NCBI GenBank assembly: GCA_040384765.1
Contig: JAZKIQ010000004.1
Location: forward strand, 63,434 to 127,433
DNA: 64,000 bases
Reading direction: 5' to 3'
Source: Patescibacteria group bacterium
GTDB lineage: Bacteria; Patescibacteriota; Minisyncoccia; Phycocordibacterales; JBBUBG01
Shown here: piece after piece, positions 1 through 64,000 of the stretch
Numbering within the stretch: the first letter of the stretch is position 1
How the letters are laid out: each line of letters begins with the position of its first letter
Notes under the pieces: model-generated
The model's input: the letters and a program-made list of their open reading frames with translations, nothing else
Database searches by the model: none
Told to the model about the DNA's origin: nothing
Translations under genes and position numbers: made by a program

Positions 1-3000
1 GGTCTTAGACTGCTCCACTTCACGAGTGCGCTCGAGCACTTTTGCCTGAAGGTTTTTGTTGAGGTCGGAAAGGGTTACCGAAAGGCGGTCGAGCTCTTCT
101 TTTTGCTCCTCACCTTTGATGATGTTCCTGATGAAGAAGATGCCGACGGTGGTGAATGCGGTAAAAATAAGCGCTTTGCTGATAAAGCCAGAGGTCAGCT
201 CGCCATGGGCAAAAATATTCCCGAAAAGGAGAAATACGATAAAAAAGATCCCAAGCTCAGCGGTGATTACTTTTAGGGCGATCACCTCCTCTCGGGCGAT
301 AGCATAGGCACTCATGCCTAGCCAGCCGATCATTGCTATTGGGCCAAGCCAGTACGTATTGGTGTATCCAGCATAGGTATAAAAAAGACTGACCATCACC
401 GGAATTGTGCCGAGGAGAGCAGTCCAAAAGACGCCTTTCCTGCGCTCTGTCGGCCCAAGAATGGTTGCTTTGTCTAGGTGCTGGTGCATATAGGCAAAGC
501 CGATCGTAAGGAGGACGAGAAAATGTATTCGCGCAAGAAGACCAAACTCTCCGTAGGTCCAGTATCGATCAAGCACGTTTGGCCCCCCAAACCCTGCACC
601 CGCAATGATGAGGTTGCCCTGATAGTAGAGATATCCAAACCCAAGCTCGAGAAGTGCGATAAAGCTCGCTATTTTTGTGCGAGGGAGGGGCCGCTCTACC
701 GCAGCAAGGGCAAAGAAGAGGAACGCCACGGCCACGCCATTGCCTACAAAGCTCGCCGTTTTTGCCCAGAAAAGGAGTGAGGCGTCGGTGCTCGAAGCGT
801 ACAGAAAGCTTGTTGCGAGTGCCCAGGCCCCAGCCATGAATACCAAAAATGAGTACCGCATAGCACCTTCGCGGGTCGAGTGTCGATAGAGATAGAATGA
901 AAAGAAAAAGAGGGTGAGGGCTGTCGCGAGGTTTATGAGTGCGTAGCTGTTGAGGTTTGCCCAGAGAGAGGTCGTGATGAGGAATGCACCCATGCCGCTC
1001 ACAAAAATATTTACAAACAAGATCAGAATAAGCACTGCAGCAAGGAGAGTGGTGACAATGAAGCGCACGGAAAGGAACTGGTAGCGCTTGATTGCATAGG
1101 AGTTAAAGCCGATCCATCCCAAAATCGCGGTGGGCGCAAACCAGTAGAGAGAGGTGTTGCCGCCGTGCTCGATTAAGGGATAGATAATCACGAGCCCGGG
1201 TAGTGCCCCTAGGAGCGACCCCCACAGAATAAATAAGCGAGCTTTCTTATTTTCACCAACAAGATATCCCAGTTTTTTCCATAGGAGGTATGCTGCAGCC
1301 ACAAAAAAACCGATGAAATGTATCTCTTCAAAAAGCCGAAGTGGGCCGTATGTCCAGGTGCGGTCGAGAACTCCTGCGCTCCCTAGGTGCGCAGATGCTA
1401 CGAGAAGGTCAGTGCCGATGAATAGATAGCCAACAATGAGCTCAAGAAAGAGGAGAGCGAGTGCTACTTTTCGCGGCATCCGGTTTCCCTCGGGGATAGA
1501 GAAGGTGTAGGCAAAAAAGGCGAGTGCAATACCACTGCCTATAAAATGGTTGAGCCGAATGATGAGGGTGAGAAAAGCATCGGTCCCGGCAGCGTAGTAG
1601 AGCCCGATACCAAATGCCCAGAGGCCCGCAACCCATACGATGCGAGCGTAGGCCCGAGAGACCGATGCTTTGCTTCCGAGGTAGATGAGTGTTCCGAAGA
1701 TCGCGAATATAAGAGCGGTTGTCCAGTTGAGCATCGTATAGCCAGTGACAGGACCAAAAAGTGAAGAGAGATCTTCTTTGGCGAATGAGCCGAGGGTGTC
1801 GCCGATGCCAAACGGAAGGAATATGTTCACAAACAGGACAATCACCATCAAGAGAAGCGCAAGCTCTGCAGCAATAAGCTTGAGGTTGAGTGCTTTGTAT
1901 TTGACGATAACGTAGGAGGTCAGGAGCACCCATGAAAGTGCAAACAGAGGCCCGAGCCAGCTAAATCTGAACAGACCAAAGAGGGGGAGTACCACCGCTA
2001 CCGTTACTCCGATGAGTGAGCCGAGGAGCGTTGCGGCAAAGATGATGAAAAGCTGGTGGCGAGTGGCGGGGTCCGCGAGGCTTCGAAACTTTTTCCAAAG
2101 CAGGGTAAGGCCTCCAATAAAAAACGGCGCGAAGTTGAGGTGAAACAAAAATCCAAGCGGGCCAAACTGCCAGCCGTTTTCAACGGTGTTACCGAGGACA
2201 ATAAAAGTGTCGCGGATTATGAGCGGGGTAAAGAGATAGAGAGGTAGAAGGATCGCTTCGAGGGACACGAGAAGGGGGAACACCCAGCGCTTCGGCTTCT
2301 CTTCGCTCGGGTAGAGCATCGCAAAGTACAGAAAGATGGTCCCCACAGCGCCGCCGACGTAATGGTTGAAACGGTTGAGAAAAAGGAGAATATCATGGTC
2401 GATAAGCATGTAGTAGAGCCCCATGCCAAACCCCCAGAGTGCAAGCATTGTCGCGAGGAGGGCGTAGGCTCTATTCGATGAGCGGCGAGAGCCGGTGGCA
2501 AGCACGATTGCAAAACTCGCGAAAAGGATGCCTGCGAGCCAGTTCACCATGCTTTCAATGCCGGGCGTGACAATGCTTGCGCGAAAGTGGGCTATAGAGG
2601 CGCCTATTCCCTCGATTGTTGGGAGACCGAGGGTTACATCACCAAGAAACGAGCCGGAGATACCTGATCCCGAAAACAGGATATTGAGGAAAAGGATCAC
2701 GATCATTGCAAACACGGCTATTTCAGCAACGACGTGTCGCACGTCGAGCGCCCGATACCGCACGATCGTGTAGTAGGTGAGTGCTACCCAGACAAGTGCC
2801 GAAAATGGGGCGTAGCGTGCAAAATGGAAATAGCCAAAAGCTGGCAGTACCATCGCAATGACTATGGCGAGGAGGGCGCCCCATACGATAGCCCAGAGCA
2901 GTACGCGAAGTACACTCTTTGTCTCAGGGGAGCTTGCGGTGCGATATTTTTTCCAGAGCAGATAGATGCCTGCTGCAAAGGGGATAAGAAAATGCGCATA

Positions 3001-3450
3001 AAAGAGCGCTCCGAGCGACCCCAAGTGCCAGCCGTACTGGAGACGGTCGACGCTTACGATAAAGAGGTCGTGGATAATCGTGTTTGTACCGAGGTAGAGA
3101 TACGCAAGCACGACCTCGGCGCCCATGAGCCAGTACAGCTGTTTTCGGGGAGGAGCTACCTCTTCGGGGAACAGCACGCCAAAATAGTAAAAGAGGGGAC
3201 CTACTGAGGCCGCAGCAAAATGGTTGAGCCTGTTAAAAAAAAGAAGGAGCTCTCCCGTGTCTCCGACAAATGCGCTGCTCGTGGCTATCCAGTAGAAGGT
3301 GCCTTGAGAAAGTGACCAGAGAGAGCAGGTGAATGCGAGGATCGAGTAAGCGCGGGTGGAAGGCTTTTTTGATCCGACATGGAGGAGCACCGCGAACAGT
3401 CCAAAAATAAGAGCAGAGAACCAGCTTATGGCCGATGTCGCATTGAGCAC
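1..3450 (-). CDS. Giant polytopic membrane protein (partial, >1150 aa; start GTG 3450 or ATG 3492, 3' end runs off window at position 1). Four tandem ~200-aa 7-TM sensor-like modules followed by a coiled-coil linker; possible sensor kinase or cyclase input domain
   Basis: Own minus-strand translation: one frame is open across all 3450 nt. It is absent from the ORF track because no stop codon lies in the window. Motifs LLWKK(Y/F)R, FxNR(L/F)NHF and Y(Y/W)..GP recur every ~200 aa. The C-terminal part reads ...GEEQKEELDRLSVTLSDLNKNLQAKVLERTREVEQSK. Confidence 0.7.
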   Translation of the reverse strand, partial: MLNATSAISWFSALIFGLFAVLLHVGSKKPSTRAYSILAFTCSLWSLSQGTFYWIATSSAFVGDTGELLLFFNRLNHFAAASVGPLFYYFGVLFPEEVAPPRKQLYWLMGAEVVLAYLYLGTNTIIHDLFIVSVDRLQYGWHLGSLGALFYAHFLIPFAAGIYLLWKKYRTASSPETKSVLRVLLWAIVWGALLAIVIAMVLPAFGYFHFARYAPFSALVWVALTYYTIVRYRALDVRHVVAEIAVFAMIVILFLNILFSGSGISGSFLGDVTLGLPTIEGIGASIAHFRASIVTPGIESMVNWLAGILFASFAIVLATGSRRSSNRAYALLATMLALWGFGMGLYYMLIDHDILLFLNRFNHYVGGAVGTIFLYFAMLYPSEEKPKRWVFPLLVSLEAILLPLYLFTPLIIRDTFIVLGNTVENGWQFGPLGFLFHLNFAPFFIGGLTLLWKKFRSLADPATRHQLFIIFAATLLGSLIGVTVAVVLPLFGLFRFSWLGPLFALSWVLLTSYVIVKYKALNLKLIAAELALLLMVIVLFVNIFLPFGIGDTLGSFAKEDLSSLFGPVTGYTMLNWTTALIFAIFGTLIYLGSKASVSRAYARIVWVAGLWAFGIGLYYAAGTDAFLTLIIRLNHFIGSGIALAFFAYTFSIPEGNRMPRKVALALLFLELIVGYLFIGTDLLVASAHLGSAGVLDRTWTYGPLRLFEEIHFIGFFVAAAYLLWKKLGYLVGENKKARLFILWGSLLGALPGLVIIYPLIEHGGNTSLYWFAPTAILGWIGFNSYAIKRYQFLSVRFIVTTLLAAVLILILFVNIFVSGMGAFLITTSLWANLNSYALINLATALTLFFFSFYLYRHSTREGAMRYSFLVFMAGAWALATSFLYASSTDASLLFWAKTASFVGNGVAVAFLFFALAAVERPLPRTKIASFIALLELGFGYLYYQGNLIIAGAGFGGPNVLDRYWTYGEFGLLARIHFLVLLTIGFAYMHQHLDKATILGPTERRKGVFWTALLGTIPVMVSLFYTYAGYTNTYWLGPIAMIGWLGMSAYAIAREEVIALKVITAELGIFFIVFLLFGNIFAHGELTSGFISKALIFTAFTTVGIFFIRNIIKGEEQKEELDRLSVTLSDLNKNLQAKVLERTREVEQSKT

Positions 3451-3478
3451 AGTGGCTTTATTATAGCGTGAAAGTGAA

Positions 3479-3520
3479 AAGAGAATCCCCATTATTCTTG
3501 CGAATAATGGGGATTCTCTT
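3479..3520 (-). terminator. Rho-independent terminator downstream of the HU gene; abuts the start of the giant membrane-protein gene
   Basis: Perfect hairpin agagaatccccattattc-ttgc-gaataatggggattctct; U-rich on the minus-strand side. Confidence 0.6.
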
Positions 3521-3541
3521 GTAGTGGTGAAAACGAAACTG

Positions 3542-3820
3542 CTAGGACATCTTTACTGCATCCTTGAGCGCTTTTGCTGCACGAAACTTCGGTGCTTTCA
3601 TCGAAGGCACCTGCACGGTCTCGCCGGTGCGTGGATTGCGCGCCGTGCGAGCTGCTCGGGTCTTTACCGAGAAGATACCAAGACCTGCTATCGAAACCTC
3701 ATCTCCTTTCTTGAGGCCATCTACGATAGCCCAGAGCATCGTGTCTACTGCCTCTTCAGCGGCAACTTTTGTCCCGCCAATCTTCGAGTGAACCGCATCG
3801 ATAATATTTTGCTTGTTCAT
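3542..3820 (-). CDS. hup: Nucleoid-associated DNA-binding protein HU
   Basis: 92-aa ORF MNKQNIIDAV...GLGIFSVKTRAARTARNPRTGETVQVPS, the typical HU/IHF fold signature. Confidence 0.9.
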   Translation of the reverse strand: MNKQNIIDAVHSKIGGTKVAAEEAVDTMLWAIVDGLKKGDEVSIAGLGIFSVKTRAARTARNPRTGETVQVPSMKAPKFRAAKALKDAVKMS

Positions 3821-3875
3821 ATGGTTGTTTGCCTCCTTGCATAGCGAGGAGGTTATTACGACCTTTAGCTAGGTA

Positions 3876-4053
3876 GTGTTCGCAATCTCGCGTCCTGTCA
3901 AAACGCCGGAGTTCCGAGCGAAAAACGAGATGGAGTTCGAGCCGTATAGTATACGGCTCGGGCGAAGCGCAGTTTTGCAGCCGGAACTCCGGCGTTTTGG
4001 CGGACGAGCGATACTTTCAGCCCATCCCTTCGCGGCGAGATTGTGAACACTGC
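3876..4053. other. Nested perfect inverted repeats (candidate structured RNA or element scar)
   Basis: Outer 18-bp arms 3876-3893/4036-4053 (one G-U). Inner 18-bp arms caaaacgccggagttccg 3899-3916 and cggaactccggcgttttg 3981-3998. Internal hairpin gagccgtatagtatacggctc. Confidence 0.35.
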
Positions 4054-4218
4054 CAAGGCTAGTATACCGCAGCCCAAAATCAAGGGCAATCGAGAAATGG
4101 CTTAGTGAAGCCATGCAACTCGGGTAAGAGTTCAGAGTTTAGAGATCAGAGATTAGTCACTCAACAATGGCGAGCAAGAGTTTTGCTGACTGAGCTCTGA
4201 ACTCTGTAAACTGAACTC

Positions 4219-5748
4219 CTATCTTGCGTACTCAATCGTTCGATTCTCTCGGACGACGATCACTTTGATCTCTCCTGGGTACTTGAGCTCTTGCTCGATG
4301 CGCACTGCTATCTCGCGAGCCATCTTTTTTGCTTCGATATCCGAAACGTCCAAAGGGTTTACAAAGACGCGAACTTCACGCCCTGCTTGGATGGCGTAGC
4401 TGCGCTCCACTCCTTTAAATGAGGTTGCAATTGCTTCGAGGTCATGGAGGCGTTTGAGGTAGTTTTCTACCGAGTCGCGTCGTGCGCCTGGGCGCCCACC
4501 AGAGATCGCATCCGCGGTCTGCACGATAACAGACTCGATCGTCTCGTACGGATACTCTTCATGGTGCGACTGCATTGCTGAAATGATTCGCGGATCTGCG
4601 CCAAACTTCTGGAGAATACGTCGGCCAATGTCGACGTGGGTGCCCGCCACCTCATGATCTACTGCTTTTCCGATGTCGTGCACCAGTGCTCCTGCTCGGG
4701 CGACGGCGACGTCGGCTCCAAGCTCCTCGGCGAGCATCCCTGCGATGTGAGCCATCTCTGTCGAGTGCTGGAGGACATTTTGTCCGTAGCTCGTACGGAA
4801 ATGGAGGCGGCCTAGGATCGAGATAATGCGTGGGTCGAGGTTGAACACCCCTGTTTCATAGGCGGCTCGTTCACCCTCCTCTTTGATGATCTTGTTGATC
4901 TCATTTTTGGCGTGCTCTACAGCCTCCTCAATCTTTGCAGGCTGAATGCGCCCATCGTGGATCAGGTTTTCAAGGGCTACTTTTGCGATATGGCGGCGTA
5001 CCGGGTCGAATGCGGAGATGATGATAACGCCCGGGGTGTCGTCGATTACGAGCTCTACTCCTGCCGCGCGCTCAAAAGCCCGAATGTTACGACCCTCCTT
5101 GCCGATAATTTTCCCTTTTACCTCGTCACCGGGGAGGGCGACCGAGGTTGTCATCGCCTCGCCAGCTGTAGACTGAGCAAGTCGCTGGATCGATGTCGAG
5201 AGAATATCCTTTGCCTTTCGGTCGAGGCGCTCCACGCCGTCACGCTCGAGTTTTTGCATCCGAACGGTGAGATCTTCCGCATGGATTCGCTCCATGTTCG
5301 AAAAAAGCTCATCGCGAGCCTCTTTTTCTGAAAGCTTTGCTGTTTTCTCAAGGAGAGCCTGGCGCTCGGTCTCGAGCGTTTTTGCTTTTTCCTTGAGCTC
5401 TTTTATCTCAGCAATCTTTCCTTTTAGGCTTTCTACCTCGCGGTCGATATCACTTTGGCGACGGTCAAGGTTCTCATCTTTTCGGAGCAGCCGGTCCTCA
5501 AGCTTTTTCATCTTCTCGCTTTCAGACCGGAGATCTTCCTCGGTTCGCGCTACGCGATCCGCAGCCTTTCGCTCCGCATCTTCGGTGATTCGTGCAGCTT
5601 CTGTTTTTGCATCAAGAAGCATCTGCTTTACCGAGAGCTCGATCGACCCTTTTTGACCAAGGGAGATGAGCCAGCGGAGAAAGTAGCCGATGCATACTCC
5701 TAAGAGGCCGACAGAACCGGCCACAAGGAGCACTGTTTTAGTAAGCAT
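4219..5748 (-). CDS. rny: Ribonuclease Y (N-terminal TM, coiled coil, KH and HD domains)
   Basis: 509 aa: ...GKIIGKEGRNIRAFERAAGVELVIDDTPGVIIIS (KH) ... HSTEMAHIAGMLAEELGADVAVARAGALVHDIGK (HD). Confidence 0.93.
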   Translation of the reverse strand: MLTKTVLLVAGSVGLLGVCIGYFLRWLISLGQKGSIELSVKQMLLDAKTEAARITEDAERKAADRVARTEEDLRSESEKMKKLEDRLLRKDENLDRRQSDIDREVESLKGKIAEIKELKEKAKTLETERQALLEKTAKLSEKEARDELFSNMERIHAEDLTVRMQKLERDGVERLDRKAKDILSTSIQRLAQSTAGEAMTTSVALPGDEVKGKIIGKEGRNIRAFERAAGVELVIDDTPGVIIISAFDPVRRHIAKVALENLIHDGRIQPAKIEEAVEHAKNEINKIIKEEGERAAYETGVFNLDPRIISILGRLHFRTSYGQNVLQHSTEMAHIAGMLAEELGADVAVARAGALVHDIGKAVDHEVAGTHVDIGRRILQKFGADPRIISAMQSHHEEYPYETIESVIVQTADAISGGRPGARRDSVENYLKRLHDLEAIATSFKGVERSYAIQAGREVRVFVNPLDVSDIEAKKMAREIAVRIEQELKYPGEIKVIVVRENRTIEYAR

Positions 5749-6197
5749 TCGTCTGGTCTTAAAGGAGCTTTTCTTAAAAAGAATCGCGTCGCGAGCCTCT
5801 TAGAATTCGAAGCGAGAACCAAAAAATGTGAGGAGTTGTATGAATATACTACTCGGAGCATTTTGTAGGTTCGCAGCCGGATTCTAAGGGGCGCAGTAGC
5901 GATAGGCGACGCGTCAGCAGTATGCTTTCTTCGCCGATATTTTTAAGAAGAGCTCTTGGACAGTCTGAGTCCTGCGCGCGGCAGTGCGATATACGCACGT
6001 TCCAGCTGGAAAGGGGGGAAAATCAAGAGAGAAAGGGGAAAGGCGATCCGTTCAATCGTGGTGGAAAAGACGCTCGGGATGTACAGACTGTCCATGTTAT
6101 TAATGGGAATACGGCTACAAAATACCATTCTTCAACAATTCTGTCGAGGATACTCAAAATAGATTGAAGTTGAGCCATTTTAGAGCTATTTCTTAAC

Positions 6198-6226
6198 TTG
6201 ACTTTTAGATAAAAAACTGTTATAAT
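6198..6226 (+). promoter_or_regulatory. Consensus sigma70 promoter TTGACT-17-TATAAT
   Basis: ttgact(6198-6203), 17-nt spacer, tataat(6221-6226); followed by SD aaggaaggtg and ATG at 6282. Confidence 0.7.
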
Positions 6227-6281
6227 ATAAGAGATCCGACGCCGTTCAGTGTGAACACTGTCGGGAAAAGGAAGGTGTGTT

Positions 6282-6860
6282 ATGGAAACTAACACGGAGC
6301 TTTCGCTCGATGTTGGCCAAGCAAATGAGCTCAAGCTCGCGTTCCGCCGAACTGGCTGGACGAATGCAGAGATCAAGATGCTGTGTGAGGGGAGCAAGCT
6401 TCGCAAAGTGCTTCTCACGCTCCGCGGCTGGGCAGAAATCAGCGTGCCGAAAGTGGATCTTTCCGCCAGCCCGTCGCTCTACAGCTCGCTTGCGGTTGTG
6501 CAGGAGCATGAGGTTGGGCCCCAGCACTGGGAATGGGATCCGGGTAACACCGAGCTGTATGTCCACCAGTACCAGAGGAAAGGGTGGGCCCTCAACACGG
6601 TTGAGCTTCGAAAGGAGCTCGCAGGCCGGAAGACGCTCAACGCGTGCCTCATCGACTTCCTCCTCGCGCATCCGCACCTGATTCCTCCTGAGTGGGAATC
6701 GTGGCATGTGCTCTTCTTGGGGACGACCTATCGCGACGTGATGTTCGATGTGTCGCGAATCAGGTATCTCTACCGGAAGGGTACAGACTGGAAAGGTGGG
6801 GACGTTAAGGTGGGTGATCATCTGAACGATAGGTACCGCGCGCTCCTGGTTAGGGAGTAG
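6282..6860 (+). CDS. Hypothetical protein (192 aa), single-gene unit with its own consensus promoter, strong SD and terminator
   Basis: METNTELSLDVGQANELKL...; no recognisable domain. An antisense 265-aa ORF overlaps it but is Arg-rich junk. Confidence 0.6.
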   Translation: METNTELSLDVGQANELKLAFRRTGWTNAEIKMLCEGSKLRKVLLTLRGWAEISVPKVDLSASPSLYSSLAVVQEHEVGPQHWEWDPGNTELYVHQYQRKGWALNTVELRKELAGRKTLNACLIDFLLAHPHLIPPEWESWHVLFLGTTYRDVMFDVSRIRYLYRKGTDWKGGDVKVGDHLNDRYRALLVRE

Positions 6861-6875
6861 CCGTCGGTAGACTGT

Positions 6876-6920
6876 TCTTGCCCCGTTCTTTCGCTTAGGC
6901 GAAACGAGCGGGGCTTTTTT
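6876..6920 (+). terminator. Rho-independent terminator
   Basis: gccccgttctttcgcttaggcgaaacgagcggggc followed by ttttttg. Confidence 0.7.
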
Positions 6921-6969
6921 GTATAAAGCTTGGCTCGAAGGTATTTCTTTTGAAAAAGCTTGCGCAGTC

Positions 6970-6997
6970 GCCCGCAGCAGGGTGCGGGCCTTTTGTG
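6970..6997 (+). terminator. Second plus-strand terminator-like hairpin
   Basis: gcccgcagcagggtgcgggcc followed by ttttgtg. Confidence 0.45.
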
Positions 6998-7043
6998 AGA
7001 GTTGCTCAGCAGAGCAAAGGCCCGATCGGGCGACGAGCGGCAA

Positions 7044-7064
7044 GACAAAAGCCCCGCTGGGGGC
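7044..7064 (-). terminator. Terminator downstream of clpP
   Basis: Minus strand reads gcccccagcggggc followed by ttttgtctt. Confidence 0.6.
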
Positions 7065-7102
7065 ATTTAGTCTGGTTTTGCAAAAGAAGTACCGAGGGCC
7101 TT

Positions 7103-7702
7103 CTATTTCTTCGCCTCCGCTTTCGGCTTCAAGATCTCATCCACAATGCCGTATTTCTTGGCCTCATCTGCGCCCATGAAAAAGTCGCGATCGGTATCTT
7201 TTTCAAGTACAGAGAGAGCCTTGCCGGTATGTTTTGCGAGAATAGCGTTCAACTGAGCCTTGAGCTTGAGGATCTGGCGAGCAGTGATCTCGATATCCGA
7301 TGCCTGGCCTTCAGCGCCACCAAGCGGCTGGTGGATCATCACTTCCGAGTTGGGGAGGACGAAGCGCTTGCCCTTTTCGCCCGCGGCAAGAAGGATCGAT
7401 GCCATAGAGGCTGCAATACCCACGCAGATTGTCGATACTTTTGGCTTGATATGCTGCATTGTGTCGTAGATCGCAAGACCTGCGTACACAGAGCCACCCC
7501 CTGAGTTGATATAGAGGGAGATATCTTTGTTAGAGTCTTTCGATTCAAGATACAGAAACTGAGCGATGATCGTGTTGGCGACATTTTCATCGATCGGCCC
7601 TGCGAGCATGATGATGCGCTCTTCGAGGAGGCGAGAGTAGATGTCGTATGCGCGCTCGCCAAACTGCGACTTCTCGATGACGGTGGGGATTAAGATTGAC
7701 AT
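7103..7702 (-). CDS. clpP: ATP-dependent Clp protease proteolytic subunit
   Basis: [39 protein letters not shown]...; canonical ClpP. Confidence 0.96.
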
Positions 7703-7801
7703 GGAAGAAATGACTTAATGACTAATGACGAATGACCAATGAATGCGGGTGTCCGATTTTCTAGACATTAGACATTAGGCATTAGTCATTTGCAAATTGA
7801 T
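7703..7801 (-). promoter_or_regulatory. Palindromic array of heptad direct repeats (4x GTCATTn facing 4x nAATGAC) in the tig-clpP intergenic region, touching the clpP start codon
   Basis: Coding strand: ATGACTAATGCCTAATGTCTAATGTCTA...cATTGGTCATTCGTCATTAGTCATTAAGTCATTTcttccATG. Confidence 0.5.
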
Positions 7802-8797
7802 TTACTTCTGCGACTCAAGAAACTGCAACACCTTCTCATTCAAAAGCATCCCTTCTACATAGAGCTGCGCGCGCTCCGGATCAGCACCCTGGTACTGTGC
7901 CATCACTTCAGCGGTCTCCTTTTCTACCTCCTCAGGAGATGCCTCAAGCTTCTCCTTTTTCCCGATCTGTTTGAGGATTAGCTCAAAGCGTACACGCTTT
8001 TCTGCTGCCTCGCGCATCTCTCGGCGGATATCCTCCTCGGTTTTTCCTGTGGACTCTACATATCCTGGAAAGGTGCCTCCTGCACGCACGATGTCTGCTT
8101 TCATCTGGCTTACCATGCGCTCGAGCTCGGTATCTACGAGTATTGCGGGAAGCTCTGAGGTGCTCTTCTCAAGAATCCCTTCGAGGATTGCCGTGCGCTT
8201 CTTGTCGCGGAGCTTGATCTCTTTCTCAAGACTAATGTTTTTTCCAATCTTTTCTTTAAAATCAGCCACACTTTCAAACTTGCCGAGCGTTTTTACAAAT
8301 TCGTCGGTAAGCTCGGGGGCGGCTTCACCCTCTTTGGTTCGCAGCTTCTTTATCTCTGCAACTACATCCTCGACCTCTTTCTCGGAGGCGAGGGCAGTCT
8401 CGGTGTTCGCTGCAAGGCTCTCTTTGGCGATCTTTTTGTAGTCGGGGAGTACCACCTCGGGCATGACGGCTGTCTTGATGGTAAAGAGAACAGGCGCTCC
8501 CTTTTCGAGCTTTGTTATCGATATTTCAGGCCGGCCGAGTGCCTCGATCCCATGCTCTTCGATAATCTCCGGGTACGCCCGCTCGAGGGCTCGGTGAGCC
8601 ATCTCCTCGAGAAGAGCCCCCTCACCAAATTTTTGAATAAGTACTTTCTCGGGGGCCTCGCCTGGGCGGAATCCATCGATATGTATAGATGCTGCAATGT
8701 GGCGTACTGCCTTTCCGCGCTGTTTTTCAAAAAGCTCGGGGGCGATTTCGCCGGCGATAGTGACTGTTGAGTTCTCTCCTTTAGTGAGCGTGGTCAT
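7802..8797 (-). CDS. tig: Trigger factor (short form, 331 aa; start at second Met MTTLTKGE)
   Basis: Ribosome-binding N-domain GFRPGEAPEKVL and C-terminal chaperone arm. The track's upstream ATG lies inside a TATAAT box (8826..8821). Confidence 0.85.
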   Translation of the reverse strand: MTTLTKGENSTVTIAGEIAPELFEKQRGKAVRHIAASIHIDGFRPGEAPEKVLIQKFGEGALLEEMAHRALERAYPEIIEEHGIEALGRPEISITKLEKGAPVLFTIKTAVMPEVVLPDYKKIAKESLAANTETALASEKEVEDVVAEIKKLRTKEGEAAPELTDEFVKTLGKFESVADFKEKIGKNISLEKEIKLRDKKRTAILEGILEKSTSELPAILVDTELERMVSQMKADIVRAGGTFPGYVESTGKTEEDIRREMREAAEKRVRFELILKQIGKKEKLEASPEEVEKETAEVMAQYQGADPERAQLYVEGMLLNEKVLQFLESQK

Positions 8798-8880
8798 GAT
8801 AAAAAAATATAAGAGTCTCCAATTATACAACTAAAAAGGCCTCTTGAAAAGCCCTGCACACTTTTTCTCTAGACCGGCGA

Positions 8881-9144
8881 CTAGTTCTTCGTACTGCTTG
8901 CTGTCTCTTCGAGCGCGTTTAGCTTGGCCTCAATATCAGACAGATCGAGCTCTCCGTAGTCGCTTTTGAGGGTTCCTACATCATCTGTGCCTGTGGCATG
9001 AGGGCGGTCGCTCTCGGCTGAGATAAGAGGGGACGCCGCTTCGCGCTTTTTGATGCTTGCATACGCACCGATTCCAAGGAGCACAATAAGTGCTCCAACG
9101 AGGAAAAGCGGTCGAGATTGAATGAACGATGAGCGAGGACGCAT
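8881..9144 (-). CDS. Small membrane-anchored hypothetical protein (87 aa)
   Basis: N-terminal TM RPLFLVGALIVLLGIGAYA, acidic tail. Confidence 0.45.
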   Translation of the reverse strand: MRPRSSFIQSRPLFLVGALIVLLGIGAYASIKKREAASPLISAESDRPHATGTDDVGTLKSDYGELDLSDIEAKLNALEETASSTKN

Positions 9145-9156
9145 GCTGCGATGCGA

Positions 9157-9699
9157 TTAGCGGCTCTCTTCGGAAGAGGTGTTGGGGTTCCTTTCGAGAT
9201 CGGCTGCCAGCTCAAGTGCGTCGATGGTTGCGCCGATCTTTTTATGAGTGAGAAGTACTGCATCCTGAGCATCTTTGATCGAGAGGCGAGCTTCTGTGAG
9301 CGCTTCTTTGAGGTTTCCAAAACCAAGCACTTCAGTGACATTCTCTTCGATGCTCTCAATTGCTGTTTTTGCACCTTCGAGTGCAGCCTTTGCTTCGATG
9401 AGTGACTGCTTTGCGTCCTCAACATTGCGGCGCTCCTCTTCAAATTTGCGTACGCGAGAATCGATGCGAACAAGAAGGTCCTCCTGCTTCTGGGATAGTA
9501 CCGAAAGGCGATCTGCGGCTTCTCGGGCATACTGGACTGTTTTTTCTTTTTGAAACTCCGAAAGCCTGCTCTTTTGGAGCACTTTTGGGGTTGTAGATGT
9601 AGCTTTCTCTACTGGCGTGTGTACTGCGTAGACTGCTCCGCTTGGGACCGCCGAGAGGAGAGAGAGAAGGGCGGCTGCGGCAAAAAACGTTGATTTCAT
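9157..9699 (-). CDS. Secreted coiled-coil hypothetical protein (180 aa)
   Basis: Signal peptide MKSTFFAAAALLSLLSAVPSGAVYA, then a heptad-rich sequence. Confidence 0.55.
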   Translation of the reverse strand: MKSTFFAAAALLSLLSAVPSGAVYAVHTPVEKATSTTPKVLQKSRLSEFQKEKTVQYAREAADRLSVLSQKQEDLLVRIDSRVRKFEEERRNVEDAKQSLIEAKAALEGAKTAIESIEENVTEVLGFGNLKEALTEARLSIKDAQDAVLLTHKKIGATIDALELAADLERNPNTSSEESR

Positions 9700-9738
9700 G
9701 GGGTAACGAGGGTGCTGCCCTCGAGGTAGATAATACCC

Positions 9739-10956
9739 TTAGGATGCTGCTTCGTCAATTGAAGCGGTGCCCTCTTCGGGGATTTCTTTTTCGGGGGTAG
9801 CTTCAGGTTTTGGTGCGGCGGTTGAGCGGATGTCGATCTTCCAGCCAGTGAGGCGGGCGGCAAGGCGCACGTTCTGGCCACCTTTGCCGATGGCGAGAGA
9901 AAACTGGTCCTCATCTACGAATACGGTTGCCTCTTTCGACTCGGATCGGAGCTCTATGCGGCTGATCTTGGCAGGGGAAAGGGCTGAGGAGATATACTCG
10001 TCGGCTTTGAGAGAGAATTCGATCACATCGATCTTCTCGCCTCCAAGCTCGCTGATCACCGTCGACACGCGTACGCCGCGCTGACCTACGCATGAGCCGA
10101 CAGGGTCGATGTTGGGGTCTTTAGAAGCGACAGCGATCTTGGTGCGGCTGCCTGGCTCGCGAGCAATGCTCTCGATCGTGACCGTACCCTCTGCAATCTC
10201 GGGTGTCTCTACTTCAAAAAGCTTTGCGACAAACTGGGGATGGGAGCGTGACATGCGCACGTTTACGCCGCGAGGAGTGTCCTCAACCGAGAAGAGGTAT
10301 GCTCGAATGCGCTCGCCTTGGCCGAAATGCTCGCCAGGGATCTGCTCTTCGCGAGGAAGAATACCGGTCGTGCGTCCGAGGTCCACAAAAAGAGTCCCGC
10401 GCTCGACGCGTTGTACCTTTCCTGAAACGATCTCTCCCTGGCGCTTGCCGTACTCACCGATCACGGCGCCTCGCTCTGCTTCGCGGATGCGCTGAATGAT
10501 CACCTGTTTTGCGGTCTGAGCTGCAATGCGACCAAAGTCATCCTTCACCTCAAGCGGGAAGATGAGCTCGTCGCCAACCTTTGCACCTTTGCGAATCTTT
10601 TGAGCGTCCGCGAGCATGATGTGGTGCTCTTCATTGAAATATACCTTCTCTGGCACGAGCGATGCTGCGCCTTCAACATGATCCGCTGCGGCAGCTGGCG
10701 CATCATCTCCTTCGGCGCCCTCCTCGAGTGGGTCTTTGAGCATTGACTCGTCGACGACGATCTTTACCTGGTCAAACTCAACTGTGCCGATGTTGGCATC
10801 GAGCTTTGCACGGATGATCTGGCCTTTCTTGCCGTAGTCTTTTTTGTAGGCAGTAGCAAGAGCCATCTCGACGGCTTCGAGAACTTTTTCTTTTGGAATA
10901 CCGCGCTCCTCTTCGAGCTGAGCGAGAGCGGAATGCATTGTTTTGAGGTCGAACAT
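9739..10956 (-). CDS. nusA: Transcription termination/antitermination factor NusA
   Basis: 405 aa with S1 and KH domains (GSRTKIAVASKDPNIDPVGSCVGQRGVRV...). Confidence 0.94.
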   Translation of the reverse strand: MFDLKTMHSALAQLEEERGIPKEKVLEAVEMALATAYKKDYGKKGQIIRAKLDANIGTVEFDQVKIVVDESMLKDPLEEGAEGDDAPAAAADHVEGAASLVPEKVYFNEEHHIMLADAQKIRKGAKVGDELIFPLEVKDDFGRIAAQTAKQVIIQRIREAERGAVIGEYGKRQGEIVSGKVQRVERGTLFVDLGRTTGILPREEQIPGEHFGQGERIRAYLFSVEDTPRGVNVRMSRSHPQFVAKLFEVETPEIAEGTVTIESIAREPGSRTKIAVASKDPNIDPVGSCVGQRGVRVSTVISELGGEKIDVIEFSLKADEYISSALSPAKISRIELRSESKEATVFVDEDQFSLAIGKGGQNVRLAARLTGWKIDIRSTAAPKPEATPEKEIPEEGTASIDEAAS

Positions 10957-11015
10957 GTTAGATAGGGATTAGTACAGAAGGGACAAGGGACCAGGTGGTC
11001 CAATACCTCTTCTTA

Positions 11016-11050
11016 AAAAAAGAAAGTCCTGGCTTGCGCCGGACGTCCTT
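11016..11050 (-). terminator. Terminator downstream of the secreted low-complexity protein gene
   Basis: Minus strand reads aaaaaggacgtccggcgcaagccaggacttt-ctttttttaag. Confidence 0.6.
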
Positions 11051-11068
11051 TTTGGATAATAGCATCAC

Positions 11069-12064
11069 TTAGTACCCCCAGTCAAATGAGTCCCAGTCGG
11101 AGCTGACGTACTCGCTTCCGTACGAAGGAGGGAGGTTCCAGCTGTCGTCCGAGGACCAGATATCCCCAGAAATGAGGCTTCCCGTGAGGGGAAGATCGTT
11201 TGCGGAGTTTGAGTACAGGTAGTCGTAGCGGGCAGAGGAGATTGCGTTGAGTGTTTCTGGGTAGTACCCGTGGTCGTTGTCTGACATGTAGCCAAAGATA
11301 TCTTCATCATCAGAGAAGAGGGTGCTTGGCGTGCTCGCTGGTACGTAGCCACTCGAGTATGAAGTAGGGGAAGCGGAGTAAAACGGAGTCGAGGCATCAT
11401 ACGTGCGACCGTAGTTTTCGAGCTCTGCTACATAGCCTGAAGTAAGCGGTGCGCCTGGGTAGTACTCGCGTGCCGGGGCAAGGCGTGATGGCGAGATATA
11501 TGAAGAGCCGTTTACACAGTAGCCACAGCTGTTGCCAAGGTTGCCGAGCGATACGGAAGCGCTCCAGACTGTTGGGTATGGGCCCGAAAGGGGAACGATA
11601 TAGTAGTCAGGGGTGTAGGTGTTGTAGGAGGTAAAGCCAGAGCGCGTCGCAAAGGCAGACTGATTGTATGAGGGTGCGCCAAAAAGAGATGCCGACCCTG
11701 GTGCAGGAGGCGGATTTGAGCCAGGTGCTGGTGGCGGGTTTGATCCTGGTGCGAATGAAGCAATAGGAAGGATGTTTGCCGTCCGGGGGAGAGGCGCCAC
11801 TACGTTTGTATTTATATGTGTAGTACCACCACCAATAAAGGCTGGTCCGTTATTAATAGGAGCAATGGGTACTGGTGTAGCCACGGGAGCGGCAGCAAAA
11901 GGGAGCGGCTTTGTGGCAAGCGCGGTGGTGTTTGTAGACGATGGGTAGTAGGGGTTGCCGGTATAAAAGGCGGCATCGGTGACTACCTGGGCATGAGCAA
12001 AGACAGGGGAGGCAAGAAGTGCACCCCCGACAACCGCTTTTGCAATATATTTGGTGAGTTCCAT
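11069..12064 (-). CDS. Secreted low-complexity P/S/Y/G-rich protein with tandem PGSNPPPA repeats
   Basis: Signal peptide MELTKYIAKAVVGGALLASPVFAHAQ; repeat PGSNPPPAPGSNPPPAPGS. Confidence 0.6.
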   Translation of the reverse strand: MELTKYIAKAVVGGALLASPVFAHAQVVTDAAFYTGNPYYPSSTNTTALATKPLPFAAAPVATPVPIAPINNGPAFIGGGTTHINTNVVAPLPRTANILPIASFAPGSNPPPAPGSNPPPAPGSASLFGAPSYNQSAFATRSGFTSYNTYTPDYYIVPLSGPYPTVWSASVSLGNLGNSCGYCVNGSSYISPSRLAPAREYYPGAPLTSGYVAELENYGRTYDASTPFYSASPTSYSSGYVPASTPSTLFSDDEDIFGYMSDNDHGYYPETLNAISSARYDYLYSNSANDLPLTGSLISGDIWSSDDSWNLPPSYGSEYVSSDWDSFDWGY

Positions 12065-12095
12065 GGCTTTAAATATGGCTTTTTCTGTAGGGTTA

Positions 12096-12123
12096 ATTAT
12101 ACACTAAAATAGGAAAAAGTCAA
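12096..12123 (-). promoter_or_regulatory. Consensus sigma70 promoter (TTGACT-16-TATAAT on minus strand) for the gene ending at 12064
   Basis: rc reads ttgactttttcctattttagtgtataat; the -35 box overlaps the left arm of a family-1 repeat. Confidence 0.65.
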
Positions 12124-12238
12124 GCCTCTTCTGGATGTGTCTTTTTGGAACACGGATATTTTTCTGGTGAAAAATTCCTCGAGCTCGCTTCGGCCAAGCT
12201 CGCTAGTTTCCAAAAAGACACATCCAGAAGAGGTCTTG
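12121..12238. repeat. Family-1 element copy 1: conserved ~75-nt core clamped by a locus-specific 17-21 bp inverted repeat
   Basis: Core TTTTTGGAACACGGATATTTTTCTGGTGAAAAATTCCTCGAGCTCGCTTCGGCCAAGCTCGCTAGTTTCCAAAAA. Arms cctcttctggatgtgtc / gacacatccagaagagg. Confidence 0.8.
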
Positions 12239-12311
12239 AGAAGGGGAGGCGGACACTCATGTGGATAAGCACACACGAAGTGAAGAGATGGTGCTGTATG
12301 ATAAAGGCATT

Positions 12312-13415
12312 ATGAGACAATCGCACACTCGTCAGTTTGTTCTTGCTGTTCTGCTTGCTGCGGTTGCGTTCTTTTTGCTCGCGCGGGGGGAGAGCCCTGC
12401 TTCAGATTCAAATATAGGTATCGTGCCCGAGATCGGGGTGCGGCTTGTGCATGCTGGCCCCGACCTTACCGGTGCGCTTTCTGGTGCTGCCTGGTCGAGC
12501 ACTATCGGCTGGGTAAGCTTCAACAGTGCCAACTCGTGGACGGGAAGTAGTGTGCCATACGTTGTGCGCTCCGATGCCGATGGGTACCTCTCGGGGCATG
12601 CGTGGAATCCAAATATTGGCTGGCTCTCATTCAACCGCGCAGATACAGGTACTCCTCCGCAGGCGGATATCAGTACGGGAGGGGTGGGTGCGATTGCACG
12701 GCTTTCAGGCAACAGACTCATAGGGTGGGCTCGCTTTCTTTCTGCGTGCACCAAAAATGCGCAAGGGAGGTGCACGGGGACAAACCCCGAAGCAGGTGGC
12801 TGGGATGGCTGGGTCTCACTGAGCGATTTTAGCGGCGCTGCAAGCTATGGCGTTGGCTTCGACGGCACGATTCTCGGTGGTGGTGCCTATGCCACAAGCG
12901 TTGCTTGGGGGAGTACCAACGTTGGCTGGCTCTCATTTAGCAAGGCTGCCGTTGGCTACGATGCTGTGAGCTTGGTGCCTGCAAACCAGGCTCCGCCCGA
13001 GGGCCTCGCGGCTCCAACAGGTCTCGTGCTTGCACCACCACGCCTCTCATTTCTCACCGATCGCCCGGAGACGAGCACCTTCGGTACACTCCACGTAGAT
13101 ATGAATCCACCGGTAACGATGACCCTTTCATATGGCGGTGTGCAGGCTCCTGCTGGGGTGACAGTGACTCAGACGATTACGCCGATCTTTAGCCAAAACC
13201 CCGTTACTGCATCCTCCAACGTCCGCATACGCTTCCGGGTGTGTGCCGCACTTCCGGCAGGGTGCAATGCAGCGAAAGGCCATGCCCTTCCCAAGAGTGG
13301 GCAGTATCTCGTGACGATCAATGGCACCTATAATGATGGTACCGGCCCTGTGACAGTACCATTTGTGGTGCCGGTCCAGGTGAATTCGCTCGTGAACAAG
13401 GTGAAAGAAAAATAG
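12312..13415 (+). CDS. Membrane-anchored surface protein with repeated IGW(V/L)SF motifs (likely start at Met18 of the track ORF)
   Basis: MRQSHTRQFVLAVLLAAVAFFLLA (TM); repeats IGWVSFNSANSW, IGWLSFNRADTG, GWVSLSDF, VGWLSFSKAAVG. Confidence 0.6.
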   Translation: MRQSHTRQFVLAVLLAAVAFFLLARGESPASDSNIGIVPEIGVRLVHAGPDLTGALSGAAWSSTIGWVSFNSANSWTGSSVPYVVRSDADGYLSGHAWNPNIGWLSFNRADTGTPPQADISTGGVGAIARLSGNRLIGWARFLSACTKNAQGRCTGTNPEAGGWDGWVSLSDFSGAASYGVGFDGTILGGGAYATSVAWGSTNVGWLSFSKAAVGYDAVSLVPANQAPPEGLAAPTGLVLAPPRLSFLTDRPETSTFGTLHVDMNPPVTMTLSYGGVQAPAGVTVTQTITPIFSQNPVTASSNVRIRFRVCAALPAGCNAAKGHALPKSGQYLVTINGTYNDGTGPVTVPFVVPVQVNSLVNKVKEK

Positions 13416-13502
13416 GGAAGGGTACCCTGGCGCTTGCCTTGTACTTATCAACACCATCCCCGAAGCATGTCGCGTATACTAAACACACAGTAACTTTCCA
13501 TT

Positions 13503-14612
13503 ATGAATATCAGTCAAGAATCACAAGGAGTATCTCTCGGAGCAAAGCTGCTCGGTGTGCTGATGGTGCTCGTTGTCGGTTTTGGTATCGCGCGCGCCGA
13601 CTGGACAGCACCTGGCTCGACTCCACCGGGATGCACCGCTGGCACGGGGCCATGTGAGGCACCGATCAACGTAAGTAGTACCAACCAAACAAAAAGTGGC
13701 GGCCTTACGGTGAACGGAAATTTCATTCCACCGCGCCTTGCGACAGCCTCTCTCCCGACGTGCAATACTGCAAACAGGGGCTCAACTGTTTTTGATACGA
13801 CGGCAGGTAAGCTGAAAAATTGTGACGGTACTGTGTGGAAAGTGCTTGCCTCAGACGACCAGATTATCCCTCCCGTCCCATTTCCTTCTGGTGCAGTTAT
13901 GTCGTTTGATATAGCAAATACGGGATCACCGAATGATTGCCCTGCGGGTTGGACGGAGTTTACTGCCGCTGAAGGCCGATCTGTGGTGGGGCTTCAGTAC
14001 GCTGGAACGCTCCGTGGTACAGCAGGCACACCTCTGACAGATAGACAGGATAGACCTACTGGCTCGCATACCCACTACCAAGCTGTTCAGGATCACCCTA
14101 TTTATGGGTATGGGCATACGCATCCTGTTGCTGCAAGCTTTAGCGGTAGCGGTACCGGTAGCACTGAATTGCCTAGACATCGGCATTGGCTGGGTACTAA
14201 TCAATACGGTGGTGACGTCGGCGCCACAAGCCAATTTCATTTTGGAGGGAATGCTAATCAGCAGGGGTATACCTATGTAGGGTTCCAGGGGAGCGGTACG
14301 AATCTCGCCCCCTGGAGCGGCTACCAGGTTGGGTACGAGGGTGGCGTCAACGATTACTACTACGGCCAAAACCCATACGTAACCATAACGGTACCGATAT
14401 CAGGTTCAGTCTCGGGAACCGCAAGTAAAGCGCATGAAAATATTCAGGTGTACAATCCTATCCAGGGTGGCTGGACCTATACATACGATGGTGCTCAGTA
14501 CGCCCATCTCTACGAAGGGGGTTACGACACCAATGCTCCTACTCAGGCGGGTGCAAATATTGCGGGTACGAATGCTCCCTACATCCAGTTGTTGATGTGT
14601 AAAAAGAGTTAA
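13503..14612 (+). CDS. Membrane-anchored G/Y-rich surface protein, possible adhesin
   Basis: N-terminal TM LLGVLMVLVVGFGIA; CPAGWTEF and NCDGTVWKVL motifs reminiscent of tail-collar/adhesin folds (weak). Confidence 0.5.
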   Translation: MNISQESQGVSLGAKLLGVLMVLVVGFGIARADWTAPGSTPPGCTAGTGPCEAPINVSSTNQTKSGGLTVNGNFIPPRLATASLPTCNTANRGSTVFDTTAGKLKNCDGTVWKVLASDDQIIPPVPFPSGAVMSFDIANTGSPNDCPAGWTEFTAAEGRSVVGLQYAGTLRGTAGTPLTDRQDRPTGSHTHYQAVQDHPIYGYGHTHPVAASFSGSGTGSTELPRHRHWLGTNQYGGDVGATSQFHFGGNANQQGYTYVGFQGSGTNLAPWSGYQVGYEGGVNDYYYGQNPYVTITVPISGSVSGTASKAHENIQVYNPIQGGWTYTYDGAQYAHLYEGGYDTNAPTQAGANIAGTNAPYIQLLMCKKS

Positions 14613-14628
14613 TTATCTTCTTAAGTCT

Positions 14629-15096
14629 ATGCCTGAAAACGAAAAGTATCCTATCAGCGTCCTCCTTGCTGCTGTCTGCTTGCTTCTGCTTGGCTACCAG
14701 AATGTACAGCTTGCCTCGATCAGGAGTCTGCTTTCCCCGGGAGGTGCAGTTTCGTCTGAAATAAATCCACCCATACTGGACCCTTTGGATGTTTCTAAGC
14801 AAGCAAAAGCAGGCACTCCTCTTCTTGGCACCGTGGTGTCAATTAAGGGTGACGAGATCGTGGCTACTGCTCAGTATCAGCAAAATGGTGAAAGTAAAAC
14901 GAAGAAGGTGACACTTGTTCTTTCTTCGGATAGTGTGCTTGGACCGGGAGGTAGAAGCGCGCTCAAGGCTGGCGCTACTTTTTCAGCTCTTACCAAAGAG
15001 TCGGTTCTCGAGTCGGACCGCCTTACTGTTATCGGGCTGGGAATCATCCCTCCTTCGCCGCTTCCACCCCCACTTCCGCCTGAAATTGCTCAATAG
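14629..15096 (+). CDS. Small membrane-anchored hypothetical protein with Pro-rich C-terminus
   Basis: TM ISVLLAAVCLLLLGY; tail PPSPLPPPLPPE. Confidence 0.45.
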   Translation: MPENEKYPISVLLAAVCLLLLGYQNVQLASIRSLLSPGGAVSSEINPPILDPLDVSKQAKAGTPLLGTVVSIKGDEIVATAQYQQNGESKTKKVTLVLSSDSVLGPGGRSALKAGATFSALTKESVLESDRLTVIGLGIIPPSPLPPPLPPEIAQ

Positions 15097-15108
15097 ATTT
15101 TAATCCCC

Positions 15109-15138
15109 AAGGCGCCGCGCAAGCGGCGCCTTTTTTGT
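15109..15138 (+). terminator. Rho-independent terminator
   Basis: aaggcgccgcgcaagcggcgcc followed by ttttttg. Confidence 0.7.
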
Positions 15139-15154
15139 TTGCTACAATAGGAGT

Positions 15155-16915
15155 GTGCAGATTGATCCTCTTAAATTTAAGGAGTTTGTTATTGACTCGG
15201 GGCTTATCTCCCGCGCGGATGTTGAAGCGGCGGAGGTGCTTTCCAAAAAAGAGCGCACAGGTCTTGGCGACCAGCTCGTGCTTTCTGGAAAGATCTCTGA
15301 GGCTGATGTGCGCCGCATGGAGGCGTACCTCCTCGGGATACCGTTTGTTGAGCTCAAAGATCAGAAGATCGATTTTGAAGTGCTCTCGCTCATCCCTGAG
15401 CCCATTGCGCGCAAGCACAACGTCGTGGCATTTCGCCGCACGCCAAAATCGGTAGAGGTGGCGATGCTCGACCCGCAGGACCTCGAGTCGATCGACTTTA
15501 TCAAAAAGAAGCTCTCGCTTCGCATTGAGCCGCGCCTGACCGATCGCGACTCGATCAAGAGTGCGTTGCTTTCATATCAGAAGAGTCTCAAGGCAGAGTT
15601 TGGTGACCTGATTCAAAAAGAGTCGAGTGGCATAAAGAGTGTCGCGGAAGGGGATGATGTGGTGGTGGAGGAGAAAGATCTCGAAGCGCTTGCCAAGGAT
15701 GTGCCGGTCGTGCGCATTGTGGACACGCTCATCAACCACGCCATTTTGCAGCGCGCCTCGGATATTCATATAGAGCCTGGGCAAAATGAGCTCGTGATAC
15801 GCTACCGCATCGACGGCATCCTTCACGATGCGATGGTGCTTCCGAAAAATACCTCGTCTGGCATCGTGGCGCGCATCAAGGTGCTCTCGAACCTTCGCCT
15901 CGACGAGAAGCGCTTGCCGCAAGATGGTCGATTTCGGGTAGAGGAGGGCGGCGATGTGCCGGCGCGCGTGTCGTTTCGTGTTTCAACGTTGCCTACTTTC
16001 TACGGCGAAAAGGTGGTGCTGCGTCTCCTCCGAGAAAATGCAAAAGGGTTCTCTCTCGAAGTGCTCGGCTTCCATGGCGAGTCGCTTGAAAAGATTCATG
16101 AGGCGTCTCATGCCACGACCGGCATCATGCTCACCACCGGCCCTACCGGCTCGGGAAAATCGACAACCCTCTACACGCTGCTCGATCTTTTGAATACGCC
16201 GGATGTAAATATCTCGACCGTGGAGGACCCTATTGAGTATCAGATGCCGCGGGTAAACCAGACACAGGTAAAGCCGGAGATTGGCCTCACTTTTGCAAAT
16301 GGTCTCCGTGCACTGCTTCGCCAAGACCCGAACATTATTATGGTGGGGGAGATCCGCGATGGGGAGACGGCGGCGCTTGCCGTGAACGCTGCCCTTACGG
16401 GGCACCTCGTGCTTTCGACGCTTCACACAAACTCTGCTGCAGGTGCGATCCCACGCTTGATCGAGATGGGCTCAGAGCCTTTTCTTATCGTATCTACGGT
16501 AAACCTGATCATTGCTCAGCGCCTTGTTCGTCGCCTTGGCCCGGGTGCAAAGAAAGCACTTCTCACTAAAACTGAGCTCGAAAATCTGGCGCGCCACGCA
16601 GACCTCGACCGTGTATTGAAAGCACTTCATGCTGAAAAGAAGGTGCGAGCTGATGACACCTGGAGCACGATTCCGTTTTGGAAGCCGGAGCCTTCGACAG
16701 ATGCACCGGACGGCTATCTCGGCCGACTGACGATTGGTGAGGTGTTCAAGATGTCCTCTGCAATCAAAGAGCTCATCATGAAGTCTGGCACGGCCGATAC
16801 TATCCACGAGCAGGCCCGCAAAGAGGGGATGCTTACTATGTTTGAGGATGGGGTGTTCCAGGCAGCCTCGGGTGTCACCTCGCTCGAAGAGGTGTTTAGA
16901 GTTGTGGGGGAATAA
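15155..16915 (+). CDS. pilB: Type IV pilus assembly ATPase PilB (GspE family)
   Basis: Walker A LTTGPTGSGKSTTLYT; Asp box; His box VLSTLHTNSAAGAIPRL; 586 aa. Confidence 0.93.
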   Translation: MQIDPLKFKEFVIDSGLISRADVEAAEVLSKKERTGLGDQLVLSGKISEADVRRMEAYLLGIPFVELKDQKIDFEVLSLIPEPIARKHNVVAFRRTPKSVEVAMLDPQDLESIDFIKKKLSLRIEPRLTDRDSIKSALLSYQKSLKAEFGDLIQKESSGIKSVAEGDDVVVEEKDLEALAKDVPVVRIVDTLINHAILQRASDIHIEPGQNELVIRYRIDGILHDAMVLPKNTSSGIVARIKVLSNLRLDEKRLPQDGRFRVEEGGDVPARVSFRVSTLPTFYGEKVVLRLLRENAKGFSLEVLGFHGESLEKIHEASHATTGIMLTTGPTGSGKSTTLYTLLDLLNTPDVNISTVEDPIEYQMPRVNQTQVKPEIGLTFANGLRALLRQDPNIIMVGEIRDGETAALAVNAALTGHLVLSTLHTNSAAGAIPRLIEMGSEPFLIVSTVNLIIAQRLVRRLGPGAKKALLTKTELENLARHADLDRVLKALHAEKKVRADDTWSTIPFWKPEPSTDAPDGYLGRLTIGEVFKMSSAIKELIMKSGTADTIHEQARKEGMLTMFEDGVFQAASGVTSLEEVFRVVGE

Positions 16916-17009
16916 CTGTTCATGAAGCATAAAACATGAATCACGAATCATTCTTCAAAAAATCCCCTCAGCATGTTCGGCATGTTTTATGTTTTATGTT
17001 TCATGTTCT
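16916..17009 (+). promoter_or_regulatory. AT-rich palindromic array of CATGTT/AACATG hexamer repeats between pilB and pilC, ending at the pilC ATG
   Basis: ttcatgaagcataaaacatgaatcacgaatcattc ... catgttcggcatgttttatgttttatgtttcatgttctATG. Confidence 0.45.
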
Positions 17010-18227
17010 ATGAAGTTCTCGTACACTGCCAAAACAAAAGCCGGAGATACCATAACCGGCATTGAAGAGGCTGCCGACAAGTTTGACCTTGCCAGGCGGC
17101 TTCGAACGGTGGGGTCTCTCGTTGTGCGGGCCGAGGAGGCAAAGGGAAATAAAGGAGTTTCACTTTCGCTCTCGTTCGGTACGCTTTTTAAGCGTGTGAA
17201 GCTCGAGGAGAAGATTTTTTTCACCACCAACCTCTCAGCCATGCTCTCTGCGGGCCTTTCGCTTGCGCGCGCTCTTGATGTGCTTACCCGGCAGACAAAA
17301 AACCCGGTGCTGCTTGCGGTCATCGAGGCTACTGCCCACGATATCGACAAGGGATCAAGTCTTTCGGAAGCGCTTGGTCGCCACCCAGAGGTGTTTCCAG
17401 AAGTGTTCACTGCCATGGTGGCGGCAGGAGAGGGCTCGGGAAAACTGCCCGACTCTCTGCGGCTGATCGGCGAGCAGCTTTCAAAGACGTACGCCCTTCG
17501 CAAAAAAATCCGCGGTGCGCTTATCTATCCGGCGATTATCGTGACCGCGATGGTCCTCGTGGGTATCCTGATGCTCACCTTTATCGTCCCAACTCTCTCT
17601 GCCACGTTTGAGGAGCTCCATATTACGCTGCCGCTCTCTACTCGCCTCATTATCGGACTTTCGCATTTTGTGGAGCGAAACGGCATATATCTTTTGCTTG
17701 CTCTTCCTTTCATCGGATACGCTTTTCTCAGAATGAGCCGAAGCGAGAAGGGAAAGCGATCGGTAGATACGTTTCTGATCCATGCACCACTCGTCTCGCC
17801 GATTGTGCGCAATATGAACGCTGCCATGACCAGCCGGACACTCTCCTCGCTTGTTTCGTCTGGTGTGGAGATCGTGCAGGCGCTCGACATTACGAAAAAA
17901 GTAATTCAAAACTCGTACTATCGAGCCGTGCTTACGAACGCCCAGAAGTCGGTCGAAAAAGGTGGCACGCTCGCCTCGGCGTTTCTCGCCGAGGCGAAGC
18001 TGTACCCAACACTGCTCGGCGAGATGATCGATGTAGGGGAGGAGACCGGAGCACTTTCAGATATGCTTTTGCGCGTGGCGGTGTTTTATGAAGGAGAGGT
18101 GGATACAGTGACCAAGGATCTTTCTACGGTGATCGAGCCTATATTGATGGTGTTTGTTGGTGCCGCAGTGCTCTTTTTTGCGATCTCGATGATTCAGCCT
18201 ATTTACAACATTAGCGCCGGCATATAG
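17010..18227 (+). CDS. pilC: Type IV pilus inner-membrane platform protein PilC (GspF family); start at MKFSYTAK
   Basis: Two GspF repeats and three TM segments. The track ORF begins 21 nt upstream, inside the repeat array. Confidence 0.9.
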   Translation: MKFSYTAKTKAGDTITGIEEAADKFDLARRLRTVGSLVVRAEEAKGNKGVSLSLSFGTLFKRVKLEEKIFFTTNLSAMLSAGLSLARALDVLTRQTKNPVLLAVIEATAHDIDKGSSLSEALGRHPEVFPEVFTAMVAAGEGSGKLPDSLRLIGEQLSKTYALRKKIRGALIYPAIIVTAMVLVGILMLTFIVPTLSATFEELHITLPLSTRLIIGLSHFVERNGIYLLLALPFIGYAFLRMSRSEKGKRSVDTFLIHAPLVSPIVRNMNAAMTSRTLSSLVSSGVEIVQALDITKKVIQNSYYRAVLTNAQKSVEKGGTLASAFLAEAKLYPTLLGEMIDVGEETGALSDMLLRVAVFYEGEVDTVTKDLSTVIEPILMVFVGAAVLFFAISMIQPIYNISAGI

Positions 18228-18230
18228 AGC

Positions 18231-18707
18231 ATGTCTAAAACCTCCAGCTTTTTCAAAAGAGGGTTCACCGCCGTTGAAATTTTGGTTGTTGTGGCAGTTC
18301 TCGGCATCATCGCGGCTATCGTGATCACCCCTTTTGGGGGCTACCGTGCAAATACGCTCCTTGATAGCACGGCATCTCAAGCCCTTGCGCTTCTCTCTGC
18401 TGCGCGCACTCGCACACTCGCTTCTCGTGGTGGCATGCGCCACGGCGTACATCTTGAGGCAGGAGCGCTCATCCTTTTTGCAGGCGATACATACCAGGCT
18501 GGTGCCGCCACAAACGAGCCGTACACCCTTGATGACGCCGTAGAGGTGGCTTCGATCACGCTTTCGGGAGGGGGGAGCGACATCCTGTTTGAGCGCCTTA
18601 CGGGGAAAACATCCAAAAGCGGTAGTTTTGTAGTTCGTCTAAAATCTGATACGACCCGCTTGCGCACCATCTCCGTAACAGCGACCGGTCTTGCCAGTGT
18701 TCAATAA
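18231..18707 (+). CDS. Prepilin-type (class III signal) pilin or pseudopilin
   Basis: N-terminus KRGFTAVEILVVVAVLGIIAAIV (GFTxxE cleavage motif). Confidence 0.8.
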   Translation: MSKTSSFFKRGFTAVEILVVVAVLGIIAAIVITPFGGYRANTLLDSTASQALALLSAARTRTLASRGGMRHGVHLEAGALILFAGDTYQAGAATNEPYTLDDAVEVASITLSGGGSDILFERLTGKTSKSGSFVVRLKSDTTRLRTISVTATGLASVQ

Positions 18708-18711
18708 TTCG

Positions 18712-19206
18712 ATGAAAAGAAACGCTCTCAAAGCAGGGTTTGGAATCGTTGAGGTGGTTGTCGGTTCTGCAGTCATCGCTGTGGTTGTGTTTGGATTTAC
18801 CTCGCTCTCCGCCCAGCTTTTGCGCACATCGTATGCAAACTCTGATCGCGTAAAGGCGGTACACCTTTCCGAGGAGGGGATCGAGGCGATACGTTTTATC
18901 CGAGATAGCGACTGGAACACCTTTTCAGCACTCACCAATGGGGCTTCGTACGATGTCGTGCTTTCGGGTGGTGTTTGGCAGGCGTCGGCTTCGCGGAGCA
19001 TGATCGACGGGCGCTTCCTTCGCACGGTCATGCTCTCGTCGGTATATCGCGACACCGCAGGTGCAGTTGTGGCAAGCGGCGGCACGCTCGATGCCGACTC
19101 TCGCAAAGTTGTGGTGTCGATCGAGTGGAAGAACCATGCCAGCACCACTCCTGCGGCTGCTTCGACGACAGAGACGATCAGTACCTATCTCAACAGGATC
19201 TTCTAA
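18712..19206 (+). CDS. Prepilin-type minor pilin
   Basis: MKRNALKAGFGIVEVVVGSAVIAVVV. Confidence 0.75.
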   Translation: MKRNALKAGFGIVEVVVGSAVIAVVVFGFTSLSAQLLRTSYANSDRVKAVHLSEEGIEAIRFIRDSDWNTFSALTNGASYDVVLSGGVWQASASRSMIDGRFLRTVMLSSVYRDTAGAVVASGGTLDADSRKVVVSIEWKNHASTTPAAASTTETISTYLNRIF

Positions 19207-19207
19207 T

Positions 19208-19717
19208 ATGCATCGATTTTTAAACACAAAAGGGGTGCGCGGCTACACGACTATGGAGCTTGTGGTGTACCTTGCGCTCTTTATAGTGCTCTCGCTCTTT
19301 CTTACGCAGGCCCTCTCTACGATGGCGCGCTCATTTCTCGCGCTTCGCCTCAACCAGTCAGTGACCGCGAGCGCCTCTGATATCCTTGAGAGGATGGTGC
19401 GCGATATGCGCCTCGCCAGCAGTATCGATACTGCCCAAACTATCTTTGATGCCTCTCCGGGCAAGCTTGTGCTCCAAGCAGGTGCCACTACTACCGAGTA
19501 TGCCCTTCTCGACGGCGCCATCACGCTTAGGGAAAATGGCATTTCGACCGGGCAGATTTCCAACCCAGGGGTGGTGGTGAGCTCGCTCGTTTTTCGAAAG
19601 GCGAGCAGTACGAGTGCTCTTTCGGTGCGAGCGGAGTTTTCGCTCTATGACAAACGTGCGGCTAGCACCACGAAGCGGACGTTTTATGGCACAGCACTTC
19701 TGCGTGGAGGATATTGA
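19208..19717 (+). CDS. Prepilin-type minor pilin (start MHRFLNTKGVRGYTTMELV, internal to the track ORF)
   Basis: RGYTTMELVVYLALFIVLSLFL; the track ORF's N-terminal 49 aa overlap the previous gene in another frame. Confidence 0.7.
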   Translation: MHRFLNTKGVRGYTTMELVVYLALFIVLSLFLTQALSTMARSFLALRLNQSVTASASDILERMVRDMRLASSIDTAQTIFDASPGKLVLQAGATTTEYALLDGAITLRENGISTGQISNPGVVVSSLVFRKASSTSALSVRAEFSLYDKRAASTTKRTFYGTALLRGGY

Positions 19718-19720
19718 TCT

Positions 19721-20878
19721 ATGCCTAAAGCCTTGAACCTAAAACCTAAAACTTATCGTGAAGGGCAAATAGTCCTCCTTTCCGTTTTCTTCATGGTGCT
19801 CATGTCGCTCGGGCTTCTTCTCGGGGGTACGGTCCCGCTCGTGCGAGAAACCCAAACGGTGAGAGATATCTCGCACTCTCGCGACGCATACTACTGGGCA
19901 GAAGGTGCTGTGGAGGACGTGGTGTATCGGATAAAAAAAGGGTACTCAGTGGGGAGTAGCGTCTCTGTGCCTATCGATGGGTCGAATGTGGTGGTGACGG
20001 TGACAGATGTTCCTGGCTCACGCATCGTGAGCGCTCTCGGAGACAAAAATAGCGATCGCAGGCGCGTGCAGGCGACGGTGGTGGCGGGTACTGGTATTTC
20101 GTTTAGCTACGGCATTCAGGTGGGTTCTCAGGGTATTTTCCTTGATAGCAATGCGGTCGTGAATGGGAGTATTTATACAAACGGAAGTGCAGAGGGAGAG
20201 AACGGATCAGCCGTGACGGGCTCGCTCTTTGCTGTGGGGAGCATCAGCTCACCCGACCCAGAGGTCACTGGCCAGGTGCAATCGGGAGCCGAGCCTCTCG
20301 CGCTTCCGGAAGTAGATATTGACTCGTGGAAGAGTGCCGCCAATGTGAACAACAACCCTATCGTGGGAGATGTTACCTATTCGGGTGCTGGCAACAGTCT
20401 CGGACCGCGCAAGGTGGTGGGAAATATGACCCTCAGTAATGGCGCCACCCTTACCGTTACAGGGCCACTTCATATTACGGGCAATCTTATCCTCGATAAC
20501 AACTCTACGCTCAAGCTCGACTCTTCTTTTGGCTCTGCGGGTACTGCGATCATTGTCGACGGAGAGGTCACGCTGTATAACAATGCGCTCGTGCTCGGTA
20601 CGGGCGCTACGCCAAAAGGGTATCTCCTTATCCTCTCGACCTCTTCGTCAGCAAACGCGATAAAAATCGACAACAATGGAAACGCGCAGGCCTATTTTTA
20701 TGCCTACAACGGCACGATCGTACTCGATAACAATGCGGGTGCCATGGCCATCGTGGGGCAGCGTGTCGTTCTTAATAATGGTGCGGAGGTGAATTATGAA
20801 ATCGGCCTGGCACACCCTCAGTTTTCAAGCGGGCCAGGTGGCACCTTTGAGGTGAAAGGTTGGAAGGAGACCGAATAA
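19721..20878 (+). CDS. PilX-like pilus-associated protein with predicted beta-helix (N/G/T-rich repeats)
   Basis: N-terminal hydrophobic IVLLSVFFMVLMSLGLLL; repetitive xNGxxL(T/V)V segments. Confidence 0.55.
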   Translation: MPKALNLKPKTYREGQIVLLSVFFMVLMSLGLLLGGTVPLVRETQTVRDISHSRDAYYWAEGAVEDVVYRIKKGYSVGSSVSVPIDGSNVVVTVTDVPGSRIVSALGDKNSDRRRVQATVVAGTGISFSYGIQVGSQGIFLDSNAVVNGSIYTNGSAEGENGSAVTGSLFAVGSISSPDPEVTGQVQSGAEPLALPEVDIDSWKSAANVNNNPIVGDVTYSGAGNSLGPRKVVGNMTLSNGATLTVTGPLHITGNLILDNNSTLKLDSSFGSAGTAIIVDGEVTLYNNALVLGTGATPKGYLLILSTSSSANAIKIDNNGNAQAYFYAYNGTIVLDNNAGAMAIVGQRVVLNNGAEVNYEIGLAHPQFSSGPGGTFEVKGWKETE

Positions 20879-20887
20879 GGTAGGCTC

Positions 20888-20981
20888 AAACCTGCAAAAG
20901 CTATTTGCCGTCGCTGTCTGGCGCTGCTGCGCCAGCGCTGACTCTCGCGCCGTCGCGCTGCTAGACACGGCAAATAGCTTT
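20888..20981. repeat. 24-bp perfect inverted repeat enclosing a 46-nt GC-rich loop (large terminator-like hairpin after the pilus cluster)
   Basis: aaacctgcaaaagctatttgccgt ... acggcaaatagcttttgcaggttt followed by ttcgc. Confidence 0.6.
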
Positions 20982-21060
20982 TGCAGGTTTTCGCTGGGGC
21001 GGCAGAGAATACGCACCCTTGATTCTCTCGGCGGGCTTACGCAACCTGTGATAAAGTGGA

Positions 21061-21819
21061 TTGATGAAACGGAAACTCATTGTCGCTAACTGGAAGATGA
21101 ATCCCGATACGTCACTCGAAGCCCTCCATCTCTGGGAGGAGATCGGGAAGGCCTCTTCGGCGCTTAAAAAAACCTCGGTCGTAGTCTGCCCTCCAGCGAT
21201 CTATGTAGGGCTCGTGGCAGGGCAGGGGGGGCAGGCTCTCCTTGGAGCTCAAAACTGTTCCGCATCTTCTGAGGGAGCGCGTACGGGGGAAGTGTCAGCT
21301 TCAATGCTTGCCAACGCTGGCGTGGCGTATGTGATTGTGGGACATTCGGAGCGCCGCGCGATGGGGGAGACCAACAACGACGTTTCTGAAAAAGTGGCTG
21401 CAGTGCTTCGTGCAGATATGGTGCCTCTCGTGTGCGTGGGGGAGCGCGTGCGCGACCCGGACGGCTTCTACCTTAAGGAGACGACAACGCAGCTTGAAGA
21501 GGGGCTTGCAAAGGTGTCTAAGAAAAATCTTTCAAAAATAGTGATCGCCTATGAGCCGGTCTGGGCGATTGGCAAAAACGGGGCTGGCCCCGCTTCGGTA
21601 ACCGACGTGCTTGAGATGGTGCTCTATATCCGGCGTGCGCTTATACGGATCTTTGGCAAGGAGGCGGCCAAAGTGCCGGTGCTCTATGGGGGGTCGGTAG
21701 AGGTAAAAAACGCGGCGGAGTTTATGGAGCACGCAGGTATCGACGGGCTCCTTGTTGGGCGTGAAAGCCTAAACACAAAGGCCTTCCCCGAGCTGCTTCG
21801 TATTGTTGATCACCTGTAG
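21061..21819 (+). CDS. tpiA: Triosephosphate isomerase
   Basis: IVANWKMNP...VIVGHSERR...AYEPVWAIGKNG. Confidence 0.94.
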   Translation: MMKRKLIVANWKMNPDTSLEALHLWEEIGKASSALKKTSVVVCPPAIYVGLVAGQGGQALLGAQNCSASSEGARTGEVSASMLANAGVAYVIVGHSERRAMGETNNDVSEKVAAVLRADMVPLVCVGERVRDPDGFYLKETTTQLEEGLAKVSKKNLSKIVIAYEPVWAIGKNGAGPASVTDVLEMVLYIRRALIRIFGKEAAKVPVLYGGSVEVKNAAEFMEHAGIDGLLVGRESLNTKAFPELLRIVDHL

Positions 21820-21820
21820 C

Positions 21821-22891
21821 ATGTCTCTTCCTTCACTTCGCAAGCTCGAAGGCGGTGCGCTCCATGGTAAGCGCGTTTTTGCGCGTGTCGACTGGAATGA
21901 GCCGGTGGCGGAGGGTGTAGTCAAAGATGATTTTCGGATACAAAAAACCCTTAGCTCGCTGCGGTTTATCCTTGCGCACGCAGAGCATCTCACTATCGCC
22001 ACCCATCTTGAGGAGGATGACGGGGATGTCACACCGCTCTTTGAGAAGTTTCTTTCGTTCCCCGGCATCAGAGAGCATCAGTCGAAGATTTCGATGCTCG
22101 AAAACCTTCGAAAAGATCCCCGAGAGAAGGCGAACGATCCCGCGTTTGCAGCAGAGCTCGCTCGGATGGCAGATATATATGTGAACGAAGCGTTCGCGGT
22201 GTCGCATCGGGAGCATGCGTCTATTGTGGGTATTCCAAAGCTGCTTCCACCCTATGCTGGGTACACACTCGAAGATGAGGTGCGGGAGCTTGGGCGGGTG
22301 TTTACCCCAGAGCACCCGTTTGTTGCCGTACTCGGTGGCGCAAAGTTTGAAACGAAGATTGCACTCACGAAGCGCTTCTCGGAGCTCTCTGACACTATTT
22401 TCATCTCGGGAGCTCTCTGTATCGAATTTTTTAGATCAAAGGGGTACGAGATGGGCTGCTCGATCGAAACACCGGTACTGCATGAGGTGGCAGAGTTTTT
22501 GCACAATGCAAAGATACAGCTTCCCAAAGATATAATTACTGAAAAAGGAGAGGTGAAGCGGCCAGATCAGGTGGGAAAAGATGATGCAGTGCGCGATATC
22601 GGACCCGCGACAGTGCGCGAGATGACTGATGCGATCGCCAAGGCGAAGCTCGTGGTGTGGAACGGCCCGCTCGGGAAATATGAGGATGGGTTTACAAAAG
22701 CAACCGACGATCTTGCAGAGGCGATCGCAAAGTCAGGCGCCTACTCTATTGTGGGCGGGGGAGATACGCTTACCTCGATCAAGAAGCTCGACCTTTTGTC
22801 GAAGTTTGATTTTGTATCGACGGGCGGAGGCGCGATGCTCGACTTTATTGCTGAAGGTACACTTCCTGGAATCGAAGCTCTTAAAAACTAA
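21821..22891 (+). CDS. pgk: Phosphoglycerate kinase (start MSLPSLRKL)
   Basis: RVDWNEP...; C-terminus GGGDTLTSI...STGGGAMLDF. Confidence 0.92.
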   Translation: MSLPSLRKLEGGALHGKRVFARVDWNEPVAEGVVKDDFRIQKTLSSLRFILAHAEHLTIATHLEEDDGDVTPLFEKFLSFPGIREHQSKISMLENLRKDPREKANDPAFAAELARMADIYVNEAFAVSHREHASIVGIPKLLPPYAGYTLEDEVRELGRVFTPEHPFVAVLGGAKFETKIALTKRFSELSDTIFISGALCIEFFRSKGYEMGCSIETPVLHEVAEFLHNAKIQLPKDIITEKGEVKRPDQVGKDDAVRDIGPATVREMTDAIAKAKLVVWNGPLGKYEDGFTKATDDLAEAIAKSGAYSIVGGGDTLTSIKKLDLLSKFDFVSTGGGAMLDFIAEGTLPGIEALKN

Positions 22892-23241
22892 AGAGCTGCT
22901 CGAATTTTCTCTACGTTGTCTTTAAGGTCGGCCATATTCTTTTCGGTATTTGGCCACACCCACACATGGGCGTGTGCTACATCTTCGCCAAACACCTGGC
23001 TTCGGATGAGTTCTGCGCCGAAGGCCTCTTTTTGGGCTAGCGCGATCTTCCTCACGACTTCAAAATAGGGGCCGATCTCAGGCACATCCCACACCCATCG
23101 GTAATGCTGTTTGGGGATTATCTGGGTGTGCCCCGTACCGCGCGGATGAATATCAAGAAAGGCGAGGAAAAGGTTGTCCTCGTACACCACCAGAGCAGGG
23201 ATCTCTTTTCGTACAATTTTGCAAAAAATGCAGTCAGTCAT
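22888..23241 (-). CDS. HIT-family (histidine triad) hydrolase
   Basis: CIFCKI...HAHVWVWP triad; 117 aa. Confidence 0.88.
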   Translation of the reverse strand: MTDCIFCKIVRKEIPALVVYEDNLFLAFLDIHPRGTGHTQIIPKQHYRWVWDVPEIGPYFEVVRKIALAQKEAFGAELIRSQVFGEDVAHAHVWVWPNTEKNMADLKDNVEKIRAAL

Positions 23242-23271
23242 AGGTGGAGTATAGCGTGATACAATCCGGCG

Positions 23272-24906
23272 ATGGAAGAGTATCCCGAGCTGTTGCGCAC
23301 CCTGCTTCTCAATCGTGGTATTACCACGAAAGACGAGGCAGAGCGATTTTTATACCCAGACTATGAGCGCGATCTGCACGATCCATTTCTGATTCTTCAT
23401 ATGGAGCGTGCGGTAGAGCGTATTTTGAAGGCAGTTGCTGATCAAGAAAAGATTGTTATTTGGGGCGACTACGATTGCGACGGTATTCCAGGCTCTGTGG
23501 TACTACACGACTTCTTTCAGAAGATTGGCTATGCCCATTTTTCAAACTATATTCCTCATCGCTACCTCGAAGGATATGGCCTCAATATTCCCGGTATCGA
23601 AAAACTCGCGGCAGAGGGAGCGAAGCTGATTGTCACGGTTGATTCGGGTATTACTGATGTCGAGCAGGTGGCGCGTGCAAACGAGCTTGGTGTCGATGTT
23701 ATCGTTACTGACCATCATCTGCCGCAGGAGGTGCTTCCGAATGCGTATGCTGTCCTCAATTCGAAGCAGGCAGAGGATACCTATCCATTTCCGTTTCTGT
23801 CGGGAGCAGGCGTTGCTTTTAAGCTGGTCCAAGCCCTTCTTTTGCGAGGAGGCTTCGATGTAAAAACGGGATGGGAGAAATGGCTCCTCGATGTTGCTGG
23901 CCTTTCGACCATTGCTGACATGGTGCCGCTTGTGGGAGAGAACCGTGCGCTTGCGCACTTTGGACTTCGAGTCTTGCGTCGTACTCCGCGTCTGGGCCTG
24001 CAGGCTCTCTATCGAAACGCTCGACTTAACCCAGATCATCTCACCGAAGATGATGTTGGCTTTACCATCGGTCCTCGCATCAATGCCGCCTCTCGCATGG
24101 GGGAGCCTATTCGAGCGTTTGAGATGCTCTCTACGCGTGATCCACTGGCTGCTGGAATGATGGCTGCGTATCTCGAGGAGAAAAATGATGAGCGGAAGTA
24201 TGTGGTCTCAGAGATGATCGCAGAAGTTGATGCGCTCGTCGCGGCTCGCAGTACCGAGCCGGTTCTTGTTGTGGGGTCACCAAGCTGGAGACCTGGAGTT
24301 GTGGGGCTTGCTGCATCAAGAATTGTAGAGCGATACGGACGCACGGCCTTTGTGTGGGGTGGTGAGGGATGCTCTGACCTCAAAGGTTCATGTCGTTCTG
24401 ATGGGACAGTCAATATCGTAGAGCTGATGAGAAATGCAGAGGCCGAGACGTTTCTTGGATTTGGAGGTCATGAGCAGGCCGGTGGCTTCTCAGTGCATCG
24501 AGATCGTATCGGAGCCCTCGAAGAGCGGCTGATGGTCGCGCACAGGGCAACGGCGCCACTCTCCAAGGGAAAGAGTGAGCGTCTTGTCGACGCAGCTCTT
24601 TCGCTTGATGCAGTCACCTGGGATACCTATCGGCTTATCGAGCAGCTTGCTCCGTATGGAGAAGGGAATCCGAAGCCGATCTTTTCATTTGAGGTCAGGC
24701 CAACTGCTTCGCGTCGTTTTGGCAAGAAAAAAGAGCATCTCGAGGTGACTTTTAAAAAAGAGTCAGGGGAGCCGGTAAACGCCATCCAGTTTTTTTCGAG
24801 CAATGAGCTTCCTCGACCGGGAGAGAAGATGTCGATGCTTGCTCATATCGAAAAGAACACGTTTAAGCGCACTCCGGAGCTACGATTGCGCATCGTTGAA
24901 GCGTAG
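23272..24906 (+). CDS. recJ: RecJ-like DHH/DHHA1 single-strand-DNA exonuclease
   Basis: DYDCDGI, VTDHH, GGHEQAGG motifs. Confidence 0.85.
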   Translation: MEEYPELLRTLLLNRGITTKDEAERFLYPDYERDLHDPFLILHMERAVERILKAVADQEKIVIWGDYDCDGIPGSVVLHDFFQKIGYAHFSNYIPHRYLEGYGLNIPGIEKLAAEGAKLIVTVDSGITDVEQVARANELGVDVIVTDHHLPQEVLPNAYAVLNSKQAEDTYPFPFLSGAGVAFKLVQALLLRGGFDVKTGWEKWLLDVAGLSTIADMVPLVGENRALAHFGLRVLRRTPRLGLQALYRNARLNPDHLTEDDVGFTIGPRINAASRMGEPIRAFEMLSTRDPLAAGMMAAYLEEKNDERKYVVSEMIAEVDALVAARSTEPVLVVGSPSWRPGVVGLAASRIVERYGRTAFVWGGEGCSDLKGSCRSDGTVNIVELMRNAEAETFLGFGGHEQAGGFSVHRDRIGALEERLMVAHRATAPLSKGKSERLVDAALSLDAVTWDTYRLIEQLAPYGEGNPKPIFSFEVRPTASRRFGKKKEHLEVTFKKESGEPVNAIQFFSSNELPRPGEKMSMLAHIEKNTFKRTPELRLRIVEA

Positions 24907-24973
24907 TGGGTCCTTGATAGTAGTATGCTTTGTAGTATCTTGTAGCGAGACCGCCGGGTAGCCGGCAGGAGGT

Positions 24974-25426
24974 GTGTCTCTGGAGAAGTGCCTCTTTACA
25001 CCAAAAGAGGTGGGGGAAGTTGTCGGCGTTTCATATCGCCAGATCCGGTACTGGGGAAAAACCGGTTTCATCAAGCCGACAGCGATGAGAAATGGAAAGC
25101 ATCGGCTTTTCACAAAGAAGGATGTCTGTCTCTTTGCCGCGGCGAAGCATTTCCGCGAGCATTACAGCATCCCGAAACTACGGGGGTTTATGCAAGATAT
25201 CGCGCAAGGGTTGCGCGATTGCTACCTCCCGCTTCCCGGCCTTGTGATCTTGATACAGGGGGGAAGGGCGTTTGTGATCTCGGGACAGGTCGTTGGATCG
25301 TTTCCAGGCACGCACGTCTTTAGTCTCGCGCCCGTGTGCGAGACAATAAAGCAGATGTACCCTGATACGGAGGATGGGCTCAGATTGAGCAAATCGCTCC
25401 GTATTGTGGGGCCAATGGCGGCCTAG
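24974..25426 (+). CDS. MerR-family HTH transcriptional regulator (GTG start)
   Basis: FTPKEVGEVVGVSYRQIRYWGKTGFIKP HTH. Confidence 0.75.
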   Translation: MSLEKCLFTPKEVGEVVGVSYRQIRYWGKTGFIKPTAMRNGKHRLFTKKDVCLFAAAKHFREHYSIPKLRGFMQDIAQGLRDCYLPLPGLVILIQGGRAFVISGQVVGSFPGTHVFSLAPVCETIKQMYPDTEDGLRLSKSLRIVGPMAA

Positions 25427-25454
25427 GTCAGTACCTGTTTTGTATAGGACTTGT

Positions 25455-25485
25455 TGCGCGGGCACCCTTTCTTTGGGTGCCCGTT
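25455..25485 (+). terminator. Terminator-like hairpin
   Basis: gcgggcaccctttctttgggtgcccgt followed by ttcatttg. Confidence 0.5.
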
Positions 25486-25516
25486 TCATTTGCATCTGTT
25501 ACTATCTTTTGTATCT

Positions 25517-25978
25517 ATGACCCCAAAAATAATCGCGTATACCGACGGGGGCTCGAGAAATAACCCGGGCGCGGCAGGGTCTGGGGCCTATATTATCGAT
25601 GCGGAAGGGAACGTCCTCAAAAAGGCGTGGAGGGCGCTTGGTGTCGCGACCAACAATGTTGCGGAGTATACGGCAGTGATCCTTGCTCTCGAAGAGATAA
25701 AAAAGTTGGTGCCGGAAGCGGCGCGAAAAGATGCGGAGATCGAGATCCGGATGGATTCAGAGCTTGTATGTAGACAGATGATGGGGAGATACAAAATAAA
25801 AGCACCAGGATTGAAGCCGCTGTATGCAGATGTGCGAAATCTGATTATCGACTTTCCAAAAACGAAATTTGTTCATGTGCGGCGCGAGCTAAACAAAGAT
25901 GCGGATGCTCTTTCGAATGTGGCGATGGATGAAAGTGAGAAGATGCTAGCGAGCGCGAAAGAAGGGTTGTTCAAATAA
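25517..25978 (+). CDS. rnhA: Ribonuclease HI (start MTPKIIAYTDGG)
   Basis: YTDGGSRNNPG...EYTAVILALE...HVRRELNKDADALSN. Confidence 0.88.
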   Translation: MTPKIIAYTDGGSRNNPGAAGSGAYIIDAEGNVLKKAWRALGVATNNVAEYTAVILALEEIKKLVPEAARKDAEIEIRMDSELVCRQMMGRYKIKAPGLKPLYADVRNLIIDFPKTKFVHVRRELNKDADALSNVAMDESEKMLASAKEGLFK

Positions 25979-26088
25979 ATAAAACAGTATCTTTTTTGGA
26001 ACACGGATATTTTTCTGGTGAAAAATTCCTCGAGCTCGCTTCGATCAAGCTCGCTAGTTTCCAAAAAAGATACTGTTTTATTTATTTG
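25972..26088. repeat. Family-1 element copy 2; the left arm contains the rnhA stop codon
   Basis: 20-bp perfect arms caaataaataaaacagtatc / gatactgttttatttatttg around the conserved core (nearly identical to copy 1). Confidence 0.8.
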
Positions 26089-26097
26089 GTGCGCTCA

Positions 26098-26601
26098 CTA
26101 GCGAGAGAGGAGGAGGATTGAGAATGCAAATACGAGTGCTTGTGATCCGAGGCCAACTAGGTCCCATTTGAGGCGGGTCTTCGCATGCCACACATCGTGA
26201 AACTCTTTGAGCTCTTTCACGGGTGTTTTGCGCCAGAACCAGTAGACGGACTGCAGTGCGTCGGGAAGAATAGCTCCGATGGCGACGGCAGCGTAGGGGA
26301 GAAGGCCGGAAAAGGAGAGCTCGGGGCGTACTACCAAGATTCCAGCTGCTGTGCCAACGGCCACATCAAACGTAATCTTTAAGAGATCTTTTGCAATATT
26401 GCGAGAAGTGGGGTGGAGCTCGATATGGAGAACCTCTGCGCGCTCCTGTTTTGCCGTGCCTAAGTGGTAGTCGTAGTGGGGGATCGCGTCAGCGAGGTAG
26501 TGCGTAAACATGCCAAAAAGAAACCCGAGGCCTGGGTTTGCTATGCCGATCATTGGCTTTGCTAGGGCTTCTGCTATTACAATATGAGTTGCCAGGGTCA
26601 T
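26098..26601 (-). CDS. Membrane-bound hydrolase-like protein (DUF457/YdjM-like, tentative; start MTLATH)
   Basis: Polytopic; HYLADAIPHYDYHLG motif. The track ORF is extended through a palindrome. Confidence 0.45.
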   Translation of the reverse strand: MTLATHIVIAEALAKPMIGIANPGLGFLFGMFTHYLADAIPHYDYHLGTAKQERAEVLHIELHPTSRNIAKDLLKITFDVAVGTAAGILVVRPELSFSGLLPYAAVAIGAILPDALQSVYWFWRKTPVKELKEFHDVWHAKTRLKWDLVGLGSQALVFAFSILLLSR

Positions 26602-26603
26602 GG

Positions 26604-26642
26604 AGTATGTTTTAAAAGCATCCGCTGCTTTTAAAACATACT
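26604..26642. promoter_or_regulatory. 17-bp perfect palindrome (5-nt spacer) in the divergent region between the hydrolase-like gene and comEC; candidate operator
   Basis: agtatgttttaaaagca-tccgc-tgcttttaaaacatact. Confidence 0.5.
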
Positions 26643-26653
26643 TTAGCATAGGT

Positions 26654-28120
26654 ATGTACGACAACTACGCTGTCCCATTTTTTGTCGGATTTTTGGTTGC
26701 GCTTACTGCCGCCTCCTTTTTGACGATTCCTCTCTCTGCCGTACTGTTTTCTTGCGTTGTTGCTCTCGCTTTTCTTTTGCTTTCCCGACAGTACCGTTTT
26801 ACTCCAGCCGCTTTTTTCTGCGTGGGTGTCGCATTTGGACTGACGAGATTTCTTGGTTCGGATGTTCCGAGAGACCTGCCCAAAGAGGTGCTTGGCGTCG
26901 AACATTCATATGAGGGAGTAGTTGTAGAGGAGCCTGTCGTTTCGGATCAGAATGCAAAGCTTCTCGTGCATCTTTCCGATCCCGAGCTTTCTGTCCTTGT
27001 AACGACAAACCGATATCCGGTCTATGAATATGGCGATGATATCGAACTCGTAGGGAAGCTAAAGAAGCCTGAAAACTTTTCCGATTTTGACTGGGTGGGG
27101 TATCTCGATATGCGCGGGGTTTCGTATGTGATGAGTTATCCGAATACCACCCTCATCTCTCGCGCTAGTGGATCGGCACTGCTCACGACCCTTCTTCGCT
27201 TCAAGCACTGGTCGATCGAAAAGATCGCGGAGGTGCTGCCCGAGCCAGCTGCTTCTTTTGCGGCCGGGATTGCATTTGGGGGAAAGGGAGGCCTCCCGAA
27301 AGATCTCACGGAGTCATTTAGAAAAACGGGCACTTCACATATTGTTGCAGTGTCAGGCTACAACCTTACTTTCGTTGCCGATCGCATCGATCTCCTTTTG
27401 AGAGGTGCGCCACTGTTCCTTGCTCGATTTGGGGGAGTGCTCGGGATCATTCTGTTTACTCTTATGACTGGTGCACAGGGAGCAACTGTGCGCGCTGCCA
27501 TCATGGCGCTCGCGCTTATTGCAGCCCGTCATCTGGGCAGGCCAGCGAGTCAGTTTCGACTCCTTATGATCGCGGTGTTTTTTATGGCGCTCCAAAATCC
27601 ACGGATTCTTTTCTTCGATCTCTCTTTCGAGCTTAGTTTTCTCGCAACAGTGGGGCTCATTTTTCTGTCACCTCTCTTTGAGAATCTCATTGAACGCTTC
27701 GTTTCGTCCGACGCGCTTCGGACTCTTATTTCAGGCACCCTTGGCGCACAGACGGCCGTGCTTCCTCTTATTTTGTATAAAACAGGGATTCTTTCCCTTG
27801 TCGCGCTTCCCGTAAATCTGGTCGTCTTGCCCTTGGTGCCTTTTGCGATGATCCTTGTTTTGGTGACAGCTCTCTTTGGGGCCTTCTCACACCTTCTTTC
27901 GTTCGCCATCGGTGCAGTTGCTTATGGAGTCCTCTCGGCAATCCTTTTTATTATCGAACAGTCTGCTGCGCTTCCTCTTGCTTTCGTTGAGGTTGGTTTT
28001 CCTTTTTCTCTCATGTGCTTTAGCTATGCGTTCCTCGTAGCTTGGATCTTCTTTGCTTATGAGCTTTCGAAAGCCCCGGCAGTGCTCGTCGACGGAGTCC
28101 GCATCGAACTCGTCGACTAA
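26654..28120 (+). CDS. comEC: ComEC/Rec2 competence channel (DUF4131 plus Competence domain), start at MYDNYAVPFF
   Basis: Polytopic; GTSHIVAVSGYNLTFV, LGAQTAVLPL motifs. Confidence 0.8.
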   Translation: MYDNYAVPFFVGFLVALTAASFLTIPLSAVLFSCVVALAFLLLSRQYRFTPAAFFCVGVAFGLTRFLGSDVPRDLPKEVLGVEHSYEGVVVEEPVVSDQNAKLLVHLSDPELSVLVTTNRYPVYEYGDDIELVGKLKKPENFSDFDWVGYLDMRGVSYVMSYPNTTLISRASGSALLTTLLRFKHWSIEKIAEVLPEPAASFAAGIAFGGKGGLPKDLTESFRKTGTSHIVAVSGYNLTFVADRIDLLLRGAPLFLARFGGVLGIILFTLMTGAQGATVRAAIMALALIAARHLGRPASQFRLLMIAVFFMALQNPRILFFDLSFELSFLATVGLIFLSPLFENLIERFVSSDALRTLISGTLGAQTAVLPLILYKTGILSLVALPVNLVVLPLVPFAMILVLVTALFGAFSHLLSFAIGAVAYGVLSAILFIIEQSAALPLAFVEVGFPFSLMCFSYAFLVAWIFFAYELSKAPAVLVDGVRIELVD

Positions 28121-28156
28121 GAATCGCGCTGTTCCTCGATCTGCTACACTTTTCCT

Positions 28157-29008
28157 GTGCCGTTTTCGTATAATAAATGGTTGCTAGTGGCTCTTCTTCT
28201 CGCTGGGAATATCGGCGTTTGGAATGCAGTTGCGGCAGAAGCCGCGCACCCTTTGCGCATATATGTGCTCGATGTGGGCCAAGGGGATGCGATATATGTA
28301 GAAGCTCCAAACGGAAACAGTCTTCTCTTGGACGGTGGGCCTGACCGTTCGGTACTCCGAAGGCTTGGTGAAATTATGCCCTGGTATCGGAGGTCGATCG
28401 ACCTCATCGCTCTTTCTCACCCGCACAAAGATCATTTTGAAGGTCTTATTGACGTTGTCTCTCGGTATAAGGTTGGCGGACTGGTTGGCTCGGGTACACA
28501 AACGGATGACCCGTACTACCGGTCTTGGCGCGAGGCTCTGATTCAGGAAAAAGTATCTGAGGTGATTCTCGGCAAGGGCGCAGTGATCGACCTCGGCGGT
28601 GGTGTTCTCTTGACCACGCTTCTTCCGAGAGAGGATGCGACACACTCAACACCGCATGATGGAATGCTCGTTATGCGTCTTGACTACGGTGAGAGCTCTA
28701 TTCTTTTCACGGGCGATATGGAGGAAAATCTGGAGTCAGGACTCGCGATTTTCGAAAGGGAAGAGATACGGTCAGATGTTCTCAAGGTTGGTCATCATGG
28801 CTCGCGTACTTCGAGCTCCGAGCAGTTTCTCGATGCGGTAGGGCCCGCGATTGCGGTGATCTCTTTGGGAAAAGGGAATAGCTACGGTCATCCGCACAGT
28901 GAAGTAGTGGAGAGGTTGCTCTCGCGCAAGATCGAGATTTTTCGTACTGATAGTGAAGGGACAGTACTACTTGAAAGTGAGGGAGAACGCTTTGTTATTC
29001 AAAAATAG
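28157..29008 (+). CDS. ComEC C-terminal metallo-beta-lactamase domain encoded as a separate ORF
   Basis: YVLDVGQGDAIYV...LSHPHKDHFEGL...KVGHHGSRTSSS. Confidence 0.85.
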   Translation: MPFSYNKWLLVALLLAGNIGVWNAVAAEAAHPLRIYVLDVGQGDAIYVEAPNGNSLLLDGGPDRSVLRRLGEIMPWYRRSIDLIALSHPHKDHFEGLIDVVSRYKVGGLVGSGTQTDDPYYRSWREALIQEKVSEVILGKGAVIDLGGGVLLTTLLPREDATHSTPHDGMLVMRLDYGESSILFTGDMEENLESGLAIFEREEIRSDVLKVGHHGSRTSSSEQFLDAVGPAIAVISLGKGNSYGHPHSEVVERLLSRKIEIFRTDSEGTVLLESEGERFVIQK

Positions 29009-29015
29009 CCCCCAC

Positions 29016-29813
29016 CTAATGAGCATGAGTGCCAGCCTCTGTTTCTGGTGGGAGTACGTATGGTGCGACTACGGGAGATGGAGTAGGAGAAAATGGGCGG
29101 ATGCTCGCGAGAAGAGTTTTCCCTTCTTCTCTGTAGTTTTGAGTAAGGAGATCTTTTTGTTCTGCGACATAGTACCAGGTACGGATAACTATGCCGTTTA
29201 TGACTTCGCGTTTTTGGAGCGCGTAGATAGAAAGTGGGCCGAGGTTTGCGGGATCTTGGCAGTTTAGCGCGCGTGTTTCGATGAGGCGCGCCCGGAGAGA
29301 GGTGGGAAGCTCTGTGGGTATCGTATAGAGGCAGCGGTCAAAAAAGCTTTGCTGGTAGAGATTGGGGCGAGTTGGGATATCGCTTGTGCGAACACCTGTG
29401 GGGAAAATCTCTACGATAATCGTTTTTGTGACGCTACCGATTGTTGCGTAGACTGACTCTTTTTTTACAAAAATCGCTTGCACTACGTGGCCCGGCTTGT
29501 CGGCAAAGGTGAGCTTGCGTTCTCCTGCGTATGCCCAGCTGAGGTCGGGGAGTGGCATCGCTGTCCTGGTGCCGTTTGCTTCTATCAAGTAGGTGTTCGA
29601 AGCCCCGCCATTTCCGTTTGCGAGAACTGCTACATGGCCCGTACCCGGAGTGTTGATCGCTTTTGAGAAAGGGTCGACCAGCCCGTACATAAGTGTGTAT
29701 ACGACAAAAGCGGCAAACCAGAGGCCAAGGAAGAGGACGAGGAGTCTGAATATAAGAAACCCCTCAATCCACTTGAACGACTTTGAGATTGCGTCTGAGA
29801 TCAAGGTAAACAT
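29016..29813 (-). CDS. Membrane-anchored hypothetical protein (265 aa)
   Basis: TM FLIFRLLVLFLGLWFAAFVVYTLMYG. Confidence 0.5.
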   Translation of the reverse strand: MFTLISDAISKSFKWIEGFLIFRLLVLFLGLWFAAFVVYTLMYGLVDPFSKAINTPGTGHVAVLANGNGGASNTYLIEANGTRTAMPLPDLSWAYAGERKLTFADKPGHVVQAIFVKKESVYATIGSVTKTIIVEIFPTGVRTSDIPTRPNLYQQSFFDRCLYTIPTELPTSLRARLIETRALNCQDPANLGPLSIYALQKREVINGIVIRTWYYVAEQKDLLTQNYREEGKTLLASIRPFSPTPSPVVAPYVLPPETEAGTHAH

Positions 29814-29865
29814 CTCTTTTAGTATCCCATAGAAAGCGGAAAGTTTTTAGGAGAACAGGGTAGAG

Positions 29866-29900
29866 AAAAAGAAACACCGCCACTTTGTGGCGGTGTTTCT
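29866..29900. terminator. Bidirectional terminator hairpin
   Basis: aaagaaacaccgccac-tttg-tggcggtgtttcttt. Confidence 0.7.
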
Positions 29901-29912
29901 TTAGATTTTCTT

Positions 29913-30010
29913 ATTGCCTAGTGAAGTGAGAGTCGCGAAAGTGTACTCACTTTCATGACCGAACGAATGACGGCAAAAAAGTGAGCACACTTTATGCTGC
30001 GACTGGCTCT
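29913..30010 (+). repeat. Family-2 element copy A (5' module); its 3' part encodes the last codons and stop of rpmB on the opposite strand
   Basis: ATTGCCTAGTGAAGTGAGAGTCGCGAAAGTGTACTCACTTTCATGACCGAACGAATGACGGCAAAAAAGTGAG. Confidence 0.75.
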
Positions 30011-30240
30011 GCTTTAGGTGTTATCGTTTTTCGCTTGCGTGCAGTTGAAGGTCCGAGGTGGAGCGATGCTTTCAAGCAGTGTGTACAGATTTTGATACGT
30101 GAACCGTCTGCGAGGCGTGCCCACTGCAGGTTTGGCTGCCGACGGCGAGTGCCTGTCGGGTTGAATTTTGTAGCACGAACACGGTTGGAGTAGCCTCCTC
30201 CGTTGTGCGTACCTTTGCTGCAAATAGGGCACATCTTCAT
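29992..30240 (-). CDS. rpmB: Ribosomal protein L28 with a C-terminal extension
   Basis: MKMCPICSKGTHNGGGYSNRVRATKFNPTGTRRRQPNLQW...CTHCLKA. Confidence 0.8.
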   Translation of the reverse strand: MKMCPICSKGTHNGGGYSNRVRATKFNPTGTRRRQPNLQWARLADGSRIKICTHCLKASLHLGPSTARKRKTITPKAEPVAA

Positions 30241-30245
30241 GGTTT

Positions 30246-30875
30246 TTGTATGCTACTATACCTCTACTCTCCATGCAAGGATTTTCACTCATTTTTGACC
30301 TCCTGATCGTCCTCGTTTCCGTCATTGTGCACGAAGTTTCGCACGGGTATATGGCGGCGTATCTCGGCGACCCTACAGCGAAGCTTTCGGGTCGCCTGAC
30401 CCTCAATCCGCTTTCGCACCTTGATCCGTTTGGCTCGATTTTGTTGCCAGGGATGCTCTATTTTATAGGTGCACCGATGATCGGATATGCAAAGCCGGTA
30501 CCGTACAATCCATATAACCTTCGCGGTGGGAAATGGGGACCTGCGCTTGTTGCAATGGCGGGACCCGGGACCAATTTTCTTATCGCTCTTATTTTTGGTC
30601 TTTTGCTCAGGTTTGCTCCGGTTGATCTGGCAACTGTCTCGGTGCTTTCGTCGATCGTACTTATCAATATTGTACTTGGTGTTTTCAACTCGATACCTGT
30701 GGCTCCGCTTGATGGATCGAAGGTGCTTTTTGCCCTTCTTCCATATCGCTACTATTGGGTAGAGGAGTGGGCCGAGCGATACAGTCTTGTGCTCGTGCTA
30801 CTTTTTATCATTCTTGGTTGGCCGCTCGTGGAGTGGATTGTGCCGCTTGTCTTCCGGTTGATTGTCGGTGTTTGA
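30246..30875 (+). CDS. Membrane zinc metalloprotease (site-2 protease/M50-like)
   Basis: HEVSHGY (HExxH) in a TM segment; LDGS motif. Confidence 0.8.
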   Translation: MYATIPLLSMQGFSLIFDLLIVLVSVIVHEVSHGYMAAYLGDPTAKLSGRLTLNPLSHLDPFGSILLPGMLYFIGAPMIGYAKPVPYNPYNLRGGKWGPALVAMAGPGTNFLIALIFGLLLRFAPVDLATVSVLSSIVLINIVLGVFNSIPVAPLDGSKVLFALLPYRYYWVEEWAERYSLVLVLLFIILGWPLVEWIVPLVFRLIVGV

Positions 30876-31001
30876 AGCACGTTTTAAAACCGCAGATTCG
30901 CGAAGCCGAGGGAGAAAAATGCGAGGTGTACACAAGGTACAGTGAGTGTTTTTCGACCGATGGCGACAAAGAAGGTGGGGTTTTAAAACGTGCTTCAGGA
31001 G
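30874..31001. repeat. 18-bp perfect inverted repeat enclosing a 92-nt loop, overlapping the protease stop codon
   Basis: gaagcacgttttaaaacc ... ggttttaaaacgtgcttc. Confidence 0.6.
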
Positions 31002-31137
31002 GTATACTATCCTCGGCTTGTAAAAACAGGGGGAAGAAAGGGGTGATCTCAGGTGCCTTTTTCAAAAAGGGGAGCGGCTGGAAAGAAGCTATTCGGACTT
31101 TCCACGGCAGATACAGAACAGAGTACTGAAAAAAAGG

Positions 31138-31814
31138 AGGTGATCGTACGTGCGCTCGTGCCTCTTGTGGAGGGTGCGCGGTCGCTCCTGCATATCGGGG
31201 CAGGGGACGGCGCTCTTGCCATCCCTCTTTCTCGAGTGGTGACTCGGTATGTAGCCCTCGATCGTAGGCCGACACATCTCAGGGCTCTCAAGGCAGCAGG
31301 CCTGGAGGTGATTGAGGGTACGTTTCCGTGCCCTGTCCGGACGAGTCGGGCGCTTGGGGTGAGAACCGAAGGGTTTGCTCGCGTGGTGGCATGCGAGATA
31401 GTGCCATCTCGGCAGGACCAGCTCGAGGCGTTCATTACGAGTGCTTGGTCGTCCGTAGAGAGTCAGGGCGCGCTTATCCTCGTGGTTCTTGATGACGAGG
31501 ATTCGGAGTGGCGGCTGCTTCTCGAAAAGCTTGGGCTCTTCGAGGATTCGGGTATCGTTCCGGGAAGAATCGACACAATCGCTTCAATGCTCGTGGGGAA
31601 GGGTAGCCTCGACATGATTGCTCTCGGGTCGGTCCTTGTTTCGGACGGATATGCGGATTTCATCGCAGAGCTTGCCCGTATCTATCTACGGGGCGACGCT
31701 GGCCACGACCGGTGCTTTCGAGCGACTGAAGCCCTGCTCAAGGCCCGATACTGGAACGGGACCTCCTTTTTATTCCCGCTTACGCACCTTATCTATAGGT
31801 GCATTCGCTTCTAG
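31138..31814 (+). CDS. Putative SAM-dependent methyltransferase-like protein (start uncertain)
   Basis: LLHIGAGDGALAIPL glycine-rich loop; SD aaggaggtga upstream. Confidence 0.5.
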
Positions 31815-31833
31815 CCTCGGGTTCACGATGGCG

Positions 31834-31868
31834 CTGCGCACGGCTTCCGTGCGCAGTTCTCTTTTTCT
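31834..31868 (+). terminator. Rho-independent terminator
   Basis: ctgcgcacgg-cttc-cgtgcgcag followed by ttctctttttc. Confidence 0.65.
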
Positions 31869-31869
31869 G

Positions 31870-31898
31870 TTGACAACCACCCTCCCTTTGCTTACTAT
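31870..31898 (+). promoter_or_regulatory. Consensus sigma70 promoter TTGACA-17-TACTAT for rpsL-rpsG-fusA
   Basis: ttgaca(31870-31875), spacer, tactat(31893-31898). Confidence 0.65.
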
Positions 31899-31913
31899 GT
31901 ACCTCTACATATC

Positions 31914-32333
31914 ATGTCGACCATCAATCAGCTCATACGCAAGCCCCGCAAGCCTTCTCGCCGGCTCTCGCGCACCGTTGCGCTCGCGCGCGGCTTTAAC
32001 ACGCTTAAGAACCGCCCGGTGTTTTATCCAGCGCCTTTTAAGCGAGGTGTATGCACAAAGGTATCGACTACAACTCCGAAAAAGCCTAACTCAGCTCTCC
32101 GAAAGATCGCCCGCGTTCGCCTTACGAACGGCATGGAGGTTACCGCATATATTCCTGGTATTGGCCACAATCTTCAGGAGCACTCAGTGGTGATCATCCG
32201 CGGCGGCAAGGTAAAGGACCTTCCTGGTGTTCGATATCATATCGTTCGCGGTATGCTCGATGCATCTGGCGTAGACAAGCGTAATCAGTCGCGCTCGAAG
32301 TATGGTGCAAAGCGACCAAAGGCTAAGAAGTAA
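31914..32333 (+). CDS. rpsL: Ribosomal protein S12
   Basis: [31 protein letters not shown]... Confidence 0.96.
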
Positions 32334-32347
32334 TTTTGTAATATCTC

Positions 32348-32818
32348 ATGCGACGCAAAGTAAAAGGACGAAATATAGTAAAACCGGATTTCAAATACAA
32401 TTCGGTGAAGATTGCTCAGTTCATCAACTACACCATGGAGGATGGCAAGAAGGAGGTTGCCCGAAAGGTGGTGTACGGTATGCTCGAGGATCTGAAAAGG
32501 GATATGAAGGTTGAGAACCCGGTAGAGCTTTTTGAGATTGCGATCAAGAACGTGGCGCCTTCAACCGAGGTGCGCAGCCGCCGCATTGGTGGTGCTACAT
32601 ACCAGGTACCTCGCGAGGTTCGTCCGGAGCGTCGACAGGCACTTGCGTATCGCTGGATTCTTGATGCAGCACGCAGCAAGAAAGGTTCGCCAATCCAGAA
32701 GCGTCTTGCGGATGAGATTATCGCTGCATCAAAGAACGAAGGGGAAGCGGTGCGCAAGAGAGAGAACACTCAGAAGATGGCTGACGCGAACCGGGCATTT
32801 GCACATTTTGCTTGGTAA
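32348..32818 (+). CDS. rpsG: Ribosomal protein S7
   Basis: Canonical S7 sequence. Confidence 0.96.
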   Translation: MRRKVKGRNIVKPDFKYNSVKIAQFINYTMEDGKKEVARKVVYGMLEDLKRDMKVENPVELFEIAIKNVAPSTEVRSRRIGGATYQVPREVRPERRQALAYRWILDAARSKKGSPIQKRLADEIIAASKNEGEAVRKRENTQKMADANRAFAHFAW

Positions 32819-32820
32819 GT

Positions 32821-32931
32821 GGCGCTCGCCACAGTTCCTTTTTGGAACACGGATAATTTTTTGCTAAAAATTTCCTCGAGCTCGCGCCGGTCGCGCTCCC
32901 TAGTTTCCAAAAAGGAACTGTGGCGAGCGCC
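32821..32931. repeat. Family-1 element copy 3, inside the str operon between rpsG and fusA
   Basis: 18-bp perfect arms ggcgctcgccacagttcc / ggaactgtggcgagcgcc; core variant ...GGATAATTTTTTGCTAAAAATTTCC... Confidence 0.8.
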
Positions 32932-32989
32932 CTCGCTTGTTTCGAGTGCGCGATTGCCGGATTTTAAATAAAAATAAATTACACAAGGA

Positions 32990-35125
32990 ATGGAACGTGA
33001 CTATCCTCTAGAGAAAGTACGCAACTTCGGTATCATCGCTCATATCGACGCGGGAAAGACGACAACGTCCGAGCGTATTTTGTACTACACCGGAGAGACT
33101 CATAAGATCGGTGAGGTGCATGAAGGAGAGACAGTTACGGACTGGATGGAGCAGGAGCGCGAGCGTGGTATCACTATTACTGCCGCCGCTATCACCTGTT
33201 TTTGGAACCCGACCTACGTGGCAAAAGGGGATGTTTCAAAGAAACATCGTTTCAATATTATCGACACTCCGGGGCATATCGACTTTACCGTAGAGGTAAA
33301 GCGATCGCTCCGCGTGCTCGACGGTGCTGTCGTGGTATTTGACGGAGTAGCCGGTGTAGAGCCTCAGTCAGAGACCAACTGGCGCTATGCCGACGATGCT
33401 ATGACCCCTCGCATCTGTTTCATCAACAAGCTCGACCGTATGGGTGCCTCATTTGAGCGCTCGTTCGCTTCGATCCTCGATCGTCTCAACAAAAACGCTG
33501 TTCGCGTGCAGATCCCTATGGGTCTCGAAGAGCATTTTGGCGGCGTGATCGACCTTCTCAAAATGAAGGCATATTACTTCGAAGGGGAGATGGGCAACAC
33601 GATTCGTGAGGAAGAGGTGCCAGCAGAATATATGGAGGAGGCAAAGAAGTATCGTGCAGAGCTCGTCGAAAAAATCGCCGCAGAAGATGATGCCCTTATG
33701 GCTAAGTTCCTCGATGGCGCAGAGCTCTCTCTCCCAGAGCTCAAGGCGGGTCTTCGCAAGGCAACGCTTGCGGTGAAGCTTATCCCTGTTTTTACCGGCT
33801 CCGCGCTCAAGAACAAGGGTGTACAGCTCGTACTCGATGGCGTGGTGGACTACCTTCCTTCGCCTGTAGATATGCCGCCAGTACACGGTATTGATCCAGC
33901 AACGGGTGCAGATATTGCCCGAAGCGCTTCTGATACAGAGCCATTTTCTGCTCTCGCTTTCAAGCTTCAGGTGGACCCCTTTGTGGGACAGCTCACGTTC
34001 TTCCGTGTCTACTCAGGTACGCTCGAAGCAGGAAGCTATATTTACAACGCAACAACAGGTGAAAAGGAGCGCCTTGGCCGCATCGTGCGCCTTCAGGCAG
34101 ATAAGCGGGAAGAGGTAAAGAAAGTGTTCGCGGGAGAGATCGCCGCCGCGGTAGGCCTCAAGAGCGCGCGCACTTCGCACACTTTTTGTGACGAATCGAA
34201 ACCGATCATCCTTGATCCGATCAAGTTCGTTGATCCCGTAGTATCGCTCAGGATCGAGCCAAAGACGAAGGCTGACCAGGAGAAGATGGGTATGGCGCTC
34301 AAGAAGCTTGCTGATGAAGATCCTACCTTCCAGATCACCTCAAACGCGGAAACCGCTGAGACGCTTGTTTCAGGCATGGGAGAGCTTCATCTTGAGATCA
34401 TGATCGATCGCATGAAGCGCGAGTTTGGCGTGGAGGCAACAGTGGGCAAGCCACAGGTGGCATATCGTGAGACTATTCTCGGTACCGCTGAAGCAGAGTG
34501 CAAATATGTAAAGCAGTCTGGTGGAAAAGGTCAGTATGCTCATGTGAAGATCCGCGTAAAGCCACTCGACCTTTCCGAAGAGCCTTCAAAGCAGACGAAG
34601 CGTCGAGATCATTTCGAATTTACAAACTCAATCAAAGGTGGACTCATTCCGCAGGAGTTTATCCCAGCAGTGGAGAAGGGTCTTATCGAAGGCCTTTCGC
34701 GTGGTGTTGTTGCAGGATTTGCGCTCGTGGACGTGTCGGTGGAGCTTTTCCATGGTTCGTACCACGATGTAGACTCTTCTGAAATCGCCTTCAAGATCGC
34801 AGGATCGATGGCCGTGCAAGATGCGGTAAAGCAGGCTCGTCCGGTGATCCTTGAGCCGATCATGCGCGTAGAGGTGGTGATGCCAGAACGATTTATGGGT
34901 GATGTTACCGGCTCGCTCAACTCAAAGCGTGGTCAGATCGAAGCGATGGAAGACCGTGGTCTCAACAAGGTGATCCGCGCCAAGGTGCCTCTTTCAGAGA
35001 TGTTTGGGTACGTAACGAACCTTCGCTCTATGACCGAAGGCCGCGGCAGCTCCTCGATGGAGTTCGCAGAGTATGCAGTGGTACCGCCAAACGTAGCCGC
35101 AACGATTGCCGCAAAGGTAAAGTAA
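32990..35125 (+). CDS. fusA: Elongation factor G
   Basis: [12 protein letters not shown]...; 711 aa. Confidence 0.97.
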
Positions 35126-35142
35126 ACAGAATTTTAATCAGA

Positions 35143-35170
35143 AAAGCCCCGGCAGATGCCGGGGCTTTTC
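35143..35170 (+). terminator. Rho-independent terminator after fusA
   Basis: aaaagccccggcagatgccggggcttttc. Confidence 0.7.
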
Positions 35171-35251
35171 TGATGTGGACACTGAAGGCCTATTCTAAAA
35201 GAAAATCCGCGGCGGCCCGAAGGGTCGCCGCGGATTGCGTGGAGAAGTCGA

Positions 35252-35695
35252 TCACCGCTTTCGTCCCTTTCGGAAATAGATGGGAAGGGGAGAGATGATC
35301 TGGAGGAGTTGTCCTTTTTGGTGAGAGTTCCACCACTTAGCCACCCGCGCATGCACCGCGCGGTACTGGGCAAGCTCACGTCGGGTGATCGCTTCCGTTT
35401 TGAACTTCTGCCGATCGCGGAGAGATTCTTCTCGGGCAACCCCCATCATCTGCTCGAAATCGCCCGACCTCGGGTCGACGGTTTCGCGCATGATGTTCGT
35501 GCGAAGGTCGCCGATTATTTCGGTAATGTAGTCTCGATCTTGCTGCTCTTCGATGTCAGGAAAGTCTCTAAGCGGTCGACCTTCCTCGTCGTGAGACGCT
35601 ATGGTGACATCGTACTCGGGCCGATTGTGCGTCGGTGCACTGAGGAGCAGTGTGGGCAGTACACACAGGGCGAATGACATGAACAGAAACTTCAT
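35252..35695 (-). CDS. Secreted hypothetical protein (start MKFLFMSF; SD aaaggaga)
   Basis: Signal peptide MKFLFMSFALCVLPTLLLSA. Confidence 0.55.
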   Translation of the reverse strand: MKFLFMSFALCVLPTLLLSAPTHNRPEYDVTIASHDEEGRPLRDFPDIEEQQDRDYITEIIGDLRTNIMRETVDPRSGDFEQMMGVAREESLRDRQKFKTEAITRRELAQYRAVHARVAKWWNSHQKGQLLQIISPLPIYFRKGRKR

Positions 35696-35808
35696 GGGCG
35701 CATCTCCTTTGATGGGTCGCTCTACGTCTGCTGTAGATATACCACGGGAGTGTCGCCTATAAAAACACAAAAAACGTCCAAGGCGACTTTTGTGATACAT
35801 TTAGACTC

Positions 35809-36495
35809 ATGAATAGAAATACTCTTGGGGTGCTTTCGATTGTGCTCCTCGCAATAGTAGCGTTTGTGTCGTATCAGCCGCCTACGCCAGTGACGATCGA
35901 GGAGGTCGCTAAAGAACAGCCTGCTACCACAACCGCAAAAACCGTCACAGCAACGGCCGTCTCCGAGGTAAAGACAGATCCCTACGAGGGGTGGAACACC
36001 TACAAAAACGATACGTACGGTTTTTCGCTTCGGTATCCTGCTGATTGGGTAGTCGAGGCTATCGATGGTTCATATGCTCCACCACCATCTCCTACGTTCC
36101 AAGTGATCAGTATTTTCCCGCGCAAATATCGTGGCAGCGCGCATCCCGAGCAGGCGATCATCATAAGCCCTGATATTCAAAGCCCTGTTATTGATAGCGC
36201 TCGAGGTGGTGTTGATTCACTTCAGTACCGCTTTTCAATCAATGACCAAGAGCTTTTTCAGGAGTTTCGAACTGAGTTTGGGCCAGAGGGATACCAGCTT
36301 TCAACAGATGTGACGAAAGTGAACGGTCTGCCAGTTCTGATGGTGTATTCAACTCGGTTTCAGGTCCCAGCAGGACTGTTCTTTGCGCTGGAAGAAGCTC
36401 AGTTTGTAAAAGTAGAAAATGTGCTGCCAAGGGCGCCTGAAACGCATGTACAGAAGCTAAACGAAAAGATTCTTCTTTCTCTGAAAACGTTCTAG
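35809..36495 (+). CDS. Membrane-anchored hypothetical protein (228 aa)
   Basis: TM LGVLSIVLLAIVAFV. Confidence 0.5.
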   Translation: MNRNTLGVLSIVLLAIVAFVSYQPPTPVTIEEVAKEQPATTTAKTVTATAVSEVKTDPYEGWNTYKNDTYGFSLRYPADWVVEAIDGSYAPPPSPTFQVISIFPRKYRGSAHPEQAIIISPDIQSPVIDSARGGVDSLQYRFSINDQELFQEFRTEFGPEGYQLSTDVTKVNGLPVLMVYSTRFQVPAGLFFALEEAQFVKVENVLPRAPETHVQKLNEKILLSLKTF

Positions 36496-36518
36496 GTAGT
36501 TGTGCTACTGTTAGTTGT

Positions 36519-36947
36519 ATGCGACGCCTCAACCCGCTTTGGGCAGTGCTTATTATGTTCGCCTCTGCGATGGTGCCTATCGCGCTTTCGTTTGCGGCAG
36601 GGAGCTGGTGTTTTAAGAATGCAACTGACGCGAGTGGGTGCGATGCCTTCGCTTTTATTGCAATTCCGTTTATCGTACTGGGACTCTTTGGAGGACTGCT
36701 CCTTTTTTACCTCACCTTTTTCCTTCGCGTAATCTATCGCAAGCAAAGGGTGCTGGGCCTCTCGACGAGAGCCTATGCGCTCGTCGTGCTGGCGCGTTTT
36801 TGTGCGGTAGCTATTCCCGCCGTAGTACTGCTCGAGCAGTACTCACCAGGAGCGCTTTTTGGAGAAACACTTCTCTCGTATCTGCCAGGACTTTTTATCT
36901 TCTGGTTTGGTTCACTTTTGTACTTAAACAAGAAGAAGGCACTCTAG
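36519..36947 (+). CDS. Polytopic membrane hypothetical protein (142 aa)
   Basis: Four hydrophobic segments. Confidence 0.5.
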   Translation: MRRLNPLWAVLIMFASAMVPIALSFAAGSWCFKNATDASGCDAFAFIAIPFIVLGLFGGLLLFYLTFFLRVIYRKQRVLGLSTRAYALVVLARFCAVAIPAVVLLEQYSPGALFGETLLSYLPGLFIFWFGSLLYLNKKKAL

Positions 36948-37001
36948 AGATATTCCGCTCTTTTTGTGATACCCTCGAGCGAGAAGGGGGTGAGGAGAGA
37001 G

Positions 37002-37214
37002 ATGACTGAGCGAGCTGATGCTACTGATCAGTGTCATGTCACTTCGTGCGAGAATCGCGTGCCTGAGAACGATGCCGCGTTCTATTGCGACACGTGCCAG
37101 GAGGCGGTATGCAAGGAGCATGTTCGCCCTGCACCGACCGCGAAAGGCGACAGGCCTCGCAACAGGTGCACCCAGTGTCAGAAGGCAGGTATCCAGGTTA
37201 TGCGTGTCGCGTAG
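37002..37214 (+). CDS. Small Cys-rich zinc-ribbon-like protein (70 aa)
   Basis: CHVTSC...CDTC...CKEH...CTQC; SD ggtgaggagag. Confidence 0.45.
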   Translation: MTERADATDQCHVTSCENRVPENDAAFYCDTCQEAVCKEHVRPAPTAKGDRPRNRCTQCQKAGIQVMRVA

Positions 37215-37416
37215 CTTTGAGCCTGCGATCCATGACTCCGCGCGCCTACCCGGTGCGCGGTTCTCTTTTGTATAAGTGGCATAATCCACTTTTTGCCGTC
37301 ACTCGTTCGGGTATGAAAAGTGCTCTTTTCATGCCTCTCACTTCGCTAGGCAATAAAAAATGAAAGCCGTCATCTCCATCTTGCAAGGCAAGGGGAGCAT
37401 GACGGCTTCGAAGGTC

Positions 37417-37737
37417 TCAGGCGGCGCTACTGTTCCAGTAGCGGTCCGTCCGAGGGGGAAGGTACTTGAGGTAGACGAGGAGCCTGATGCGGGCATCTTC
37501 ACCAGCGGCTTCGCCAAGTTCTTCGGCGAAAGCGTACACGAGCCGGCGCTGTTCAGCGCGGCCGAGCGGCGCCCTGCTCCGGTGTCGCTCACTTTCCCGA
37601 TTCACTTTTTGAGTCGGGAATGCTGGGCGAAGAACACGACGGGGATCGGCGAGTCCCTCTGCGCCGCAGTTTGCACACCGGTCACTTATCATGCCGGTAG
37701 AGCATGAGCCGCACTCTTGGCATACGGGTTTTGCCAT
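37417..37737 (-). CDS. Small zinc-ribbon protein (106 aa; start MAKPVCQECGSC)
   Basis: CQECGSC...CANCG; SD gaaggaggtg; consensus promoter upstream. Confidence 0.5.
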   Translation of the reverse strand: MAKPVCQECGSCSTGMISDRCANCGAEGLADPRRVLRPAFPTQKVNRESERHRSRAPLGRAEQRRLVYAFAEELGEAAGEDARIRLLVYLKYLPPRTDRYWNSSAA

Positions 37738-37764
37738 GACGCACACCTCCTTCAGGAGAAGATT

Positions 37765-37793
37765 ATAGCACTTTTGGAGCAAAAGTCAATCTG
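37765..37793 (-). promoter_or_regulatory. Consensus sigma70 promoter TTGACT-16-TATAAT (minus strand)
   Basis: rc reads ttgacttttgctccaaaagtgctataat. Confidence 0.65.
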
Positions 37794-37828
37794 TTCTGTA
37801 CTCACTTTTTTGTGACCTTTGGGTGGGG

Positions 37829-37857
37829 TTGACTCGAGGGTACTCTTTCTGTAGTAT
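37829..37857 (+). promoter_or_regulatory. Sigma70 promoter TTGACT-17-TAGTAT for tuf
   Basis: ttgactcgagggtactctttctgtagtat. Confidence 0.6.
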
Positions 37858-37955
37858 TGTCCTACGCACGTTTCAAGGCGTTTTTTTGTTTGAATTAACA
37901 CTAACTGCTTCCTCCTGGCACGCTCGATGCGGTCAGTGAAGCTCATACCCAACAT

Positions 37956-39149
37956 ATGGCAGGAACATTTGATCGCTCCAAGCCACACGTCAACGTGGGC
38001 ACCATCGGCCACGTAGACCACGGCAAGACTTCGCTCACGGCTGCAATTCTTCACGTCCTCAACCTTGCAGGAAAGGATGTAAAGCTCCGCGGCATTGGCG
38101 AAATTGACAACGCTCCAGAAGAGCGCGCTCGTGGCATCACGATTGCCCTTTCTCACAACGAGTACTCGACAGACAAGCGTCACTACGCTCATATCGACGC
38201 TCCAGGTCACGCCGACTATATCAAGAACATGATCACCGGTGCCGCCCAGATGGACGGTGCGATCCTTGTGGTTGCCGCAACTGACGGTGTTATGCCTCAG
38301 ACTCGCGAGCATATTCTTCTTGCACACCAGATCGGTGTACCGAAGATCATTATCTTCCTCAACAAGATCGACCTCGTAGATGACAAGGAGATCATCGACC
38401 TCGTAGAGCAGGAGGTTCGTGAGCTTCTCACCAAGAACCACTACGATGGTGACAACGCTCCGGTTATTCGTGGTTCAGCAGTAAAAGCCCTTGAAACAAA
38501 AGCTTCTACCGAGGAGTGGGCAAAACCAATCTTGGATCTTGCTGACGCCCTCGACAACTATATTCCTCAGCCAGTCCGCGAGCTCGACAAGCCATTTCTT
38601 ATGCCAGTTGAAGACGTATTCTCGATCGAAGGTCGCGGTACGGTAGTTACCGGCCGCATCGAGCGCGGTGTCATCAAGGTAGGCGACAACATCGAAATTG
38701 TTGGTCTTAAGGATACCCAGAAGACGACCGTTACTGGTATTGAAATGTTCAACAAGTCTCTCGATGAGGGACAGGCTGGCGACAACGCAGGTATTCTTCT
38801 TCGCGGTCTCAAGAAGGAGGATATCGAGCGTGGCCAGGTGCTTTGCAAGGCAGCTTCAGTAACTCCACACACTGAGTTCACCGCAGAGGTGTACATCTTG
38901 AAGAAGGAGGAGGGTGGCCGTCACACGCCGTTCTTCACTGGCTACAAGCCTCAGTTCTATGTTCGCACAACGGACGTAACAGGTGAGGTAACCCTTCCTG
39001 AGGATGTAAAGATGGTTATGCCAGGCGATACCGTAAAGTTTGTGGTAAAGCTTGTAGCGCCGGTCGCTCTTGAGGAGCAGCAGCGCTTTGCTATCCGTGA
39101 AGGTGGCAAGACAGTAGGTGCAGGTGTCGTAACAAAGATCACGAAGTAA
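37956..39149 (+). CDS. tuf: Elongation factor Tu
   Basis: [14 protein letters not shown]...; 397 aa. Confidence 0.97.
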
Positions 39150-39204
39150 ATTCCGCAAAGTAAAGCGTACAAATAGTCCCTCGGGACCGCGTTACACAAC
39201 ACTC

Positions 39205-39561
39205 ATGGCAACGAAAGCTCCAAAAAAGACGACAAAGGTGAAAGAGGGAAGCGATCTCTCGAAGCTCCGCATTCGTATCAGTGCTTATGAAAATAAGGTG
39301 CTCGACGGATCGGTGCGACAGGTGATCGATACGGCGCTCCGCTATGGTGCGACTATCCAGGGTCCAACCCCGCTTCCGACCGAAATACGCAAGTACACCG
39401 TAAACCGCAGCTCCTTCGTGCACAAAAATGCGCGAGAGCAGTTTGAGATGCGCATCCACAAGCGCCTTGTCGATATTGTGAATCCGTCGCCAAAGATTGT
39501 TGAAGCGCTCACGAATCTCACCCTTCCGTCAGGTATCAATGTCGACGTGAAGATGATGTAG
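39205..39561 (+). CDS. rpsJ: Ribosomal protein S10 with N-terminal Lys-rich extension
   Basis: IRISAYENKVLDGSVRQVIDTALRYGATIQGPTPLPT. Confidence 0.93.
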   Translation: MATKAPKKTTKVKEGSDLSKLRIRISAYENKVLDGSVRQVIDTALRYGATIQGPTPLPTEIRKYTVNRSSFVHKNAREQFEMRIHKRLVDIVNPSPKIVEALTNLTLPSGINVDVKMM

Positions 39562-39575
39562 ATAGACATACTGAA

Positions 39576-40193
39576 ATGAAATTCATTCTGGGAACAAAAC
39601 AAGAGATGGTTCAGCTCTTCGATGAGAAGGGTAATGTCCACGCGGGCACTATCGTTTCTGCCGGGCCCGTTGTCGTGACCCAGGTGAAGACTGCGGAGAA
39701 AGATGGCTATGAAGCGCTACAGCTTGGCTATGGAGTGCAGAAGGAGTCTCGCCTCTCAAAAGCCGAGAAGGGTCATCTCAAAGATCTTCCCCTTTCTCGC
39801 GTGCTTCGCGAAACCCGCCTGGCTGCTCCGGCTGACGCCGCTCTCGCTCGCGGTACTTCGATCGACCTTTCAAGCTTTGCTGAGGGTGACCCAATCGAAG
39901 TGACGGGCATCTCAAAAGCAAAAGGGTTCCAGGGTACGGTGAAGCGCCATGGTTTCCATGGAGGCCCTCGCACGCACGGCCAGAAGCACTCTGAGCGTGA
40001 GCCAGGTTCTATTGGCGCCGGTGGATACCAGCGCGTATTTAAGGGCCGACGCATGTCTGGCCGCATGGGAGGGGATCAGGTGACCGTAAAGAACCTTCGC
40101 GTTTTGAAGGTTGACGCCGCTACAAATACGATGATTATCTCAGGTGCTGTCCCGGGCCGCCGAGGCACTCTTCTTGCGATCAAAGGTAAATAA
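39576..40193 (+). CDS. rplC: Ribosomal protein L3
   Basis: Canonical L3. Confidence 0.95.
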   Translation: MKFILGTKQEMVQLFDEKGNVHAGTIVSAGPVVVTQVKTAEKDGYEALQLGYGVQKESRLSKAEKGHLKDLPLSRVLRETRLAAPADAALARGTSIDLSSFAEGDPIEVTGISKAKGFQGTVKRHGFHGGPRTHGQKHSEREPGSIGAGGYQRVFKGRRMSGRMGGDQVTVKNLRVLKVDAATNTMIISGAVPGRRGTLLAIKGK

Positions 40194-40199
40194 ACCGAT

Positions 40200-40865
40200 A
40201 TGAAAGCAACGATCTATACACAAGAAGGGAAGGAAAACGGCTCAATCGAGCTTGCTGATTCGATGTTTGGTCTCGCGTGGAACGGCGACCTCGTAAAGCA
40301 GGTTGTTGACTCGATGCTCTCTTCTCGCCGCAAGCCAGTTGCTCATACGAAGGGTCGCGGAGAGGTGCGCGGAGGAGGCAAGAAGCCATGGAAGCAGAAG
40401 GGTACAGGCCGTGCACGTCATGGATCAATCCGCTCGCCAATCTGGCGAGGTGGAGGAGTCACCCACGGACCAACAAACGAGAAAATCTTCGAGCGCAAGA
40501 TCTCAAAGAAGATGAAGGCGAAGGCTCTGCTCACGATCCTCTCCCAGAAGCTCCGCGAAGGGGAGGTGCTCTTTGTGGATTCGCTCGTGCTTAGTGCTCC
40601 AAAGACAAAGGAGGCTACGAAGGTGCTCATGGCACTCTCAAAGGTGAAAGGCTTCGAGAAAATGTCGTACAAGAAAGGCTCACGTGCCCTTCTTGCGGTG
40701 CCTGCACATGATGCGAAGCTCGCTCGCTCATTCCGCAATATTGCTTCTGTCGGTATCGATGAGGCTCGCAATATGAATCCAGTCGATCTGCTTCGCTACA
40801 AATATTTGGTGATCGCTCGTCCAGAAGAGTCGCTCAAAACGGTAGAGGGGAGGCTCGTTAAGTAA
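40200..40865 (+). CDS. rplD: Ribosomal protein L4
   Basis: Canonical L4. Confidence 0.95.
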   Translation: MKATIYTQEGKENGSIELADSMFGLAWNGDLVKQVVDSMLSSRRKPVAHTKGRGEVRGGGKKPWKQKGTGRARHGSIRSPIWRGGGVTHGPTNEKIFERKISKKMKAKALLTILSQKLREGEVLFVDSLVLSAPKTKEATKVLMALSKVKGFEKMSYKKGSRALLAVPAHDAKLARSFRNIASVGIDEARNMNPVDLLRYKYLVIARPEESLKTVEGRLVK

Positions 40866-40879
40866 TCGACTGCACCACC

Positions 40880-41203
40880 ATGGCAACCAAAAAGAACAAA
40901 AACGAACTCCCCGAAGCGGCTCCGAAAAAAATCTCGGTGCTTATAAAGCCACGGGTGACTGAGAAGGCAGCCATGAGCGCATCGCGCGATCTTCCTGCGT
41001 ATGTGTTTGAGGTGCTTCCGGGGACCAACAAGAATGCGGTCGTCGCTGCTATTAAAGAGCAGTACAAAGTGAACCCAATCAAAGTTCGCATGACCTCTCT
41101 TCCCCGCAAACAGGTGTTTGTTCGCGGCAAGTGGGGGATGAAAAGCGGCATCAAGAAGGCCGTTGTATATCTTGCAAAAGGTGATAAGATCGATCTCGCC
41201 TAA
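40880..41203 (+). CDS. rplW: Ribosomal protein L23
   Basis: Canonical L23. Confidence 0.93.
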   Translation: MATKKNKNELPEAAPKKISVLIKPRVTEKAAMSASRDLPAYVFEVLPGTNKNAVVAAIKEQYKVNPIKVRMTSLPRKQVFVRGKWGMKSGIKKAVVYLAKGDKIDLA

Positions 41204-41208
41204 CTTCC

Positions 41209-42054
41209 ATGCTTAAGCACTACCGCCCTACATCAAAATCTCGCCGTCATATGTCCACGATCATGTATCGTGGAGTTATCACGACGAACGAACCGTACAA
41301 GCCGCTCACCTCTGGTGGTAAGCGCGACATGGGCCGCAACAATGCTGGCCGCATCTCGGTCCGCCACAAAGGAGGAGGTTCGAAGAAGCTCTATCGTCTC
41401 ATCGACTTTGTATACAATAAGCGCGATGTTCTCGCGACTATTGAGACCGTAGAGTACGATCCATACCGCTCGGGCTTTATCTCTCTTGTCGTGTATCGCG
41501 ACGGTGAGCGCCGCTACGTGCTTCTTCCAAAGTCGCTCGGCGTAGGAGACACCTTTGTGGTTTCGGAGAAGGCGGATATCAAGCCGGGCAACCGTTTGCC
41601 TCTTAAGAATATTCCTGTAGGTACGTTTGTATATAATATCGAATTTCACCCAGGTGGAGGTGGCAAGATCTCGCGATCTGCTGGCAACTATGCTGAGGTT
41701 CTTTCCAATGACGCTGGCTACACCAATGTGCGCATGCCGTCGGGCGAGGTGCGCAAGGTAAATGGTATGTGCTGGGCATCGGTGGGAGAAGTCTCAAACG
41801 GAGAACATAACCTCGTAAACTTCGGCAAGGCAGGACGCTCACGATGGAAGGGTATTCGCCCAACGGTTCGTGGTACTGCTATGAACCCGGTAGATCACCC
41901 ATACGGTGGTGGTGAAGGGCGCCAGGGTCGTGGTACTCGCCGAGCGAAGTCCCTCTGGGGCAAGCCAACAGGCGGGCACAAAACTCGTACTCCCAAGAAA
42001 TACTCAAATATTTTCCGAGTGTCGCGACGCCCTAAGAAGCTTCGCAAGAAGTAA
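41209..42054 (+). CDS. rplB: Ribosomal protein L2
   Basis: Canonical L2; 281 aa. Confidence 0.96.
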   Translation: MLKHYRPTSKSRRHMSTIMYRGVITTNEPYKPLTSGGKRDMGRNNAGRISVRHKGGGSKKLYRLIDFVYNKRDVLATIETVEYDPYRSGFISLVVYRDGERRYVLLPKSLGVGDTFVVSEKADIKPGNRLPLKNIPVGTFVYNIEFHPGGGGKISRSAGNYAEVLSNDAGYTNVRMPSGEVRKVNGMCWASVGEVSNGEHNLVNFGKAGRSRWKGIRPTVRGTAMNPVDHPYGGGEGRQGRGTRRAKSLWGKPTGGHKTRTPKKYSNIFRVSRRPKKLRKK

Positions 42055-42056
42055 TC

Positions 42057-42086
42057 AAAACGCCGCCCTTCGGGCGGCGTTTTTCG
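42057..42086 (+). terminator. Rho-independent terminator directly after rplB (interrupts the S10 operon)
   Basis: aaaacgccgcccttcgggcggcgtttttcg. Confidence 0.7.
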
Positions 42087-42125
42087 TTAGAGATTTTCTA
42101 AAAAGAAAAGTGGTACACTGGCTCT

Positions 42126-44147
42126 ATGAAAAAAAATGTAGCTAGGTTCTTTCTCTTCGTTTTGCTCATCATTACGTCTTTTGGTACTCCGTCCCGAGTA
42201 TCAGCTTTCACGGAGCTGGAAAGGGAAATACTTATCGCGAAGCTCCAGGCACAGATCACGGGGTTGCTTGCACAGCTCCAACAGCTCAAAGCTACTTCAA
42301 CGAGCACGAGCTTTTGCCACGATTTTAACCAAAATTTGGGCGTTTCTTCGTATGTGAATGATGTGGTTTTGCTCAAAGCGGCCCTGAACAAAGAGGGAAT
42401 TAGCATCGACTCCAAGCCACTGTTTGATGAAGATACGGCAACGGCAGTAATCGCGTTTCAGGCAAAGCATGGTATTCGTCAGACGGGATATGTGGGGCCT
42501 CTCACGCGTGGCAAGCTCAATCAGCTCTACCGTTGTGCAGTCGCAACACAGCAGTCTTCTTCGAAGCCGGCTCTTTCCACGTCGGCAACCCCTGTCATCT
42601 CCTACGTACAGGGGTCTTCGGGAGATCGAAATATCCTTCGCCTTGGTGAATCGGCAACGATCTTTGGGACCAATCTCCAGAACGCCGTGAATATACGTTT
42701 TTCTTCGAATGGATCGACGGTAGCCCTCATTCCCGTTACCAATACGAATTTCTCTATTCTTACTTTTACCGTTCCCTCATCACTACCCGGCGCAACGATA
42801 CTGACTGTCGAACTTCCTTCGAGTGCCGGTACGTGGACTGCCATCACGATCGCAAACAATAATCAAAATGTGCCAGCCATTACCTTCGTGGGTGGCAAGG
42901 ATCGTCTCGATGGTCACATGAGCATAGGATCAGTGACTCAAATAAACGGAAATTTCAACGGCACCATTACGTTAGGATATTTGCGAGGTGCAGCAGGTAC
43001 CGTAGACCAAACATATTTTTTTACGCCGCTCACTCGATGTGATGGTACAAATGGAATACATTGTTTGTCGCCCATCGTGCCCGCAAATGTTCCGGCGGGG
43101 CAGTACATGCTCTATCTCGCGAATGCACATGGTACAAGTGCAGGCTTTCCGGTGGTTGTGGATGCGGCTGGAACTTTGCTGTCCTCCAAGCCGGACATTT
43201 CAGTTTCCTCGGTTACTTTCTTTCCGGCCAGTCCAAAGGTGAACGATCTTGTTACGGTGTCGGTGACAGTTACGAATAACAGTTCGGTAGACATCACGAC
43301 CCCATTTTCGATCAACGTACAAGGGACAGCGAAGTCCGTCAGTTTTCTTCAGGCACACACCAGTCAGATAGTGACAGTTAACAACGCTTTTTCATTTGCG
43401 GATCCGGGGGTGAAGACGCTCAATTTTCCGGTGGATATTTCCAATTCGATAGATGAAAGTAATGAGAACAACAACGTGTACGTTGCGATTCTCTCTTTTG
43501 TCACGAATGCGCCTTCTGTTTCCATTACATCACCGCGCGAGAAAACGTACTGGAAAAAGAATACTCTTGCAACATGGACATGGAAAATAAGTGAATCTCA
43601 GATGCCGGTCGATATCTGGCTCATTCGTCCGAACGGTGCAGGAAATCTAGTATTTGCGAAGTCATATCCTAGTAATGATGGAGTCTTCTCGTGGAATGTA
43701 GGACTTACCCCATTCGAGTGGAATATGGCGGATAATATTCCCAACGGTGAATATCGTGTCGCTGTGTGTCCGGCGGGAGCGGCGATAGGGTCTACGTGTG
43801 GAATATTTAGTACGACTATCTATGGGTCTCAAGTAAAAGAGATAACGGTAACTTCGCCAGCGGCGGGAACCCAGCTTAGGCCTGGGGATACGGTGAGAGT
43901 TGTATTTGCGAGGCCTGTTGTAGGAGAAAAATATTCGGTTACCCTGTATGCAGGAGGTGTATATCCACTCGGTACGCTTATCGGTACGGATAGTTCCGAG
44001 CAGGCAGCTTTCTTTACTATCCCTTCAAATACGGGTCTGTCGGCCGGGCTTGCTGTTATCGAGGTGAGCCAGCTTACGAGTGATGGGGTTAATTGCGTCA
44101 ACTTTTGTACTCGTGCTGATTCTGGAAACCTGACAATTACCCGCTAG
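42126..44147 (+). CDS. Secreted cell-surface protein: signal peptide, coiled coil, peptidoglycan-binding domain, CARDB/Ig-like repeats
   Basis: PG_binding_1-like VVLLKAALNKEGISIDSKPLFDEDTATAVIAFQAKHGIRQTGYVGPLTRGKL; CARDB-like DLVTVSVTVTNNSSVDITTPFSINV...NENNNV. Confidence 0.75.
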   Translation: MKKNVARFFLFVLLIITSFGTPSRVSAFTELEREILIAKLQAQITGLLAQLQQLKATSTSTSFCHDFNQNLGVSSYVNDVVLLKAALNKEGISIDSKPLFDEDTATAVIAFQAKHGIRQTGYVGPLTRGKLNQLYRCAVATQQSSSKPALSTSATPVISYVQGSSGDRNILRLGESATIFGTNLQNAVNIRFSSNGSTVALIPVTNTNFSILTFTVPSSLPGATILTVELPSSAGTWTAITIANNNQNVPAITFVGGKDRLDGHMSIGSVTQINGNFNGTITLGYLRGAAGTVDQTYFFTPLTRCDGTNGIHCLSPIVPANVPAGQYMLYLANAHGTSAGFPVVVDAAGTLLSSKPDISVSSVTFFPASPKVNDLVTVSVTVTNNSSVDITTPFSINVQGTAKSVSFLQAHTSQIVTVNNAFSFADPGVKTLNFPVDISNSIDESNENNNVYVAILSFVTNAPSVSITSPREKTYWKKNTLATWTWKISESQMPVDIWLIRPNGAGNLVFAKSYPSNDGVFSWNVGLTPFEWNMADNIPNGEYRVAVCPAGAAIGSTCGIFSTTIYGSQVKEITVTSPAAGTQLRPGDTVRVVFARPVVGEKYSVTLYAGGVYPLGTLIGTDSSEQAAFFTIPSNTGLSAGLAVIEVSQLTSDGVNCVNFCTRADSGNLTITR

Positions 44148-44162
44148 CCGTTAGGTGAGAAA

Positions 44163-44195
44163 AACAAAAGCCGCCCCTAGGGGCGGCTTTTGTTT
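44163..44195. terminator. Bidirectional terminator
   Basis: aaaagccgcccctaggggcggcttttgtttt. Confidence 0.7.
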
Positions 44196-44199
44196 TGCA

Positions 44200-44356
44200 T
44201 TTAGCGATAAAGCTTCTCGAGCTTCGCACTATTTGCTTGTGCCGAACGGTGCGCTTTCTCGGAGTAGGAGGTCCTGACCGTAGCAAAGGCAAGTTTCCGA
44301 GAAGTGCCAAGGGCGAGGATAAGGATCGTTGCGATAACTGTAAGTGAAAGAATCAT
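44200..44356 (-). CDS. Possible small membrane protein (51 aa), below the ORF-track size cutoff
   Basis: MILSLTVIATILILALGTSRKLAFATV...; own translation. Confidence 0.25.
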
Positions 44357-44478
44357 TGATGATAGTTCTGCTGATTGAAGCAGGAATGTAGTGTATTCCT
44401 CTGGAAAATCAATGCAAGCACGACAGTATATGAAGAGAGCCGTTTCCCAAGGGAAACGGCTCGTCCGGGCTTGCGCTG

Positions 44479-44691
44479 CTACTGCGTGTGGCTTGGGGCG
44501 CCGGGCACCCCTCCGATACGCAGCATAATTTTTTGGGAGGCTGCCCTCCTGCTTGCGCGTGCCTCCTCGGCCAGTTTCTCCTCGAGGCGGCTCGGGCCGT
44601 GGAGTGCTGCGACTATAACCACAGCAATTAGTCCCAAGATTACGCCGTACTCGATGAGTCCCTGCTTCTCTTCGCTGTACTTTTGGAACAT
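44479..44691 (-). CDS. flp: Flp/Fap-family pilin (type IVb/Tad pilin)
   Basis: EKQGLIEYGVILGLIAVVIVAAL, the Flp motif; SD ggggtga. Confidence 0.7.
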   Translation of the reverse strand: MFQKYSEEKQGLIEYGVILGLIAVVIVAALHGPSRLEEKLAEEARASRRAASQKIMLRIGGVPGAPSHTQ

Positions 44692-44765
44692 TACATCACC
44701 CCTTTTAGGTGTTCCGTATCTTTATATAATACCTTATTTTTCCTGATCTGTCTAGATGGCGTCTA

Positions 44766-44930
44766 TTGCCTAGTGAAGTGAGCGTCGCGAAAATGTACTC
44801 ACTTTCATGACCGAACGAACGACGGCAAAAAAGGTGAGTACCCCGTCAGCTTTGCTGCGGACCCCAGTGTCAGTACTCTCACGCTGGGGTCCGAGGGCTT
44901 GCCCCGGGGTTAATACCCTTTATTTTTGCC
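44766..44930 (+). repeat. Family-2 element copy B (full length); its 3' module encodes the last ~14 codons and stop of the pterin dehydratase gene on the opposite strand
   Basis: 5' module ATTGCCTAGTGAAGTGAGCGTCGCGAAAATGTACTCACTTTCATGACCGAACGAACGACGGCAAAAAAGGTGAG; 3' module TACCCCG-hairpin-hairpin-GGGCTTGCCCCGGGGTTAATACCCTTTATT. Confidence 0.8.
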
Positions 44931-45238
44931 GCAAGAATGAAGTCGTTTTCAGAAAGACCACCAATTGCATGGGTCGAGAGCTCGAGTCGAACAATGTTGT
45001 ACGAGATCCAGATGTCAGGGTGGTGGCCTTCCTCTTCCGCAATTTTGGCAACAGCATTCACAAAATGCATTGATTGTTTAAAATCTTCGAATTTCCACTC
45101 CTTCATGAGCTTCTTTGCTCCATCGATTTTCCAGCTTGGGTCGCTGAGCTCGGAGAGAAGGGGAGCAATCTCGCTTTCCGTGAGTGGTGGCACGCCACCT
45201 TCGCACGGCACGCACTTTTTTTCGGCAAGCATGGTCAT
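44879..45238 (-). CDS. phhB: Pterin-4a-carbinolamine dehydratase (PCD/DCoH)
   Basis: FVNAVAKIAEEEGHHPDIWISYNIVRLELSTHAIGGLSENDFILAAKI. Confidence 0.8.
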   Translation of the reverse strand: MTMLAEKKCVPCEGGVPPLTESEIAPLLSELSDPSWKIDGAKKLMKEWKFEDFKQSMHFVNAVAKIAEEEGHHPDIWISYNIVRLELSTHAIGGLSENDFILAAKIKGINPGASPRTPA

Positions 45239-45291
45239 AACAAAATAGATGAAAAGTGTTAGTATCGCTAGTATATAACCTCATCATCGCT

Positions 45292-45855
45292 ATGGATATT
45301 TTCAAGAAAGGGTGGGTCTGGGTGATTGTCGCAGTTTTGGTGCTTGGTATCTGGGCTGTATCGTCCTACAACAGCTTCGTCTCGCTTTCCGAGGGCGCGG
45401 ATACGCAGTGGGCACAGGTGGAGAATCAGTTCCAGCGCCGTTTTGACCTCGTGCCAAACCTCGTAGCTTCCGTAAAGGGTTCGCTTGCTCAAGAGCAGAA
45501 AGTGTTTGGTGACATTGCCGATGCTCGTACTCGGTATGCTGGGGCAGCATCAGTTGACGATAAGGTGGCGGCTGCAAACCAGCTCGAAGGCTCACTCGCG
45601 CGGCTTCTTGTGATTGTTGAAAGCTATCCCCAGCTCGCTTCGCAGGCAAATGTGCGTGCACTCATGGATGAGCTCGCTGGTACCGAAAACCGTATTGCTG
45701 TGGAGCGCGGCCGTTTCAATGAAAAGGTGCAGGCGTACAATATCGCGGTAAAGCGCTTTCCGGGAGTGGTCACCGCATCACTTTTTGGATATAAGGAGCG
45801 AGCGCTGTTTAAGGCAAACGAAAATGCCGACACTGCTCCGGCGGTTTCTCTCTAG
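45292..45855 (+). CDS. lemA: LemA-family membrane protein (start MDIFKKGWVWV)
   Basis: TM plus LemA helical domain; classically paired with a TPM protein. Confidence 0.85.
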   Translation: MDIFKKGWVWVIVAVLVLGIWAVSSYNSFVSLSEGADTQWAQVENQFQRRFDLVPNLVASVKGSLAQEQKVFGDIADARTRYAGAASVDDKVAAANQLEGSLARLLVIVESYPQLASQANVRALMDELAGTENRIAVERGRFNEKVQAYNIAVKRFPGVVTASLFGYKERALFKANENADTAPAVSL

Positions 45856-46717
45856 ATCGGCTGCTCTTACACTCACGCTCCTTCTCGGGAGTGCGAGTGT
45901 GTATGCGGCAGTAGCTCTTCCTCCAGAGGGGTTTGTAAACGACCGTGCAAATCTTCTCTCGGAAGCCTATCGAGAGGCGCTTGAAACCGAGCTCAGAGAG
46001 TACGAGCAAATCTCAGGGAATGAGATCGCGCTTCTTGCCGTGCCCACTAGTCCCGAAGGCTCGATAGAGGAGTTCGCCGTGGAGGTGTTTGAAGAGTGGG
46101 GGATTGGAAAGAGCGACGCGGACAACGGGCTTTTGCTCGTGATTGCAAAGGAGGATCGAAAGATTCGAATAGAGGTAGGATACGGCCTCGAGTCGTATAT
46201 TACCGATGGCCGAGCGGGTAGAATTATTCGAGACGATATGGCGCCCCTCTTCAAGGAAGGAGAGTACGACGAAGGGGTGGCGGCGGCAATCTTGAGGATC
46301 AAAGAGCATCTCTCGGGTGCGCCTGCTGGAGCAGCTGAAGAGAGTTCAGGAGATGAGTACGCGCCGTTTATTGTTCTCGGGTTCTTCTTTGTGCAGTTCG
46401 TGTTTGGTGGATTGCTTCATGTGATGGCGAAGAGTAAAAGTGTTCTTCTTGGTGGAGGTTTGGGTATTGTCCTTGGTCTCGGGATAGGTTTTCTTGTAGG
46501 TCTTGGGTCGGTAGGGCTTATTTTCGCCCTCGCATTCTTTGGGGGCATCGGCACACTTTTTGACTGGCTTGTCTCGAACTATGCTTCAGAGCGCGTACGG
46601 AAGGGAGAATCGCCCTTTTGGGGTTATGGTGGTGGAGGAAGCAGCTCGGGAGATAGTGGATTTGGGGGCTTTGGAGGGGGTTTTTCGGGGGGAGGGGGAG
46701 CTTCAGGGGGCTGGTAA
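45824..46717 (+). CDS. TPM-domain (YgcG-like) protein with C-terminal TM and Gly-rich tail
   Basis: Signal peptide; [20 protein letters not shown]; tail [18 protein letters not shown]. Confidence 0.85.
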
Positions 46718-46728
46718 AAGCCCTTGGT

Positions 46729-46756
46729 TTGACAGTATCCATAGGTTTGCTAATAT
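46729..46756 (+). promoter_or_regulatory. Sigma70 promoter TTGACA-16-TAATAT re-initiating the rpsS...rplE operon
   Basis: ttgacagtatccataggtttgctaatat. Confidence 0.6.
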
Positions 46757-46793
46757 GCTTGTCACGCACTTTGCGGCTTTTTCTTTTGAAAAG

Positions 46794-47141
46794 ATGGCAC
46801 GATCCCTCAAAAAAGGACCATATCTAGACCCTCGCGTTCTCAAAAAGATCGCAGGCAAGAAACCCGAAAGCACACCTCTCATCAAGACGTGGTCTCGGGC
46901 ATGCCAAGTTTCTCCCGAGATGGTCGGGTTTCTCTTTGGTGTTCACAACGGCAAGATCTTTATCGAGGTGCGCTGCACCGAAGATATGGTAGGCCACCGC
47001 CTTGGAGAGTTTTCACCAACGCGCAAGTTTATCCGCCACGGTGGAAAGATGCAGAAGGAGCTTGAGCTGAAGAAGAAAGAGTCCGAGGTTGCAGCAGCAA
47101 AGGCCGCTAAAGAGGCGCCAGCTGCCGCACCGAAAAAATAG
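46794..47141 (+). CDS. rpsS: Ribosomal protein S19 with Lys/Ala-rich C-terminal tail (start MARSLKKGP)
   Basis: [18 protein letters not shown]...[13 protein letters not shown] plus [13 protein letters not shown] tail. Confidence 0.93.
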
Positions 47142-47153
47142 TTTTTATATCCC

Positions 47154-47498
47154 ATGGAAGTACGCGCATCACTCAACCGCTATCGCCAGTCTCCTCGCAA
47201 GGTCCGCCTTGTGGCTGCTGCTATTAACGGAAAGCGTGCTTCCGAGGCTCTCGTCTTTCTCGGCGTAACAGCGAAGCGTTCTGCTGGGCCAATCGCGAAG
47301 CTTGTATCGAGCGCCGTTGCAAACGCAAAGAACCGCCAGCTCGACATTGAGACACTCTATGTCAAAAGCGTTACGGTGAACGAGGGTCCAACTCTAAAGC
47401 GTTTTATGCCCCGCGCCTTCGGCGTTGCAAAGCGCATCAACAAGCGTACATCGCATGTTGAGATCGTACTTTCAGACGAAAAGAAGGCAAAGAAATAA
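47154..47498 (+). CDS. rplV: Ribosomal protein L22
   Basis: Canonical L22. Confidence 0.93.
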   Translation: MEVRASLNRYRQSPRKVRLVAAAINGKRASEALVFLGVTAKRSAGPIAKLVSSAVANAKNRQLDIETLYVKSVTVNEGPTLKRFMPRAFGVAKRINKRTSHVEIVLSDEKKAKK

Positions 47499-47502
47499 TT
47501 TT

Positions 47503-48162
47503 ATGTCGCATACAGTACATCCATACTCCCACCGCCTCGGCATTCTTCGTGACTGGAAGTCTCGCTGGTTTGGTGCGCGCGGCATGTATCAGAAATACCT
47601 CAAGCAGGATATTCTCCTTCGCGAGTTTCTCGAGCTCCGTCTTCGCGGCATGTATGTAAACTCTATCGAGATGGAGCGCGGCCAGAACACGCTTCGCGTT
47701 ATCTTGAAGACGTCTCGTCCGGGTATGATCATCGGCCGATCGGGGGAGGGCGCGCAGAAGCTCCGCAACGACATCATCAAGAAGCTCAGCCGCATCAAGG
47801 CTCCAATGCCAGGTGACGTTCGTATCGATATTGAAGAGGTTCGCGTACCGGAGGCTCACTCTGCGATTGTTTCTCAGATGATTGCTGAACAGCTTGAAAA
47901 GCGGTTGCCGTTTAAGCGCGTGATGAAGCAGACGATCGAGAAAGTGCTTGCAAATAAAGGGGTGGCAGGGGTGAAGATCACTCTGTCTGGCCGTCTCGGC
48001 GGTGCAGAGATGGGGCGTGTTGAAACGCTCAAAAAGGGCCGTCTTCCGCTCCAGACCCTTCGCGCTGATATCGACTTTGCTCGCGAGAAGGCCCATCTTT
48101 CATACGGAGATATCGGAATCAAGGTATGGATTTACAAAGGTGATGTATTTCCTACCAAATAA
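47503..48162 (+). CDS. rpsC: Ribosomal protein S3 (start MSHTVHPYSHRLGI)
   Basis: KH domain plus S3 C-terminal domain. Confidence 0.94.
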   Translation: MSHTVHPYSHRLGILRDWKSRWFGARGMYQKYLKQDILLREFLELRLRGMYVNSIEMERGQNTLRVILKTSRPGMIIGRSGEGAQKLRNDIIKKLSRIKAPMPGDVRIDIEEVRVPEAHSAIVSQMIAEQLEKRLPFKRVMKQTIEKVLANKGVAGVKITLSGRLGGAEMGRVETLKKGRLPLQTLRADIDFAREKAHLSYGDIGIKVWIYKGDVFPTK

Positions 48163-48168
48163 ACTGCC

Positions 48169-48588
48169 ATGCTTTTCCCTAAAAAAGTAAAACATCGCAA
48201 GTGGCACGTAATGCGATCAAATCCGAAGAAGAAGCGCGTAGAGACGCGTGGCACTACGGTTGCATTCGGTTCGTTTGGGCTGAAAGCGACGACACCCGCT
48301 CGTATCAAGTCGACGCAGATCGAAGCTGCCAGGAAGGCAATGCAGCGAAACCTCAAGAAAGCTGGCCGTATCTGGATTCGCATCTTCCCAGACATGCCAT
48401 ATGTAGGGCGTTCGGGAGAGGTGGGCATGGGTAAGGGAAAGGGTGATCCCCAGGGATATGTCTTTCAGGTATGGCCAGGACGCGTACTTTTTGAGATCGA
48501 CGGTGTTGATGATGCGCTTGCGCACGACACGCTGATGAAGGGGTCTGCAAAGCTCCCGTTAACTGCGCGCGTTGTTGCTCGAACATAA
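48169..48588 (+). CDS. rplP: Ribosomal protein L16
   Basis: Canonical L16. Confidence 0.95.
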   Translation: MLFPKKVKHRKWHVMRSNPKKKRVETRGTTVAFGSFGLKATTPARIKSTQIEAARKAMQRNLKKAGRIWIRIFPDMPYVGRSGEVGMGKGKGDPQGYVFQVWPGRVLFEIDGVDDALAHDTLMKGSAKLPLTARVVART

Positions 48589-48594
48589 ACTACT

Positions 48595-48852
48595 ATGACT
48601 GCTACCCCCACAAAACGAGAGGCAAGAACAATGAAAGGCGTCGTCGTGTCCGACAAGATGGACAAGACGGTGGTTGTCGTTGTTGAGCGATATGTTAAAC
48701 ACCCGAAGTACGGCAAATACCAGACGTTACGCAAGCGATTTAAGGCACATGACGAAGGAAATATGTACAAGACGGGAGACAAGGTAGTTATTGCCGAGTC
48801 AAAACCAATTTCAAAAGATAAGTCGTTTGTTGTTGTTTCGAAAGCAGCTTAA
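48595..48852 (+). CDS. rpsQ: Ribosomal protein S17
   Basis: KGVVVSDKMDKTVVVVVERYVKHPKYGK. Confidence 0.94.
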   Translation: MTATPTKREARTMKGVVVSDKMDKTVVVVVERYVKHPKYGKYQTLRKRFKAHDEGNMYKTGDKVVIAESKPISKDKSFVVVSKAA

Positions 48853-48857
48853 TTGCC

Positions 48858-49226
48858 ATGATACAGCCACGATCCATAGTAAAAATTGCAGACAACACGG
48901 GCGCCAAGATCGGCCGCATCTTCAAGGTGCTTGGTGGATCAAAGCGTCGCTACGCTCGCATTGGCGATGTCGTTGTTCTCTCCGTGCAGGTTGCCGAGCC
49001 TCGCAAGGCCACAAAAAAGAAGGATGTGGTAAAAGCAGTTGTTGTTCGCTCGCGCAATCCGTACCGTCGCGCAGACGGCTCGTATGTTCGCTTCGACGAA
49101 AACGCAGTCGTGATCATCGACGCAAAGAAGGAGCCGATTGGCGGACGTATCTTCGGTCCTATCCCACGCGAGATCGTGGAGGCAGGGTATCAGAAGATTG
49201 GCTCGCTCGCTCCTGAAGTCGTTTAA
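48858..49226 (+). CDS. rplN: Ribosomal protein L14
   Basis: MIQPRSIVKIADNTGAK. Confidence 0.96.
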   Translation: MIQPRSIVKIADNTGAKIGRIFKVLGGSKRRYARIGDVVVLSVQVAEPRKATKKKDVVKAVVVRSRNPYRRADGSYVRFDENAVVIIDAKKEPIGGRIFGPIPREIVEAGYQKIGSLAPEVV

Positions 49227-49235
49227 TGCACATAT

Positions 49236-49550
49236 ATGGCAGCTACACTTAAAAAATCAGATACGGTTATCGTGCTTTCAGGAAAGGATGCAGGAAAGAA
49301 GGGGAAGATCCTTCGTGTGTTTCCGAGCGATCACAAAATCTTGGTGGAGGGTGTCAACGAGCAGAAGCGCCACCAGCGCCCATCTAAGTCAAACCAGAAA
49401 GGCCAGATCGTCACAAAGCTTTCTCCGATTCATATCTCAAACGCGCTTTACTACTGCTCGAAGTGTGGCAAAGGTGTGCGAATGGGGGCAAAGATGATTG
49501 GAGATAAGAAGGTCCGCGCCTGCAAAGGCTGCGGCGTCGAGCTTGCGTAA
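49236..49550 (+). CDS. rplX: Ribosomal protein L24 with C-terminal C4 zinc-ribbon
   Basis: KOW VIVLSGKDAGKKGKI; tail CSKCGKGVRMGAKMIGDKKVRACKGCG. Confidence 0.9.
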   Translation: MAATLKKSDTVIVLSGKDAGKKGKILRVFPSDHKILVEGVNEQKRHQRPSKSNQKGQIVTKLSPIHISNALYYCSKCGKGVRMGAKMIGDKKVRACKGCGVELA

Positions 49551-49606
49551 TATACCGAATAATCATGGAACCGGGCCAAGAGCTCCTAGTACAGGATTGA
49601 AATACT

Positions 49607-50143
49607 ATGAAAAACGAACTGAAATCTCACTACATAAAAACGATCCCCGCCATCAAGGAGGAGCTTGGCATTAAGAATGTCATGGCCGTTCCAAAGATCA
49701 CCAAGGTGGTGGTATCAACGGGCACGGGCCGAAATCGTGATAAGAAGCGAGCAGCACTCATTGTTGACCGTCTTGCAAAGATTACTGGCCAAAAGCCGGC
49801 TTCGCGCGGTGCCAAGAAATCGATCGCAAGCTTCAAGCTTCGCGAGGGTGAAATCATTGGATACCAGATTACTCTTCGTGGTGCTCGCATGTGGAGCTTT
49901 CTCTCAAAGCTGATCAACGTGGCAATCCCACGTACCCGTGACTTCCGAGGTCTTGAGACAAAGGGAGTTGATGAGATGGGCAACTTCACGATGGGTGTAA
50001 AAGAGCATATTGTGTTCCCAGAGAGCGCCGACGAAGATATCAAGGATGTGTTCGGAATCGCTGTTACCGTAGTAACGACCGCAAAGGACAAGAAGTCTGC
50101 AGAATCGCTTCTCCGAGCCGTAGGGTTTCCGTTTAAGAAGTAA
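49607..50143 (+). CDS. rplE: Ribosomal protein L5
   Basis: Canonical L5. Confidence 0.95.
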   Translation: MKNELKSHYIKTIPAIKEELGIKNVMAVPKITKVVVSTGTGRNRDKKRAALIVDRLAKITGQKPASRGAKKSIASFKLREGEIIGYQITLRGARMWSFLSKLINVAIPRTRDFRGLETKGVDEMGNFTMGVKEHIVFPESADEDIKDVFGIAVTVVTTAKDKKSAESLLRAVGFPFKK

Positions 50144-50156
50144 ATTGTATTAAAGA

Positions 50157-50190
50157 TAAAAGGGCCCGGATCTCGTTCCGGGCCCTTTTG
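50157..50190. terminator. Terminator ending the r-protein operon after rplE
   Basis: aaaagggcccggatctcgttccgggcccttttg. Confidence 0.7.
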
Positions 50191-50589
50191 CTATTCGTAG
50201 CCTCCCACCAGTTCCCATGTCTGGTTTTCGGCGCATTTCGGAACCGTACACTCGAACAGTTCTACGCTGACATACCTGCTGCGCACGCCTTCTTGAGGCG
50301 AGAGAAGTTCGAGTGTCTTTTTGCATTTCATGGCACGCAAATGTACTCGGCAGGGCGGCTTGAAGAACTGTTCGTTTCTTTCGACTGTGCACTTCTTGCA
50401 GCCCTTGCGTAGACGCCACTGATGCAGAAAGTCGCTATCAGAACGCGATTCGATGGCGATGAAAAGACACTGCCATGCATGAGAACAGCTTGCTTGTAAT
50501 TGCGCCAACTCTTCCTCGGCAGATGAGATCTCGCGTTTGGCGGCTTCTATTCTTTGCTTCTGTTTTTGTACCAGGTCGAAAATGGCCAT
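50191..50589 (-). CDS. Coiled-coil plus Cys-rich hypothetical protein (132 aa from MAIFDLV; SD ggaggagaga)
   Basis: C-terminus SCSHAWQC...GCKKC...C...C, likely zinc-binding. Confidence 0.45.
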   Translation of the reverse strand: MAIFDLVQKQKQRIEAAKREISSAEEELAQLQASCSHAWQCLFIAIESRSDSDFLHQWRLRKGCKKCTVERNEQFFKPPCRVHLRAMKCKKTLELLSPQEGVRSRYVSVELFECTVPKCAENQTWELVGGYE

Positions 50590-50665
50590 TCTCTCCTCCA
50601 GGTTTGTCTTGTCGCTATAACTGCACAAGGTCAGGATAGGTTGTTTTTGTGTTACTATCGGGCGC

Positions 50666-51244
50666 ATGAACCTCGACTCGCTTCTTCGGTTTGTTGCGCT
50701 CACGCATGAATTTCAAAAAATAGAGCGCAAGCTGTATGTTGCCGGGCTGTCTCGCAAAGAGAATGATGTAGAGCACTCGTACCAACTGGCGCTCCTCGCG
50801 TGGTATGTAGTTTCAACGCAAAAGATTTCGCTTGATGTCGATAAGGTGATTCGGTATGCGATGGTGCATGACTTCGTCGAAGTGTTTGCCGGGGACACTT
50901 TTTTCTTTGGCGAGCGGAGTGGAAAAGAGGAACGCGAAAGGGAAGCGGCTTTGCGTTTACAGAAAGAGTATCCAGAATTTTCAGAGCTTCACGAGTGGAT
51001 CGCTGCATATGAATCAAAAGCCGACCCGGAAAGCCTGTTTGTGTACGCACTTGATAAGGTGGTACCGATTTTAAATATCTATCTTGATGGCGGGCGAACT
51101 TGGAAGGAGCATGGGATAACTTTCGAGCAGCTCTTTCTCAACAAACAAAAAGTGATTAACGAGCCTCGTGTACGAGTGCTTTTTGACGAACTTATGGCTC
51201 GCCTTCGTGACGAAGCCCCGAGTCTCTTTCCCGAGGATAGGTAA
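50666..51244 (+). CDS. HD-domain phosphohydrolase (YfbR-like 5'-nucleotidase family)
   Basis: H...HD motif: VEHSYQLALLAWY ... YAMVHDFVEVFAGD. Confidence 0.8.
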   Translation: MNLDSLLRFVALTHEFQKIERKLYVAGLSRKENDVEHSYQLALLAWYVVSTQKISLDVDKVIRYAMVHDFVEVFAGDTFFFGERSGKEEREREAALRLQKEYPEFSELHEWIAAYESKADPESLFVYALDKVVPILNIYLDGGRTWKEHGITFEQLFLNKQKVINEPRVRVLFDELMARLRDEAPSLFPEDR

Positions 51245-51508
51245 TACCTTGTTCATTTCATCTTTCTCCTCTATACTCATCCCGTGAGTGCAGCTCGAAA
51301 TAATTCTTATTACGAGCAACACCTTCATGAAGAATTGTGCACAAGGGTCCTTGGTTTACCTCGGACCTTTCGTGTTTACAGGCACTTCATGTATACTCTC
51401 TGGCGTGGGTCGTCTTTTGGCATAGGTCACGGCGACACTCACATTCACAATTTTTTATGGAGGCTTGTCCCGTGGCCTTTGCCGCGAGATGACCGACAGA
51501 AGAAAAAG

Positions 51509-51537
51509 AAAAAATCCGCGCAAGCGGATTTTTTCTT
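51509..51537. terminator. Bidirectional terminator
   Basis: aaaaaatccgcgcaagcggattttttc. Confidence 0.6.
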
Positions 51538-51799
51538 TTGTATTTCCGGTAAGAATGAGCATTAAAAAATTTCGAGCATCTGCAGTCAGTTTTTAAAAGA
51601 AAGGAGATATGATTTCCGAAAATAGTGGTCGCACTACACGAAGTGAGTGCGGGAACCGCTTTTATTTTCGAGAAATCAGAGCGACAATTCTTTTTTAAAT
51701 GACGAAGCCGCGAGAAATTTTTTAATGCGAATGAAGTTTATCCACACTTTTCTGTAAAAAAATATTGTATGCATCGTCATCATGGTCGATAATGAATGC

Positions 51800-51916
51800 A
51801 TGGAGGTGACAACTGGTCGACGTCACCGAATGCATAAACGAATGATACGAAACATGGCAAAGAAAAAGGCAATGAAGAAGAAGGCAGCAAAGAAGACAAC
51901 AAAGAAGCGCCAGTAA
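51800..51916 (+). CDS. Possible very basic 38-aa peptide (ribosomal-protein-like); low confidence
   Basis: MEVTTGRRHRMHKRMIRNMAKKKAMKKKAAKKTTKKRQ; no SD; followed by a terminator. Confidence 0.2.
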   Translation: MEVTTGRRHRMHKRMIRNMAKKKAMKKKAAKKTTKKRQ

Positions 51917-51930
51917 TTTGTTTTCTCTCA

Positions 51931-51963
51931 AAAAACTTTCCGGACATCCGGAAAGTTTTTTGT
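51931..51963 (+). terminator. Rho-independent terminator
   Basis: aaaaactttccggacatccggaaagttttttg. Confidence 0.65.
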
Positions 51964-52015
51964 TTTCACTGAAGTAAGTGGAGGTTTTTATAGAGACTGT
52001 CTTTCAAACAAAAAT

Positions 52016-54586
52016 GTGCTAAAATGCCTCTTTAAGAATATGTCTTTCCTTTCATCACTTTTTGGCACTTCTCCCGAGCGCGCTATGCGTCTCTATAGCC
52101 CGACCGTAGAGAAGATCAATTCATATGAGGCAGGTCTTAAAGATCTGCCCGACTCTGCTTTCCCGGAGAAGACTGCTGAGCTCCGATCGCGCCTCGCAGA
52201 TGGCGCTACCCTCGAAGATATCCTCCCTGAGGCGTTTGCTCTCGTGCGAGAGGCTGCGGTGCGCACGCTCGGACAGCGTCACTACGATGTGCAGCTGATC
52301 GGTGGCATCGTGCTCCATCAGGGCAAGATTGCTGAGATGCGCACGGGAGAGGGAAAGACTCTCGTTGCTACGCTTCCGGTATATCTCAACGCACTTACAA
52401 AAAAAGGAGTGCACGTGATCACCGTCAACGACTATCTCGCTCGTCGAGATGCCGTCTGGATGGGTCAGGTGTATGCATTCCTCGGTCTTTCGACATCGGT
52501 GCTCAATCATGAGTCATCGTTTCTGTACGACCCATCGCACAAAGAGCTCGATGAAAAACGCGACGAGACGGCATCGTTTAAGATTGTGTACGAATTCATG
52601 CGCCCCTGCACCCGTCGTGAAGCGTACCAGTCTGATATTACGTATGGTACAAACCACGAATACGGATTTGATTATTTGCGCGACAACCTAGCCTACGGAG
52701 AGTCGGGTCTCTCGCAAGTGTCTCCCAGTTCTACCGACGCGAGCGGCAATCATCACTTTGCTGTAGTCGATGAGATCGACTCTATCCTTATCGACGAGGC
52801 TCGCACGCCACTTATTATTTCTGCCCCCGTTGCTGAGAGTGAGTCGCTGTATAAGACATTTGCTGATATCGCCACCAAGCTTCTGCCAGAGAAGCATTAT
52901 GCGATCGACGAAAAGCTTCGTGCTATCACCCTTACCGAAGAGGGCATCGAGACAGCTGAGAAGATCCTGGGCGTAGATAACATCTATACCGACAAGGGGA
53001 TCAAGTACGTTCATCATCTCGAGACTGCCGTGCGTGCCCGGGCGCTCTTTCACCTTGATAAGGAGTATGTCGTAAAAGAGGGTGAGGTGGTCATTGTTGA
53101 CCAGTCGACAGGTCGCCTTCAGCCGGGGCGGCGCTGGAGCGAGGGGCTTCATCAGGCGATCGAAGCCAAGGAGGGGGTTTACGTCAAAGAAGAGTCGCGT
53201 ACCTACGCCTCGATCTCGTTTCAAAACTATTTTCGCCTCTACAAAAAGCTTGCTGGCATGACCGGTACGGCGCTTACCTCGGCAGAGGAGTTTACCAAAG
53301 TGTATCGCTTGGAGGTGGTGCCGGTGCCGACGCATCGTTCGGTTGCGCGAGATGACCTCGATGATTTTATTTTCCAAACTGAGATGGGAAAGTATTCTGC
53401 CATCGCAAAAAAGATCAAGGAGGTGAATCTTCTGGGTCAACCAGTCCTTGTGGGAACGATCTCGATTGAAAAGAACGAGCTTCTTTCGCAGTTTCTCTCC
53501 CGCGAAGGGGTGAAGCACGAAATTTTGAATGCAAAAAATCATGAACGTGAAGGTGAGATCATTGCAAACGCTGGACGAAAAGGGGCGGTGACCATTGCGA
53601 CCAACATGGCGGGTCGCGGTGTGGATATCAAGCTTGGCGGCGCTCTCGCAAAGGAAGATGCCTACAGCGAAGTTCGATCGCTGGGCGGCCTTTTCGTGCT
53701 TGGCACCGAGCGGCACGAAGCACGCCGTATCGATAACCAGCTTCGTGGGCGCTCTGGTCGCCAAGGCGATCCAGGAGCCACGCAGTTTTTCCTCTCGCTC
53801 GAAGATTCCCTCATGCGCGTGTTTGCGTCGGACACTGTGAAGAGCTTGATGGGGAAGCTAGGCATTCCAGAAGACGAGCCGATTCAGAATCGTCTTGTGT
53901 CGCGATCGATAGAGTCCGCGCAGGAAAAGATCGAAGGGTTTCATTTTGATGCACGAAAGCATCTTCTTGAATACGACGACGTAATGAACCATCAGCGCAA
54001 GATTATCTATGAGCGCCGCAGAAAGATTTTGCTTGGAACATACGACTATCTTGAGGAGTTTCTCACTTCGATCACTGATGAAAACGATACCGAGTTTCAG
54101 GCAATGCTTGGTGGCAAAAAGGATGCTATGGGACGCGAGAAGTTTTTGGATATGGTACGTAGCCTGACCCTGCAGTGTATCGACATGTACTGGGTAGAGC
54201 ATCTCGAGGCGATGGATCACCTCCAGCAGTCTGTACGGCTGCGTGCCTATGGCCAGCGTGATCCGCTGGTAGAGTACAAGCGTGAAGGTCTCGGGCTCTT
54301 TAAAAATCTTGAGTCGAGTATTTTTGCAGAAGTGGTGCGCCTGTTGCCGGGGCTTGGGGTTGAGCTTGCAAAGAGCGATGCCCAGACGCAAAAACTCGAA
54401 GAGGTGCATGCTCAAGCGGTGCTGATCGGCGGATCAAATACGGGAAATGTTGAGGACAAGGGGAGCGATGCGGAGCCCGGCCTCGGAAGGAATGACCTGT
54501 GTCCATGCGGCTCTGGCAAAAAATATAAGCATTGCGGGCTCAAGGAGACCGAAGAACACAAGCGACTGATTGAGGAGAAGGCGTAG
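52016..54586 (+). CDS. secA: Preprotein translocase ATPase SecA (true start may be Met9 at 52040)
   Basis: DEAD-like motor; C-terminal zinc finger CPCGSGKKYKHCG; extended -10 tgctaaaat upstream. Confidence 0.96.
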   Translation: MLKCLFKNMSFLSSLFGTSPERAMRLYSPTVEKINSYEAGLKDLPDSAFPEKTAELRSRLADGATLEDILPEAFALVREAAVRTLGQRHYDVQLIGGIVLHQGKIAEMRTGEGKTLVATLPVYLNALTKKGVHVITVNDYLARRDAVWMGQVYAFLGLSTSVLNHESSFLYDPSHKELDEKRDETASFKIVYEFMRPCTRREAYQSDITYGTNHEYGFDYLRDNLAYGESGLSQVSPSSTDASGNHHFAVVDEIDSILIDEARTPLIISAPVAESESLYKTFADIATKLLPEKHYAIDEKLRAITLTEEGIETAEKILGVDNIYTDKGIKYVHHLETAVRARALFHLDKEYVVKEGEVVIVDQSTGRLQPGRRWSEGLHQAIEAKEGVYVKEESRTYASISFQNYFRLYKKLAGMTGTALTSAEEFTKVYRLEVVPVPTHRSVARDDLDDFIFQTEMGKYSAIAKKIKEVNLLGQPVLVGTISIEKNELLSQFLSREGVKHEILNAKNHEREGEIIANAGRKGAVTIATNMAGRGVDIKLGGALAKEDAYSEVRSLGGLFVLGTERHEARRIDNQLRGRSGRQGDPGATQFFLSLEDSLMRVFASDTVKSLMGKLGIPEDEPIQNRLVSRSIESAQEKIEGFHFDARKHLLEYDDVMNHQRKIIYERRRKILLGTYDYLEEFLTSITDENDTEFQAMLGGKKDAMGREKFLDMVRSLTLQCIDMYWVEHLEAMDHLQQSVRLRAYGQRDPLVEYKREGLGLFKNLESSIFAEVVRLLPGLGVELAKSDAQTQKLEEVHAQAVLIGGSNTGNVEDKGSDAEPGLGRNDLCPCGSGKKYKHCGLKETEEHKRLIEEKA

Positions 54587-54616
54587 GACCAACCAGAGAT
54601 ATAATCACGTACCACC

Positions 54617-55330
54617 ATGGAACTCAACCGATATGCGACACAGGAGGAGACGCAAAAGGCTGCTACAGCAGCTCTAAACGAGCTACTTCGCACGCGGAGC
54701 GGTTTGCCGACCCTTTTTCTCGGAGTGGGGGGTTCGTCGCTCGCGCTACTCGACGGGGTTGACCTCGCTCTTGTTGGCCCGCATCTCATGTTTGGTCTTG
54801 CAGATGATCGTTTTAGCCCAGACCCGAAGGTGAACAACTTTTCGTCGGCAAAGGCTGGCGCGTGGTACCCGAAGTGGGTCGAAGCGGGTGTCGGTATAAT
54901 CGACTCCACGGTCTCAGGCGGCGAGAGCTTGCAGGCTTTTGCGACACGCATCGAGAGTGCGATTAAAAAGTGGCGGGAGGATCATCCCGATGGAATGATC
55001 ATTATGACCCAAGGCGTTGGCCCCGACGGCCATACACAAGGGATCATGCCGTTTCCTGAAAACCCTGCTCGCTTCAACGAACTCTTTCTGAACACCGAGC
55101 GATGGTATACCGATTATGATGCTACTGGCAAGAACCCGCATCCGCTGCGAGGTACCGTCACAGCCTCTTTTTTGCGCACGGAAGTAGCCGAGTCGATTGT
55201 ATATATGACAGGGGAGGCAAAGCGCGATGCTCTCGAGCGCATTCTTTCTTCCGAGGGAACTCTCGCGGAAACCCCCGCACGCATTATTCGTGAAATGCCT
55301 GCTGTCACGATCTATACCGATATTAGATGA
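54617..55330 (+). CDS. 6-phosphogluconolactonase / glucosamine-6-phosphate isomerase family protein
   Basis: TQGVGPDGHTQGIMPF motif. Confidence 0.7.
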   Translation: MELNRYATQEETQKAATAALNELLRTRSGLPTLFLGVGGSSLALLDGVDLALVGPHLMFGLADDRFSPDPKVNNFSSAKAGAWYPKWVEAGVGIIDSTVSGGESLQAFATRIESAIKKWREDHPDGMIIMTQGVGPDGHTQGIMPFPENPARFNELFLNTERWYTDYDATGKNPHPLRGTVTASFLRTEVAESIVYMTGEAKRDALERILSSEGTLAETPARIIREMPAVTIYTDIR

Positions 55331-56085
55331 TCGTAGAGTCAATAAAAACTCGGCTTTTGGTGCCGCCGAAAGATGACCTCTTGTCGGCGATTTTTGACTC
55401 GATCCCAGCTCTCCCTGAAAAATCAGTTCTTGCGGTCACCTCGAAGGTGGTAAGTATCTGGCAGGGGAGGTGCGTGTCCGCTTCCTCTGTTGTTGATAAG
55501 GATGAGTTGATCAAGAAAGAGGCGGATCGCTATCTGCCCCGAGGGTTTGCCTCGAACAGACTCGTGATGCATACGGAGAAGAACGGCTTCTTTATACCGA
55601 CTGCTGGCATCGATGAGAGCAATGCCGATGGCTACTACATATTGTGGCCCGAGCATCCAGGGCGCTTGGCAGAAGAGATTCGGGCGGCGTGCATGAAGCA
55701 CTATGGGGTATCGGCGCTCGGTGTGGTGGTTACCGACTCTCATTCGGTTCCACGGCGGCGCGGCACGGTGGGTGTGTCCCTTGGGCATGCTGGCTTTGCG
55801 CCGCTCCACGACTACCGCGAAACCCCCGACCTCTTTGGGCGTATCCTCAAAATAACGATGCTCAATGTGGCAGACTCTATCGCCTCTGCCGCTGTGCTTG
55901 CCATGGGTGAGGGTACCGAAAGGACCCCTCTCGCACTTCTCTCGGGAGTGCCCTTTGTCGATTTTGAGCACGGCGAATCAGATAAAAAGTACGGCTCGTT
56001 TGAAGTGCCGAAAGACGAGGATCTTTACGCTCCATTTTTTGAAAGTGCGCCTTGGGAGGAAGGTGAGGGTGGCTTGCGAATATAG
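55327..56085 (+). CDS. CofE-like protein (F420-0:gamma-glutamyl ligase family fold)
   Basis: LGHAGFAP...LNVADSIASAAVLAMGEGTERTPLAL. Confidence 0.65.
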   Translation: MIVESIKTRLLVPPKDDLLSAIFDSIPALPEKSVLAVTSKVVSIWQGRCVSASSVVDKDELIKKEADRYLPRGFASNRLVMHTEKNGFFIPTAGIDESNADGYYILWPEHPGRLAEEIRAACMKHYGVSALGVVVTDSHSVPRRRGTVGVSLGHAGFAPLHDYRETPDLFGRILKITMLNVADSIASAAVLAMGEGTERTPLALLSGVPFVDFEHGESDKKYGSFEVPKDEDLYAPFFESAPWEEGEGGLRI

Positions 56086-56103
56086 AAAGGGTATACTTAT
56101 ACC

Positions 56104-56793
56104 ATGAGCCACGTAGAGTCAGTACAGAAACTGTACGACGAGTGGGCCCCGCTTTATGACCTATCAACAAAGCGGAGTATTGCGTATCTCGTGGAAGATG
56201 GTATTTTCGCGGATGCCGTTGACCCCAAAAAGAGTGATCGGATTCTCGACCTAGGCAGCGGTACTGGCAGAACAGTCTCTCAGCTGCTTGGTTCTGGTGC
56301 GCATGTTGAGGGGATGGACCTTTCCCGAAAGATGCTCGAAATAGCGCGTGAGAAGTTTCCAGCCATTACGTTTCATGAAGGAAATATCGAAGAGGGTCTT
56401 CCGGGCGCGGAAGGCTTTTTTTCTAAAATAACGAGTTCGCTGACATTTCAGTTTGTGCAGTATGCGGAAAAGGTGTTTACCGAAGCGCATAGGGTGCTCA
56501 CTCCATCCGGCACCTTTTTCTTTACCGACTTTATTGCGGATGCTCCTCTCGAGTGGCCCTCAGTTGTGTACCGAGAGCCGAAGCTTTTTGCGGGTTCGAT
56601 CGGCTCAATCTCTCGCTTTCGACGCCTCGTAGAGTATCTGGAGATGATCGACCACTCTGGGTTTCGACTTGTCGAGCTTCGTCCGCTTCGCGTGGGTGAG
56701 GAGTGTCGCGAGGTGCTCACTCCCGACTCTTTTGAGAAAGTGGTGGACAAATGGGCGAGTCTCTTGTTTGTTCTCAAGAAAAAAGAACGGTAA
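56104..56793 (+). CDS. Class I SAM-dependent methyltransferase
   Basis: RILDLGSGTGR motif I. Confidence 0.85.
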   Translation: MSHVESVQKLYDEWAPLYDLSTKRSIAYLVEDGIFADAVDPKKSDRILDLGSGTGRTVSQLLGSGAHVEGMDLSRKMLEIAREKFPAITFHEGNIEEGLPGAEGFFSKITSSLTFQFVQYAEKVFTEAHRVLTPSGTFFFTDFIADAPLEWPSVVYREPKLFAGSIGSISRFRRLVEYLEMIDHSGFRLVELRPLRVGEECREVLTPDSFEKVVDKWASLLFVLKKKER

Positions 56794-56854
56794 GTTTTTT
56801 GCTGCGGAAAGATGTCCACGGCCTCGAAAGATAACTCATGATACGATAAAGGAG

Positions 56855-57769
56855 ATGCGCACCTCGTTTGTTTCGCAAATCATTATTGTATTTCTTGCAA
56901 ACCTCGGCCTTGCCTTGGTTATTCCGCCTGTCTCTATTCCGAACTTGGATTCGCTCCTCATGTCGTCCGCCTTTCTTTTCTCGGTTGTGTACGGCTTCGA
57001 GCTTTCTATGGTGCTTTCACACTTCTCCGAACTCAAGCGCCAGCTCGCCATCGAAAATGCCGGACTCCTCTCCGTGCACCATCTTTCGGGAATTGTAGGA
57101 GGGCCCGTAGGGAAAAAAGTACAAGCGGCTGTCGAGACCTATATCATGGCTGCTATCGACCAGCCTCTCTCGGCGCATCTGCGTGTTGATAAGGAGTTTT
57201 TTGCAATCTGGAAACCGCTCGAGGACCTGGTAGAGGTGAAAGGGCAGGAGAAGGGGAGAGCACTTCAGTATTTAAACGAAGCACTGTACTACATGCCTCA
57301 GGCTCGCTCGCGCATTGCCGCCGCCGCGCCGCGTTTTGTAGATGCTCCCGTGTGGGCGATGTTGGGCGCTCTCGGGATTGTGCTCGCGGGGCTTATTTTC
57401 ACAAGCCATGATGCCTCGCTCTTTTCGCTTGTCTCCGCTGCGCTTTTCGTCACGATCGTTTTTGGGGCACTGCTCCTTCTTGATGAGATCGACTCAAACC
57501 GCATCGAAGAAGCAAAGCTAGAGTACGAGCAGTTCAACGAGACGCTCGTCTCGCTTGGCTACCTGCGCTACTATCCTGAGTTTGCGCTTGCACAGGGGGT
57601 GGTTGTGCCATCTCGAGATGCACGCTATCGAATTGGGGTGTTTCCGCACTATCCGTCTCTGGTGGGCCGCACTATCCACAAGGAGGGAGAAGAAAAAAGG
57701 GTTCGGACGGTTCGCACGCGGGCGGTCTCGAAAAAGCCCCAAGCGCCAAAACGGATAAAGAAAGTGTAG
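56855..57769 (+). CDS. Polytopic membrane hypothetical protein (start MRTSFVSQ, internal to the track ORF)
   Basis: Multiple TM segments; basic C-terminal tail. Confidence 0.55.
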   Translation: MRTSFVSQIIIVFLANLGLALVIPPVSIPNLDSLLMSSAFLFSVVYGFELSMVLSHFSELKRQLAIENAGLLSVHHLSGIVGGPVGKKVQAAVETYIMAAIDQPLSAHLRVDKEFFAIWKPLEDLVEVKGQEKGRALQYLNEALYYMPQARSRIAAAAPRFVDAPVWAMLGALGIVLAGLIFTSHDASLFSLVSAALFVTIVFGALLLLDEIDSNRIEEAKLEYEQFNETLVSLGYLRYYPEFALAQGVVVPSRDARYRIGVFPHYPSLVGRTIHKEGEEKRVRTVRTRAVSKKPQAPKRIKKV

Positions 57770-57830
57770 TTTCAGCACGCGCTCTTCTTCGCTGTGAGCC
57801 ATCGCCACTCCTTCACAGGAGTGGCTTTTT

Positions 57831-58271
57831 GTGTTAAAAATAGTACCACTTCATATGGAGAATCTCTCTCGTCTATGGACCGATATTCTTGAATCACGCC
57901 TCGGCGCGCTCTTCTTTGGTGTACCCATGATGCGCAATTCGGCCTTGTACGCCCTTGTTTGGTCGGGGTATGTTCTGCTCGCGTCGATCGATTCGGCGTT
58001 TCGAGGGGAGCTCCCTCATGAGCTATGGCTTGCTACCGCAGGGCTTCCTCTTTTTATAGGCAACCTTCTTCCCTTTAAGAGCTTTGTAGCCGGGGCAGAT
58101 CCGGAGGATACGCTCATCTTGCTCTACACTCTTGTGCCACTCCTCCTGTGGGTCATCTCCTTTGGGATTATCCACGGACTTTTTTTCTTTTTTGCCGCCC
58201 TCAACTCGGAGGCAGAGCGCCGCGTCATTATCTTCGAAACAGCTCGAGAGGCAGTAGCAAGTCCTGTTTAG
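57831..58271 (+). CDS. Membrane hypothetical protein (146 aa)
   Basis: Four TM segments. Confidence 0.5.
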   Translation: MLKIVPLHMENLSRLWTDILESRLGALFFGVPMMRNSALYALVWSGYVLLASIDSAFRGELPHELWLATAGLPLFIGNLLPFKSFVAGADPEDTLILLYTLVPLLLWVISFGIIHGLFFFFAALNSEAERRVIIFETAREAVASPV

Positions 58272-58370
58272 GAGAGAGAAAAAAAGAGGGTTGACCCCGA
58301 TAGAAACCATCCCCGCATCTCGTCTTGCAGCAGGACGAAATGCGCCCGCAGCGGGCTGTTTCTAACGGGG

Positions 58371-58399
58371 TTGACTTTTACCTAAAAGGGGTGTATATT
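58371..58399 (+). promoter_or_regulatory. Sigma70 promoter TTGACT-17-TATATT for the RRM protein gene
   Basis: ttgacttttacctaaaaggggtgtatatt. Confidence 0.65.
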
Positions 58400-58487
58400 A
58401 GCTGCAATTGTAAGTTTTCTCGAGCGCGTCGCCGTAAGGAGAGATGAGCGAGAGGGTCGCCTTACAGTTTTAGTAGATAGTATCCAA

Positions 58488-58826
58488 ATGGCTACACGAT
58501 TGTACGTTGGCGGATTGCCGTACTCGACCACTGAAGACTCGCTTCGCGCAGCTTTTGCGCAGGCAGGCGCAGTGACGTCGGCAACCATCATCATGGACAA
58601 GATGACCGGCCGTTCCAAGGGTTTTGGTTTCGTCGAAATGGGATCTGATGCAGATTCCCAGAAGGCGATCGAAATGTGGAATGGTAAGGAATTCGAAGGC
58701 CGCCGCCTTACCGTGAACGAAGCTCGCCCAATGGAAGCTCGCCCTCCACGAACAGGTGGAAATGGTGGAGGCTATGGGGGAGGTTCTTCTTTCGGTGGAA
58801 ATGGTGGAGGTGGAAACCGCTGGTAA
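58488..58826 (+). CDS. RRM-type glycine-rich RNA-binding protein
   Basis: RNP2 LYVGGL and RNP1 KGFGFVEM; Gly-rich tail. Confidence 0.9.
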   Translation: MATRLYVGGLPYSTTEDSLRAAFAQAGAVTSATIIMDKMTGRSKGFGFVEMGSDADSQKAIEMWNGKEFEGRRLTVNEARPMEARPPRTGGNGGGYGGGSSFGGNGGGGNRW

Positions 58827-58837
58827 CCAGCAGCGAA

Positions 58838-58876
58838 ACTAAAACGGGCCGCTTGGTGCGGCCCGTTTTAGTTTCG
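58838..58876. terminator. Bidirectional terminator
   Basis: aaactaaaacgggccgcttggtgcggcccgttttagttt. Confidence 0.7.
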
Positions 58877-58942
58877 CATGGTGAGCTATCAGGAGACATT
58901 CGTCTCGACTCTCCTCGAACTCGAATTGAAATTTTCGCGAAT

Positions 58943-60748
58943 ATGAATATAAGAAACATTGCAATTATCGCCCACGTAGACCACGGCAAGACCACTCTTG
59001 TTGATGCTTTGCTGCGGCAGTCGAACACCAAGCTTGCGAAAGAGGTGGCTGACTCGACCTGCATCATGGACTCAAACGAGCTTGAGAAGGAGCGCGGCAT
59101 TACTATTTTTTCTAAAAATGCGAGCGTCTTCTGGAAGGATGTGAAGCTCAATATTATTGACACGCCAGGCCACGCCGACTTCGGTGGGGAGGTGGAGCGC
59201 GTACTTTCCATGACCGACGGTGCGCTTCTCTTGGTGGATGCAAAGGAGGGTCCTATGCCGCAGACTCGCTTCGTACTTAAAAAGGCGCTTGAGATGAAAC
59301 TCAAGATTATTGTGGTGATCAACAAGGTAGACAAGTCCGACGCGCGCCCTGCTGTGGTTGTAGAGAAAGTGCTGGAGCTGTTTCTTGAGCTTGGAGCCGG
59401 AGAGAGCGCTCTCGATGTGCCGTTTGTGTATGCGGTGGCCCGCGAAGGCAAAGCTGGCCTTACGCCCGACATTCCTTCCATGAATGGCATCGCTCCTATT
59501 TTTGATGCGATTCTTGAACATATTCCTGCGCCTACGGGAGATGCCTCAAAGCCTCTTCAGATGCTGGTCTCGTCGATTGTCGGCGACAACTTCAAAGGCC
59601 GCATTGCTATTGGCCGTATTTATAACGGTGTGATCCACGCTGCCGAGCAGGTGATGCATATTAACCGCAGTGGTGAGATGAAGCCATATCGCCTTACATC
59701 GCTCATGACCTTTTCGGGCCTTGATCGCTTGGAAGCAAAGGAGGCATCTGCGGGAGATATTGTTTCAATCGCTGGAATTCCTGATATTACGATTGGTGAG
59801 ACGATTGCCGATCTCGCTACGCCTGTCGCACTTCCTCTTCTTGATATCGAAGAGCCAACGGTGAAGATGACCTTCAAGATCAACGACTCTCCGTTTGCAG
59901 GGAAGGAGGGGACATACTCTACTTCACGCCAGATCCGCGCACGCCTTATGAAAGAGCTTGAGACCGATATGGCGCTTCGCGTGGAAGATGGTCCTGATAA
60001 CACATGGGTTGTAGCTGGCCGCGGAGAGCTTCACCTGGCTATTGTCATCGAGCGCCTGCGTCGCGATGGGTTTGAATTTGCCGTTTCTCGTCCGCAGGTG
60101 ATCGTGAAAGAGGTGAATGAGGTAAAGATGGTGCCGTACGAAAAAGCGTATATCGAAGTGCCAGATCAGTTTGCGGGCGCGGTGATCCAAAAGCTAGGCA
60201 GCCGCCAGGGAGAGATGGCCGAGATGCGCTCAGAAAACGGGATCACATTTCTTGAATTTATCATTCCGACACGTGGCCTCTTTGGCTACCGCAGTGATCT
60301 CCTTACCGACTCGAAAGGGCTCGGCATCATCAATACGTCATTTCTTGAGTACCGACCTGAGCGTGGCGGCTTCCCTGAGCGTGCTAATGGCTCGCTGGTG
60401 GCCTTTGAGACGGGTGAGACGCGCCTCTTTGGCCTTCTCGCTGTGCAAGACCGTGGCGTGCTCTTCATTGGGCCGGCAGTACAGGTGTACAAGGGGCAGG
60501 TGGTGGGTAAGAACTCTCGTGTGGAAGACCTGCCAGTAAACGTATGTAAAGAGAAGCAGCTTTCAAACATGCGCTCCAAAGGTGATGGTCCTGCAGAGAA
60601 CCATGTGCCTCCAAAAATTATGAATCTTGAAGAGGCGCTTGAATATATCGGAGACGACGAGCTTGTGGAGGTGACGCCAAAGAGCGTACGTATCCGCAAG
60701 ATGGTGCTCGATGAGAATGAGGCCCGAAGAAAAGCACGAGGAATGTAG
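58943..60748 (+). CDS. typA: Translational GTPase TypA/BipA (start MNIRNIAIIAHVDHGKTT)
   Basis: 601 aa; EF-G-like domains. Confidence 0.94.
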   Translation: MNIRNIAIIAHVDHGKTTLVDALLRQSNTKLAKEVADSTCIMDSNELEKERGITIFSKNASVFWKDVKLNIIDTPGHADFGGEVERVLSMTDGALLLVDAKEGPMPQTRFVLKKALEMKLKIIVVINKVDKSDARPAVVVEKVLELFLELGAGESALDVPFVYAVAREGKAGLTPDIPSMNGIAPIFDAILEHIPAPTGDASKPLQMLVSSIVGDNFKGRIAIGRIYNGVIHAAEQVMHINRSGEMKPYRLTSLMTFSGLDRLEAKEASAGDIVSIAGIPDITIGETIADLATPVALPLLDIEEPTVKMTFKINDSPFAGKEGTYSTSRQIRARLMKELETDMALRVEDGPDNTWVVAGRGELHLAIVIERLRRDGFEFAVSRPQVIVKEVNEVKMVPYEKAYIEVPDQFAGAVIQKLGSRQGEMAEMRSENGITFLEFIIPTRGLFGYRSDLLTDSKGLGIINTSFLEYRPERGGFPERANGSLVAFETGETRLFGLLAVQDRGVLFIGPAVQVYKGQVVGKNSRVEDLPVNVCKEKQLSNMRSKGDGPAENHVPPKIMNLEEALEYIGDDELVEVTPKSVRIRKMVLDENEARRKARGM

Positions 60749-60756
60749 AAATAAAA

Positions 60757-60784
60757 AAAGCGCCGTAAGGCGCTTTTTTATTTG
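60757..60784 (+). terminator. Rho-independent terminator
   Basis: aaaaagcgccgtaaggcgctttttt. Confidence 0.7.
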
Positions 60785-60831
60785 CTAGACTTCTTACCCT
60801 GGCTGGTATTAATATCTATACAAGTTTGATT

Positions 60832-61041
60832 CGGGACGTGGTGTAACGGTAACATTCACGAGATGGGGTCGAATCTTTTGTCGGGCTATAGTGTAACGGT
60901 AACATTCACGATTCGGGTTCGTGAGACTCTGGGTTCAAATCCCAGTAGCCCGACAAAAGATTTGACGGGAATGCCCCAAGCGCATTCCCCGGATTTTCAG
61001 CAGAAAATGTGAGACTCCGGGTTCAAATCCCGGCGTCCCGA
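60832..61041 (+). tRNA. Split or nested tRNA-Pro(UGG)-like gene: 5' half 60832-60868, 3' half 61007-61041, interrupted by 138 nt that contain the tRNA-Pro(CGG) gene
   Basis: Acceptor CGGGACG pairs perfectly with CGTCCCG; T arm CCGGG-TTCAAAT-CCCGG (compensatory relative to the inner tRNA); anticodon loop GATGGGG. Confidence 0.4.
60882..60953 (+). tRNA. tRNA-Pro (anticodon CGG)
   Basis: Hand-folded: acceptor CGGGCTA/TAGCCCG; D stem GTGT/ACAT; anticodon stem CACGA/TCGTG; loop TTCGGGT; T arm CTGGG-TTCAAAT-CCCAG. Confidence 0.8.
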
Positions 61042-61159
61042 CTGAGCAAGGCGAAGGAGCGGAGGAGAAAATGCCCTGCGGCATTTTTGTTCGGTATTTG
61101 AAGGACTTTTCAATGTCGAGCAATGCGAGACGTGAAAAGTACCCGCGACGGTAGTCGAA

Positions 61160-61186
61160 AATCCCGGCGTCCCGACATTTTGACGG
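61160..61186 (+). repeat. Third copy of a tRNA-Pro 3' end (aaatcccggcgtcccgac) plus duplicated downstream sequence attttgacgg
   Basis: Exact 18-nt match to 61025-61042; following attttgacgg matches 60959-60970 (after the inner tRNA). Confidence 0.6.
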
Positions 61187-61298
61187 TTTGTGATCTGCGT
61201 TCTACCATAGAGCTTTTATTTGACAGGTATAACGGTTGAGGTAGATAATATCTCCATTAATTAACAAGGTCGAACGAAGCAAGTAATCAGAGTAAGAT

Positions 61299-61970
61299 AT
61301 GACGAACTACAAGCGAGGATCAACAGCGGCGGTACTCGTATCAGCAGTCGTGGGTCTTTTGGTAGGATACGGAATCGCACGCGGTACGAATGGAAGCGCT
61401 GTGCCAGCAGGTGACATGGCGCCAACCTCTGTTTCGAAAGCAGCAGATCTCCGTGTTGTGCTCAATGCTATTGAGCGACAGCACGTAGACCTCGCTTCAA
61501 CAGCTGTGCGCAACGCCTTTGATGGCAGCGCAGACACAAACGCATCAGTGGATGCCCTATCGGCAAACACGAAGCGTCTTTCAGATGCAGTAGCAAGTGT
61601 ATACGGAGCAGAGGCTGGGAAGAAATTCTCGGACATCTGGTCGAGCCACATCGGCTTCTTCGTAGACTATACGCTCGCTGCAAAGGCTGGCGATAAAGCA
61701 AAGATGGACAAAGCAGTGCAGAACCTCGGTGGATACGCAGATGCGGTCTCCGATTTTCTCTCACAGGCTAACCCAAACTTGCCTCGCGAAGCAGTGCACG
61801 GTCTCGTAATGCAGCACATTGGCCACCTCAAGGGTGCAGTTGATGCATACGGCCGGAAAGATTATGCCGGATCGTACACCGCTCAGTCTGAGGCGTACGA
61901 GCAGATTGGCAAAATTGCAGATGCGATCGCGGAAGCTATCGTAAAGCAGAAGCCAGAAGCGTTCAACTAG
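61299..61970 (+). CDS. Membrane-anchored hypothetical protein (223 aa), Ala/Asp-rich helical
   Basis: TM AVLVSAVVGLLVGYGIA. Confidence 0.5.
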   Translation: MTNYKRGSTAAVLVSAVVGLLVGYGIARGTNGSAVPAGDMAPTSVSKAADLRVVLNAIERQHVDLASTAVRNAFDGSADTNASVDALSANTKRLSDAVASVYGAEAGKKFSDIWSSHIGFFVDYTLAAKAGDKAKMDKAVQNLGGYADAVSDFLSQANPNLPREAVHGLVMQHIGHLKGAVDAYGRKDYAGSYTAQSEAYEQIGKIADAIAEAIVKQKPEAFN

Positions 61971-62101
61971 AACGTCTTCTCTCACCGATCGACAGTTCGA
62001 AGAAACCCCGACGTGTCCTACGGGGTTTCTTTGCTAAAAGAGAGGTAAACCCTCTCTTTTAGCAAAGAAGTTATGCATAAAAACCGTTTGCAGATTACTT
62101 G

Positions 62102-62260
62102 ATTGCCTAGCGTAGTGAGAGAAATGAAAAGAGTACTTTTTATTTCCGAACGAGCGACGGCAAAAAAGGGCAGATACCCCGCCGCTTTGCGGCGCCCCGT
62201 ACAAACAGTACACTGGTTGTACGGGGCGGGGGCTTGTCCCGGGGTTAATACCCTTTATTC
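62102..62260 (+). repeat. Family-2 element copy C, immediately upstream of the cupredoxin gene
   Basis: GATTGCCTAGCGTAGTGAGAG...CGAACGAGCGACGGCAAAAAAGGGCAGATACCCCG-hairpins-GGGCTTGTCCCGGGGTTAATACCCTTTATT. Confidence 0.75.
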
Positions 62261-62277
62261 GTTCCCATACTATATTT

Positions 62278-62724
62278 ATGAACAACAAAGCACTTGGCAT
62301 TGGCGTAGTAGTCGTTATTATCATCGGTCTCTTCCTTCTCATGCCGAAGGGTACTGAGGCTCCTGCCGACAACAATGGCGCAGCGCCTGTATCGGGGGGC
62401 ACAGGATCTTCTGACACCACGACTGGTACCTCAGTAGATGTGTCCGCTACTGTATCTACAACCGTTGGAGCAGGACAGGTTGCCGCATCGATCAAAGGAT
62501 ATGCTTTCGCTCCCGGAGTTATCAAAGTAAAGAAGGGGACCACTGTCACCTGGACTAACATGGATTCAGTTGGCCACAGCGTCGTTGCAGATTCAGGAAA
62601 GTGGACGAGCGATCTTCTTGCAAAAGGCCAGACCTACTCGTACACCTTTGATGCAGTTGGAACGGTGGCATACCACTGCGGCCCACATCCATACATGAAG
62701 GGTACTGTTGAGGTTACTGAATAG
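62278..62724 (+). CDS. Membrane-anchored type-1 copper (cupredoxin) protein
   Basis: Ligand set H(GHS) ... YHCGPHPYM (Cys-His-Met). Confidence 0.85.
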   Translation: MNNKALGIGVVVVIIIGLFLLMPKGTEAPADNNGAAPVSGGTGSSDTTTGTSVDVSATVSTTVGAGQVAASIKGYAFAPGVIKVKKGTTVTWTNMDSVGHSVVADSGKWTSDLLAKGQTYSYTFDAVGTVAYHCGPHPYMKGTVEVTE

Positions 62725-62730
62725 CATTTC

Positions 62731-63159
62731 GTGACAGAGCTTTTTCGCCACATCTGGAAAAAGGTGCTCGTGGTGTTCGTTTTTGCGATTGCCGCTGGTT
62801 TTATTATTGCAAAAACAACGTCACCTGAAGCCCCTGTTGCTGGGAACGAGCTTGAAGAGGCGACGCCAGCGGTTGTTGTTCGTCTGCTTCCGCTTGGTCC
62901 GGACCCCAAAGAGGTCACGGTCGCCCGCGGATCTATAGTTGAGTTTGCGGCTCGTGATGGCAAACTCCACGATCTTCGCGAGGGGGAGCCCGATCTCCAT
63001 GAAGCGGCGCCCTCCAAAAAGGAAGGCTATCAGTCGGGAGTTTTTGCTCCAGACGAGGCCTACCGGGTGCGTTTTGACCGAGTCGGGGAGTTCGTCTTCC
63101 ACGACCACCTTAATCTTAAGACAGTGATATATATTCACGTCTATGAACCAACCTCTTGA
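62731..63159 (+). CDS. Membrane-anchored cupredoxin-like hypothetical protein
   Basis: TM VLVVFVFAIAAGFIIA; beta-rich; FVFHDH. Confidence 0.45.
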   Translation: MTELFRHIWKKVLVVFVFAIAAGFIIAKTTSPEAPVAGNELEEATPAVVVRLLPLGPDPKEVTVARGSIVEFAARDGKLHDLREGEPDLHEAAPSKKEGYQSGVFAPDEAYRVRFDRVGEFVFHDHLNLKTVIYIHVYEPTS

Positions 63160-63685
63160 TACAGCGCCGGTAGAATCGTTCTGGAACCCGATTCGTCGCA
63201 TGTTCGCCTTGTGGGTCGTTGTATTGCTCATTGGGTTCTACGGGACACAATACGGACAGGATAAAGGTCCTACTACGACGAACGTGATCTGGCTCGTGCT
63301 CGGTCTCCTTGGGGTCGGGTATATGAAAAAGGTGATGCCATTTTCTGATCCGGTCTACGGTCCTCCAAACAAGAAGATCTTCTGGGCGTGGTTTGCGATC
63401 GTTTTCGGCGGCATTGCGCTTACGCAGGCCTCTTTCTACTACCAGCCGCTCACTATGTTTGTGCCGTATCTTGGCGCACTCTGGCTCTTTCTCATGGCTC
63501 TTGGTCATGCGATTACCGGACTCGTCGACAAGAAGAGCCTTGCAAACGTGTACGCAGCAACGACAGTGCTCCAGGTTCTCGCAGGACTCTTTATTATCTT
63601 CGTACCAATGCTGATGGGTCCGCAGTTTCTCTTTGCTGGTGTGGTAAGTGCGCTCGCCATGGTTCTACTCATTGCATTCGCTTAG
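63143..63685 (+). CDS. Polytopic membrane hypothetical protein (180 aa)
   Basis: 5-6 TM segments. Confidence 0.5.
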   Translation: MNQPLDTAPVESFWNPIRRMFALWVVVLLIGFYGTQYGQDKGPTTTNVIWLVLGLLGVGYMKKVMPFSDPVYGPPNKKIFWAWFAIVFGGIALTQASFYYQPLTMFVPYLGALWLFLMALGHAITGLVDKKSLANVYAATTVLQVLAGLFIIFVPMLMGPQFLFAGVVSALAMVLLIAFA

Positions 63686-63686
63686 C

Positions 63687-64000
63687 ATGAACTCATCTAA
63701 AGAAATCGTATACGATTACGCTATTGTGGGCGGCGGCATAGCTGGCCTTTCGACTGCGTATCACCTCGTTCGCGACGGGCATAGTGTTGTTGTATTCGAC
63801 CGAGACAACTGTCTTTCAAACGCTAGCTTCAACTCTACGGCTATCACGTCCCACGACCCTGACTGCGACTGGGACAAGGTTATCGAAAAGTTTGGCATAG
63901 AGGGTGCTCGAGATATCTGGAAGCTCGGAGAGCATTCGATGAAGATGCTTGCTGAGTATGCGCACAAGGTGAACCCGCATTTTGTGGCAAAGCGCTTGCC
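63687..64000 (+). CDS. FAD-dependent oxidoreductase (DAO/glycine-oxidase-like), N-terminal part; runs off the window
   Basis: Own translation MNSSKEIVYDYAIVGGGIAGLSTAYHLVRDGHSVVVFDRDN (GxGxxG Rossmann). Absent from the ORF track because no stop lies in the window. Confidence 0.7.
   Translation, partial: MNSSKEIVYDYAIVGGGIAGLSTAYHLVRDGHSVVVFDRDNCLSNASFNSTAITSHDPDCDWDKVIEKFGIEGARDIWKLGEHSMKMLAEYAHKVNPHFVAKRL

Follow-up and report, generated by a model that had tools for sequence, protein, structure and literature searches.

The left end of the 64-kb window (by which we mean the whole stretch of DNA analysed) raises the question of what is encoded by a long minus-strand frame in which one membrane unit seems to be repeated four times, and of what a protein built in this way might do. 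From position 3492 down to position 1 the minus strand reads through 1164 codons with no stop, in agreement with the preliminary description, which had given more than 1150 codons open to the window edge and had also noticed that the gene is absent from the automatic ORF track; the lister skips it because the frame runs past the end of the window before any stop is reached. The window translation is 100% identical to residues 1–1164 of MES2953312.1 (referred to below as P0001), a protein of 1531 amino acids from a Patescibacteria MAG that carries the generic name 'ATP-binding protein' in its database record, and positions 1–3492 of the minus strand are thus the 5′ part (1164 of 1531 codons) of its gene. 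A signalling domain had been expected downstream and an extension past the window edge had been proposed as the way to look for it. The exact-match protein supplies that extension, and the catalytic domain is present: a PAS domain begins at residue 1165 and is followed by HisKA (1293–1360) and HATPase_c (1407–1516), the last two with Pfam scores above the cut-offs. The kinase boxes can all be read (H, SIAAHQLRSPL; N, NLLSNAIWYT; G1, DTGKGL; F, FTKFFR; G2, GSGLGLFIV). On the strength of these two domains and the boxes the encoded protein classes, by sequence, as a class I histidine kinase and, since the full-length match runs from the repeats into PAS, HisKA and HATPase_c, we read it as a sensor histidine kinase with four seven-transmembrane (7TM) inputs.

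The start of the gene can be placed with some care. The nearest in-frame stop 5′ of the candidate starts lies at 3555 (minus strand), leaving ATG 3492, which is the start used in the NCBI record, and GTG 3450. The ATG sits inside the 3′ arm of a terminator-like hairpin that belongs to the upstream HU gene (3479–3520, minus strand; a T-rich tail comes after the 19-bp stem). Starting at the GTG leaves a spacer of 91 nt after HU, compared with 88–113 nt at the syntenic loci, and the N-termini of homologues (MLNSTTLISW, MLSATAILSW) align with VLNATSAISW at this codon. GTG 3450 is therefore the start better supported by homologues.

That the protein contains four repeats, as originally described, was confirmed in two ways. 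The Pfam family HisKA_7TM (PF16927) matches four stretches of the window protein (62.2 bits; gathering score 28.6), the best of which spans profile positions 3–222 of 224, and a profile built from the repeats themselves finds each of them with E of about 1e-110. The latter places module 1 (type A) at residues 17–273 (positions 2674–3444), module 2 (type B) at 311–559 (1816–2562), module 3 (type C, also modelled) at 583–831 (1000–1746) and module 4 (type D) at 848–1095 (208–951), all on the minus strand and each consisting of a 7TM bundle with a connector helix, TM8. The repeat length of about 200 aa given at first was too short: the core measures about 250 aa, and successive repeats start 294, 272 and 265 aa apart. 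Three motifs had been ascribed to every repeat (RAY, NR(L/F)NHF and LLWKK); they hold for repeats 1–3 but not for repeat 4, which reads MRY, AKTASF and YMHQH at these places, and LLWKK does not lie near the end of the repeat but in mid-unit, in the cytoplasmic TM5–TM6 loop. Module 4, which lacks the NRxNH and LLWKK motifs, is the most divergent of the four. Profile score, a predicted seven-helix bundle and a position N-terminal to the kinase transmitter together identify the modules as HisKA_7TM. The Pfam scan at E ≤ 1 gave no other family, an NCBIfam scan of the window protein gave no match, and the repeat profile found nothing among PDB sequences.

As the source is a metagenome-assembled genome, and as in related genomes a one-module paralogue adjoins the gene, it is conceivable that one-module kinase genes have been misassembled or frame-fused, or that a repeat has been collapsed or expanded during assembly. 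However, the pairwise identity between repeats is 23–40% at the protein level and at the DNA level just 20–30-nt imperfect matches are left, with no long repeats to mislead an assembler; the duplication is thus an old, protein-level one. Whole-gene fusion would be expected to leave a TM9 helix or a kinase remnant between the modules, and the internal modules have neither. Moreover, a single ORF with four modules occurs at the same syntenic position in independent assemblies (an NCBI MAG, an ENA metagenome and NCBI GCA_034680565.1): the orthologues P0002 and P0003 have four modules each, and the gene order NusA–trigger factor–ClpP–RNase Y–HU–kinase is common to the window and to both of their loci. 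Assembly artefact and gene fusion are ruled out on these grounds for all practical purposes.

The seven helices per repeat (about 28 in all) initially counted proved to be an underestimate, as there are eight per unit and one more after the last unit, making 33, with the N-terminus predicted outside and the C-terminus inside. The unit of eight is seen in the models, and hydropathy and the positive-inside count agree with it: lysine plus arginine number 52 in the 205 residues of the predicted inside loops and 9 in the 232 of the outside loops, a distribution that supports the N-out/C-in topology. In the AlphaFold2 model of module 2 (pLDDT 92.3) there are seven bundle helices plus TM8, and the helices of the bundle are arranged as in a GPCR; each module is accordingly a predicted GPCR-like seven-helix bundle. 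The outer loops are short (2–39 residues), a beta-hairpin being predicted in the TM4–TM5 loop of each module. TM8, the extra helix that follows each bundle and ends in a conserved LFxNIF, returns the chain to the outside, and the next odd-numbered bundle can therefore insert N-out again. TM9 (residues 1101–1121; 130–192, minus strand; defined by hydropathy and model) follows the last module only and brings the chain back to the cytoplasm. It is succeeded by the charged helical linker that had been described after the last repeat, here located at residues 1122–1164 (1–129, minus strand; RNIIKGEEQKEELDRLSVTLSDLNKNLQAKVLERTREVEQSKT), a cytoplasmic signalling helix or coiled coil that leads into PAS-HisKA-HATPase_c past the window edge. 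In the two-module AlphaFold2 model TM9 and linker form one continuous helix (H521–581), and nowhere in the protein is conservation higher than in the linker, which is 62–76% identical to those of orthologues.

The same arrangement recurs in relatives. These were collected by an exhaustive representative search, a 14-repeat profile search having given one weak match, and the module counts rest on the best 150 of 5152 family matches. Of 83 related kinases, one module is found in 61, two in 15, three in three and four in four, so the description of a four-fold 7TM duplication as unusual stands with the qualification that the layout, though rare, is recurrent: it is the rare end of a one-two-three-four series. 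Among the best matches, 31 of the 33 inter-module connectors consist of exactly one TM segment, and exactly two TM segments follow TM7 of the last module in 84 of 91 family members. This amounts to a single building rule: a lone connector helix separates the bundles, and two helices follow the last one. The single-module kinases, such as P0012 and P0013, share with P0001 the sensor module, the TM8–TM9 hairpin and the signalling helix leading into (PAS-)HisKA-HATPase_c, and their homology is clear (E down to 1e-72 per single module); whereas they have one bundle and nine helices, P0001 has four bundles and 33 helices, the first eight helices being repeated three extra times. Haloarchaeal kinases such as VNG_2180C (PMC5847659) are of this single-module HisKA_7TM kind. 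Relatives with two or three modules (P0004, P0005, P0006–P0009 and P0010, P0005 being from Candidatus Vogelbacteria) follow the building rule of P0001 with fewer modules; P0007 has counterparts of modules 3 and 4 of P0001, and P0004 of modules 2 and 3. P0115 and P0151 arrived at four modules by independent expansion, again with 7TM+1 internally and 7TM+2 at the end and, unlike in P0001, modules 2–4 of P0151 are mutual best matches.

More distant likenesses are of fold or layout. Structural alignment of the module with GPCRs (class C GABA-B and class A) gives 6–14% identity and Foldseek E-values no better than 2e-3, TM3, TM6 and TM7 of the modules carry no DRY, CWxP or NPxxY motif, and the Pfam scan of the window protein found no GPCR family at E ≤ 1. 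The output of a GPCR is a G protein and its multi-bundle assemblies are made of separate chains, whereas P0001 has its output, a histidine kinase, covalently attached and its bundles in one chain. In 7TMR-DISM (PF07695) and other bacterial 7TM receptor families, a seven-helix module serves as the input of the kinase or cyclase to which it is fused; P0001 has no Pfam match to these models at E ≤ 1, its outer loops are short and it has no DISMED-type extracellular domain. Histidine kinases with multiple inputs usually stack soluble PAS or GAF domains in the cytoplasm, whereas the repeated unit of P0001 is a whole polytopic bundle, for which a parity-restoring helix is required.

Are the four modules equivalent? 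Their best matches indicate that they are not recent copies of one another. Module 1 is closest to module 1 of P0002 (53% identity) and of P0003 (50%), module 3 to module 4 of P0002 and module 1 of P0007 (about 40%), and module 4 to module 2 of P0007 (40%) and module 4 of P0003 (34%); that is, the best match of each module is its positional equivalent in another protein and not a sister module of its own chain. Recent tandem expansion is thereby ruled out, the modules being closer to these counterparts than to their neighbours. The series reads A-B-C-D in P0001, A-B-B′-C in P0002 and A-B-B′-D in P0003, a turnover between orthologues which shows that the array is not rigidly fixed.

These data bear on the proposal that only the kinase-proximal module signals, modules 1–3 being membrane ballast that senses nothing and serves structurally, for example in anchoring, oligomerisation or localisation to a membrane domain or host-cell contact site, or else enlarges the footprint so that the protein reports a bulk membrane property, such as tension, thickness or curvature, in place of ligands. 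The variable module content of orthologues is consistent with this, as is the fact that only module 4 has a covalent link to TM9 and the signalling helix. In the two-module model the bundles are confident but the pTM is 0.62 and the TM8 connectors have pLDDT values of 46–60, so that no interface can be claimed between adjacent bundles, which again suits passive modules. The same may be said of the type-specific residues, 17 of which fall in the outer half of the bundle and 11 in the inner half (Fisher P = 0.43); with no outer-half enrichment these give no positive sign of differing ligand pockets. However, passive modules should have drifted or grown alike, whereas among the modules conservation between orthologues is highest for 1 and 2, those farthest from the kinase (50–62% identity, at least matching the 47–55% of the catalytic core), every type is maintained as its own lineage across proteins, and bundle residues conserved family-wide (W353, G444, W512, W521, Y527) are kept across the modules. 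The ballast proposal is on balance unlikely. A role in transport or enzymatic activity, with the kinase reading turnover as in transporter–kinase co-sensing, seems very improbable, although one of the top 50 Foldseek hits is a 7TM enzyme, the alkaline ceramidase ACER3, and the function assigned to HisKA_7TM is a putative one.

We therefore favour the reading of the locus as the input region of a class I sensor kinase, comprising four HisKA_7TM modules that would feed a multi-input relay, and give it, taken as a whole, a probability of roughly 0.8. As no known ligand of any HisKA_7TM member was found in the literature searched, the sensor role of the modules is a putative one, drawn from the family annotation and analogy of fold. 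In such a relay the protein would work, like other histidine kinases, as a DHp-mediated dimer; types A, B, C and D would each have been kept as a separate lineage and would each sense a cue of their own, within the membrane or at its outer face; the three distal modules may influence the proximal one by way of lateral helix packing and the TM8 connectors; and the summed state would be relayed by TM9 and the signalling helix and so set the balance of kinase and phosphatase activity. The target can be suggested from the orthologous loci L001 and L002, as the downstream context of the window copy lies beyond the window edge. At both loci a one-module paralogous kinase lies downstream, its start overlapping the stop of the giant gene, and at L001 this is followed by a REC-REC protein, two genes downstream; a scan of the other 60 kb of the window found no response regulator, and the 64 kb as a whole encode no receiver domain. 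The REC-REC protein may then be a response regulator shared by P0001 and the one-module kinase directly downstream. A stronger version, in which the modules are four functionally distinct GPCR-like receptors with their own cues and the eight bundles of the dimer form one allosteric machine that computes a combined signal for one kinase, is tentative and less likely than not.

The novelty of the finding has limits, since the 7TM module is an already catalogued Pfam family and the protein had been deposited before; the four-module chain is a rare, recurrent architectural variant of a known sensor family. The literature searched contained no account of 7TM kinase modules in tandem; one may exist elsewhere. 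What P0001 adds is an entire polytopic receptor bundle repeated four times to give a 33-helix sensor, and a connector rule that shows how tandem copies of a seven-helix module can arise with no flip in orientation and that predicts the topology of every family member. Communication between neighbouring 7TM bundles is otherwise studied in non-covalent GPCR dimers; given the GPCR-like predicted fold, orthologues with one to four modules offer a natural series for following it. Among the few signalling systems of a Patescibacteria (CPR) genome a four-module kinase is unusually elaborate. If the modules do form an array of distinct receptors, the 7+1 unit would be a general evolutionary device for duplicating odd-numbered membrane bundles, and P0001, in an ultra-small symbiotic bacterium, would parallel GPCR heteromers in covalent form.

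The minus strand of the window is free of stop codons from position 3492 to position 1 (1164 codons by translation), and the frame was missing from the ORF list because the lister leaves out ORFs that run off the end of the source. The G+C content of this region (52%) is similar to that of the remainder of the window. A search of 5.8 billion proteins gave a full-length match of 1531 aa (P0001, deposited as MES2953312.1, 'MAG: ATP-binding protein [Patescibacteria group bacterium]', from a 135-kb contig) with 100% identity across the whole window-encoded query. The preliminary description had predicted a signalling domain after the coiled coil, and the last 367 residues of P0001, which lie past the window edge, bear this out: the protein continues into a PAS domain (from residue 1165), HisKA (1293–1360) and HATPase_c (1407–1516), with the H, N, G1, F and G2 boxes all readable. 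The giant kinase is a real gene whose function had been guessed correctly.

Going upstream, the first in-frame stop lies at 3555; two start codons come into question, ATG 3492 (the choice of the NCBI record) and GTG 3450. GTG 3450 is the better supported: homologues start MLN or MLS in alignment with it, it gives a spacer of 91 nt versus 88–113 nt in the orthologous loci, and ATG 3492 falls within the 3′ arm of a terminator-like hairpin with a 19-bp stem (3479–3520, minus strand) that follows the HU gene. A perfect TATAAT lies 9 nt upstream of GTG 3450, and with this spacing the transcript may be leaderless or nearly so. The motif is absent from the promoter scan results because no −35 element matches. 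The intergenic spacer between the RNase Y and HU genes is 398 nt in the window versus 94–115 nt in the syntenic loci and contains three nested inverted repeats (3862–4064, minus strand; fold −99.8 kcal/mol, z = −8.85 versus shuffles). Rfam gave no match for the structure, and the window holds no second copy of its 18-nt arm; either a structured RNA or the insertion of a small palindromic element could account for it.

In the window-encoded part HisKA_7TM (PF16927) is the sole matching Pfam family (four stretches; 62.2 bits, cut-off 28.6), and NCBIfam gave no match. The repeat profile places modules 1 to 4, counted from the N-terminus, at residues 17–273, 311–559, 583–831 and 848–1095. The four repeats are 23–40% identical as proteins and share at the DNA level only imperfect matches of 20–30 nt at motif positions; the duplication is therefore old, and assembly artefact was ruled out as its origin. 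The motifs RAY, NR(L/F)NHF and LLWKK, which had been ascribed to every repeat, hold for repeats 1–3 but are lost from repeat 4, and LLWKK lies in the cytoplasmic loop between TM5 and TM6, not near the repeat end. Similarly, each repeat had been described as having seven helices but contains eight hydrophobic ones, the seven of the Pfam domain and a conserved eighth (TM8, the connector) whose end reads LFxNIF. As a ninth helix (TM9, residues 1101–1121) follows repeat 4 only, the total is 33 TM helices. With the N-terminus placed outside, there are 52 K+R in 205 residues of predicted cytoplasmic loops versus 9 in 232 residues of outer loops, a strong positive-inside signal for this predicted orientation.

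The same building plan extends across the family. When 1.84 billion representatives were searched exhaustively by HMMER for the repeat profile (E ≤ 1e-3), 5152 proteins were returned. The 153 sequences fetched include 83 with kinase domains, of which 61 have one module, 15 two, three have three and four have four. One-module members consist of the 7TM bundle, TM8 and TM9 and then the signalling helix. Exactly one TM segment is present in 31 of 33 inter-module connectors and exactly two follow the last bundle in 84 of 91 proteins, so that the duplicated unit is one of 7+1 helices, and since the extra helix returns the chain to the outside every bundle inserts N-out. Both connector exceptions are in one related protein, P0003: one is a weak TM call in a 49-residue linker and the other an insert between modules 3 and 4 (116 residues in the connector count, 92 when taken as residues 801–892; about 12400–12680 of its locus, L001), in which two extra hydrophobic helices can be seen by eye flanking an R/K-rich loop (RTSRTTPPLPAK). 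The number of extra helices being even, membrane parity is kept, and the insert may be what is left of a fifth module.

The AlphaFold2 model of module 2 (46 aligned modules; pLDDT 92.3, pTM 0.88) shows eight helices, with TM4 and TM5 joined through a beta-hairpin. When modules 3 and 4 were modelled with the tail, the bundles were confident and a single unbroken helix of 61 residues ran from TM9 into the cytoplasmic linker; the TM8 connectors had pLDDT values of 46–60 (pTM 0.62), and the model leaves bundle-to-bundle placement unfixed. In Foldseek the predicted module gave weak matches of a GPCR-like kind (best E 1.8e-3, TM-score 0.5–0.59), with one 7TM ceramidase in the top 50. GPCR sequence motifs are absent from the modules, and the predicted likeness is a resemblance at the level of the fold. 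This is not new in itself, because GPCR-like folds were already taken to include 7TM histidine kinases of archaea and bacteria in a 2026 survey (PMC13581589); four such bundles on a single chain do appear to be new.

Four modules are also found in P0002 and P0003 (42% and 43% overall identity to the giant kinase), which are orthologues from independent assemblies and share with the window the gene order NusA, trigger factor, ClpP, RNase Y, HU, kinase. Modules 1 and 2 match their counterparts in the orthologues (50–53% and 55–62%, respectively). The two-module protein P0007 has equivalents of both later modules, its module 1 matching module 3 and its module 2 matching module 4; in the orthologues, module 3 corresponds to module 4 of P0002, and module 4 to that of P0003. 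The third module of P0002 and P0003 is an additional copy of the module-2 type. Thus at least four module types have been kept as separate lineages, with whole units gained and lost. Four modules were reached independently in the related proteins P0151/P0115. The literature searched contained no description of a four-module 7TM kinase; the family is known and this architecture is rare but recurrent within it.

In the two syntenic loci (L001 and L002) a paralogous kinase follows the four-module gene (L001 14683–17565, a stretch that also takes in the receiver gene after it; L002 14485–16380, where the kinase is cut by the contig end). In L001 the stop of the giant gene overlaps by 4 nt the start of P0017, a 686-aa protein in which a single module is combined with PAS, HisKA and HATPase_c and which is 36–42% identical to the last module and transmitter of the giant kinases, and P0017 is followed by a 273-aa protein of two receiver domains without an output domain. 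This arrangement indicates that the two kinases probably feed one output-less double receiver. For the copy described here the corresponding downstream positions lie beyond the window edge, and neither a receiver nor another kinase or module is encoded in the other 60 kb of the window. The surrounding housekeeping genes (RNase Y, ClpP, trigger factor, NusA) are interspersed with ORFs of 184–384 aa without a Pfam match at E ≤ 0.001 (6246–7043, 8976–9530 and 11069–12064 on the minus strand, 12261–13415 and 13503–14612 on the plus strand), and L001 and L002 have Pfam-less ORFs at similar positions. Large PF26696 (PTL_trimer) proteins, one with a faint C1q match, are encoded upstream of NusA in L001 (1–2770) and L002 (305–2083). 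A tRNA-Pro (CGG; 60882–60954, plus strand) is the sole tRNA and sole gathering-level Rfam match in the 64 kb.

The best-conserved stretch of the giant kinase is TM9 with the linker (62–76%), and the catalytic core is conserved at 47–55%. In the main rival explanation module 4 is the only one to signal, and the rest serve a structural role or make a sensor of membrane properties larger. Modules 1 and 2 are as highly conserved as the core, which makes this reading less likely. Residues specific to a module type showed no significant bias towards the outer half of the bundle (17 outer, 11 inner; Fisher p = 0.43). No ligand of any HisKA_7TM family member is reported in the literature searched, where the domain is rarely mentioned. 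Domain order, topology, parity rule, predicted fold and conservation are established for the giant kinase, and the mechanism built on them is inferred. The giant kinase would dimerise through its signalling helix and DHp domain, and each bundle would sense a cue within the membrane or at its outer face. Lateral packing and TM8 would let the distal bundles influence the proximal one, and the summed bundle state would pass through TM9 and the signalling helix to the kinase, which, along with the one-module paralogue, would act on the double receiver protein.

Follow-up and report, generated by a model that had tools for sequence, protein, structure and literature searches.

Among cyanobacteria, the heptanucleotide STRR repeats of Calothrix and Anabaena (STRR1-3) use a few fixed unit sequences per genome. 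Hairpins between co-transcribed genes, such as the RNase III sites of phage T7 early mRNA and the REP elements of E. coli operons, serve in processing or as stabilisers, and hairpins of this type adjust how strongly the flanking cistrons are expressed relative to each other and can hide or expose a downstream start. The omega repressor of inc18 plasmids, a ribbon-helix-helix protein, has heptad iterons of the unit WATCACW that overlap promoters. CtsR, which to our knowledge is known from Firmicutes only, has an operator box upstream of clp genes.

Heptanucleotides have been reported as the commonest long simple-sequence repeats of prokaryotes, an excess attributed to slippage of the polymerase (Mrazek 2007, as cited in PMC4679880 and PMC4692102). 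Rehm et al. 2015 (PMC4692102) described the heptamers GGGAATC in Xanthomonas and GGGGAYT in Nostoc, with about four units preferred. These repeats are intergenic, lie within 50 bp of gene ends, are commoner between aligned ORFs and depleted between divergent ones, and carry their G-rich strand in antisense upstream of ORFs (PMC4692102). Each Xanthomonas genome holds 70-75 inverted heptamer pairs, close relatives vary strongly, and the authors discuss G-quadruplex formation for the repeats of both genera (PMC4692102). At starts without a Shine-Dalgarno (SD) motif, MacGregor 2015 (PMC4679880) found direct repeats of TAACTGA in marine Beggiatoaceae, cyanobacteria and Bacteroidetes, with S1, Csp or CsrA proposed as binding factors. 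Our literature search found no description of such heptad elements in CPR bacteria.

Here we analysed a 64-kb stretch of DNA (64,000 nucleotides, referred to as the window), whose Tig relatives belong to the Patescibacteria (CPR), within the Parcubacteria/Paceibacteria. The genes tig and clpP lie on the minus strand, separated by a 99-nt spacer (7703-7801). The first 16 residues of ClpP match those of two relatives (L162 and L163). An exact-protein look-up returned a single other copy of the locus (L001); this second contig is 100% identical at the locus and carries the Pfam families CLP_protease and Trigger_N/C. The coordinates of all features are collected in the table.

Table. Features of the tig-clpP locus and other repeat elements in the window
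Feature	Coordinates	Strand	Description
clpP (PF00574)	7103-7702	-	start codon 7700-7702
tig (Trigger_N/Trigger_C)	7802-8797	-	stop codon TAA 7802-7804
5' (tig-proximal) arm	7762-7791	-	AA and four ATGnCTA units; Tandem Repeats Finder, inverted repeat, fold
Period-7 array, 5' arm	7762-7790		Tandem Repeats Finder, 4.1 copies, 90% match
Apical region	7744-7761	-	non-repetitive, predicted 6-bp mini-stem; fold
3' (clpP-proximal) arm	7708-7743	-	five units; Tandem Repeats Finder, inverted repeat, fold
Period-7 array, 3' arm	7709-7742		Tandem Repeats Finder, 4.7 copies, 88% match
CTTCC linker	7703-7707	-	unpaired, without SD motif; fold
Predicted stem	7708-7791		base 10 nt past tig stop, end 5 nt short of clpP ATG
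Promoter match for tig	8850-8822		sigma-70-like
Terminator after clpP	7051-7064		canonical, GC-rich
rny hairpin	4126-4218	-	inverted heptads AGTTCAG / CTGAACT, stem about 32 bp
rny stop codon	4219-4221		
hup (HU)	3551-3820	-	98% identical to L164 protein
pilB stop codon	16913-16915		
pilB-pilC hairpin	16920-17012	+	inverted arrays CATnAAn / (C/T)ATGTTT; pilC ATG (17010) inside last unit
Single CCTAAAA array	19724-19752	+	four copies, no inverted partner, directly after ATG 19721
Non-periodic palindromes	20890-21010; 30885-31010; 35147-35245		stems 25-35 bp
75-nt core	12142-12216; 25993-26067; 32839-32913		three copies
70-nt intergenic repeat	29912-29981; 44764-44833		copies 96% identical; inverted copy near 37300-37400
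tRNA-Pro(CGG)	60882-60954		inner tRNA
Split tRNA-Pro-like gene	60832-61177 (region)		5' half 60832-60871, 3' half about 61009-61042; further 3'-half-like copy at about 61140-61177

Read on the coding strand, the sequence begins TAA-ATCAATTTGC-AA ATGACTA ATGCCTA ATGTCTA ATGTCTA-GAAAATCGGACACCCGCA, and GAAAATCGGACACCCGCA is followed by TTCATTG GTCATTC GTCATTA GTCATTAA GTCATTT-CTTCC-ATG. The tig-proximal units can equally be read in the registers AATGnCT or CTAATGn. The original prediction had described four phased GTCATTn repeats that end at the clpP ATG. The array is real and Tandem Repeats Finder confirms its period of 7, but it stops 5 nt before the ATG, at the CTTCC linker, its fourth unit (GTCATTAA) is 8 nt long, and it opens with a fifth, degenerate unit (TTCATTG). 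The four inverted nAATGnC repeats described upstream were also recovered as an array by Tandem Repeats Finder, and the two arrays are mutually inverted, with 25-nt arms that are 84% complementary.

When folded as sense-strand RNA, the spacer gave 27 arm pairs in an imperfect stem and the 6-bp apical stem (dG -28.7 kcal/mol, z = -4.47); none of 200 shuffles reached this stability, which bears out the imperfect hairpin of about 30 bp that had been proposed. The predicted stem buries the clpP leader from -6 to -33, making a translational or other post-transcriptional role plausible. The hairpin had also been proposed to occlude the translation start; the leader is indeed buried, but the AUG and the 5 nt preceding it are unpaired, and there is no SD that the stem could pair, as an RNA thermometer would. 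G-runs are absent from both arms, so the arms lack the four tracts of at least three G that define G-quadruplex-forming repeats. No other GTCATT array occurs in the 64-kb window, unlike palindromes of the REP or MITE type, which have many copies, and an Rfam scan of the whole window returned one tRNA and no family in the spacer.

A consensus scan of positions 7000-9000 predicted neither a sigma-70-like promoter nor an intrinsic terminator in the spacer. Because a sigma-70-like promoter match precedes tig and a canonical terminator follows clpP, with neither between them, tig and clpP are probably co-transcribed and the spacer is probably intra-operonic.

Syntenic relatives of the locus were obtained by protein search followed by contig look-ups. 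In the closest of them (L162, Tig 85% identical), the spacer is 157 nt long, with 5' units of CTAATTn and five proximal TTAGnAA units that abut the ATG (z = -3.4), and it keeps inner remnants of window-type units (AATGACC and CATTAGG). The next relative (L163, Tig 74%) has a hairpin of approximately 8-nt units, AAAGTTnn / AACTTTnn (z = -4.6). Relatives with Tig identities of 57-67% have no repeat hairpin in the tig-clpP spacer. Their spacers are 18 nt (L164, Tig 67%) or 28 nt (L167, 59%) long with no hairpin, or hold a GC-rich stem (L166, 63%), a small non-periodic stem (L168, 57%) or a long palindromic element (L169, 57%). The hairpin is thus kept in the two closest relatives, but its units differ there and the further relatives are without it.

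Placing the arms in register, we found that AATGnCT:AGnCATT in the window corresponds to AATTnCT:AGnAATT in L162, a compensatory change from G:C to U:A in every copy of both arms. At the level of sequence, this comparison demonstrates that complementarity between the arms has been maintained over time. Among the sequences compared, the structure persists in the nearest clade with its unit sequence replaced. Since the relatives with Tig at 57-67% identity do without the repeat hairpin, the element is dispensable there or is swapped for other hairpins. Burial of the start region is not kept in the nearest clade either: about three proximal units are unpaired in the L162 fold, and the main stem of L163 ends about 35 nt before the AUG. 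A post-transcriptional role of the kind first proposed is therefore plausible from the buried leader in the window, but occlusion of the start region is not a conserved property.

The same architecture occurs elsewhere in the window. We counted six period-7 arrays of at least three copies, where a dinucleotide shuffle yields 0.1 on average; the top score for this period was 36 in 40 shuffles, compared with 44-48 observed, and 7 was the only enriched tandem period. Four different units are in use (AATGACT, AGAGTTC, ATGTTTT and CCTAAAA). Besides the clpP element, inverted heptads form hairpins at rny and between pilB and pilC, and one array stands alone after an ATG. The rny hairpin sets in at the stop codon of rny, with hup some 300 nt further downstream; it is a 3'-end element that adjoins no start codon, and the idea that all three hairpins of the window abut a start codon was therefore wrong. 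A small ORF called after rny (3869-4114, minus strand) was rejected as spurious, the real next gene being hup. The approximately 300 nt that precede hup are structured non-coding DNA with a promoter-like box, GGTATACT, and a long hairpin.

The window also contains further long, near-perfect intergenic palindromes that are not periodic, and long inverted repeats are tolerated or favoured by this genome generally. A 75-nt core (TTTTTGGAACACGGATATTTTTCTGGTGAAAAATTCCTCGAGCTCGC...AGTTTCCAAAAA) occurs three times, and flanks that are specific to the locus and fully complementary lengthen each copy by 15-20 nt. The resulting hairpins are very long, with dG of -75 to -85 kcal/mol for whole spacers. 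The core has no Rfam match and occurs also in L088, after rny, and in L169, in the tig-clpP spacer, both being sites where other genomes have terminators or heptad hairpins. Two copies of a 70-nt intergenic repeat starting TATTGCCTAGTGAAGTGAG, which likewise has no Rfam match, are accompanied by an inverted copy. Finally, the tRNA-Pro(CGG) gene is apparently nested in a second, split tRNA-Pro-like gene, the insert being flanked by the inverted repeat GTCGAATCTTTTGTCGGGC / GCCCGACAAAAGATTTGAC; ARAGORN and Rfam call the inner tRNA alone in this region.

For lineage statistics, we counted arrays of at least 2.8 copies in 1.75 Mb of DNA from related Paceibacteria (CPR), made up of 146 non-redundant loci. 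The best Tig relatives from a genome collection (49% identical in the best species-representative genome) and from metagenome scans (46%) were used for these statistics only. Period 7 was dominant, with 101 arrays compared with 4-59 for each other period from 4 to 12, and the runners-up, periods 9 (59 arrays) and 6 (49 arrays), were mostly coding. Although intergenic DNA makes up only about 13% of the sequence (about 87% being coding), 65 of the 101 period-7 arrays are intergenic. An inverted partner (at least 15/18, within 130 nt) accompanied 31 of the 101 and a direct partner only 2, whereas each other period had 0-5 arrays with an inverted partner. The consensus units of neighbouring arrays were reverse-complementary (at least 6/7) in 8 of 13 pairs, compared with 3.9% of random pairs. 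Copy number ranged from 3 to 5, with a mode of 4.

Clusters favoured spacers between genes of the same direction, with 36 co-directional, 6 convergent and 5 divergent spacers against a baseline of 725, 235 and 278. Many arrays stop 0-12 nt short of an ATG. In those that lie no more than 50 nt upstream of a start, the sense strand is poor in G (24 vs 4, p = 0.0003). A tendency to lie nearer a start than a stop was not significant (21 vs 14, sign test, p = 0.31). Arrays recur at clpP, ppa, pilin genes and the 3' end of rny in many lineages. At clpP, the unit is GTCATTn in the window, CTAGTCA in L011 and L013, ACTACTT in L051, CTACTAA in L059, TTAAAAA with an inverted AATTTTT array in L062, and TCATnAA in L072. 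Orthologues of ppa and of another conserved gene likewise carry differing units between lineages. With the same architecture built from unrelated units at rny, at pilB-pilC and at many unrelated genes of the lineage, the suggestion that the element is specific to clpP does not hold.

Several observations concern individual arrays. In 23 of 26 start-proximal arrays the units contain TAA or TAG, compared with 14.1 expected from composition; the excess is equal on both strands and reflects a YTAR core (CTAG, CTAA, TTAG, TTAA). We rejected the idea that three or more units serve to close all three frames with stops before the start, because 14 such arrays were observed and 12.8 expected. Most relatives carry a canonical terminator of A-tract, stem and T-tract where rny stops, and a heptad hairpin takes its place in the window, L046 and L168. 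In L168, a self-complementary array of six AGCTTnn units lies immediately 3' of the rny stop (14398-14437), and an inverted heptad pair, AGCTGTA / TTGCAGC, lies upstream of nusA (7690-7772). At Yonathbacteria-like loci, the pilB hairpin begins right after an extended -10 box, and a close relative (L019) has two units only and no hairpin. Heptad hairpins also occur where paralogous type IV pilin genes encode the prepilin leader, in one such locus (L014, 1600-2900) and in L033 and L052. Their 5'-arm units, GGAGAAT, hold an SD-like GGAG and an ATG in all three frames, their 3' arms encode the part of the leader directly before the G|FTLVE cleavage motif, and the pilin and pilB hairpins of one genome share a unit core. 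Slippage in these leaders could possibly shift the reading frame and lead to phase variation.

The absence of a visible SD motif before clpP had been pointed out in the original prediction, correctly, yet it is a property of the whole genome. SD-like tetramers occur between -18 and -5 of 7.7% of starts in the window and 9% across the loci, compared with a background of 14.6%, and with SD motifs depleted genome-wide clpP is no exception in lacking one. A -10-like TAnnnT box stands 6-7 nt before the start of many first genes, including the starts at 23241(-), 23272(+), 42126(+), 50666(+) and 51284(+) in the window, and the same pattern is found upstream of pilB in about 20 related loci. The position of these boxes suggests leaderless mRNAs, on which the organism probably relies heavily. 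A relay of mini-ORFs through the UAAUG motifs of the 5' arm, noticed by eye, was discarded because its ATG is lost in the CTAATT units of L162.

Taken together, we conclude that the tig-clpP element is a member of a lineage-wide class of intergenic heptameric simple-sequence repeats, often in inverted pairs. The class shows tandem 7-mers above chance, intergenic position, preference for spacers between aligned ORFs, inverted pairs and variation among relatives; a single dominant unit per genome was not found, the window alone having four. Like the heptamers of Xanthomonas and Nostoc, the arrays comprise about four units, are intergenic, lie at gene ends and between aligned ORFs, often occur as inverted pairs that could form stem-loops, vary fast, and carry the G-rich strand in antisense upstream of starts. 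Those heptamers, however, use one G-rich unit genome-wide that can form a G-quadruplex, whereas units here belong to their locus and those of clpP (AATGnCT / GTCATTn) cannot form one. The STRR repeats are also intergenic tandem heptanucleotides, but they have fixed units and occur in a different taxon. The geometry and placement are thus known, and what is new are the locus-specific units that are not G-rich, the co-evolving arms and the occurrence in a CPR lineage.

What the element does is a separate question, on which we hold graded views. We give nearly an even chance to the model that it acts as an intercistronic mRNA stem-loop which bounds the tig message and masks the clpP leader. In this model, replication slippage in steps of 7-nt units would have created each arm and would keep reshaping it, an origin suggested by the literature on heptanucleotide repeats together with the rapid turnover of units seen here. 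On the tig-clpP transcript, both arrays would fold into the imperfect 27-bp stem that fills the spacer. The stem may bound and protect the 3' side of an abundant tig message, or attenuate read-through, and it would bury the clpP leader in an organism that does not use SD pairing. Synthesis of ClpP would thereby be set below that of Tig and would depend on opening of the stem, either by ribosomes arriving from tig or through processing of the RNase III or RNase Y type. Against the model, the base of the stem lies 10 nt past the tig stop, so that a terminating ribosome would barely open it, burial of the start region is not conserved in L162 and L163, and the relatives with Tig at 57-67% identity do without the repeat hairpin.

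By analogy, such an element would resemble the T7 and REP hairpins, in which a long imperfect stem-loop likewise fills the spacer between co-transcribed genes. Those hairpins are non-periodic, and REP elements repeat a consensus throughout the genome, whereas the clpP element is periodic and its unit is unique in the window. In the proposed role, which we infer from position and folding, the genes would share a transcript, the stem would form in living cells, and mRNA stability or translation would be affected. When 16 hairpins were folded on both strands, mean energies were -29.8 kcal/mol for the sense and -32.3 kcal/mol for the antisense strand (p = 0.25), with 32 and 54 G-U pairs, respectively. 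With no folding advantage for the sense strand, these data do not demonstrate selection for the folded mRNA, and the arms may be complementary for reasons acting on the DNA or through mutation alone.

The main rival to the mRNA stem-loop is a self-renewing mutational by-product without function, which we consider a serious though rather unlikely account. Slippage would build and resize the arrays, intrastrand template switching (quasi-palindrome correction) would keep the arms complementary, and the hairpin would be tolerated by looping itself out. Complete unit turnover between close relatives and loss of the element in others fit such a process, as do the separate unit at each locus, the lack of a folding advantage on the sense strand, the many other long near-perfect palindromes between genes of this genome, and the slippage origin ascribed to heptanucleotide repeats in general. 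A process without function accounts less well for the persistence of a repeat hairpin in the tig-clpP spacer down to 74% Tig identity despite replaced units, for the recurrence of arrays at the same genes in many lineages, or for the strong G-poor bias of the sense strand beside start codons. In L014, moreover, either arm repeats its own unit with 100% fidelity, but from one arm to the other the units differ at two positions, which argues against frequent templating of one arm by the other.

It is unlikely, in our view, that the start-proximal array is itself the functional part. By analogy with the TAACTGA repeats (PMC4679880), it could be an SD-independent landing pad for ribosomes or a site for a putative single-strand RNA-binding factor (S1, Csp-like or CsrA-like), with the distal array as a titrating anti-element. 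Most single arrays do stop 0-12 nt short of an ATG and have little G on the sense strand, SD motifs are depleted, and clpP, ppa and other orthologues carry arrays of different units in at least six lineages each. The TAACTGA repeats, in 2-6 copies, also stand a few nucleotides upstream of SD-less starts of housekeeping genes, where a post-transcriptional role was proposed. They have a single genome-wide unit, however, and only 1 of 170 is inverted, whereas units here are varied and about one third of the arrays have an inverted partner. With units varying from gene to gene, no single sequence-specific factor could recognise every one of them; the clpP-proximal array in the window is not G-poor (G about equal to C), and the rny hairpin adjoins no start codon.

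Improbable, too, is a reading in which repeat hairpins that bridge stop and start are a dedicated device for internal cistrons in SD-less, largely leaderless CPR bacteria. The stem could bring stop and start within about 15 nt, so that post-termination ribosomes would cross its base and re-initiate, in a kind of bacterial shunting. Alternatively, it could guide an endonuclease to cut so that the downstream AUG comes to lie at a leaderless-like 5' end. With a period of 7 nt, slippage would be able to tune the length of the stem quickly.

We regard as quite improbable a DNA-level operator, at which a protein of the omega or CtsR kind would read direct and inverted contiguous 7-bp units and control clpP transcription. 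The four direct and four inverted contiguous units do resemble omega operators, and pilus genes within one genome share a unit core (GAAT or GACAAnT; L014, L033 and L052). Omega iterons, however, have the unit WATCACW, which is missing here, and overlap promoters. The earlier comparison with CtsR-type operators drew on the heptad direct repeats. Direct heptads before a clp gene and a GTCA core are indeed common to the two, but a CtsR box has two heptads with period 10 and overlaps a promoter, whereas the spacer has 4 + 4 contiguous units of period 7, no predicted promoter and no sequence conservation. When up to 3 mismatches were allowed, the CtsR box (RGTCAAA-NAN-RGTCAAA) was still absent from the spacer, and elsewhere in the window 5 matches compare with 4.7 expected. 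With the same tolerance, the window has no CIRCE element of the HrcA system (TTAGCACTC-N9-GAGTGCTAA), and ten window proteins that we scanned included no other clp or chaperone gene. A novel repressor site specific to clp genes fares no better, as the GTCATT array is unique in the window, its units are not conserved at Tig identities of 85% and 74%, and each locus of the same genome has a different unit. With no CtsR or CIRCE match, a unique array and no promoter in the spacer, a sequence-specific operator is not supported.

Still less probable is a terminator or attenuator of tig transcription without a U-tract and with no role in clpP translation. The stem starts shortly past the tig stop, heptad hairpins at the rny stop sit where relatives have canonical terminators, and hairpins follow tig in L070 and L166. 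However, no U-tract follows the stem, the scan called no terminator in the spacer, the genome uses canonical terminators of GC stem and T-run elsewhere, and with no clpP promoter downstream full termination would silence clpP. Least probable is a phase-variable contingency locus in which repeat number switches clpP on and off, for although a 7-nt unit is not a multiple of 3, the arrays are slippage-prone and those of L014 lie inside prepilin leader-coding sequence, the arrays at clpP lie outside the ORF and any predicted promoter, clpP is a housekeeping gene, and the one other copy of the locus shows no polymorphism.

Intergenic heptamers are the commonest long simple-sequence repeats of prokaryotes, and for the best-studied cases either G-quadruplexes or a single dedicated binding factor served as the explanation. 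Here, an unrelated lineage with reduced genomes shows the same architecture with locus-specific units that form no G-quadruplex and change in both arms together. Because the units differ by locus, form no G-quadruplex and change jointly, we argue that the general constraint is arm pairing together with 7-nt slippage, and not the unit sequence or a quadruplex. For annotation, such arrays should not be read as gene-specific operators. The element offers a handle on how operon-internal genes may be expressed in bacteria whose initiation is not led by SD pairing.

Follow-up and report, generated by a model that had tools for sequence, protein, structure and literature searches.

A dispersed structured module with a conserved three-way junction and locus-specific closing stems in Patescibacteria genomes

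The stretch of DNA analysed here (the window; 64,000 nucleotides of a Patescibacteria group bacterium) contains three closely related copies of a short core sequence, at 12142-12216 (copy 1), 25993-26067 (copy 2), and 32839-32913 (copy 3), all on the + strand; repeat finding and reading of the sequence agree on this point with an earlier note on this DNA, which had reported the core in three copies. We refer to these elements as Family-1. Their gene contexts are also those given in the earlier note. Copy 1 lies in a divergent region, flanked by a gene on the - strand that starts at 12064 and one on the + strand at 12261, and the SD sequence of the latter (GGGGAGG) is directly 3′ of the hairpin described below. 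Copy 2 is at the end of rnhA (RNase HI), whose stop codon (TAA, 25976-25978) is contained in the 5′ arm of the element, and the convergent gene ends at 26098. Copy 3 begins 2 nt past the rpsG stop codon (32816-32818), and lies 59 nt ahead of fusA (start at 32990). The three copies are all on the strand with positive GC skew. No conserved ORF was found in the core: copy 1 has a single open frame, and in copy 3 this frame is interrupted at codon 5 by a stop.

The core is 75 nt long, and copies 2 and 3 share 97% and 85% identity with copy 1, respectively. The 17-mer at its 5′ end (TTTTTGGAACACGGATA) occurs three times, against 0.18 occurrences expected, and three occurrences were reached in none of 100 shuffles. 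Each core is clamped by a perfect inverted repeat (Table 1), and the distance between the two arms is 57 nt in all three copies. The arms had been described as perfectly self-complementary and different in each copy, and this holds: the perfect closing helix is 26-30 bp long, and its outer 17-20 bp (outer parts CCTCTTCTGGATGTGTC, CAAATAAATAAAACAGTATC, and GGCGCTCGCCACAGTTCC) are unique to each locus and mutually unrelated, so that only the inner TTTTTGGAA/TTCCAAAAA of the arms is common to copies 1-3. Folding of both strands gave a single long hairpin with a three-way junction at its apex (z-scores of about -10 to -12); we call the closing helix P1, and the two helices of the apex P2 and P3. 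In copy 1 the helix resumes past a 1-nt bulge for another 5 bp (TCAAG at 12120-12124 pairing with CTTGA), which is why the extent of 12121-12238 in the earlier note is approximately that of the full hairpin. The internal changes it had noticed in copy 3 affect P3 (GCGC/GCGC), and we find that P2 differs too, in a compensatory manner (AAUUUUU/AAAAAUU). The P3 of copy 1 is a derived variant that is common to copy 2 only, and the UGGU loop of its P2 compares with UGCU in the family consensus.

Table 1. Coordinates of Family-1 copies and their parts in the window.
Feature	Positions	Strand	Description
Copy 1, whole hairpin	12120-12239	+	divergent promoter / 5′ UTR region; covariance model 86.5 bits
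Copy 1, perfect inverted repeat	12125-12150/12208-12233		26 nt per arm
Copy 1, P1 5′ strand	12125-12153	+	locus-specific arm 12125-12141, conserved TTTTTGGAA 12142-12150
Copy 1, P1 5′ strand, inner end		+	bulged C 12151, then AC 12152-12153
Copy 1, P2	12154-12178	+	GGA-u-A plus 6 bp; loop UGGU 12165-12168
Copy 1, P3	12180-12202	+	CGA/UCG base, invariant bulge GCUC, upper stem GCUU/AAGC (4 bp), loop CGGCC
Copy 1, junction CUA and P1 3′ strand	12203-12233	+	GU, UUCCAAAAA, arm GACACATCCAGAAGAGG
CTTGA	12235-12239	+	partner of TCAAG 12120-12124, native sequence conserved in relative L052
Diverged Family-1 relative	20888-20990	+	24-bp perfect arms; fourth copy in the window
Copy 2, whole hairpin	25972-26088	+	30-bp perfect helix; between convergent genes; 91.7 bits
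Copy 2, perfect inverted repeat	25972-26001/26059-26088		30 nt per arm
Copy 3, whole hairpin	32821-32931	+	rpsG-fusA spacer; 95.5 bits
Copy 3, perfect inverted repeat	32821-32847/32905-32931		27 nt per arm
Copy 3, extra 8 nt CGAGCGCC	32924-32931	+	pairs with conserved 5′ flank motif GGCGCTCG (32821-32828)

A fourth, diverged copy is found upstream of tpiA, past the stop codon that ends the gene at 19721-20878 (Table 1). It has a P2-like hairpin (CUGGCGC-UGCU-GCGCCAG) and CGCGCCGUCGCG..GCUAG, and is flanked by the family motifs TAAGGTAGGCTC and TCGCTGG; the covariance model, run with default filters, did not reach it. Two GCTCGCTCGCT runs, at 40718 and 49201, were considered as empty target sites and rejected, since they are inside the coding sequences of rplD and rplN. 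Many empty, perfect hairpins of 16-24 bp are found 3′ of genes in the window genome and its relatives; long, perfect stems are also a feature of the ordinary terminators found at orthologous positions, such as after fusA, and the sequences of these terminators are unrelated among these genomes.

The core also occurs outside the window. Exact-pattern scans of representative genomes and metagenomes returned ∼35 true matches, with 8 loci in Patescibacteria MAGs labelled Paceibacterota or Saccharibacteria, and about 27 further contigs in the metagenomes. Every true match held a complete small core; the chance matches returned by the same metagenome scan are in coding DNA, and are devoid of the 3′ half of the core. 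The core pattern was not found in viral contigs, phages, or plasmids. Rfam 15 at the gathering threshold has no family for the element (the sole match in the window is a tRNA), and its models of the hammerhead, twister, pistol, and hatchet ribozymes, riboswitches, and TwoAYGGAY did not reach threshold; a permissive Rfam scan of copy 3 produced only generic long-hairpin miRNA precursor matches, far below threshold. A literature search on intergenic repeats of Patescibacteria or insertion into hairpin loops found nothing relevant. Family-1 belongs to a hitherto uncatalogued family of structured modules, roughly 60 nt long, in Patescibacteria (candidate phyla radiation); whole elements measure 110-135 nt. 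Many copies have a stop-A(A/G)GGCUCGCUCG sequence ahead of the 5′ arm and CUCGCU.. past the 3′ arm; these family flanks are present at copy 3 and at the 20888-20990 relative, and absent at copies 1 and 2. Five copies (L019, L011, L002, L010, and L024; group B) are enclosed by a further outer helix that resembles a terminator, its 5′ strand being A-rich and its 3′ strand T-rich, and have kept the family flanks as an internal loop (UUUCUCG / YUCRAC). Outside the window genome the helix has a median length of about 18 bp, in an ungapped survey that under-counts bulged stems and serves as a rough guide. The Family-2 core found in relatives has no copy in the window.

We aligned 30 distinct copies from many genomes, and 28 columns of the alignment are invariant. 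The aligned sequences show the predicted fold of the core to be a tight three-way junction of P1, P2, and P3. The inner part of P1 reads GGAA(c)AC / GUUUCC; P2 starts from a GGA/UCC base and continues with a bulged U, an A-U pair, and six variable base pairs up to a UGCU loop; in P3 a CGA/UCG base is followed by an invariant GCUC bulge of 4 nt, four variable base pairs, and a C(N)GUC loop. At the junction, the nucleotides of the two strands (U and CUA) are almost invariant while the helices covary; altogether about 17 conserved nucleotides are unpaired, at the junction, bulges, and loops. Covariation was found in P1, P2, and P3 alike: 94.9% of cells are paired, 20 of the 30 pairs have changed on both sides, and there are 160 double-change cells compared with 43 in shuffles (none of 500 shuffles matched the observed values). 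When the register was slid, pairing fell to 37-58% (58% after a shift of one column). P2 helices come in at least seven different versions, each fully Watson-Crick, and switches from U-A to C-G are common among them. G-U pairs make up less than 1% of cells (0 of 300 in P2); in the outer P1 there are 13 G-U pairs and 6 A-C mismatches. An alternative P3 register with a 2-nt bulge pairs in 74% of cells only, versus 91-93% with the GCUC bulge, for which 4 of 4 pairs covary; the former was rejected, and a correlated change from G58-C71 to A58-U71 pointed to the latter. The closing stem varies in sequence and is always present, and differences between arms are compensated in orthologous or paralogous copies (L020/L031/L043, L008 A/B, and L026 vs L032). 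The earlier note had proposed two models, and these observations support the second of them, a structured element whose closing stem covaries freely.

Family-1 copies have a preferred place relative to genes. A co-oriented ORF ends 13-37 nt ahead of ACACGG in ∼21 of 31 copies, so the hairpin or its conserved 5′ flank begins 0-3 nt past the stop codon, and the 5′ arm often includes that stop codon (copy 2, L004, and L008A). None of the 31 copies examined is clearly antisense, and one begins immediately 3′ of a tRNA. The upstream genes are unrelated housekeeping genes, including rnhA (twice), macB/ftsX (twice), rpsG, rplB, infB, dnaN, parB, greA, rpsA, recG, hsp20, and others. At L043 a canonical terminator is found about 20 nt 3′ of the element, which makes the element a feature of the 3′ UTR and not the terminator itself. 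Placement in a 3′ UTR does not apply to copy 1 or to the L002/L042 locus, which are found in divergent or 5′ regions. At L002/L042 the copy is bordered by a terminator on one side and by the start of a divergent gene on the other, and a T-tract of its own lies downstream. A weak related match in L052 (9886-9974) is antisense to both neighbours.

The source of the window is a Paceibacteria-like MAG, and its S7 and NusA are matched at 100% by NCBI MAG proteins. We compared the window with the nearest available genomes, which are syntenic with it (S7 81%, NusA 75-82%, and L2 84-87% identity). The covariance model (R1) found no Family-1 copy in about 132 kb of their syntenic sequence, and the orthologous sites of all four window copies, including 20888-20990, are empty of Family-1. 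In the rpsG-fusA spacer, the position of Family-1 in the window is taken in L048 and L051 by an unrelated, rod-shaped core of a second family in its own perfect arms, and in L050 by a plain 12-bp hairpin. At the 3′ end of rnhA, the convergent genes abut or overlap in L050 and L051, and in L048 the next gene follows after 26 nt, so the whole 117-nt unit is extra in the window. In L004, a far more distant genome (RnhA 48%) that shares the recJ-rnhA-comEC synteny, rnhA is followed by a Family-1 copy whose arms are unrelated. At the site of copy 1, the element is missing from L052 and L053, and all that L052 has there is a hairpin of 8 bp, of the same T-tract/A-tract polarity; at the 20888 site the element is absent from L048.

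The cores and the arms have had separate histories. The derived P3 (GCUU..AAGC) is common to copies 1 and 2, and the two differences between their 75-nt cores are both in the P3 loop, yet their arms have no similarity. At the orthologous loci L026 and L032 (coding flanks ∼87% identical, CTCG flanks conserved), the arms are identical at 10 of 16 positions with every change compensated, and the cores are of subfamily 1b in L026 and subfamily 1 in L032. L032, L040, and L026 have common 16-bp arms and flanks at different loci, with direct CTCG(CTCG) repeats, and in L008 the cores of the two copies are identical, while three compensated pairs distinguish their arms. Taken together, these comparisons indicate that whole units are duplicated, that cores are exchangeable inside the stem, and that arms change at a roughly neutral rate without losing their pairing. 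The comparisons of orthologous sites and of arms show that the element is multi-copy, patchy among relatives, and swappable for another core in the same stem.

Our best reading of these data, which we hold tentatively (probability about 0.42), is that Family-1 is a dispersed, sense-transcribed structured RNA module that has been duplicated and exchanged between hairpins, with a presumed function in RNA. The module would be transcribed together with the upstream gene, within its 3′ UTR or intercistronic RNA, and act at the RNA level; the conserved junction would serve as a handle for a protein, or possibly as a catalytic fold, and the perfect helix of 26-31 bp as a dsRNA substrate of the RNase III type. 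RNase III cuts perfect helices of this kind (at least about 20 bp of near-perfect dsRNA), and since the helix would be such a target, a processing or stability signal is the most economical mechanism. Cleavage might uncouple neighbouring cistrons or increase the stability of the upstream mRNA, and would in addition release a stable three-way-junction RNA of about 80-100 nt. Four observations favour a role at the RNA level: the copies are in sense orientation, they are placed at gene ends and between cistrons, the element is retained in very compact genomes, and unpaired nucleotides are invariant. A strict length requirement of RNase III is not evident, because helix length varies (median of about 18 bp outside the window genome, as above). 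The near absence of G-U pairs is atypical for an RNA under selection, and fits pairing at the DNA level equally well; and part of the sense orientation could stem from the co-orientation of genes with replication. Also against an RNA-level role are the copies outside 3′ UTRs (copy 1 and L002/L042) and the antisense match in L052, and a patchy distribution, near-identical paralogues, and loss from close relatives would be expected of a selfish repeat.

A serious rival, although we consider it somewhat unlikely, is a selfish, non-autonomous mobile DNA element, whose junction would fold in single-stranded DNA and be recognised by an enzyme encoded in trans, for instance a tyrosine recombinase, or an HUH/Y1 transposase of the IS200/IS605-RAYT type. 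In that case the RNA would be irrelevant, and the sense bias a by-product of replication-strand bias. Pairing that is almost exclusively Watson-Crick is what such an element would have, as are the patchy distribution, the absence from about 132 kb of near relatives, the near-identical copies at unrelated loci (copies 1/2, L008 A/B, and L032/L040/L026), the one MITE-like lineage with shared 16-bp arms and direct CTCG(CTCG) repeats, and the location of all window copies on the strand with positive GC skew. On the other hand, neither a transposase nor a reverse transcriptase or recombinase was found in the 64-kb window or the relatives' loci, viral contigs, phages, and plasmids gave no match, and target-site duplications are absent at the window copies. 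The conserved centre with variable ends is also the reverse of what is seen in elements that are recognised by their termini. Furthermore, if orientation were set by replication (assuming ∼80% gene co-orientation), several antisense copies would be predicted among the ∼24 whose context is clear, but none was found.

We also compared Family-1 with known bacterial repeats and structured elements. It is a dispersed structured intergenic element, yet it lacks what defines MITEs, REPs, terminators, attC sites, and the Rfam families. The usual logic of bacterial repeats is inverted in it, because its centre is conserved and its ends are free. By analogy, it would work most like REP/BIME elements or Correia-type MITEs, and its stem resembles those of rRNA intervening sequences. 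The earlier note was right to reject both a terminal-inverted-repeat MITE and an ordinary terminator. MITEs (Correia/NEMIS, RUP, ERIC, and BOX) are likewise small, non-coding, dispersed, structured, and co-transcribed with their neighbours, and Correia elements are RNase III targets. However, MITEs are defined by terminal repeats that match a parent IS and by target-site duplications, and the window copies have neither: their arms differ from copy to copy, conserved terminal inverted repeats being confined to the L032/L040/L026 lineage; copies 1-3 have no direct repeats outside their arms; and no parent IS or transposase was found in the window or the relatives' loci. In other genomes many copies are flanked by CTCG(CTCG) direct repeats, but these do not vary from locus to locus and so behave like a component of the unit or a favoured site. 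Intrinsic terminators have a short GC-rich stem, a loop of 3-8 nt, and a 3′ U-tract; here the loop is 57 nt, and no U-tract or T-run follows copies 1 and 3.

REP/BIME elements and REPINs of Proteobacteria are also short, multi-copy, and extragenic, are found past stop codons and between cistrons, form stable mRNA hairpins, and are patchy between strains; REP/BIME elements affect mRNA 3′ end stability. REPs are imperfect palindromes of 20-40 nt with conserved arms (GTAG) that are mobilised by RAYTs, whereas the arms of Family-1 are locus-specific, the conserved part is an asymmetric 57-nt interior instead of palindrome arms, and neither a RAYT nor another Y1-transposase-like gene was seen. The intervening sequences of 23S rRNA, which are excised by RNase III, are similar in that a structured segment replaces the tip of a hairpin on a long helical stalk, with a sporadic distribution; unlike Family-1, which is found in mRNA 3′ UTRs and spacers, they occupy helices 25 and 45 of the rRNA and lack a conserved core of the three-way-junction kind. 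Integron attC sites share the position directly 3′ of an upstream stop codon, the fixed orientation, a definition by structure, and the possibility of branched, variable terminal structures. They differ in having conserved outer R/L boxes and a variable centre, and in needing an integrase and a cassette array; the arms of Family-1 have no conserved boxes (GTTRRRY), its centre is conserved, and its neighbours are rpsG/fusA, rnhA, and similar genes.

The locus-specific arms are probably not carried by the module; fold-back copying of the 5′ flank may have made and lengthened them, and may keep them perfect. For example, CTTGA at the 3′ end of copy 1 has no counterpart in L052 and L053, and its partner TCAAG is conserved in L052, which suggests, as far as sequence comparison goes, that the 3′ side of copy 1 was templated from its 5′ flank. 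Similarly, the CGAGCGCC insert of copy 3 directly precedes the family 3′ flank motif CTCGCT (32932-32937), and L046 and L021 are without it; it pairs with GGCGCTCG, so the helix of copy 3 has been extended outward. The contiguous, perfect helices, the upstream stop codons inside 5′ arms, and the dissimilarity of the window arms to the empty terminators of this genome also argue for copying of the flank. Such extension of the stem into native 5′ flank points to template switching during replication as its probable source. Replication template switching is an established source of perfect reverse-complement stems and of multi-base compensatory changes made in one step (PMC8794818). The scarcity of G-U intermediates can also be explained by it. 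Template-switch (quasipalindrome) mutations resemble Family-1 in their perfect locus-specific stems, multi-base compensation without G-U pairs, and growth of the stem into the flank (PMC8794818); they differ in being a mutational mechanism, not an element family, and leave the conserved core and its spread unexplained. Cores might be moved between hairpins by the same template switching, or by short-tract gene conversion.

These observations bear on the first of the two models in the earlier note, in which a core of ∼75 nt was inserted into the loops of pre-existing hairpins. Part of it stands. A core has been exchanged inside a retained stem (L026 vs L032), group B copies are nested in an outer terminator-like helix, numerous empty 16-24-bp perfect hairpins occur after genes in the window genome and its relatives, and the rpsG-fusA spacer of relatives contains a different core or a plain hairpin, the one in L050 being at the exact counterpart of the position of copy 3; the small hairpin of L052 at the site of copy 1 also has the same inner T-tract/A-tract polarity. 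Taken literally, with older intrinsic terminators or functional hairpins as the recipients, we consider the model improbable. None of the orthologous sites yielded an empty hairpin whose arms match, and the rnhA site of relatives has neither spacer nor hairpin, nor room for one between genes that abut or overlap. The window arms are also unlike the empty terminators of this genome, which are made up of an A-tract, a GC core, and a T-tract, and the three helices are contiguous to the core, with no leftover unpaired loop bases at the boundary. Lastly, the stems of copies 1 and 3 continue into native or family-conserved 5′ flank, and at least their outer parts therefore appear to have been copied from the flank and not to have pre-existed.

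About as improbable, in our view, is a multi-copy gene for a trans-acting small RNA, or a self-cleaving ribozyme, that borrows upstream promoters and is excised by way of its flanking processing stem, as are rRNAs and some tRNAs. In its favour are the 17 or so conserved unpaired nucleotides, a stem that varies in sequence and is constant in presence, an L002/L042 copy that could be a stand-alone unit (next to a terminator, with its own T-tract), the recurrence of positions across distant genomes (after rnhA twice, and after macB/ftsX twice), and a tRNA-Pro in the same window that is clamped by a similar flank-derived 14-bp stem, but the element is absent from the closest relatives, and hence not essential, it resembles no Rfam ribozyme or small-RNA model, and neither promoter evidence nor a target or cleavage site was found. 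In a further, unlikely reading, Patescibacteria would have a new class of small RNA whose mature part is the junction (a trans-acting ribonucleoprotein component or a self-cleaving ribozyme), and which would hitch-hike on housekeeping 3′ ends, be excised through flank-derived stems, and be multiplied by template switching with no transposase; if so, it would be a "loop-dwelling" element whose clamp is manufactured from the host's own flanks.

The genomes of Patescibacteria are tiny and streamlined, and to our knowledge almost nothing is known about their non-coding RNA and repeat content. An element that sits after core genes (rpsG, rplB, infB, dnaN, and rnhA) in such genomes would be either a useful RNA signal or a very successful hairpin parasite, with a junction that is conserved across distant lineages and a stem built anew at each locus. 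Should the sense RNA be processed, Family-1 would be a new 3′ UTR processing or stability signal, or a class of small RNA, in a major uncultured radiation. The copies in the window may also provide concrete natural examples of template switching that builds long perfect stems, and the covariance model is ready for use in annotating Patescibacteria genomes.

Two promoter readings of the core were rejected, a sigma-54 promoter by its spacing, and a sigma-70 promoter (TTGGAA-17-TAAAAT) since its "-10" lies within a covarying helix. Elsewhere in the window, the tRNA-Pro(CGG) gene at 60868-60966 is clamped by a 14-bp stem, and the 5′ strand of this clamp includes bases of the tRNA-like sequence that is being interrupted.

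The stems of this clade have turned over completely, yet perfect pairing is kept. Downstream of fusA, a perfect terminator hairpin is found in 3/3 genomes (the window and the syntenic loci L048 and L051 of its nearest relatives), and the three sequences are unrelated. The rpsG-fusA spacer of the same two relatives is occupied by a further element, designated Family-2 (L048, 10475-10593; L051, 7176-7301), which is absent from the window; its rod-like core of ~90 nt (CGYACUGCUUUGUUG...GUACAG...GCCUCGCAUURCAUC) has conserved internal loops, and the perfect arms that clamp the core differ between L048 and L051.

Outside the window, cores and arms of Family-1 (the dispersed element with a three-way-junction core clamped by locus-specific perfect arms) have histories of their own. 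L026 (1-700) and L032 (4641-5400, reverse strand) are orthologous loci with coding flanks ~87% identical; their cores are different (subfamily 1b vs subfamily 1), whereas the arms are homologous and the CTCG flanks identical, and this core difference looks like a cassette-like swap. In L008 (2962-3290, reverse strand), a pair of Family-1 copies 230 nt apart brackets a tRNA gene, one copy lying 3′ of hsp20 and the other directly after the tRNA 3′ end; the two cores are identical, and the arms have AAGCAAAAG in common and differ at three compensated pairs.

The relative L052 carries the arm sequence GACTTTTCTTT three times, in alternating orientation, at 9843-9974 between a 335-aa gene and nusA. 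These repeats form a plain 22-bp hairpin that has one arm in common with a clamped UGCU-loop element, itself antisense to its neighbours. The L052 site orthologous to the first window copy of Family-1 (8684-8707) holds no more than an 8-bp hairpin, GGGCTTTT-GGACCCTA-AAAAGCCC.

A diverged relative of Family-1, closed by perfect arms of 24 bp, is located in the window at 20888-20990, where it follows a stop codon and has tpiA downstream. It has P2 with its UGCU loop, the CGCGCCGUCGCG..GCUAG segment and the Family-1 flank motifs, and is missing from the orthologous site of L048. Two long-armed hairpins of the window (listed below) clamp unrelated interiors. We also observed a third repeat family, 70-120 nt long, at 29912-29981, 44764-44924 and 62105-62259 (ATTGCCTAGTGAAGTGAG...GACGGCAAAAAAG, then ...CCCGGGGTTAATACCCTTTATT; closed by TTGCC/GGCAA); its members adjoin terminators, upstream of genes, have no match in Rfam, and may represent a leader or another structured repeat.

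Hairpins, divergent genes and tRNA genes, with their locations
Feature	Location	Strand	Description
fusA terminator	window 35137-35174; L048 12805-12844; L051 9513-9559		perfect hairpin, 18-22 bp
Long-armed hairpin	window 3899-3999		arms 28 nt, 86% complementary; structured interior 45 nt
Long-armed hairpin	window 30873-30997		arms 27 nt, 89% complementary; structured interior 71 nt
comEC	window, start 26600	+	one of the two genes sharing the palindrome
Membrane-protein ORF, 188 aa	window, start 26664	-	divergent from comEC
tRNA-Pro(UGG)-like gene, two parts	window 60832-60871 + 61010-61042		acceptor strands complementary
tRNA-Pro(CGG), complete	window 60882-60954		carried by the 138-nt interruption of the tRNA-Pro(UGG)-like gene

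A perfect 17-bp palindrome (window 26604-26642) lies within the overlapping 5′ ends of comEC and the membrane-protein ORF, and therefore both reading frames open with the identical peptide ..YVLKA..AFKTY.

At window 60832-61042, one tRNA gene is nested within another. Joined together, the two outer parts give a 73-nt tRNA-Pro according to ARAGORN; the anticodon stem is interrupted in its 3′ strand, and the size of the interrupting segment rules out a group I intron. In the inner tRNA-Pro(CGG), a 14-bp clamp derived from the flanks lengthens the acceptor stem.

Follow-up and report, generated by a model that had tools for sequence, protein, structure and literature searches.

A candidate MITE-like palindromic repeat of Patescibacteria in the spacer between rpsG and fusA

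The window analysed here is a stretch of 64,000 nucleotides from a Patescibacteria genome, in which a 111-nt hairpin lies between rpsG and fusA of the str operon. On balance, we favour reading this hairpin as a member of a MITE-like family of small, non-coding palindromic repeats dispersed in Patescibacteria; any effect on the str mRNA would be a by-product. Copies of the repeat, called Family-1, occupy divergent, convergent and co-directional spacers of unrelated genes; this placement argues for a dispersed mobile-like repeat rather than a regulator of the str operon. Among the bacterial palindromic MITE-like repeats, Family-1 would stand out for its branched centre, which stays constant while the perfect stems are rebuilt, and for its occurrence in CPR hosts.

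The genomes of Patescibacteria are tiny and tightly packed, and very little is known of their mobile DNA and RNA-level regulation. Very stable Family-1 hairpins (about -70 kcal/mol) stand inside essential operons, as here between rpsG and fusA, and also in the promoter or 3' regions of housekeeping genes; lineages therefore probably differ in mRNA processing and stability on their account.

The hairpin between rpsG and fusA

The str operon of the window has the following features.

31870-31898, + strand: promoter-like site TTGACA-17-TACTAT upstream of rpsL (consensus scan)
31914-32333, + strand: rpsL, encoding S12 (Pfam S12)
32348-32818, + strand: rpsG, encoding S7 (Pfam S7)
32990-35125, + strand: fusA, encoding EF-G (Pfam EF-G), with an AAGGA ribosome-binding site (RBS) at about 32982-32986
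35137-35174, + strand: plain terminator-like hairpin with an 18-bp perfect stem, 3' of fusA

The Pfam matches to S7 and EF-G bear out the gene boundaries of the preliminary description (rpsG stop at 32818, fusA start at 32990), and the spacer between the two genes is 171 nt long. An S7 protein 100% identical to the rpsG product is on record from an NCBI 'Patescibacteria group bacterium' MAG. In a scan for sigma-70-like consensus, the site at 31870-31898 was the sole good promoter-like site of the rpsL-rpsG-fusA unit. No such promoter was found between rpsG and fusA, either inside or after the element, in line with the earlier remark that none is obvious downstream of the hairpin; a fusA promoter within or 3' of the element was rejected on this negative scan. 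The three genes are probably one co-transcribed unit.

The hairpin can be divided as follows (P1, the long stem; L numbers are our handles for loci elsewhere).

32821-32931, + strand: complete Family-1 hairpin, 111 nt, in the rpsG-fusA spacer (inverted repeat, fold z, covariance-model match of 107 bits)
32821-32827, + strand: GGCGCTC, left terminal motif, starting 2 nt after the rpsG stop (GGCGCTC, GTCGCTC or ..CTC stands before the stem in L018, L012 and most other copies)
32828-32838, + strand: GCCACAGTTCC, outer P1, 5' arm (related to AACAGTATC in the copy at 25972 and to GGCATATAG in L018)
32839-32847, + strand: TTTTTGGAA, inner P1, 5' arm, family-conserved (compensatory changes across 17 copies)
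32848-32904, + strand: 57-nt conserved core, three-way junction (alignment, RNAalifold, pair counts)
32851-32875, + strand: hairpin A, with GGA, a bulged U, a 7-bp covarying stem and the loop UGCU at 32862-32865 (pair counts)
32884-32896, + strand: hairpin B, with a 4-bp covarying stem and the loop CGGUC, CCGU in most copies (pair counts)
32905-32924, + strand: P1, 3' arm, TTCCAAAAA + GGAACTGTGGC (inverted repeat)
32925-32931, + strand: GAGCGCC, putative inverted copy of the left motif (flank comparison; absent at this place in L018, L012 and L015)
32932-32937, + strand: CTCGCT, right terminal motif, displaced outward (TCGCT or TCGA in most copies; flank comparison)

The coordinates 32821-32931 first given for the element are exact. 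Its arms (32821-32847 and 32905-32931) form a 27-nt inverted repeat, 100% complementary, with 57 nt between them. The perfect stem is thus 27 bp long and not 18 bp as first described, the 18 bp being only the part that looks copy-specific. When up to three mismatches were allowed, the 27-mer arm occurred in the window only as these two arms, and 0 of 100 window shuffles gave matches. The predicted RNA fold of 32810-32945 has a free energy of -69.1 kcal/mol, compared with -38.1 ± 3.9 kcal/mol for shuffled sequences (z = -7.9). The ORFs that cross the 111-nt element are all spurious (46-50 aa).

Family-1 copies in the window

We searched the window for repeats and with R1, a covariance model built from 17 distinct Family-1 copies. 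Four copies were found in the 64 kb, all on the + strand: the hairpin described above (the 32k copy) and the following three.

12125-12233, + strand: Family-1 copy with a 26-bp perfect stem, between divergent genes (repeat search, R1); the 12k copy
20888-20990, + strand: distant, GC-rich Family-1 copy with a 24-bp perfect stem (R1, 38.4 bits, E = 6e-8)
25972-26088, + strand: Family-1 copy in the spacer of two convergent genes (RNase H-like / 188 aa), perfect stem of 30 bp (repeat search, R1); the 26k copy

The assignment of the str hairpin to a 'Family-1' is therefore real: the 12k, 26k and 32k copies are close to each other (R1 scores of 104-107 bits) and one further copy is distant (38 bits). 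The distant copy retains the loops UGCU and CCGU and the GCUAG junction. The left arm of the 26k copy takes in the stop codon of the upstream gene. The 12k and 26k copies have cores of 97% identity, with a UGGU loop and a GCUU/AAGC stem that are private to this pair, yet unrelated outer stems, which argues for recent copying of the centre.

GC skew is positive over the whole window, and by this measure the strand of the four copies is the lagging-strand template. A replication origin at the 12-kb switch of gene strand was considered as the cause of the shared orientation and rejected, since there is no GC-skew switch.

Distribution of Family-1

Beyond the window, Family-1 was found at about 20 metagenome or MAG loci that are labelled Patescibacteria and come from independent assemblies. 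Scans with the core pattern recovered 4 GTDB genomes (labelled Paceibacterota, Saccharibacteria and 'bacterium') and 13 true metagenome contigs. One candidate, L008, was rejected as a chance match within an ORF. By R1, no copy is present in the 49 kb in total of the closest relatives L019, L021 and L022 (81% S7 identity). Searches of IMG/VR and of phage and plasmid collections gave no match, and a phage or plasmid origin was rejected on that ground. A search of the whole window against Rfam 15 at gathering thresholds returned one tRNA only; the spacer, searched at E <= 10, matched just generic miRNA-hairpin models, whose scores of 15-29 bits are below their cut-offs of 70-245. These searches led us to reject a known RNA family, riboswitch or ribozyme (hammerhead, twister, pistol, hatchet; Y RNA). 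Family-1 is previously uncatalogued, and its conserved core, as captured by R1, offers a clean searchable marker for horizontal transfer among CPR lineages.

The neighbours of Family-1 copies are unrelated housekeeping genes: NusA-operon genes and those for TIM, RNase H, S7/EF-G, MacB/FtsX and TyrS, as well as ProRS, ParB, RelA/SpoT, DnaN, GreA, S6 and a NYN-domain protein. Neither a transposase nor a conserved neighbour gene was seen beside the copies, and neither an autonomous parent element nor a transposase for Family-1 was found in the 64 kb of this genome examined. Co-directional, convergent and divergent intergenic regions all occur as settings. At most of the non-divergent loci the element is co-oriented with the upstream gene and lies 2-19 nt past its stop codon, an arrangement that counts against the MITE-like reading and hints at a role as RNA. 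Placements in divergent promoter regions or antisense to a neighbour are found at L001, the L002 group, L013, L016 and the 12k copy.

A guide-like role of the copy-specific arms was also considered and rejected: in the 64 kb searched, their best other matches had 4-5 mismatches in 17-18 positions, which is chance level.

A second Family-1-like sequence, divergent from the others, lies at L005 1265-1343 (- strand; 28 bits, E = 1e-4), with UGCU and CCGU-type loops, an extra hairpin and CACGAATG direct repeats on its flanks.

A conserved three-way junction inside variable stems

RNAalifold and pair counting agree on a three-way junction as the fold of Family-1. The conserved centre consists of T5GGAA, the 57-nt core and TTCCA5. 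P1, which includes A-U and C-G pairs beside a bulged C, is conserved in its inner 9-10 bp (T5GGAA) and semi-conserved over the next 5-9 bp or so, and its outermost part is copy-specific. The outer 17-20 bp of the stems differ from copy to copy, yet are perfectly paired.

The pairing was quantified over the aligned copies. Standard pairs fill 94.7% of cells, compared with 77.9% in shuffles, and none of 500 shuffles reached the observed value; slid controls were 35-60% paired. Changes on both sides were seen in 19 of 30 pairs. Hairpin A is paired in 99.4% of cells, with both-side changes in 6 of its 10 pairs, and all four pairs of hairpin B show both-side changes. Among 510 pair cells, 480 (94%) are Watson-Crick, 3 are G-T and 14 are A-C. 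The mismatch bias persists when one orthologue is removed (12 A-C versus 3 G-T, p = 0.035) and would correspond to G-U pairs on the - strand. The strand of a putative RNA would be - by mismatch types and + by genomic context. The scarcity of wobble pairs speaks for a constraint, or a copying process, at the level of DNA.

When MAGs labelled Paceibacterota are compared with those labelled Saccharibacteria, the loops and junctions that stay unpaired are 85-100% conserved. They might serve as the recognition site of a mobilising enzyme, or belong to a functional RNA or protein-binding module; their conservation fits either equally well. The latter alternative holds that Family-1 is a functional structured RNA, with a three-way junction that binds a protein or ligand or acts as a new small ribozyme; P1 would merely have to pair, as does P1 of a riboswitch aptamer or the processing stem of a stable RNA, and the element would be released from or recognised in mRNAs, for example by RNase III. 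We regard this as rather unlikely, although several observations speak for it: the strong covariation in the two internal hairpins; the unpaired positions, which are the most conserved of all; a possible loop-loop covariation (loop L2 GC/loop L3 GU; GG/CC or UC in the 12k and 26k copies; AC/GU in L012); the location just past the stop codon of a co-oriented gene at most loci; and a core that is conserved across MAGs with different CPR labels. A tRNA of the window also has a perfect leader-trailer stem, of 10 bp. What weighs against a functional RNA is the near-absence of G-U pairs on the gene-strand transcript (3 of 510 cells, against 14 A-C), together with the fact that template switching can yield both-side changes without RNA selection. 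Moreover, some copies lie in divergent promoter regions or antisense, as listed above, the distribution is patchy, and whole hairpins are present or absent next to a flanking direct repeat. Near-identical cores sit inside unrelated stems, and no Rfam family or known ribozyme matches.

Growth of the stems

Alignment of the flanks of all copies revealed terminal motifs outside P1 in most of them, ..CTC on the 5' side and TCG.. on the 3' side. L018 and the 32k copy share GGCGCTC on the left, and their right motifs read TCGCTTT and CTCGCTT, respectively. Nothing separates P1 from the right motif in L018, L012 or L015. The 32k copy has an extra GAGCGCC at this place; these seven bases are the exact reverse complement of GGCGCTC and bring a perfect stem of 20 bp to 27 bp. 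The 12k copy likewise carries GAGG between stem and right motif, when compared with L018, L012 and L015. From these flanks we infer that GGCGCTC was copied in inverted form to the right side of the 32k copy. More generally, stems would grow and stay perfect by fold-back or template-switch copying of an arm or a flank. Template switching is a published mechanism for the perfection of inverted repeats (PMC5941160). It would also produce 'compensatory' double changes without RNA selection and can therefore mimic RNA covariation.

Plain long perfect hairpins (16-24 bp, loops of 0-7 nt) are common in the clade and were also seen in L019, L021, L022 and L024. Those of the window are at 3479-3520, 26604-26642, 29868-29902, 35137-35174, 44161-44196, 51504-51539, 51929-51962, 58833-58877 and 62027-62069. 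At orthologous positions their sequences are wholly different, as a comparison of the window with L019 and L021 just past fusA shows, and the upstream stop codon is often inside the hairpin.

The same arm-to-arm templating would explain the long perfect hairpins of the clade. The combination of a constant centre, changing perfect stems and an excess of 16-24-bp hairpins points to unusually active templating between arms, and its mimicry of RNA covariation is a warning for RNA-motif discovery in these genomes.

Presence and absence of the hairpin at orthologous sites

The clearest comparison of filled and empty sites was obtained upstream of rpsF, which encodes S6. L002, L009 and L017 carry a Family-1 copy there, and further orthologous loci were found through S6 homologues. 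The hairpin is present in L002, L017, L027 (74% S6 identity; 68 bits) and L005, and absent from L028, L029 and L030, whose leaders are otherwise near-identical to that of L005. Placed antisense to rpsF, the element separates the promoter/leader from the RBS. The direct repeat on its two sides is 10 bp long in L002 (TTTTTGTTTG), 9 nt in L017 and about 6 nt in L027; the empty sites of L028, L029 and L030 have TTTTTGTTTG in a single copy. The 10-bp repeat is T-rich and of low complexity, which counts against a target duplication. Taken as sequence patterns, presence or absence of the whole hairpin together with the direct repeat is what a MITE-like insertion would leave behind.

About 60-230 nt upstream of rpsF, a promoter and leader TTGATTTATAGTAATATCA followed by TCTCGCATCGTTGAGACATTGATTTTCAC..GCGTGTTATCCAGAC are conserved in L002, L017, L027, L005, L028 and L030. 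This conserved region is probably the S6-operon leader.

Two window copies gave a similar picture of presence and absence: the site of the 20888 copy is empty in L019, and L021 and L022 have no element at the 25972 site, where the same two genes overlap by 4 nt. Flanking repeats are less clear elsewhere. L012 has TCGCTC on both sides of the element. The flanking matches of window copies are 4-5 nt only (CTCGC at 32826 and 32932; TCTT at the 12k copy) and could be due to chance. An 8-nt direct repeat around the 26k copy, CTAGCGAG, was not counted as a target duplication, since an imperfect palindrome further out (GCTAGCGAGCGC / GCGCTCACTAGC) accounts for most of it. For the 32k copy, a surrounding GCTTG repeat was rejected as well, since it would derive the conserved ...HFAW* end of rpsG from the insert.

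The empty rpsF sites also bear on a different view of the stems. A mobile core of about 75 nt might insert into the loops of pre-existing long terminator hairpins, so that the copy-specific stems would be old terminator stems and the rpsG-fusA site before insertion would have been GGCGCTCGCCACAGTTCC-short loop-GGAACTGTGGCGAGCGCC. The genome is full of plain perfect hairpins of 16-20 bp, the size range of the copy-specific stem parts; L022 has a plain terminator hairpin at the exact rpsG-fusA position, and about half of the copies have stems with A-rich 5' and U-rich 3' ends. Insertion sequences that target palindromes reportedly exist. However, the empty rpsF sites lack any inverted repeat, and both arms are therefore part of the unit that was gained or lost there. 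The stems run into the conserved inner stem without an unpaired loop remnant. Nor does the 32k stem resemble a terminator, and the 12k copy occupies a divergent promoter region. In many copies the CTC..TCG motifs lie outside the stems, which places the stems inside the element. We therefore consider loop insertion very unlikely.

In the MITE-like reading, which we prefer, Family-1 would spread by DNA transposition with an enzyme acting in trans. After insertion, P1 would be kept Watson-Crick and lengthened by arm-to-arm templating (replication template switching or fold-back copying). In the 32k copy, inverted copying of GGCGCTC as GAGCGCC would yield the 27-bp perfect stem, which comes to within 2 nt of the stop codon of rpsG.

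The rpsG-fusA junction in relatives and the str mRNA

A strong hairpin is located directly 3' of rpsG in all five relatives examined, but the hairpins are of different kinds. L022 has a plain terminator only, AAAAAACGAGT - CTC loop - ACTCGTTTTTT followed by a T-rich tail, which is canonical (a stem of 11-12 bp, then U6). L019, L021 and L023 have a different core family of about 85 nt, 'family X'.

L019 10475-10593: 'family X' copy, rpsG-fusA spacer
L021 7178-7295: 'family X' copy, rpsG-fusA spacer
L023 1945-2063: 'family X' copy, rpsG-fusA spacer

The three 'family X' cores align with each other (CG.ACT.CTT.GTT... GTAC..GTACAGCT ... GCCTCG.ATT.CAT), and each is enclosed in a perfect stem of 15-17 bp that differs between the relatives and begins 0-4 nt past the rpsG stop. 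The Family-1 core was seen at this junction only in this genome among five relatives, an outcome that the preliminary description had named as speaking against its reading. Since the hairpins differ in sequence and tip, what is conserved is 'a strong hairpin right after rpsG', and a hairpin at this junction may matter.

The preliminary description had suggested that the structure could act as a partial attenuator, a processing site or a stabiliser. No T-run or U-tract follows the hairpin at 32821-32931 (the tail is CCUCGCUUGUUUCG), so it is not a canonical intrinsic terminator or attenuator. With CCTCGCTTGTTTCG as its tail, the long hairpin was not called by the terminator scan. The fusA RBS is unpaired in the predicted fold, and sequestration of the RBS by the hairpin was rejected on this basis. 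The lack of a U-tract and of a downstream promoter, together with the free RBS, makes attenuation by intrinsic termination unlikely. A partial attenuator or terminator that is specific to the operon and tunes expression of rpsLG relative to fusA would fit the strong hairpins of the relatives, the canonical terminator of L022 and the absence of a promoter-like site before fusA. Against it stand the missing U-tract, the occurrence of the element as a dispersed repeat in unrelated contexts, and the variation of the junction core among relatives (Family 1, 'family X' or none). We judge a dedicated attenuator quite unlikely.

If Family-1 is instead a MITE-like repeat, the hairpin would be transcribed inside the rpsL-rpsG-fusA mRNA as a very stable structure that leaves the fusA RBS free. 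A perfect 27-bp RNA duplex is a plausible substrate for RNase III and a plausible barrier to 3'-exonucleases, and differential stability or processing of the rpsLG and fusA segments would thus, by analogy with Correia elements, be the most likely consequence. The hairpin would then serve as a double-stranded RNA processing site or exonuclease barrier that uncouples the stabilities of the rpsLG and fusA parts. This would be a by-product of a selfish insertion at a place where a strong hairpin is tolerated and perhaps needed.

Comparison with known systems

Family-1 shares several traits with MITEs. At 111 nt it is below 300 bp, it is non-coding, and its copies are many and scattered, with four in the 64 kb and others at about 20 further loci; it is also present or absent at orthologous sites (the rpsF leader, 20888 and 25972). 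Correia elements (CREE/NEMIS) of Neisseria, ERIC/IRU, RUP and BOX are likewise dispersed intergenic palindromes of about 100-150 nt that are often co-transcribed as long hairpins. The Correia hairpins of Neisseria are RNase III substrates that alter mRNA stability. Presence or absence at orthologous sites is common to Correia-type MITEs and Family-1, and so may be a flanking direct repeat. The two differ in that the outer stem of Family-1 is copy-specific yet perfectly Watson-Crick, in the lack of a known parent IS and in the CPR hosts. Classical MITEs have conserved, transposase-bound terminal inverted repeats, whereas Family-1 has a conserved branched centre and loops, and its outermost stem bases are the least conserved part, which counts against a classical MITE. 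In addition, classical MITEs have a fixed target duplication (TA in Correia elements), as opposed to the 10-bp direct repeat at the rpsF site.

REP/REPIN elements (RAYT, Y1 HUH) and IS200/IS605-derived elements are, like Family-1, hairpin-forming, structure-dependent repeats. The bulged base in their conserved hairpin has a counterpart in the bulged U of hairpin A, and the position of the four window copies on one strand, the lagging-strand template by GC skew, is a further likeness. However, REPs are imperfect palindromes with conserved GC-rich stems of 20-40 nt, a conserved 5' GTAG head and a variable loop. The conservation pattern of Family-1 is the opposite: the 57-nt centre is conserved, the stems vary and there is no GTAG head. 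Elements of the IS200/IS605 type have subterminal hairpins, no terminal inverted repeats and no target duplication, while Family-1 has long inverted repeats and, at the rpsF site, the 10-bp direct repeat. No RAYT or TnpA gene was found in the DNA examined.

Intrinsic terminators and attenuators share with the 32k hairpin a stable structure right after a stop codon, and L022 has a true one at the junction. They end in a U-tract, which the 32k hairpin lacks, and its 57-nt branched tip and 27-bp stem are far beyond terminator norms.

Quasipalindrome correction accounts for perfect arms, for both-side changes in one step and for short inverted duplications of a flank, such as GGCGCTC giving GAGCGCC (Ripley; Lovett; PMC5941160). 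It is documented for short inverted repeats in E. coli, phage T4 and yeast (Ripley; Lovett; PMC5941160); for Patescibacteria, it is sequence patterns that suggest template switching and an outward extension of stems to 24-30 bp.

A bolder reading sees in Family-1 a new class of CPR hairpin element. Such a 'self-sheathing mobile hairpin' would be recognised by its branched centre rather than its ends, and its stem would be rebuilt at each site by fold-back duplication of the flanks; and/or the three-way junction would be a new functional RNA (a protein-binding module or small ribozyme) that is horizontally spread among Patescibacteria and excised from mRNAs via the long duplex. We hold this to be possible, if doubtful.

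Other repeats of the window

Two further perfect hairpins with large loops, at 30873-30997 (19 bp, 87 nt) and 3899-3999 (18 bp, 65 nt), have cores unrelated to Family 1. The former starts with the stop codon of an M50 peptidase gene, about 0.9 kb upstream of rpsL; alignment gives no support for homology between this element and 'family X'.

Two pairs of direct repeats, also unrelated to Family 1, are found at 29912-29981 / 44764-44833 (70 nt, 96% identity) and 44803-44924 / 62138-62259 (122 nt, 73% identity). Imperfect inverted repeats made up of short AATGAC / CATGAA-like heptamer repeats are located at 7717-7790 and 16921-17005.

The tRNA-Pro(UGG) gene at 60832-61041 carries an insert of about 138 nt (60872-61009) within the 3' strand of its anticodon stem, and removal of the insert in silico restores a valid tRNA-Pro(tgg) by ARAGORN. 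The insert contains a complete tRNA-Pro(CGG) at 60882-60954, whose acceptor stem continues into 10 bp of perfect leader-trailer pairing. Two small hairpins come next, and one of them (ATTTTC AGCA GAAAAT) matches Family-1 hairpin A (TTTTC TGCT GAAAA) in reverse complement.
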